NCBI GenBank assembly: GCA_964631135.1
Contig: CAZVVZ010000022.1
Location: forward strand, 1-13,506
Origin: an uncultured Eubacteriales bacterium
GTDB taxonomy: Bacteria; Bacillota; Clostridia; TANB77; RGIG9151
Reading direction: 5' to 3'
DNA: 13,506 nt
The translations under genes were made by a program, and so were the position numbers. The notes under the pieces were generated by a model. The model worked only from the letters and a program-made list of their open reading frames with translations, was not told the DNA's origin and searched no databases. Shown here piece after piece: positions 1-13,506 of this stretch; position 1 is the stretch's first letter, and each line of letters opens with the position of its first letter.

Positions 1-70
1 AAAGTCTTTCGTCGCAAATCCTGAGTTCCGATAAAACATATATCTTATTTCATGTGCTCTGACCAGCGAT
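1..70 (+). mobile_element. Hairpin repeat element, family 1, copy A (3' half only, cut by the window edge)
   Basis: nt 1-43 are identical to nt 1607-1649 of copy B, covering AAGTCTTTC, GTC, GCAAAT, CCTGA and GTTCC. The arm then diverges and ends in CTGACCAGCGAT, resembling the B terminus CTGACTAGTAAC. Strand is the polarity of the asymmetric core. Confidence 0.8.
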
Positions 71-155
71 ATATACTCTGGCTAGCAACTAACTATTTGG
101 GCTACCAGTAAATAGTAACATTCCACACTTTTAGAGTAAATCTTTCTACTTTTAA

Positions 156-1319
156 TTATAAATAAAAAACTTTATTATGGATCGCATTTAATGCTATATC
201 CACAAATTCAACATCTACAATAACAGAAAACTTTATTTCTGAACTACTTATAAGTTTAATAGGAATTTTATTTTCATAAAGTGCTTCATAAATTTTTTGA
301 GCCATTTCCGCTTTATTTATCATACCACTGCCAACAGCAGAAACCTTACCGCAATTCTCACAAATGCTAATATCGTATTTGCTGCCTATACATTCTCTAA
401 CTGCTTCAATATTATCTGATTTTACCGTAAAAGAAATTTCTTTTAGCCCAATACTCTGGCCTATAACGTCAATGGGTATTCCGCATTTTGAAAGCTTAAT
501 AAAAATGTCATATTCATCCTTAACATTAAAAATTGTAATAATCGCTACATTCCTATCCGCAGTAAAACCGGTAACATTAGCACTCTCTAAACTATTTTTA
601 ACTATCTTCGTCCCCTCCCTATCAGAAAAACTTCCGCCTGAAGTAAGGCTCACCTCATACTTTTTAGCCAGTTCAACAGCCCTATTATTCAGTACCTTAG
701 CGCCCAAGCTTGCGAGTTCCAGCATAGTATCATAGCTTACCTCCTCTAATCTGATTGCTTCTTTAACAACCCGCGGATCCGCAGTATATATTCCATCCAC
801 ATCACTGTATATCTCACATCTATCCGCAGATAAAGCATACGATAAAGCGATAGCGGTAGTATCAGAACCGCCTCTTCCAAGAGTAGTTATATCATCCATT
901 TCATCTATACCTTGAAAGCCTGCTACCACAACTACATTACCTTTCTCAAGCTCATTAAAAATTCTAAACGGTCGAATATTATCTATTCTTGAATTCATAT
1001 GTGGACCAACAGTAAAAATTCCCGCTTGTTCACCTGTAAGTGAAATTGCCGGGACTCCAATCTTGTTGAGCATCATAGTAAGAAGTGCCATAGACTGCTG
1101 CTCACCTGTAGATATCAATGTGTCCATCTCACGTGCAGAACACTCTTTATCTATTGAATGTGCCTTATTTATAAGTAAATCAGTAGTTTTGCCCTGAGCA
1201 GATACAACAACTACAATACTATTTCCTTTACTAAGTGCTTTTTGTATTTTTTGCGCCACTTTATATAATTTATCATTATCTGCAACAGAACTTCCGCCAT
1301 ATTTTTGTACAATAATCAT
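156..1319 (-). CDS. lysC: Aspartate kinase (monofunctional, with C-terminal ACT-type regulatory region)
   Basis: N-terminal IVQKYGGSSV kinase motif, VVVVSAQGKTTD, TLGRGGSDTTA, YSDVDGIYTADPR and the overall layout resemble Bacillus LysC-type aspartokinase. The ORF track starts at 1373, but the first 18 codons overlap a T-tract. The ATG at 1319 (MIIVQKYGG) follows AAGGGTGA at proper spacing, so 1319 is the likely start. Confidence 0.9.
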   Translation of the reverse strand: MIIVQKYGGSSVADNDKLYKVAQKIQKALSKGNSIVVVVSAQGKTTDLLINKAHSIDKECSAREMDTLISTGEQQSMALLTMMLNKIGVPAISLTGEQAGIFTVGPHMNSRIDNIRPFRIFNELEKGNVVVVAGFQGIDEMDDITTLGRGGSDTTAIALSYALSADRCEIYSDVDGIYTADPRVVKEAIRLEEVSYDTMLELASLGAKVLNNRAVELAKKYEVSLTSGGSFSDREGTKIVKNSLESANVTGFTADRNVAIITIFNVKDEYDIFIKLSKCGIPIDVIGQSIGLKEISFTVKSDNIEAVRECIGSKYDISICENCGKVSAVGSGMINKAEMAQKIYEALYENKIPIKLISSSEIKFSVIVDVEFVDIALNAIHNKVFYL

Positions 1320-1351
1320 TGTGTTCACCCTTAAAATCCTAATTTCAGAGC

Positions 1352-1434
1352 AAAAATTAAAAACAGCTACCATATAAATTCTGTAACTATAACTCCTTGC
1401 TCGGGAATATCACAAAATATTTTATATAGTAGCT
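1352..1434 (-). terminator. Terminator-like extended hairpin plus U-tract in the aspartate kinase leader (candidate attenuator)
   Basis: On the minus strand, AGCUACUAUAUAAA (1434-1421) pairs with UUUAUAUGGUAGCU (1378-1365). Pairing extends inward: UUUUGUGAU with GUUACAGAA, including G-U wobbles valid only on the minus-strand RNA. It is followed by GUUUUUAAUUUUU (1364-1352), about 20 nt before the RBS. Confidence 0.45.
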
Positions 1435-1526
1435 ATTTTGTTAATGCCCGTAAGAGCTTTAAAATTCTTACTCCACATTAACATAATATTATTATTGCAT
1501 TCTTTTTGTTACACCATAAAGCATCC

Positions 1527-1676
1527 GTTACTAGTCAGATTATATGAAATGAAATATATGTTTTAAAAGGAACGAATATTTGCCGAAAGACTTCCCGTAT
1601 TTTTTTAAAGTCTTTCGTCGCAAATCCTGAGTTCCGATAAAACATATATTTCATTTCATATAGTCTGACTAGTAAC
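1527..1676 (+). mobile_element. Hairpin repeat element, family 1, copy B (complete, MITE-like, 150 bp)
   Basis: The long imperfect inverted repeat GTTACTAGTCAGATTATATGAAATGAAATATATGTTTTA...GGAAC pairs with GTTCC...TAAAACATATATTTCATTTCATATAGTCTGACTAGTAAC. The core is GAAT 1574-1577, ATTTGC 1578-1583, GTC 1617-1619, GCAAAT 1620-1625 and CCTGA 1626-1630. It is flanked by the exact direct repeat AAGCATCC at 1519-1526 and 1677-1684. Confidence 0.85.
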
Positions 1677-1710
1677 AAGCATCCGTCTAATTTGATATAT
1701 ATATTTTTTT

Positions 1711-2727
1711 CTACTTCCTACTTGATAATCTTAAATCTCTTCCAAAAAATCTGCAAACTTCAAAGTTCCCTAAAATTCTTGACACAATCCGCTGATCATA
1801 ATAATTAACTAACTCTTTTAAGTCTTTATTAGTAGAAATAACCGTTTTAGTATGTTTTTTCGCCGAATTTAGTAATCTCGTGTTAAGAATATTAAAAAGC
1901 TCTGAACGTCTCGCCTCTGTCATGTTTTCAGTCCCTAAATCATCTATTATAAGTAACTCAACATTAAACAGCTCTTCATACTGTGATGCATCAAACTCTT
2001 CATTGTCGCCTTTCCTATAGTCCATAACTAGATCCATAAGTCGCCCTGAAGTCTGATACAAAACCGTCTTTCCTTTATCTAAAATAGCTTTAGCAATACA
2101 ATTACTTAAAAACGTTTTTCCCAAACCTGTGCCACCTGTAAACATCAAATTTTTCGTGTCTTTATCGTCAAAATTATCAACAAACTTCTTAGCCATTTCT
2201 TTAATAACAAGTATATTATCTCGTGGTGATTTTTTGCTGTTATATGCCATTTCATCAACCTTATCAGAAAATATAGTTTCATCAAAAGTATCAAAATTCT
2301 CTTTATCTATATTATAAATTTGCGACTGATTATAAGTATAATCAATAAGCTTCTGCCTAAAGCAAGAGCAGTTTTTAGCGCCGGTTATACTACCTATTAT
2401 ACCGGTATCCTCACAAATCTTACACTTAAAATTAGGGGTTAAAAACTCTTCTGTGACTCCTAATTTTTCCAGCAATTCTCTTTTCTCATTTTTTAATTCA
2501 TCAATCTGTGAATTTAAATCATTTACCGCATTTTCACGTTTAGTGTCATCATCTATAAAAATTATAGATTTACTTATATCCATGCCTATTTTCTTTATTT
2601 TCTCATCAATATCCAGTATTTTCGGTTCTTTTTTATAAATTTCTTTTTTCTTTTTCTCCACCTCAGCTAAAGCAAAGTTTCTATCATTTTCATATTCTTG
2701 CTGAATTTTTCTGTAAATTCCCTGCAT
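1711..2727 (-). CDS. Replicative helicase loader, DnaI/DnaC (IstB-like AAA+) family
   Basis: Walker A MFTGGTGLGKTF and Walker B LLIIDDLGTE are present. An N-terminal Cys cluster (CKICEDTG...CSC) resembles the DnaI zinc-binding domain. The RBS GAGGCGGTGA lies upstream. It sits 16 nt downstream of the DnaD-domain gene, as in the Firmicutes dnaB-dnaI arrangement. Confidence 0.85.
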   Translation of the reverse strand: MQGIYRKIQQEYENDRNFALAEVEKKKKEIYKKEPKILDIDEKIKKIGMDISKSIIFIDDDTKRENAVNDLNSQIDELKNEKRELLEKLGVTEEFLTPNFKCKICEDTGIIGSITGAKNCSCFRQKLIDYTYNQSQIYNIDKENFDTFDETIFSDKVDEMAYNSKKSPRDNILVIKEMAKKFVDNFDDKDTKNLMFTGGTGLGKTFLSNCIAKAILDKGKTVLYQTSGRLMDLVMDYRKGDNEEFDASQYEELFNVELLIIDDLGTENMTEARRSELFNILNTRLLNSAKKHTKTVISTNKDLKELVNYYDQRIVSRILGNFEVCRFFGRDLRLSSRK

Positions 2728-2743
2728 ACAATCACCGCCTCAT

Positions 2744-3706
2744 TTAGTTTGCATAAAATCTATCCAAATCATTAAATTCTTTTTGCTCAGGATTAACATA
2801 TGCACTGCTTGTGCCTTTGTTAGTTTTTATAAAATCATTTTTAGCCTTTACCTGCTCAATAAACTCATTTACCTGTTCTTTATTCTTAAGTCCTTTTTCA
2901 GCCCAAGAACAAATAATTTTATTTATATACTCAAAACTTGGATTAGTCTTAGAAGTAGTCTTTTTAAGTGCAATCTCTATAACGTCTAAATCATACCCGA
3001 ATTCTATACACCATTTATCTATATAGGCTTCCTCATATTCAGTAAGTTTTCTCGTAATTCCCAACTTTTTACTAATTGATTTTTTTATTTTATTGCATTT
3101 TTCATATTTTTGATAATAAATATCTAAATCATTCATATTTTTTATCTTGCTAAGCCCCCATGCCTCAGCAACAGTAAATAAATAGTTTTTATGTAAAGCT
3201 CTTTTATCATAGCAATAATTAAATAACGAATAAACAACTTCTTCTTCAAAATTATATTTATCAAAAATAGTTGCAATGTCGTTATACCAAGCCGGGCTCA
3301 TAATCCCCTGGAAAAATGTATTATTTATTGCATTTATAACAGATGCTCTCTTCGTATTCCTGTTGATTTTCTCAACAGCATCCTCAGGTGAAGTAGAAAG
3401 CTTAGGAGTATATAGCCTATTTACCTCTTTTTCTTTTAAATCACACAAAATAATACCTTTTTCAGTACTAATAACTAGACCTACTTTATTAAAATACTCT
3501 ATTGCAGCCTTCACTTTTTCTAACTGCAAACCCGTTTTTTTAGATAAATCAAGTAAAGATATATCTTTATTATGTTTTGATAAAAATAAGCAATATAAAT
3601 AAACCTTGACAAAATCTCCGTCCGCCTCAGTCAAATATTCATTTATAAAAATATCCGAAACTGCTGTATCGCCTAAAAGTAGTGACGAATTGCTCTCTAT
3701 CTTCAT
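2744..3706 (-). CDS. DnaD-domain replication initiation / primosome protein (Firmicutes DnaB/DnaD-like)
   Basis: It has an N-terminal winged-helix-like region and two DnaD-type C-terminal repeats (WGLSKIKNMNDLD..., IICSWAEKGLKNKEQV). It is paired with the helicase loader. AGGAG abuts the first ATG (3715) with zero spacing and lies 9 nt from the ATG at 3706, so 3706 (MKIESNSS) is the preferred start. Confidence 0.75.
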   Translation of the reverse strand: MKIESNSSLLLGDTAVSDIFINEYLTEADGDFVKVYLYCLFLSKHNKDISLLDLSKKTGLQLEKVKAAIEYFNKVGLVISTEKGIILCDLKEKEVNRLYTPKLSTSPEDAVEKINRNTKRASVINAINNTFFQGIMSPAWYNDIATIFDKYNFEEEVVYSLFNYCYDKRALHKNYLFTVAEAWGLSKIKNMNDLDIYYQKYEKCNKIKKSISKKLGITRKLTEYEEAYIDKWCIEFGYDLDVIEIALKKTTSKTNPSFEYINKIICSWAEKGLKNKEQVNEFIEQVKAKNDFIKTNKGTSSAYVNPEQKEFNDLDRFYAN

Positions 3707-3740
3707 GTGTAACATCTCCTATATGTTTTAATCCATTCAC

Positions 3741-3770
3741 ATTCTAACATAAAAGACTACATATATGCAA
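3741..3770 (-). promoter_or_regulatory. Candidate sigma-A promoter for the dnaD-like/helicase-loader pair
   Basis: On the minus strand the promoter reads TTGCAT (3770-3765), an 18-nt spacer ending in TGT, then TAGAAT (3746-3741), i.e. an extended -10. It lies in the 72-nt tex/dnaD-like gap. Confidence 0.45.
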
Positions 3771-3787
3771 GATTGCTGAAAAAGCAT

Positions 3788-5941
3788 TTACACATTTTTC
3801 ATACTAAGCCCCACTTTGCCTTTTTCTAAGTCAATTTTTATAACTTTAACATCAACAATATCTCCAACAGAAACAACATCCATAGGATTTTTAACATAAT
3901 TATTGCTAAGCTCTGAAATATGTACTAATCCGTCATTCTTTATACCTATATCCACAAAAGCTCCAAAGTCAATTACATTTCTTACAGTACCTTTTAATAC
4001 CATTCCCTCACGTAAGTCTTCTAACTTTAAAACATCACTCCTTAAAATAGGTTTTGGCATATCTTCTCTCGGATCACGTCCCGGCTTTTTAAGCTCATTT
4101 AATATATCTGTTATCGTTGGTATTCCGACATTTAACTCTTTGGAAACAGCATTTACATCAAGTGCATTTATTTTCCTTATCATTTCAGCTTTATCCACAT
4201 TTTCAAAATTCTTAACGTCATACCCCATTTTATTTAAAATCTTTTCAGTAACTTCATAAGACTCCGGATGAACAGATGTGTTGTCTAACGGGTTGTCTCC
4301 CTTAGGAATCCTTAAGAATCCCGAGCATTGTGTAAAAGCGGCAGGCCCTAATTTACTTACTTTAAGCAGTTCTTTACGATTTTTGAACTTACCGTTTTCT
4401 TCTCTATACTTTACAATATTAGAAGCGACCGTCTTACTTAAGCCCGAAACATAATTAAGTAGTGATGGAGTTGCAGTGTTTAAATTAACTCCCACCTTAT
4501 TAACTGCATCTTCTACGACCCCGGTTAATGCTTCATCTAACCTCTTTTGGTTAACATCATGCTGATACTGTCCAACTCCAATACTCTTAGGATCGATCTT
4601 TACAAGTTCAGCAAGCGGATCCTGAAGCCTCCTTGCAATAGAGATAGCACCACGAAGAGAAACATTTATATCCGGATACTCTTCTGTGGCAAGTTTAGAA
4701 GCTGAATAAACAGAAGCTCCAGCCTCACTCACAATAGTATAATAAACTTTTTCCGGAATCTCCTTTAACATATCTGCAACAAACTGTTCAGACTCACGGG
4801 AAGCAGTTCCGTTGCCTATTGCTATCATATCTATATTGTGTTTCTTTATTAAAGATTTTAGTTCTCTTTTAGCACCCTCAACATCATTTTGCGGAGCTGT
4901 AGGATAAACTGTGGTAGTAGCTAATAATTTACCAGTTTCATCAATAACCGCAATTTTGCATCCGGTTCTATAAGCTGGATCAAACCCCATTACCGTCATG
5001 TCTTTTAAAGGAGCCTGCAGTAGTAAATTCTTAATATTAACACCAAAAACCTTAATAGCTTTATCATCAGCAACAGCTGTTACATCGTTTCTAATTTCAT
5101 TTTCAATAGAAGGAGCAATAAGTCTCTTATATGCATCAGCTATACAAAGCTTTAACTCCTCTTTAAAAATACTATCTCCCAGTATTGCATCTTTCTCAAT
5201 ATATCCTAAAATTCCATCAGATTCGATCTCTAACTTTGTCTTTAAAACTCCCTCTTTTTCGCCACGATTTATGGCTAAAACTCTGTGACTAGGGATTTTA
5301 GAAATAGGCTCTGCGAAATCGTAATACATATCATATACTGTTTTTTCTTCCGGATTAACTGCCTTAGACGTAAGAACTCCATTTTCAAAAGTTATTTTCC
5401 TAATCTCCTTACGGTAATCCGCATTATCCGAAATTTCTTCCGCAATAATATCCAGTGCCCCATTTATTGCATCTTCTACATTTTTTACTCCTTTTTCTTC
5501 ATTTATGTATTCGCCTGCAATAGTAAACTTATCTCCGGATTTTAGCTCCTGGCTCTTTATAATAATTGCCAACGGTTCCAGTCCCTTTTCCTTAGCAATA
5601 GTTGCCCTTGTTCTCTTTTTCTGCTTATATGGTCTATACAGGTCCTCCAGTTCTGTCATAGTCTCAGCTTTTTCAATCTGAGACTTTAGTTCAGCCGTTA
5701 ATTTCCCTTGCTCATCTATTAAACGAATTATCTCCTCTTTTCTTTCCTCACGCTTCCTAAGATATAGAAGCCTTTCATAAAAATCTCTTAAGACCTCATC
5801 ACTGAGTTCTCCTGTCATTTCCTTCCTATATCTGGCAATAAACGGTATAGTATTGCCGCTGTCGATTAAATCAATAGTATTTTTTACTTGAAACTCCTTC
5901 AAGTTAAACTCATTTTTTAATTGTTCTTGAATAAAATCCAT
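3788..5941 (-). CDS. tex: Tex-like transcription accessory protein (YqgF/RuvC-like, HhH and C-terminal S1 domains)
   Basis: The N-terminal GNTIPFIARYRKEMTGELSD signature, the central GFDPAYRTGCKIAVIDETG (YqgF-like) and the C-terminal S1 domain (GTVRNVIDFGAFVDIG...GLVHISELS) are all present. The track start at 5947 is a TTG. The ATG at 5941 lies 8 nt after GGAG, so it is the preferred start. Confidence 0.93.
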   Translation of the reverse strand: MDFIQEQLKNEFNLKEFQVKNTIDLIDSGNTIPFIARYRKEMTGELSDEVLRDFYERLLYLRKREERKEEIIRLIDEQGKLTAELKSQIEKAETMTELEDLYRPYKQKKRTRATIAKEKGLEPLAIIIKSQELKSGDKFTIAGEYINEEKGVKNVEDAINGALDIIAEEISDNADYRKEIRKITFENGVLTSKAVNPEEKTVYDMYYDFAEPISKIPSHRVLAINRGEKEGVLKTKLEIESDGILGYIEKDAILGDSIFKEELKLCIADAYKRLIAPSIENEIRNDVTAVADDKAIKVFGVNIKNLLLQAPLKDMTVMGFDPAYRTGCKIAVIDETGKLLATTTVYPTAPQNDVEGAKRELKSLIKKHNIDMIAIGNGTASRESEQFVADMLKEIPEKVYYTIVSEAGASVYSASKLATEEYPDINVSLRGAISIARRLQDPLAELVKIDPKSIGVGQYQHDVNQKRLDEALTGVVEDAVNKVGVNLNTATPSLLNYVSGLSKTVASNIVKYREENGKFKNRKELLKVSKLGPAAFTQCSGFLRIPKGDNPLDNTSVHPESYEVTEKILNKMGYDVKNFENVDKAEMIRKINALDVNAVSKELNVGIPTITDILNELKKPGRDPREDMPKPILRSDVLKLEDLREGMVLKGTVRNVIDFGAFVDIGIKNDGLVHISELSNNYVKNPMDVVSVGDIVDVKVIKIDLEKGKVGLSMKNV

Positions 5942-5957
5942 AATCAATTCTCCTTTT

Positions 5958-7904
5958 TTATTTTACTTCCATTCTCGGCACATCCTTAAACATTCGCGGT
6001 GGATTGATATAAGGCTTTTTCTCAATTGCCCTTCTCGTCTTGTTGCGAATATATGTTTCCAGTTTATCCATAAAAACTTTCGCTTCTATTTCTTTATTTG
6101 CAACCATAGTAAGCCCTTTTTCCCAACTTGCGGTAAGCTCGGGATTTAGCATATCCGGCATAGCATCTTTTACTGTTTCATATATTAACTCACCTTTAAA
6201 ACTTGGTGTTATTACCTGGGTTTTAGAATTGCAAATAATGTATGAATTCCTTTGAAGCTTCTTTATTATTTCCGCTCTTGTCGCACTCGTTCCGATACCC
6301 GCACCTTTAATATGTGCCCTTAATTCCTCATCCTCAATAAGTTTACCGGCATTTTCCATTGCTAAAATCATTGTGCCTGTGGTATAGCGGCTTGGAGGGC
6401 TTGTTTCTCCCTCTTTTACTTCAATATTATTTATCTTTAACTGCTGACCTTTTTTTAATCCGCTTAATGCACTTTCATCGCCAGTAGCATCTTTCCCACT
6501 TTTTAGCACTTCTAAATACCCAATGTCCTTACATGTTTTTGCACTGGCAAAAAAATATTCGTCACCGATTTTTACAGTAAGTGAAATTCTGTTAAAAACA
6601 GCCGGCGGATAAAAAATCGCCAAAAATCTAAGCGAAATCACATTATATATCGCCTTTTCAAGCTCTTTTAGCGAATTATAGTTTTCATATCCCTGACCGG
6701 TTGGAATAATAGCATAATGGTCTGTGATTTTCGAATCATCAACATACTTTGATTTCACCAAATCAATATTATACTTTCTCTCAGCAATATTCATCGCAAA
6801 TTTTTTTACATTCTCGTCTAAACATTTTGTCGCTATCCCGTTTAAATTCTTCTTTATCTCCTTAGCAATAGCCGTAGAAAGTACTCTTGCATCAGTTCTT
6901 GGATATGTAACAAGTTTCTTTTCATATAATGTCTGAACAACTGATAAAGTTTCATCAGGTGCAATTTTGAACCTTTTTGAACATTCATTTTGAAGCTCTG
7001 CTAAATTGAAAAGCAAAGGTGCATTTTCTTTTTGTTGCTTCTTTTTTATTTCTTCAACAACTGCAAACTCATTTTTGCTTAAAGCATTCGCAAGATTCTG
7101 AGCATCATCCTTTTTCTTAAAACCAGTTTCATTATATAAAAGCGGTGAATTGTAAAACTTCGTATTTTCTATAGCTTTCCATTCTCCCGAACAATTTCCC
7201 TCTAAATTGCAAACCAGCCTATAAAAGTTTGTCTTAACAAAATTTCTTATTTCTCGTTCCCTGTCTACTACCATTCCTAAAACACATGTCATTACACGAC
7301 CTATTGCAATAACAACTCGCTCCTCTTTGCTTACAACACTTACTGCCCTTGAATATAGTAAACTAAGAAGTCTTGAAAAATTTATGCCAATCAAATAGTC
7401 CTCTTTAGCTCTTAAATATGCTGAATCAGCCAAAGCATCATATTCAGATAAATCTTTTGCTTCACGAATTCCTCTTAAAATTTCTTCCTCTGTCTGAGAA
7501 TCTATCCATACCCTTTTTTTTACTTTACCGGTGACTTTAGCCATAGAATCAACCAGCCTATAAATATACTCTCCTTCACGTCCTGAGTCAGTACAAACAT
7601 ATATAGTTTCAACATCAGCCCTAGTAAGTAATTCCTTTACAATATTAAATTGCTTTTCTACCGATGAAATCACTTCGTATTTATAGTCTGCCGGTAAAAA
7701 AGGAAGTGTAGCAAGTGACCACCTTTTTAATTTCTCATCATAAACTTCCGGATAACTCATAGTAACCAGATGCCCAACACACCATGTAATTACGTAGTTC
7801 TCATTTTCAATATATCCGTCATGCGAAGAAGAGTTTACCTTTAATATTTTGGCAAACTCTTTTGCAACACTTGGTTTTTCTGCTATAAATAAACTCTTTC
7901 CCAT
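5958..7904 (-). CDS. topB: DNA topoisomerase III (type IA)
   Basis: The Toprim N-terminus is LFIAEKPSVAKEF with the acidic cluster CTDSGREGEYI. The active-site tyrosine context is LVTYPRTDARVL. There is no C-terminal zinc-ribbon tail. The stop lies 16 nt before the tex ATG, so the two genes are probably cotranscribed. Confidence 0.9.
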   Translation of the reverse strand: MGKSLFIAEKPSVAKEFAKILKVNSSSHDGYIENENYVITWCVGHLVTMSYPEVYDEKLKRWSLATLPFLPADYKYEVISSVEKQFNIVKELLTRADVETIYVCTDSGREGEYIYRLVDSMAKVTGKVKKRVWIDSQTEEEILRGIREAKDLSEYDALADSAYLRAKEDYLIGINFSRLLSLLYSRAVSVVSKEERVVIAIGRVMTCVLGMVVDREREIRNFVKTNFYRLVCNLEGNCSGEWKAIENTKFYNSPLLYNETGFKKKDDAQNLANALSKNEFAVVEEIKKKQQKENAPLLFNLAELQNECSKRFKIAPDETLSVVQTLYEKKLVTYPRTDARVLSTAIAKEIKKNLNGIATKCLDENVKKFAMNIAERKYNIDLVKSKYVDDSKITDHYAIIPTGQGYENYNSLKELEKAIYNVISLRFLAIFYPPAVFNRISLTVKIGDEYFFASAKTCKDIGYLEVLKSGKDATGDESALSGLKKGQQLKINNIEVKEGETSPPSRYTTGTMILAMENAGKLIEDEELRAHIKGAGIGTSATRAEIIKKLQRNSYIICNSKTQVITPSFKGELIYETVKDAMPDMLNPELTASWEKGLTMVANKEIEAKVFMDKLETYIRNKTRRAIEKKPYINPPRMFKDVPRMEVK

Positions 7905-7968
7905 ATCTTAATTTATTTCTCCATTTAAAATTCTATTTACTTTATAGTTTATAAATCCTCTAATGTTC

Positions 7969-7998
7969 ATTATATAATTTCTAAAAATAATATTTCAA
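7969..7998 (-). promoter_or_regulatory. Candidate sigma-A promoter for topB-tex
   Basis: On the minus strand the promoter reads TTGAAA (7998-7993), an 18-nt spacer, then TATAAT (7974-7969). It lies about 65 nt upstream of the topB ATG and just downstream of element C. Confidence 0.55.
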
Positions 7999-8026
7999 GT
8001 ATTTCAGCAAAAATTTAGCTCTAGCG

Positions 8027-8170
8027 GTTACTGTTCAGACTACTATGCGAAAATAATATATATGTTTTAAAAGGAACGAATATTTGCAGAAAGACTTCCC
8101 GCATTTTTTAAGTCTTTCGTCGCAAATCCTGAGTTCCGGTAAAACGTATATATTATTTTCGCATAGTAAC
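8027..8170 (+). mobile_element. Hairpin repeat element, family 1, copy C (right arm shortened)
   Basis: nt 8030-8137 equal nt 13021-13129 of copy D except for one T in the loop T-run. The core is GAAT 8078-8081, ATTTGC 8082-8087, GTC 8119-8121, GCAAAT 8122-8127 and CCTGA 8128-8132. The right arm lacks 12 bp (GTCTGAACAGTA) relative to D. The flanks CTCTAGCG and CTCAAACG match at 6 of 8 positions. Confidence 0.85.
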
Positions 8171-8200
8171 CTCAAACGTGTTATTATTCAGGCTGATTGG

Positions 8201-8236
8201 TAAAAAACAACTCTTTTGAAATTTGCTTCAAAAGAG
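8201..8236 (-). terminator. Rho-independent terminator, presumably the original NAD operon terminator
   Basis: A perfect 10-bp stem pairs CTCTTTTGAA (8211-8220) with TTCAAAAGAG (8227-8236) across a 6-nt loop. On the minus strand it is followed by TTGTTTTTTA (8210-8201). The stem is AT-rich, so strength is moderate. Confidence 0.55.
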
Positions 8237-8247
8237 CTATTTTAATG

Positions 8248-8434
8248 GAGGCTGCTGAAAAAGTCTTCGAAATAAAAAAATAGCACAGATGCCATATAGC
8301 TTAAAAGATGCGAATATTCACAGGAAAACATCCTATGATGTAGGATAAGAGGTTTCCGTCGTGAATCCTGAGCAACGTTAAACTATATGACATCTGTGCT
8401 ATTTTTTTATTTCGAAGACTTTTTCAGCAGCCTC
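8248..8434 (+). mobile_element. Hairpin repeat element, family 2, copy E (complete, 187 bp)
   Basis: A 43-bp perfect terminal inverted repeat runs GAGGCTGCTGAAAAAGTCTTCGAAATAAAAAAATAGCACAGATG ... CATCTGTGCTATTTTTTTATTTCGAAGACTTTTTCAGCAGCCTC. The core has the family 1 layout: GAAT 8312-8315, ATTCAC 8316-8321, GTC 8358-8360, GTGAAT 8361-8366 and CCTGA 8367-8371. It is flanked by the exact direct repeat ATTTTAATG at 8239-8247 and 8435-8443. Confidence 0.85.
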
Positions 8435-8493
8435 ATTTTAATGTTTCCTATTTAATTAAACCTAGCCAATAACTCTAGGATAAAAAAGCTTCG

Positions 8494-9228
8494 TCAAAGC
8501 TGAGGAATAAAGGTCGGCATCAATTGTAACTTAAATAAATTCCTATTATGCAATTCGTCAATCCTTTCTTTGATGCTTCCATCTTCTATTTCACCGGTAC
8601 GAATATATCTGTCTAAGACTGCATATGGAAATCCCAAATTATCCTCGTCTGTTTTCCCACATAAACCATCCTCTGGAACTTTATTAACTAATTTTGCAGG
8701 TAGATTTAACACTCTACCTATTTCTTTGATTTCAGTTACCGTAAGATTAGATAAAGGTGAAAAATCACCAACAGAGTCACCATATCTTGTTGAATATCCT
8801 ACCCAATCTTCAGATAAATTACAAGTATTTGCAACTCGTCCATTTAAGCTCTGCGAAACTGCATAAAGTGTAGACATTCTAATACGTGCGGGCAAATTTT
8901 CAACAGTTTGCTTAGTAATATTTATCTCAGCTTTTATCTTATCTAAAATACCGTCTATGCTATCTCTTATATTTACTACATAACTTTTTATTTCCAAATG
9001 ATTAACTAGCATATACGAATCACTTATATCCGCCTGTTCGCCATTTGGCATTAGTACACCAATAACTCTTTCTTTTCCCAATGCCTCTACGCATAGAGCC
9101 GCAACAATTGAACTATCTTTCCCACCAGAAATACCCACAATGGCATTGCAACCTTTCCCGTTTTTATCAAAGAAGCCCCTTATCCATTCTACACATTCAT
9201 TTTTTACTTTCATAGCATCAAACAACAT
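8494..9228 (-). CDS. nadE: NH3-dependent NAD+ synthetase
   Basis: The PP-loop motif GISGGKDSS is present, and the ~244 aa size is typical of single-domain NadE. The start ATG overlaps the nadV stop (TAATG at 9230-9226). Confidence 0.9.
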   Translation of the reverse strand: MLFDAMKVKNECVEWIRGFFDKNGKGCNAIVGISGGKDSSIVAALCVEALGKERVIGVLMPNGEQADISDSYMLVNHLEIKSYVVNIRDSIDGILDKIKAEINITKQTVENLPARIRMSTLYAVSQSLNGRVANTCNLSEDWVGYSTRYGDSVGDFSPLSNLTVTEIKEIGRVLNLPAKLVNKVPEDGLCGKTDEDNLGFPYAVLDRYIRTGEIEDGSIKERIDELHNRNLFKLQLMPTFIPQL

Positions 9229-10703
9229 TAAAATCTACCTCCGTGTAAAATATTTCTTATTTCGGACAAAGTCTGTTCTTTTATCATCTTGCCATCTTTA
9301 AAAACTGTAACTAATTCATTTTTTGCATTAGACGTAACTTCATTCCAATTAAATCCGTCTTTGTATATATAATTACCGCTCTCGTCTTTCGTAACTATGC
9401 AACAACCTTTTTGCGATTTCTTAAACCCGCCATCCTTTGGATTCTTAAATATAGGATAAGGAACATTATCAATCTCACAATAAGTCGCCTTAATACACGA
9501 ACTAAAAGTGTCTCTTGTAAAAGGCTTTAATATTCCGTTTTCTTCAATGCATTGCATTGAAAATGAACCAACTCCCAAAGCTACATTTGAGCAGGCAAAA
9601 CCATTATCCATAAGTATTTTATAAATATGTTCACATCTTTCAATAGTTATTGAATCACCATAAATAGCTTTTACATGTGGATCTAAAACTTTATATCCTT
9701 TACTATTAGTAGTTCCACCAAATTCGTCCCATAGTTTAAAAACTGTTTTAGTAACTACCTCGACACAATCACCCGAATCTCCACGCATTAGCATACAACC
9801 ATTGTGATTTAGTATTTCAGGTTTTAATTGAGGCAAAATATTGTCTATAACATTCCAATAATCATATGAATCAAGCACAGCAGAAAAACTTGTATTGGGA
9901 TATATTTCTGTTAATAACCTTCTTAGGAGAGTAATTTCATCTCCGTCAATCGCATAGTTACTACACATTACAGAGTGCTCCGTACTTGGACTTCCAAATG
10001 CAACTGCTTCCTTAGTACAATCACAATTATACATTTTTTCAAGATATGGAACGGTTGGAACCGTAGCAGTATTTAAAAATGATAAACACCACCCTGCGCC
10101 GGCTTTAATTGCAGACTGAGTACATTCCTCACCCCTAAAATCAAATGCGCCAAGAGCTTTTGACTTTGGAATATTATCATCGCAAGTAAGCTCGTAGTAT
10201 TTATCTACTATTTGCCTATATGTATATCCTACAGTTGCTGCAATCATAGGATGCCAACTTTCAGCCGAAATAAAACTTTCTAGCGATTGCGGAAGCCAAG
10301 CGAATTCAGGATGCGTATTTGTAATTCCAAACATTGGAACATGCATCGGGACTTTAGCCCCCTCTGGTAAAGCAACAATTTCAATAGGCAAATACCCCAA
10401 TTTATGAAGTTTTTCAATTTTTTCTATTTTATAGGCATCCTTCCCTAAAGTTGCATCCATAATTCTTCTATATTCACCTATTACTTCGTCAAATGGTTTA
10501 TTGAAAAATTCTTCATTAAAATAATCAATCAAATAGCTTTTTATAAATCCTTGAAGCCCAAACATAACAACCTTATCCCACATATCAACTCTGCTTAGTC
10601 TTGGAGTAAAATACGATACAGATTTTGTTATTTTTTCAGGTAACATTTCTGCATGTACAGCCTTATAAAAGTCTATAAGTAACATAGGATTAATTTTATT
10701 CAT
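9228..10703 (-). CDS. nadV: Nicotinamide phosphoribosyltransferase family protein (NAMPT/NadV-like)
   Basis: The N-terminal NPMLLIDFYKAVH matches the NAMPT (L)xTDSYKxxH signature. The ~490 aa size fits, and the gene sits in a NAD gene context. The track start at 10709 is a TTG inside the upstream gene. The ATG at 10703 follows AGAGGTG by 7 nt and overlaps the upstream stop (ATGAATAA). Confidence 0.88.
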   Translation of the reverse strand: MNKINPMLLIDFYKAVHAEMLPEKITKSVSYFTPRLSRVDMWDKVVMFGLQGFIKSYLIDYFNEEFFNKPFDEVIGEYRRIMDATLGKDAYKIEKIEKLHKLGYLPIEIVALPEGAKVPMHVPMFGITNTHPEFAWLPQSLESFISAESWHPMIAATVGYTYRQIVDKYYELTCDDNIPKSKALGAFDFRGEECTQSAIKAGAGWCLSFLNTATVPTVPYLEKMYNCDCTKEAVAFGSPSTEHSVMCSNYAIDGDEITLLRRLLTEIYPNTSFSAVLDSYDYWNVIDNILPQLKPEILNHNGCMLMRGDSGDCVEVVTKTVFKLWDEFGGTTNSKGYKVLDPHVKAIYGDSITIERCEHIYKILMDNGFACSNVALGVGSFSMQCIEENGILKPFTRDTFSSCIKATYCEIDNVPYPIFKNPKDGGFKKSQKGCCIVTKDESGNYIYKDGFNWNEVTSNAKNELVTVFKDGKMIKEQTLSEIRNILHGGRF

Positions 10704-11505
10704 AATCAAACACCTCTATTTTCTCATTATTTCCAGTAAATATTGTTTTTACAGTAAATACTTTCTCTATTTCCTTACCTTTAATTACTTCACCATCAAA
10801 AATTGTATTTTCACAATGTGTAACATACAAATAAATTTTATTTGCACCAAGCTCTTTTAATCTCTTAGCACTCAAATAAAAAGTACCACCACGGCTCGAA
10901 ATATCATCTATTATCAAAACATTTCCACCCTTAACCAATTCTGCTTGTCCCAATATATCAAGTCCACAAATCTCACCATTTTCCCAATTCCTTTTCTTCA
11001 TTCCAAAAGCATAAGGCTTATCTATCATTTTTGAATAGCGTTTCATTGCTCCTTCATCAGGATAAAACATAATTAAATTCTCGGACTCGTTTTTCACTTT
11101 TGAAATAGCCATTTCGATATATTTCTTTGGTGTTTCAACAATTATATTGTTAAATAACGCTTCACTTACATTAGAATGTGGGTCTAATACAGACACCGAT
11201 GTAAAATTTAAAAAATTTATAATTTCTGCAAAATACTTCAAAGTAAATACATCTTCATCATTTTTCACTCTGTCTTGCCTTGCATTTGGAATATATGGCA
11301 TTCTTAAATGAATATTTTTTATTCCATGGGAATTTAAGTGCTTTGTTAAATAGATAAGTGTAACCAATTCTTCATTGTTTTCAAAAAGCCATGTAATAGT
11401 TGCACTCCTAGCCTCAGAAAAATCTTTCGCAATGTTTTCTTTTAGCAAAATAGTTCCATCCGGAAATTTTTCATGGGTTATTATTTTATTATCTAATTTT
11501 ATCAT
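10696..11505 (-). CDS. Ribose-phosphate pyrophosphokinase (Prs) family protein, short divergent NadV-associated type
   Basis: Prs-like motifs are PYIPNARQDR (canonical PY.GYARQDR), LDPHS (canonical DLHA) and the PRPP/ribose-phosphate loop VLIIDDISSRGGT. At 269 aa it is shorter than the roughly 315 aa I recall for housekeeping Prs. The RBS GGAGA lies inside the pncA 3' end, 2 nt past the pncA stop. Confidence 0.8.
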   Translation of the reverse strand: MIKLDNKIITHEKFPDGTILLKENIAKDFSEARSATITWLFENNEELVTLIYLTKHLNSHGIKNIHLRMPYIPNARQDRVKNDEDVFTLKYFAEIINFLNFTSVSVLDPHSNVSEALFNNIIVETPKKYIEMAISKVKNESENLIMFYPDEGAMKRYSKMIDKPYAFGMKKRNWENGEICGLDILGQAELVKGGNVLIIDDISSRGGTFYLSAKRLKELGANKIYLYVTHCENTIFDGEVIKGKEIEKVFTVKTIFTGNNEKIEVFDYE

Positions 11506-11507
11506 AA

Positions 11508-12038
11508 CTATTCTCCTATCACATCAATTTGGCATGACTTCATAGTTTCTAATGCTGATTTGTGTTTATCAGGTGTTACCCCAGCGCAACAAGTTGAGTC
11601 AACCAGTATAGTAGCTTCAGGAAAAGTAGCCTTTAATATTAAAGCATTAGACACCACACAAATATCTGTACAAAGTCCTACCATCTCAATTTCCATATTT
11701 TCTTCCCCAACAACGTTTTTTATTAAGTTAGGTAAATCTATAGAACCAAAAGTAATCTTCTCAACAATTTTGTGTTTCTTATTCATAAGGGCTTTATTTA
11801 CCTTATCATTCAAATTCCATCCATTAGTGCCTTTTATACAATGTGGTACCGGTAATTTTCTTCCCTCTGATGTTTCCATATAATTGTTATAATGCGTATC
11901 TAATGTAACAAAAATTTCACCTTCAAACTCAGTAATTTTCTTCACAACATTATCTACAATTAACTCAGCTTCCTTTGTACCTAGTGCACCATCAATAAAA
12001 TCATTCTGCATGTCCACTACAATTAGAATCTTTTTCAT
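11508..12038 (-). CDS. pncA: Nicotinamidase (isochorismatase-family cysteine hydrolase)
   Basis: It carries LIVVDMQNDF (catalytic Asp), a lysine-containing middle region, and GLCTDICV with the catalytic Cys. The size is 176 aa. A strong RBS, GGAGAGAGG, is present. Confidence 0.88.
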   Translation of the reverse strand: MKKILIVVDMQNDFIDGALGTKEAELIVDNVVKKITEFEGEIFVTLDTHYNNYMETSEGRKLPVPHCIKGTNGWNLNDKVNKALMNKKHKIVEKITFGSIDLPNLIKNVVGEENMEIEMVGLCTDICVVSNALILKATFPEATILVDSTCCAGVTPDKHKSALETMKSCQIDVIGE

Positions 12039-12096
12039 AAGCCTCTCTCCTTTTTATTTTAATAAATTACTAACTAATACAATTGCTGTTCATGCC

Positions 12097-12927
12097 TTAA
12101 CACTTTCTTCTAAAAAGCTTGGCTGGTCGATGACCCGCTCCGCTTTTATATTCATCTGTTTCAGTTACATATTCTGATATTTTCCTCCTAAAGTTACCTA
12201 CATACAATGATATATTTAATATTGCTTCTTGAACTTTTTGTAATTCATATAATGTAAATTTCTCTGGCAGGAAATCAAAAATTATATCGTAATTTTCTGC
12301 TTTATTCTTTAATAACATCAACGCAGTTGAAATTATTTGTGCATGATCAAAAGCCAGCTCACCCGGGTCTATTATTTTAAATTTGCTAATATTAAATTTT
12401 TTATTTTCTAATTTAAGAGAACTTTTAATTAAAGTTTCTTCGTTAGTAAGTTTTAACTCATATATATTATCTTCCTTTTGTTCTAAAGATACTTCAAACC
12501 ATCTAACATCTACCGAATCACCTCCACACTTTTCTTTTTCCAAATCATCCCCTACGATAGATAAATAAGCATTTGATATTATTCTTCCTCTTGGATCTCT
12601 ATCAATAGCACTAAATGTATCTACTAACATAAGTGAATTAGGAATTATATTAGTTTCCTCTTTTATTTCCCTATAAGCACACTCCTCAAGAGTCTCTTTT
12701 TGTCTCAAAAACCCTCCCGGCAATGCCCACTTATTTAAAAATGGGTACTCGCCTCTCCGAATAAGAAGTATCGATAAATGGCTCTTATTATTCTGACGAT
12801 AATTATATGAGTCCTCATCTTTCATTGTAAAAACAGCAATATCTGTCGCAACAGATGGTCTATCATAATTTTCTATTTTATAATTATCCAGAAAATTTTT
12901 TTCTTCATCTTTTTTTACTTTTGTCAT
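12097..12927 (-). CDS. nrtR: Nudix-related transcriptional regulator of NAD metabolism (N-terminal Nudix domain, C-terminal winged-helix domain)
   Basis: The Nudix box is GGFLRQKETLEECAYREIKEETNI. An additional ~100 aa C-terminal region (ELQKVQEAILNISLYVGNFRRKI...) is consistent with the NrtR wHTH. It is the first gene of a NAD salvage operon. The RBS GGAGA lies 6 nt before the ATG. Confidence 0.8.
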   Translation of the reverse strand: MTKVKKDEEKNFLDNYKIENYDRPSVATDIAVFTMKDEDSYNYRQNNKSHLSILLIRRGEYPFLNKWALPGGFLRQKETLEECAYREIKEETNIIPNSLMLVDTFSAIDRDPRGRIISNAYLSIVGDDLEKEKCGGDSVDVRWFEVSLEQKEDNIYELKLTNEETLIKSSLKLENKKFNISKFKIIDPGELAFDHAQIISTALMLLKNKAENYDIIFDFLPEKFTLYELQKVQEAILNISLYVGNFRRKISEYVTETDEYKSGAGHRPAKLFRRKC

Positions 12928-12957
12928 TGTTATTCTCCTTCTGATATTATCAATTTA

Positions 12958-12987
12958 ATAATAACACACGAATTATGTTTTTGTCAA
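12958..12987 (-). promoter_or_regulatory. Candidate sigma-A promoter of the nrtR-pncA-prs-nadV-nadE operon
   Basis: On the minus strand the promoter reads TTGACA (12987-12982), an 18-nt spacer ending in TGT, then TATTAT (12963-12958), i.e. an extended -10. It lies about 30 nt upstream of the nrtR ATG. Confidence 0.6.
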
Positions 12988-12999
12988 TACAATTTGTAT
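12987..12999. promoter_or_regulatory. Perfect 13-bp palindrome abutting the -35 box (candidate NrtR operator)
   Basis: ATACAA-T-TTGTAT is a 6-1-6 perfect palindrome touching the -35 hexamer. The 10-mer AATACAATT(T/G) recurs at 12076-12085 in the nrtR-pncA spacer. Confidence 0.35.
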
Positions 13000-13016
13000 G
13001 TTATGTTTTATGCTAG

Positions 13017-13175
13017 GTTTACTGTTCAGACTACTATGCGAAAATAATATATATGTTTTAAAAGGAACGAATATTTGCAGAAAGACTTCCCGCATTTTTT
13101 TAAGTCTTTCGTCGCAAATCCTGAGTTCCTTTTAAAACATATATATTATTTTCGCATAGTAGTCTGAACAGTAGC
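13017..13175 (+). mobile_element. Hairpin repeat element, family 1, copy D (complete, 159 bp)
   Basis: A 49-bp perfect stem pairs 13020-13068 with 13125-13173. The core is GAAT 13069-13072, ATTTGC 13073-13078, A 13079, GAAAGACTT 13080-13088, AAGTCTTTC 13102-13110, GTC 13111-13113, GCAAAT 13114-13119 and CCTGA 13120-13124. It is flanked by the exact direct repeat TATGCTAG at 13009-13016 and 13176-13183. Confidence 0.88.
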
Positions 13176-13259
13176 TATGCTAGTTGCTATTCAAACTTGA
13201 TTTAATAAAACTTAGTATTTAAGCCACTCACAACAATAATTTCTTTTCGGAAAAATATT

Positions 13260-13300
13260 AAAAAAAATATCTCGGTTGAAATTTAAGCCAACCGAGATAT
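13260..13300 (-). terminator. Rho-independent terminator of the upstream SPFH-like gene (possibly bidirectional)
   Basis: A perfect 12-bp stem pairs ATATCTCGGTTG (13267-13278) with CAACCGAGATAT (13289-13300) across a 10-nt loop. An A-run lies on the + side at 13260-13266, giving a U-tract on the minus strand. TTTTT follows on the + strand. Confidence 0.8.
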
Positions 13301-13320
13301 TTTTAGTGAGTTTTAATTCA

Positions 13321-13506
13321 TTACTTTACGATCTCACTAACATCAAACATCATATTTTCTCCGCCTGTAATAGTTGGAAGTTTACCATCCCATTTTTCTA
13401 AAAACGTCATTTGTAGAGTTTTGTCTGTAATCTCTTGATTCTTTAATTTATAGCTTTCAGCTTCGGCTTGTGCTTTAGCAATCTGCTGTTCAGCCTCAAC
13501 TTTGAC
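13321..13506 (-). CDS. 3' end of an SPFH/band-7 (prohibitin/HflC-like) family gene, truncated by the window edge
   Basis: My manual translation of the minus strand gives VKVEAEQQIAKAQAEAESYKLKNQEITDKTLQMTFLEKWDGKLPTITGGENMMFDVSEIVK, with the stop at 13323-13321. The Ala/Glu-rich coiled segment followed by EKWDGKLP is what I recall from SPFH-family C-termini. The ORF is not in the supplied track because it has no start in the window. Confidence 0.6.
   Translation of the reverse strand, partial: VKVEAEQQIAKAQAEAESYKLKNQEITDKTLQMTFLEKWDGKLPTITGGENMMFDVSEIVK

Follow-up and report, generated by a model that had tools for sequence, protein, structure and literature searches.

Hairpin elements bounded by 8-9 bp direct repeats in uncultured Clostridia: a probable family of non-autonomous foldback-type MITEs with a conserved centre

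What are the long non-coding hairpins that occupy the spacers between housekeeping genes of an uncultured bacterium, and what do the exact direct repeats at their ends tell us about how they arrived there? The question is raised by a low-GC (about 33%) chromosomal stretch of 13,506 nt, hereafter the window, in which the minus strand carries all real genes (aspartokinase-like, DnaI-like, DnaB_2, Tex, topoisomerase, NadE, NAPRTase, PRPP-type protein, isochorismatase and NrtR) and whose spacers hold five related hairpin elements, A, B, C, E and D, in identical orientation (Table 1). The elements are 150-190 bp in size, intergenic and non-coding. A first-pass annotation had taken the repeats flanking B, D and E for target-site duplications and the elements for non-autonomous ones. 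The reading favoured here, to which we assign a probability of roughly three in four, is that the hairpins represent an undescribed family of non-autonomous foldback-type MITEs in uncultured Clostridia, inserted in trans and later remodelled.

The repeats bounding B, D and E (8, 8 and 9 bp, respectively) can be read directly from the sequence where that annotation had placed them, on the ends of the palindromes, and a script that determines palindrome ends by alignment and then searches for direct repeats recovered all three at offsets of 0-3 nt; the B repeat is readable as 8 to 10 nt (AAGCATCC[GT]), because the element itself starts with GT. In same-species contigs fetched via identical proteins, two more such copies came to light, A (complete in contig L001) and F (L013). 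Altogether, five of the six complete copies of the window's species carry exact repeats, four of them of 8 bp (B-type copies) and one of 9 bp (E), and the repeat sequences are unrelated between copies. For any 8-mer in this window, the rate of an exact second occurrence beginning 100-250 nt beyond its end is 7.2e-5 per position pair, corresponding to a chance of at most about 4e-3 per element (with about 50 boundary choices each) and of about 1e-11 for five of six copies; five exact repeats set against such a rate therefore exclude chance. Their fixed length, their differing sequences and their position at the palindrome ends, together with the two further cases A and F, support the interpretation as target-site duplications. 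Duplications of 8-9 bp are produced by several DDE families, including IS6, IS256, ISL3, IS1595 and IS1.

The term 'non-autonomous' is apt as well, because the elements have neither coding capacity (their longest ORFs, of no more than 47 aa, are spurious) nor a transposase nearby: a Pfam search found no transposase gene in the window, none lies beside 9 other copies, and the DNA around the examined copies holds no autonomous IS with matching ends. A 338-aa protein that matches IstB_IS21 and Bac_DnaA was considered as an IS21 helper and rejected; given the adjoining DnaB_2 protein, the two (window 1711-3715, minus strand) are read as a dnaB-dnaI helicase-loader pair. The IstB_IS21 match of this DnaI-like protein could mislead automated transposase searches.

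Table 1. Hairpin elements, their duplications and associated sequences (window positions unless a contig is named)
Feature	Position	Strand	Remarks
Copy A (B-type), right part only	1-89	+	cut by the start of the window; ends ...CTCTGGCTAGCAAC
Copy A, complete in L001	L001 12639-12826		188 nt; tips GTTACTAGTCAGAG / GTTGCTAGCCAGAG
Copy A, right 8-bp duplication	90-97	.	TAACTATT
Copy A, duplication in L001	L001 12631-12638 and 12827-12834		AATAGTTA, reverse complement of TAACTATT
Copy B, left target-site duplication	1519-1526	.	AAGCATCC
Copy B	1527-1676	+	150 nt; tips GTTACTAGTCAGA / TCTGACTAGTAAC
Copy B, centre	1573-1631	+	CGAATATT-TGC-[P3 hairpin]-GTC-GCA-AATCCTGAG
Copy B, right target-site duplication	1677-1684	.	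AAGCATCC
Copy C (B-type)	8027-~8168	+	centre 8077-8133; left tip GTTACTGTTCAGAC intact
Copy E, left target-site duplication	8239-8247	.	ATTTTAATG
Copy E (E-type)	8248-8434	+	187 nt; tips GAGGCTGCTGAAAAAG / CTTTTTCAGCAGCCTC
Copy E, centre	8311-8372	+	with extra P4 hairpin
Copy E, right target-site duplication	8435-8443	.	ATTTTAATG
Copy D, left target-site duplication	13009-13016	.	TATGCTAG
Copy D (B-type)	13017-13175	+	159 nt; 49-nt arms 100% complementary; centre 13068-13125
Copy D, right target-site duplication	13176-13183	.	TATGCTAG
Solo tip-like sequence	13183-13196	+	GTTGCTATTCAAAC; 11/14 matches to tip GTTACTGTTCAGAC; directly right of D
Copy F (B-type, new)	L013 5193-5343		TTTATATG at both sides

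As to their genomic setting, copy E sits between the nadE stop codon (8494) and the nadE terminator hairpin (8207-8238). Terminator-like hairpins of the A-tract/hairpin/T-tract kind occupy window positions 8202-8250 and 13262-13310, 3' of nadE and 3' of the gene upstream of nrtR, respectively, and are 71% alike. In the interval 8494-12927, an NrtR-type regulator gene leads a series of genes for the salvage and synthesis of NAD (isochorismatase/PncA-like, PRPP-type, NAPRTase and NadE); copy D is located a short way upstream of the nrtR promoter predicted at 12987-12958 (TTGACA-18-TATTAT). Copy B contains an outward-facing promoter-like sequence, TTTAAA-17-TATAAT (window 1539-1567, minus strand), directed toward the aspartokinase-like gene and absent from the other copies; a promoter and terminator scan of the copies revealed no enrichment of promoter-like sites.

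How are the elements built, and which part of them is conserved? The B-type copies (A, B, C, D and F) have common tips of 13-14 nt, GTTACTNNTCAGA (GTTACT(A/G)(G/T)TCAGA), at both ends of A, B, D and F and at the left end only of C, the right tip of which is lost or degenerate and which has no flanking repeat. Just right of the truncated C, the sequence TTCAGGCTGATTGG (window 8185-8200) resembles the E-type tip GAGGCTGCTGAA (8/12) and may be what is left of a further insertion by which C lost its right tip. In B-type copies the tip is followed by a variable stretch, a conserved inner stem (...ATATATGTTTTAAAAGGAA) and an asymmetric centre of 57-59 nt; copy E possesses different tips (GAGGCTGCTGAAAAAG at both ends) and outer arms unrelated to those of the B type, together with a homologous inner stem and centre. 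Each element folds into one long hairpin, that of copy B (outer arms of 39 nt, 97% complementary) at -77 kcal/mol (z = -18.6) and that of copy E (arms of 64 nt, 92% complementary) at -102 kcal/mol (z = -16.5). The tip GTTACTNNTCAGA also bounds, at both ends, a 60-nt centre-less remnant in another organism (the MAG described below, L010 132-191); the tip is therefore conserved between organisms, which is what one would expect if a transposase bound it. All the same, the conserved part of the element is its centre, not its termini. The consensus of this part, CGAATATT-YRC-[P3 hairpin]-GTC-GYR-AATCCTGAG, spans about 60 nt and is nearly invariant; between the two types P2 switches from TTGC/GCAA to TCAC/GTGA and P3 is replaced completely. 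Over 16 distinct sequences 97.8% of cells are paired, with 16 of 35 pairs changed on both sides, versus 32-45% paired in controls in which the partners were slid by 1-3 columns. P1, P2 and P3 each covary, and the loop 5'-GAAU/5'-CCUGA and most of the bulge (GUC/GUU) are invariant. The centre probably acts as a folded single strand, either RNA or DNA, that binds a putative factor.

To what extent is such an element distributed beyond this species? An exact-pattern scan for the centre returned five matches among species-representative genomes, all of them in one MAG ('uncultured Eubacteriales', L006-L010), and only one in JGI metagenomes, a chance match inside a gene. In viral contigs, the strict pattern gave 0 matches and a relaxed pattern 25, all of which failed the covariance model; a plasmid collection searched by blastn with D and E yielded nothing meaningful. 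Synteny combined with a covariance model built from 12 copies, with relatives chosen via the hisS of the MAG (HisRS 87-96% identical), revealed six further copies in L020, L051 and L053/L054, whose centres carry the bulge GTT, a first base T or the loop CCCTGA. The strict pattern missed the variants GTTG, TGAATATT and AATCCCTGAG, and the apparent rarity of the family is partly an artefact because this pattern was too narrow. The names of the NadE relatives include Clostridiales, Oscillospiraceae and Clostridia bacterium, which places the family in a clade of uncultured Clostridia. A literature search found no description specific to this family.

The copies of related lineages bring in an alternative that is tentative, yet has to be weighed with care. 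Most of these copies are without a recognisable tip, and their typical location is a spacer between convergent genes, which in relatives lacking the element contains a small terminator. Several species (HisRS 87-89% identical to that of the MAG) have copies at the same two intergenic sites, and the copy between hisS and the CBM53 gene in L020, which was found by synteny and not by pattern, keeps both conserved blocks. Perhaps, then, the centre and the inner stem constitute a structured RNA or single-stranded DNA module kept by the host, maybe a protein-binding 3'-end or terminator element, for which the tips and duplications are only the vehicle; such a reading is compatible with that of a MITE, the difference lying in the part under selection. 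The occupied sites just mentioned, the location of copies just after stop codons or across convergent spacers that have ordinary terminators in relatives, and the invariance of loop and bulge while P1, P2 and P3 covary would all be in keeping with it. Nevertheless, Rfam 15, searched with the whole window at E <= 1, contains no matching family, only sub-threshold plant miRNA-precursor models (31-32 bits versus gathering values of 62-73) that match because of the long hairpin, and promoter-like sites are, as noted above, not enriched. A first impression of minus-strand G-U mismatches had to be dropped after a systematic count of arm mismatches, in which G-U versus A-C stood at 8 versus 7 with no strand preference. 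Nor does the internal loop correspond, from a reading of the sequence, to any canonical k-turn, loop E or ribozyme core: by eye, none of the hammerhead, hairpin ribozyme, k-turn, loop E, tRNA T-arm and group II domain V fits the centre, and the loop 5'-GAAU/5'-CCUGA, although tandem G-A pairs beside P1 are conceivable in it, is not a canonical k-turn. It was further observed that variants of the centre are species-specific and common to the copies within one genome (the bulge GTTG in both L020 copies, the loop AATCCCTGAG in both L053 copies), which points either to a recent spread inside each genome or to conversion among its copies, and which fits these two processes as well as it fits selection.

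The arms behave in the opposite way to the centre. Identity between copies amounts to 0.86-0.98 in the centre (within type), 0.73-1.0 in the inner arms and 0.26-0.80 in the outer arms, whereas within each intact copy 13-15 of 15 arm positions per bin are complementary; L007 and L010, for instance, differ at 1 of 64 centre positions and are only 57% identical in their outer arms. As far as these alignments go, the arms must either be homogenised against each other or be selected for perfect pairing, because mutation plus selection on the centre alone cannot give such a pattern. In some copies the palindrome reaches into genes. In one L053 copy, whose 98-nt arms (5919-6016 / 6090-6187) are 98% complementary, the left arm begins 34 nt inside the metallophosphoesterase gene, and the inverted copy of this 3' end directly adjoins the stop codon of Coat_F, the convergent gene. 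The encoded C-terminus reads ...PEICVITLNSK* in L053, ...PEICVIELKSLSQN in L022 and ...PELCIITLKNSKKNS in L020, and the L053 gene end is taken to be native because L022, which has no element, ends ...PEICVIELKSLSQN*. A palindrome of 207 nt in L010 covers the final six codons of hisS on one side and the final three of the convergent CBM53 gene on the other, and both gene ends look native in comparison with relatives. Another L053 copy, a 320-nt palindrome with 122-nt arms, fills the BofA-GH94 spacer, which measures 19 nt in L051; a source for these 122-nt arms was found neither in the local flanks nor in other copies. The arms of the two L020 copies appear, by reading, to be related (identity 0.49 in the outer and 0.73 in the inner arms). 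Because of these related L020 arms and of the L053 BofA-GH94 arms without a flank match, a host origin of the outer arms was rejected as a general rule. From the sequence comparisons we infer that the palindromes may be corrected and extended after insertion by intrastrand template switching, which would erase tips and duplications.

A further and less likely possibility gives growth of the palindrome a larger part. A module of about 110 nt, comprising the inner stem and the centre, would then be a selected structured element that nucleates growing palindromes and persists at the same sites across species: one flank would be copied inverted onto the other side, even over coding ends, until the convergent spacer is filled. 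The tips of MITEs are usually their conserved part, and the observation that B-type and E-type tips differ while the centre is the same, the reverse of that pattern, speaks against a MITE. So does a point raised in the first-pass annotation, by which the reading would fail if copies generally lacked flanking repeats: although five of six complete copies in the window's species carry them, in related lineages none of the eight copies with both ends on the contig (L006, L007, L008, L010, two each in L020 and L053) has direct repeats; we attribute the missing duplications to later remodelling of the palindromes.

Might some enzyme act on the folded centre instead of on the terminal repeats? The spacer between hisS and the CBM53 gene holds a hairpin element in L010, L020 and L051, and the flanks of the L051 copy read as inverted, not direct, repeats. 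A further 27-nt palindrome, GAGGCCATAAAAGACTCATTTAAATAG, which resembles E-type arms, symmetrically encloses the B-type copy at L051 8560-8759. This copy has tips of its own (GTTGCTGCTCAGAC / GTTACTGTTCAGAC), and its tip-adjacent flanks are inverted rather than direct repeats. In L022, a relative without the element, the spacer contains a different, GC-rich and perfect palindrome of 62 nt (4318-4380; TGACCAAGAGGGACGGGGTATTT...), and palindromic repeats in general seem to land in this spacer. In L053, it contains a gene for a 368-aa Rpn/YhgA-like protein (10099-11205; Pfam Transposase_31, E = 4e-31). The metallophosphoesterase-Coat_F spacer of L051 contains both a short-armed copy (4584-4696) and, about 240 nt from it, a split IS91-type transposase (Zn_Tnp_IS91 and Y2_Tnp; 3237-4348). 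It is with these two genes in mind, and given that the centre and not the tips is conserved across types and that the relatives' copies have no duplications and mostly no recognisable tips, that one could picture a hairpin or single-strand nuclease or recombinase, be it of the HUH or of the PD-(D/E)XK Rpn/YhgA-like kind, moving the element via its folded centre without reading terminal repeats, the direct repeats being a by-product of repair. Such a scenario is very unlikely: the known HUH systems (IS200/IS605, IS91 and REP/RAYT) leave no target duplication, the duplications seen here are fixed in length and lie exactly at common tips of 13-14 nt, and the Rpn/YhgA-like gene and the IS91-like gene were observed only a single time each, in places where other species have elements anyway. 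We treat both of them as coincidental occupants of hot spots.

If the elements did transpose as MITEs, do alleles exist from which they are missing? At D, one strain contig (L013) has no copy: its flanks are about 99% identical, the gap measures 166 nt, and one 8-mer, CTAGCATA, is left. Comparison with such an allele had been proposed in the first-pass annotation, which anticipated a single copy of the flanking 8-9-mer; this single copy is indeed present, although the junction, TATGCTAG-GTTACTGTTCAAAC-TTGATT, retains a 14-nt tip-like sequence and does not represent a clean empty site. Judged by sequence, the allele would most simply be a deletion between D's left tip and the tip-like GTTGCTATTCAAAC rather than a virgin target, because a deletion needs one change and an untouched target three changes within 14 nt. 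Clean empty sites were not encountered elsewhere: the contigs on the lysC side and the dnaI side all carry B, relatives reached via NadE belong either to the same species or are at most 82% identical (one match at 98% was non-syntenic), and the sequence for the topoisomerase search was not on record. Contigs of the same species differ in other respects. L001 and L002, with flanks 99.4% identical and the same duplication, show eight differences in the outer 26 nt of A's right arm (window 56-81), a clustering that suggests conversion from another copy and not point mutation. In L013 and L014, E copies are joined to other distal flanks, and these represent either further E loci with inter-copy recombination or assembly chimeras through the repeat, both contigs changing locus inside a repeat. 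Such switches, and the metagenomic origin of the assemblies, could invite the suspicion that the flanking repeats are mere coincidence or assembly artefacts around ordinary palindromes; this is effectively refuted by five exact repeats against a background of 7e-5, by the large palindromes being identical in L053 and L054, which come from two separate JGI samples, and by the recurrence of the same junctions in independent ENA and Logan assemblies of several samples, which are therefore not artefacts of assembly.

How, then, would a foldback-type MITE of this kind come about? A transposase encoded elsewhere would recognise the short terminal inverted repeats, GTTACTNNTCAGA in A, B, C, D and F and GAGGCTGCTG in E, cut the target with a stagger of 8 or 9 bp and join the element to it, whereupon gap repair would generate the 8-9 bp direct repeats. 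These insertion steps are deduced from the scars they would leave, and the transposase and its family are both putative. After insertion, intrastrand template switching (quasipalindrome correction) would keep the two arms complementary while allowing them to drift from those of other copies, and it could also extend the palindrome outward across the flanks, in which case the duplication would be erased. The centre, that is P1-P3, the invariant loop and the GUC/GUU bulge, would be maintained either by selection or by conversion between copies. Two known mutational processes, quasipalindrome correction and the arm-to-arm gene conversion of large palindromes, would explain both the complementary yet diverging arms and the inverted gene end in L053; to our knowledge, neither has been described as the regular fate of a bacterial MITE family.

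With what known systems can these elements be compared? Bacterial MITEs include Correia/NEMIS in Neisseria, RUP in Streptococcus pneumoniae and ERIC/IRU in enterobacteria. Like them, the hairpins are elements of 100-200 bp, non-coding, intergenic and multi-copy, that form one long hairpin, have terminal inverted repeats and duplications, and are presumably mobilised in trans by an IS transposase. Correia and RUP elements, however, duplicate TA, in contrast to the 8-9 bp found here, and unlike in bacterial MITEs at large, the most conserved part is an asymmetric, covarying centre of about 60 nt, shared across subfamilies with different tips, whereas the arms are copy-specific. Long inverted arms of variable length, a short centre and 8-9 bp duplications are reminiscent of the eukaryotic foldback (FB) transposons and the Mutator/IS256 lineage, as is the repeated tip-like motif in each arm of copy A. 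Even so, the host is a bacterium, the arms are without tandem subrepeats and no IS256-type transposase was seen, so that the likeness is one of working and not of membership.

Two features, the 8-bp duplication of the B-type copies and the short terminal repeats of about 14 bp, are common to the IS6 family (IS26, IS257 and IS1216). Compared with the terminal repeats of IS26 (GGCACTGTTGCAAA) and IS1216 (GGTTCTGTTGCAAAGTTTTAAATCTACTATCAAA) (PMC5328509; PMC2920175), the tip GTTACTGTTCAGAC has ACTGTT in register with the former (8/14, not significant after comparison with many families) and shares CTACTAT with the latter. With the ends GGCACTGTTGCAAA / GGTTCTGTTGCAAAG as the reference for descent from IS6, the agreement is this same 8 of 14 positions, and the B and A copies, unlike the matching tip, read ACTAGT there. 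No IS6 transposase was found. Moreover, IS6 elements move by cointegrate formation, a process not obviously suited to an element of 150 bp. The IS6-like tip is no more than a weak lead to the mobilising family.

Other intergenic palindromes of bacteria appear more distant. REP/BIME-RAYT and IS200/IS605-derived elements are also found between genes, often 3' of them. They are short imperfect hairpins handled by HUH enzymes, with a fixed tetra- or pentanucleotide beside the insertion and no target duplication, whereas here exact 8-9 bp duplications flank hairpins of 150-320 nt, the flanks have no common motif, and the window contains neither a Y1_Tnp nor a RAYT gene. Integron attC sites resemble the elements in that structure is conserved above sequence and that a long imperfect hairpin has conserved unpaired bases. 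Those sites have RYYYAAC/GTTRRRY ends, stand in cassette arrays next to intI and show no target duplications. The present ends, by contrast, are GTTACT...AGTAAC, the opposite arrangement, they are accompanied by duplications, and the neighbours are housekeeping genes, with no sign of a cassette array or intI. The exclusion of IS200/IS605, REP/RAYT and attC because of the duplications, as argued in the first-pass annotation, is therefore sound.

What would such a family mean for its hosts? A MITE with target duplications belongs to an ordinary category, and its main weight is for annotation: the repeats break metagenome assemblies of this species, several contigs ending or switching locus inside them, and they alter the 3' ends of genes. 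Of wider interest are the inverted pattern of conservation, with a nearly invariant covarying centre versus free arms, and the sequence-based indications that the palindromes may grow by taking up copies of host flanks. Confirmation in closed genomes would make the family a tractable natural example of how arms are homogenised and palindromes extended in bacteria, and would also furnish a candidate new structured motif with a putative binding partner. Should the growing-palindrome reading prove true, it would represent a mobile element whose functional part is its centre and not its ends, and a natural palindrome-expansion system in bacteria.

Follow-up and report, generated by a model that had tools for sequence, protein, structure and literature searches.

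The window analyzed here, which is the whole stretch of 13,506 nt from contig CAZVVZ010000022.1 (assembly GCA_964631135.1) of an uncultured Eubacteriales bacterium, carries a short Prs-like gene coupled to a NAMPT-like gene, and the question it raises is whether this pair supplies PRPP to a conventional NAD salvage route or rebuilds NAD from ADP-ribose (ADPR). The latter is what Adps and Namat, the two enzymes of the NARP1 pathway, do in phages SPbetaL1, Bas63 and ICP1 (bioRxiv 10.1101/2024.02.11.579819; structures in PMC12774641 and PMC13586617), and a sequence-only reading of this DNA had proposed that the pair could be a chromosomal module joining ADPR and nicotinamide into NAD+. Because a nicotinamidase and an NAD synthetase accompany this Adps/Namat-like pair, NAD is probably rebuilt through nicotinic acid and deamido-NAD.

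Layout of the operon

The five genes follow the order nrtR-pncA-adps-namat*-nadE (namat* being the Namat-variant gene), all on the minus strand and forming one tight operon:

12097-12927, minus strand: nrtR, Nudix-related transcriptional regulator, 276 aa
11508-12038, minus strand: pncA, nicotinamidase, 176 aa
10696-11505, minus strand: adps-like gene, Prs fold, predicted ADP-ribose pyrophosphokinase, 269 aa
10696-10703, minus strand: 8-nt overlap between the end of adps and the beginning of namat*, ATGAATAA, read from the sequence
9228-10703, minus strand: Namat-variant gene, NAMPT-like, predicted nicotinate ADP-ribosyltransferase, 491 aa
8494-9228, minus strand: nadE, NH3-dependent NAD synthetase, 244 aa

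A 2-nt gap separates pncA from adps (TAG-TT-ATG), the end of adps (GAT TAT GAA TAA) overlaps the start of namat* (ATG AAT AAA) by the 8 nt of ATGAATAA, and namat* and nadE share 1 nt (TAATG). The adps/namat* geometry is the same in many related loci (Adps ORF ending at 8008, Namat match starting at 8001). The 269-aa and 491-aa genes with overlapping stop and start, 3' of an NrtR gene, are thus read in the sequence as they had been described earlier, whereas the view of the pair as the whole module has to be given up, PncA and NadE being part of the same co-directional overlapping gene string. The ORF listing extends the NAMPT-like frame to a TTG at 10709 (493 aa), and the ATG at 10703 yields the 491-aa product, identical to database protein P0001. 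About 7,300 homologues at E <= 1e-30 and the recurrence of the five-gene arrangement in nearly all of 80 genomes indicate that the ORFs of the operon are not chance ORFs. No ORF of the window contains the nucleotidyltransferase motif G.F.P.H.GH (HxGH type), in agreement with the earlier remark that the operon has no NMN adenylyltransferase.

Lineage and active sites of the Prs-like and NAMPT-like proteins

The Prs-like protein carries the three motifs that had been pointed out in it (YIPNARQDR, LDPHS and the PP loop LIIDDISSRGGTF). It matches SPbetaL1 Adps at 42% identity (166 bits, E 7e-55), whereas solved PRPP synthetases reach at most 63 bits, and it scores below cutoff with all 11 NCBIfam ribose-phosphate diphosphokinase models (for example, 96.5 against 296). 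Its score with TIGR01251 is 107.9 (cutoff 113), the validated Adps proteins of SPbetaL1 and ICP1 scoring 106 and 98, respectively. Its gene lies directly beside the NAMPT-like gene, as in the Adps clade, 97% of which has an immediately adjacent Namat homologue (Osterman et al., bioRxiv 10.1101/2024.02.11.579819). By these comparisons the protein groups with validated phage Adps and not with PRPP synthetase, a choice that the sequence-only reading had left to such a placement. Residues F18, R87, H121, D161, K185, D212 and D213 (ICP1 numbering) are present and are kept in 78-79 of the 79 cassette homologues; however, R87, H121, D161, D212, D213 and the equivalent of K185 are also conserved in PRPP synthetases (PRPS; PMC13586617), so that a test on these residues does not separate the two families. 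Adps is further marked by a PP loop remodelled to bind the ATP donor and by lack of the C-terminal regulatory module alpha11-alpha12. The PP loop DDISSRGGTF resembles that of SPbetaL1 Adps (DDLSSFGGTF) but also that of archaeal class III PRPS (DDIISTGGT), and the length of 269 aa is near that of Adps (272-280 aa) but not far from that of archaeal PRPS (284-291 aa). Together with the shared residues, the loop means that sequence features alone do not exclude PRPP synthesis. Adps itself showed no Prs-type activity in vitro, PRPP and ATP giving no product (bioRxiv 10.1101/2024.02.11.579819).

The NAMPT-like protein is 45% identical to SPbetaL1 Namat, its best matches among solved structures are the Namat entries 9W5X and 9W5W (401 bits), and it scores 302 bits with Haemophilus NadV and about 160 bits with human NAMPT. 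The AlphaFold2 model (pLDDT 95.1) superposes on Namat with a Foldseek TM of 0.92 and an rmsd of 1.7 A. Catalytic core residues of the NAMPT family are invariant, with D13, Y15, F189, R192, the His, R306, D308 and R399 shared with phage NARP1. The fold (TM 0.86-0.88), the catalytic His and the ribose-phosphate residues are also those of Haemophilus ducreyi NadV (9KE8) and human NAMPT, but NadV has Asp at position 215, lacks the clamp (Glu at 40 and Ala at 392 in the alignment) and needs an NMN adenylyltransferase, for which the window has no candidate. On sequence grounds, then, the protein groups with validated Namat and not with NMN-forming NadV, the lineage suspected earlier. The sites in which it differs from Namat, or in which the clamp is kept, are the following:

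10590-10592, minus strand: codon of Arg38 (Namat Arg40, adenine-stacking residue of the clamp loop), from alignment
10065-10067, minus strand: codon of Ala213 (SPbetaL1 Namat Asp215, human NAMPT Asp219), from alignment
9984-9986, minus strand: codon of Ser240 (SPbetaL1 Namat Ala242, which lines the pyridine pocket), Ser in 82/82
9561-9563, minus strand: codon of Phe381 (Namat Phe392, which stacks on adenine and the AMP ribose), from alignment
9522-9548, minus strand: IEENGILKP, nine residues inserted into the helix motif of the adenine clamp, GSFSMQC[IEENGILKP]FTRD against GSFTYQYNTRD in Namat

In Namat, Asp215 hydrogen-bonds the amide of nicotinamide, as Asp219 does in human NAMPT. All 82 close homologues have Ala at position 215, and the subfamily as a whole has either Ala or Ser there; in the canonical Namat proteins sampled the residue is Asp, with a single Glu. 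Positions 215 and 242 covary in an alignment of 153 sequences, made up of 150 representatives at 50% identity, SPbetaL1, the window protein and L002, Asp going with Ala, and Ala or Ser with Ser, with three exceptions (Gly242 in P0128 and P0225, Val215 in P0131). A neighbour-joining tree built without the diagnostic columns has one split with all 48 variants on one side and all 97 canonical sequences on the other. Judged from these alignments, the Namat homologue belongs to a separate A|S215/S242 subfamily and is the new element of the operon. NAD formation from nicotinamide falls 8.1-fold when Asp215 of SPbetaL1 Namat is mutated to Ala (D215A; PMC12774641). According to the listing in PMC4919578, the human NAMPT mutant D219S switches substrate affinity (citing Khan 2006) and D219A is inactive, so that Ala at this site is by itself no proof of nicotinate use.

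The adenine clamp is partly kept. The third position of the clamp loop (SCL) is expected to be Arg, Lys or Tyr, and Arg38 fits; among the variant proteins, the equivalent of Arg40 is Arg in 77 of the 79 bacterial and in 49 of the 58 viral ones, and that of Phe392 is Phe in all 138. Joint loss of R40 and F392 is the most damaging clamp mutation of Namat (16.6-fold). The strict helix motif is not found: its position 3 is Phe, but its position 7 (Tyr396) is Cys, and the insertion interrupts it as a modelled ordered beta-hairpin (strands 385-388 and 391-394, pLDDT 90-94). Insertions of at least 5 residues are found at this place in all 138 variant proteins for which context was available, against 1 of 112 canonical proteins. 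The change of Tyr396 to Cys together with the hairpin could instead mean that specificity for ADPR-PP is relaxed or lost.

Companion genes, distribution and control

The nicotinamidase matches the Pfam Isochorismatase family (1e-22), its best solved relative being the Pyrococcus pyrazinamidase/nicotinamidase 1ILW, and both its triad (D9/K94/C123) and its metal site (D47/H49/H66) are invariant among 122 cassette homologues. NadE matches Pfam NAD_synthase (2e-51) and TIGR00552 with 172 bits (cutoff 63.65). Both genes lie within 10 kb of 120 of the 138 variant proteins, whereas none of 112 canonical Namat loci has PncA or NadE within that distance. This linkage survives changes of gene order (PncA on either side of the pair) and the swap, in about 10 related loci, of the short NadE for the long, glutamine-dependent CN_hydrolase+NAD_synthase form. 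An HxGH-type adenylyltransferase motif was found in only 3 of 188 loci searched, all three with the NadR-type, NMN-side domain architecture. The four-gene cassette without NrtR is also present in phage contigs, and at 18 of 59 viral or phage-database variant loci a macro-domain ORF resembling Adpp, the NARP1-associated ADPR-1P phosphatase, lies within 10 kb, most often abutting the 3' side of namat*; these ORFs count in favour of ADPR as the feedstock. Clustering of the variant proteins gives 10 groups at 70% identity and 2 at 50%, which are few deep lineages, and the linkage statistics may go back to just one or two events in their ancestry.

The regulator matches NrtR_WHD (PF21906, 4e-18) and NUDIX (PF00293, 7e-18), both above cutoff, and scores 121.7 bits with the NCBIfam ADPR-responsive repressor model, under its equivalog cutoff of 400; its earlier assignment to the NrtR type, an ADPR-responsive family standing 5' of the pair, agrees with these domains. 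An NrtR gene was found at 64 of the 79 bacterial loci with the variant, and at none of the 58 viral ones. Two candidate control elements overlap in front of it:

12958-12987, minus strand: promoter-like site TTGACA-18-TG-TATTAT directly 5' of nrtR, from a consensus scan
12945-12963, no strand: palindrome TATTATCAATTTAATAATA as candidate operator of NrtR, overlapping the -10 box, exact match to TATTAT-N7-ATAATA

The promoter-like site has 11 of 12 consensus matches and an extended -10, and sites of this kind are as frequent in the region as expected from shuffled sequence; for TATTAT-N7-ATAATA with at most one mismatch, 0.43 matches are expected by chance in the window. Of 80 related loci, 44 have the candidate box (consensus TATTATCAAAATGATAATA) no more than 250 nt 5' of the cluster's first gene, against a background density of 0.09 per kb, and it is often doubled there as two sites 38 nt apart. 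Operators of NrtR regulons are 21-bp palindromes and ADPR is the effector of NrtR; the box conserved at the cluster promoter, TATTATC-N5-GATAATA, is without the GT-N7-AC core that has been described for the majority of NrtR groups.

A proposed deamido route to NAD and its alternatives

Placing these results together, we somewhat favor the operon being a self-contained, ADPR-inducible loop. NrtR would repress it at the palindromic box over the -10 and, as in its family, release it when ADPR accumulates; PncA, with its intact catalytic and metal sites, would deamidate nicotinamide to nicotinate; the Adps homologue would, as its clade suggests, convert ADPR and ATP to ADPR-PP; the Namat variant would join ADPR-PP to nicotinate, rather than to nicotinamide, giving nicotinate adenine dinucleotide (NaAD) directly; and NadE would amidate NaAD to NAD. 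Nicotinate use by the variant is suggested by the remodelled pocket (Ala in place of Asp, Ser in place of Ala), the kept clamp (Arg38, Phe381, TRD) and the genomic linkage. We infer all substrate assignments from sequence, model and context, and the reaction of nicotinate with ADPR-PP to NaAD was found in no paper. In phages the four-gene cassette would serve as an NAD-reconstitution counter-defence.

The conventional explanation is Preiss-Handler salvage, in which a dedicated PRPP synthetase would feed a NaMN-forming nicotinate phosphoribosyltransferase, with NadD encoded elsewhere and NadE completing the route. PncA and NadE are the context typical of such operons under NrtR, the pyridine-site change would fit nicotinate use here as well, the adenine clamp is altered by the loss of Tyr396 and the inserted hairpin, Namat also uses PRPP in vitro (Osterman et al., bioRxiv 10.1101/2024.02.11.579819), the PP loop is like that of archaeal PRPS, and a near-universal host NadD could supply the step missing from the operon, a point that bears directly against the deamido loop. 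The NAMPT-like protein also matches NCBIfam NF006629, named nicotinate phosphoribosyltransferase; however, validated Namat matches this model even better (594 and 488 bits), so that its name carries no information. The explanation is made unlikely by the grouping of the Prs-like protein with Adps and under all PRPS cutoffs, by the retention in nearly all variants of R40 and F392, which true NadV lacks, by the linkage of NadE but never of NadD, phages included, and by the ADPR-processing macro-domain genes embedded in viral cassettes.

Canonical NARP1, with nicotinamide and ADPR-PP giving NAD and with PncA and NadE as a separate salvage branch of the same regulon, would agree with the lineage of the pair, with ADPR as the NrtR effector and with the functional chromosomal NARP1 of Paenibacillus foliorum, but appears quite improbable. 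Asp215 is replaced here by the very residue that impairs the phage enzyme, PncA would use up the nicotinamide that this route needs, both PncA and NadE occur with the variant subfamily even in NrtR-less phage contigs and never with canonical Namat, and the translational coupling continues from namat* into nadE. The module proposed by the sequence-only reading is thus NARP1-like in kind, both proteins falling with the Adps and Namat clades, while its direct joining of nicotinamide is unlikely on account of Ala at Asp215, the loss measured for D215A, the removal of nicotinamide by PncA and the presence of NadE, needed only for a deamido product. Little probability is also left for an enzyme of relaxed specificity feeding several branches by accepting nicotinate and nicotinamide, and/or ADPR-PP and PRPP. 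In vitro, Namat itself already takes two ribosyl donors, and there are crystal structures of human NAMPT with nicotinic acid and with NaMN (6TA0, 6TA2), but the invariant pairing of Ala|Ser215 with Ser242 and the linkage to PncA and NadE speak for commitment to a deamido product.

Comparison with known systems locates what is new under the deamido loop. The operon shares with phage NARP1 the adjacent, translationally coupled Prs-fold and NAMPT-fold genes, the clamp elements R40, F392 and TRD, and Namat as closest solved structure; it departs from it in the pyridine pocket, the clamp helix and the PncA and NadE companions, and its Namat variant is predicted to make NaAD instead of NAD. Chromosomal NARP1 is not a new idea, having been noted by Osterman et al. 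and in the AntiDefenseFinder survey (10.1101/2024.08.21.608784), and shown biochemically for pfAdps/pfNamat of P. foliorum (PMC12774641). The present operon likewise lies in a chromosome and not in a prophage, and a housekeeping function in NAD/ADPR homeostasis is proposed. However, pfNamat, 71.9% identical to SPbetaL1 Namat and making NAD from nicotinamide (PMC12774641), is of the canonical type, unlike the window protein of the A|S215/S242 clade, whose operon adds NrtR, PncA and NadE. What is new is the Namat-variant subfamily with PncA and NadE in a gut-Clostridia operon.

The nrtR-pncA-pncB-nadD-nadE operon of Clostridium acetobutylicum (PMC2330246) has the same regulator family, PncA as first and NadE as last enzyme, and induction of nicotinamide recycling through nicotinate by the ADPR signal. 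In the window, adps and namat* would take the place of the absent pncB and nadD of the classical route, and the ribosyl-adenylate part would hence come from ADPR and not from PRPP and ATP. The gamma-proteobacterial prs-nadV operons (Shewanella, Acinetobacter) also combine a Prs paralogue and a NAMPT-family gene under NrtR, but without pncA or nadE; their dedicated Prs paralogue was called unexplained (Rodionov et al. 2008, PMC2330246), and Acinetobacter is where AntiDefenseFinder most often detects NARP1 (10.1101/2024.08.21.608784).

Organization and regulation of the operon

The NAMPT-like gene lies in a single tight string of five co-directional genes, preceded by a promoter-like site and a palindrome:

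12958-12987, minus strand: promoter-like site TTGACA-18-TG-TATTAT, a consensus match just 5' of nrtR
12945-12963: palindrome TATTATCAATTTAATAATA, a candidate NrtR operator overlapping the -10 box
12097-12927, minus strand: nrtR, 276 aa
11508-12038, minus strand: pncA, 176 aa
10696-11505, minus strand: Prs-like (adps-like) gene, 269 aa
9228-10703, minus strand: NAMPT-like gene (variant namat), 491 aa from the ATG at 10703
8494-9228, minus strand: nadE, 244 aa

The pncA and Prs-like genes are separated by a 2-nt gap (TAG-TT-ATG), the Prs-like and NAMPT-like genes overlap by 8 nt (ATGAATAA) and the NAMPT-like gene and nadE by 1 nt (TAATG). In its longest form the NAMPT-like ORF opens at a TTG at 10709, two codons 5' of the ATG, and encodes 493 aa; the start at 10703 gives the overlap just described and a 491-aa product identical to the database entry (P0001). 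The sequence-only reading had noted a Prs-like gene overlapping a NAMPT-like gene under an NrtR regulator, and was right in all details; the recycling module that it drew from this pair left out pncA and nadE, which belong to the same string. The locus looks chromosomal, with neighbours that, to judge by eye from their translations alone, are housekeeping genes (aspartokinase, DnaD-/DnaC-like replication proteins, a Tex-like protein and a type IA topoisomerase).

The regulator carries NUDIX and NrtR_WHD domains, and repression by NrtR is known to be relieved by ADP-ribose (ADPR) (Rodionov et al. 2008, PMC2330246). In 44 of 80 loci the palindrome consensus TATTATC-N5-GATAATA precedes the opening gene of the cluster, in many cases as a pair spaced 38 nt apart, and its background density is 0.09 per kb. 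The palindrome agrees with the 21-bp symmetry reported for NrtR sites and lacks their usual GT-N7-AC core, so that we regard the window site as a candidate operator only. The Nudix box of the window NrtR (residues 72-94, 12646-12714; GFLRQKETLEECAYREIKEETNI) keeps an intact G-x5-E-x7-RE-U-x-EE core and deviates only in the final Gly, and the NrtRs of the 2008 study had perturbed Nudix boxes and no activity (PMC2330246); the window protein might retain ADPR hydrolysis, in competition with Adps. PncA has an isochorismatase fold, with Pyrococcus nicotinamidase as its closest solved relative, and its nicotinamidase Asp-Lys-Cys triad and Asp-His-His metal site are invariant across 122 cassette homologues. 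NadE scores above the cutoff of the curated TIGR00552 model.

Repeated elements surround the operon. The window contains four copies of a repeated palindrome, about 155 nt in full length and of MITE- or REP-type appearance (1-66, truncated at the edge; 1524-1676; 8028-8175; 13019-13173), and the last two copies, which flank the NAD operon on both sides, have an identical 82-nt stretch in common. One copy (13015-13178) is predicted to fold as a single long hairpin (-60.8 kcal/mol, z = -20). A search of the window against Rfam gave zero matches, this repeat included, and the flanking repeat was found in none of 286 related loci. A second, unrelated inverted repeat (8241-8441; 64-nt arms, 92% complementary, 73 nt apart) follows the stop codon of nadE, ahead of the downstream copy of the 155-nt repeat, and may be a terminator or another mobile palindrome.

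Lineage of the Prs-like and NAMPT-like proteins

The sequence-only reading had suggested placing both proteins against the families between which it could not choose, and this comparison put the first with Adps rather than Prs and the second nearer to Namat than to NadV. The Prs-like protein matches Adps of SPbetaL1 (42% identity, E 7e-55, 166 bits), for which synthesis of ADPR-PP was demonstrated (Osterman et al., 10.1101/2024.02.11.579819), while no solved PRPP synthetase (PRPS) exceeds 63 bits. It falls below every curated PRPP synthetase threshold, and in the case of TIGR01251 (cutoff 113) its score of 107.9 is accompanied by those of the validated Adps proteins, likewise below the cutoff (SPbetaL1, 106; ICP1, 98). 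All residues of ICP1 Adps for ADPR binding and transfer catalysis are kept, several of them being conserved in PRPS as well (PMC13586617). Neither the PP loop nor the shortness of the protein served to tell Adps from PRPS, archaeal PRPS being alike in both. Weighed together, the Adps match, the weak PRPS scores and the TIGR01251 result make placement in the Adps lineage well supported at the sequence level, and membership of this clade suggests ADPR as the substrate.

The top PDB matches of the NAMPT-like protein are 9W5X and 9W5W (401 bits), both of them SPbetaL1 Namat (PMC12774641), compared with 302 bits for Haemophilus ducreyi NadV (HdNadV) and about 160 bits for human NAMPT. Its AlphaFold2 model (pLDDT 95.1) gives TM scores of 0.92, 0.88 and 0.86 with Namat, HdNadV and human NAMPT, respectively, and the catalytic core is complete. 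From the adenine "selectivity clamp" defined for Namat (PMC12774641), the protein retains Arg40, Phe392 and Thr-Arg-Asp 398-400 (SPbetaL1 Namat numbering, here and below), whereas HdNadV has Glu at 40 and Ala at 392; the double loss R40A/F392G is the worst clamp mutation in Namat, with a 16.6-fold effect (PMC12774641). Tyr396 is replaced by Cys, followed by a 9-residue insertion (window protein residues 386-394) modelled as an ordered beta-hairpin. Three other Namat homologues (P0157, P0212 and P0262) carry insertions of about 290 residues exactly within the clamp motif (GSFC...SHNTYQMNTRD), which start with Cys, end with SHN+T and are intein-like. Many further homologues are 550-900 aa long, with two separated match stretches and a break near query residue 318.

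The pyridine pocket and linkage to PncA and NadE

In SPbetaL1 Namat, Asp215 makes a hydrogen bond to the nicotinamide amide and Ala242 belongs to the same pocket lining; in the window protein they are replaced by Ala213 and Ser240, respectively. We take Asp215 to be the counterpart of Asp219 of human NAMPT, by alignment. Ala at 215 together with Ser at 242 is present in 82 of 82 close homologues. A further alignment took in 153 sequences (150 representatives of 50%-identity clusters from 1.8 billion proteins, with SPbetaL1, the window protein and the protein of a related locus, L002), in which position 215 is Asp in 96, Ala in 35, Ser in 18, Val in one and Glu in one, two being gapped. The two positions covary, Asp occurring with Ala242 and Ala or Ser with Ser242, with three exceptions (Gly at 242 in P0128 and P0225; Val at 215 in P0131). 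A neighbour-joining tree built without columns 215 and 242 and without the clamp motif has one split that parts all 48 full-length variants from all 97 canonical proteins. Intermediate sequences, namely P0141, P0148, P0152 and P0161, join Ala or Ser at 215 and Ser at 242 to a canonical clamp motif, and an IMG/VR search with P0141 and P0148 found nothing nearer to them than 47% identity. The D215A mutation in SPbetaL1 Namat lowers NAD formation from nicotinamide 8.1-fold (PMC12774641), and among the human NAMPT mutants listed in PMC4919578, D219S is given as switching substrate affinity, D219A as inactive. As read from its sequence, the window protein lacks two defining features of Namat, Asp215 and the strict clamp motif, and plain annotation as Namat is therefore unsuitable.

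The genomic context of the two classes was compared in a census of 80 genome loci (Lachnospiraceae, Roseburia, Acetatifactor, Ruminococcus, Filifactor and Oscillospiraceae, including the cultured strains Konateibacter massiliensis Marseille-P3773, L066, and Filifactor villosus CCUG 46385, L067), about 200 IMG/VR contigs and four phage records, whose ORFs were searched with HMMs made from the cassette proteins. Among 138 distinct variant proteins (Ala or Ser at 215, Ser at 242), 120 have PncA and NadE within 10 kb, and most of the remaining 18 lie on short or truncated contigs. The canonical class (Asp or Glu at 215, Ala at 242; n = 112), of which about 80 loci came from IMG/VR scans with P0141 and P0148, has Adps in 106 cases and PncA or NadE within 10 kb in none. 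Fisher's P for the association is 2e-52, but the samples are related; clustering at 70% identity leaves 10 variant clusters, all linked, and 76 canonical clusters, none linked, and at 50% identity only 2 variant and 14 canonical clusters remain. PncA lies 5' of the pair in most variant loci and 3' of NadE in one phage group, and about ten genomes have, at the position of the short NH3-dependent NadE, a glutamine-dependent CN_hydrolase plus NAD_synthase protein of about 650-675 aa (L043:9806-11833, with equivalents in L044, L046, L048, L049, L052, L055, L059, L061 and L063). It is because the linkage is kept despite these changes in gene order that we find it persuasive.

Of 79 bacterial variant loci 64 contain NrtR, whereas none of the 58 viral variant loci does. 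Some IMG/VR contigs may be misassigned bacterial DNA, but the complete absence of NrtR argues that most of those with the variant are a distinct phage-borne population. In MT835544, the sole GenBank record of phage type, strong PHROG matches flank the cassette. Alicyclobacillus phage KKP_3916, the top cultured-phage match, was looked at separately from the census and rejected as a carrier, having the canonical Asp/Ala pair without PncA or NadE; the cultured-phage search yielded no carrier of the variant cassette. A macro-domain gene (PF01661; L002:7717-8190, L129:11506-11964 and other viral variant loci; L021:2813-3268) lies within 10 kb of the variant gene in 18 of 59 viral or phage-database loci and in one bacterial locus, directly adjoining it in about a dozen and in many phage cassettes standing between it and nadE. 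Its product resembles Adpp, the macro-domain ADPR-1P phosphatase (ADPR-1P to ADPR) that a 2026 preprint describes in NARP1 operons and ties to anti-aRES activity; this would fit ADPR as what the cassette feeds on.

A proposed NaAD-forming pathway, its alternatives and known systems

Taking all these results, we favour with modest confidence the view that the NAMPT-fold variant is a nicotinate ADP-ribosyltransferase converting nicotinate and ADPR-PP to NaAD in one step, and that with PncA, Adps and NadE it closes a four-enzyme NAD repair loop bypassing PncB and the near-universal NadD, common to gut and rumen Clostridia (with ADPR-sensing NrtR) and to their large phages (without NrtR, often with the macro-domain phosphatase, in counter-defence). 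NAD-consuming enzymes, as is established, set free ADPR and nicotinamide; ADPR would release NrtR, as the family suggests; PncA, judging by its active site, would convert nicotinamide to nicotinate; Adps, by its clade, would form ADPR-PP from ADPR and ATP; the variant, by its pocket, clamp and context, would form NaAD and PPi from nicotinate and ADPR-PP; and NadE, by its family, would convert NaAD to NAD. We infer this mechanism from gene content, sequence features and co-occurrence. In the searchable literature, in which subscription journals are incompletely covered, we found neither the central reaction nor any work tying NARP1, Namat or ADPR-PP to NadE, nicotinamidase, NaAD or nicotinic acid.

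The variant could instead use PRPP to form NaMN (Preiss-Handler), which host NadD would then finish. Loss of Tyr396 and insertion of the hairpin may reflect a less strict choice of donor, and Namat accepts PRPP in vitro (10.1101/2024.02.11.579819). Such a route needs NadD, and the cassette contains NadE, which is equally a housekeeping enzyme, and never NadD, even in phages, bypass of the NadD step being thus the simplest explanation; we consider the PRPP route rather unlikely. The sequence-only reading had stated that the operon has no NMN adenylyltransferase, and a scan of the window for the NadD/NMNAT motif G.F.P.H.GH indeed returned nothing. Across 188 loci the scan gave three matches, all NadR-type (cytidylyltransferase-like plus AAA_28) and just 3' of nrtR in Acetatifactor/Lachnospiraceae (L009:11863-12906, L022:11901-12941, L041:5836-6846). 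We rejected them as the missing step, their domain architecture being on the NMN rather than the NaMN side; they suggest that the NrtR regulon at these loci also covers nicotinamide riboside salvage.

Direct joining of nicotinamide to ADPR-PP, which the sequence-only reading had put forward, is disfavoured by the replacement of Asp215 with the very residue that weakens SPbetaL1 Namat. We accordingly hold canonical NARP1, with PncA and NadE as an unrelated branch, to be improbable, and give a bispecific enzyme a similarly slim chance.

NARP1 itself has been published for phages and bacterial chromosomes (10.1101/2024.02.11.579819; PMC12774641; 10.1101/2024.08.21.608784), and what is new here is best filed as the variant type of the window operon; the chromosomal NARP1 assayed in Paenibacillus foliorum (PMC12774641) has, unlike the window, a canonical Namat. 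In the Clostridium acetobutylicum operon nrtR-pncA-pncB-nadD-nadE (PMC2330246), pncB-nadD occupies the place held here by the adps-like and variant genes. If the nicotinate proposal is true, the reaction would be new to NAD biochemistry, and the route would join NARP1, NARP2 and NARP3 as a fourth kind of pathway for reconstituting NAD. It would also help to account for dedicated Prs paralogues under ADPR control, such as that of the NrtR-regulated prs-nadV of Acinetobacter and Shewanella, called unexplained in 2008 (PMC2330246); AntiDefenseFinder reports NARP1 most often in Acinetobacter (469 occurrences; 10.1101/2024.08.21.608784). Being common among gut Lachnospiraceae, Ruminococcus and Filifactor of humans and animals, and among the phages of these bacteria, the cassette bears on the niacin and NAD economy of the microbiome and on how phages evade immune systems that deplete NAD.

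Current family models do not capture these distinctions. The window protein scores 434 bits on NCBIfam NF006629 (PRK09198; cutoff 405), named "nicotinate phosphoribosyltransferase", and validated Namat proteins score 594 and 488 (L001:2974-4449, L083:3221-4687). Since validated Namat passes with higher scores, we set this name aside as evidence for the window protein and regard it as wrong or uninformative for the NadV/Namat group. NadV, Namat and the variant are not separable by NF006629, by PHROGs or, probably, by AntiDefenseFinder; a simple rule to tell the variant is to read alignment positions 215 and 242 together with the PncA/NadE context.
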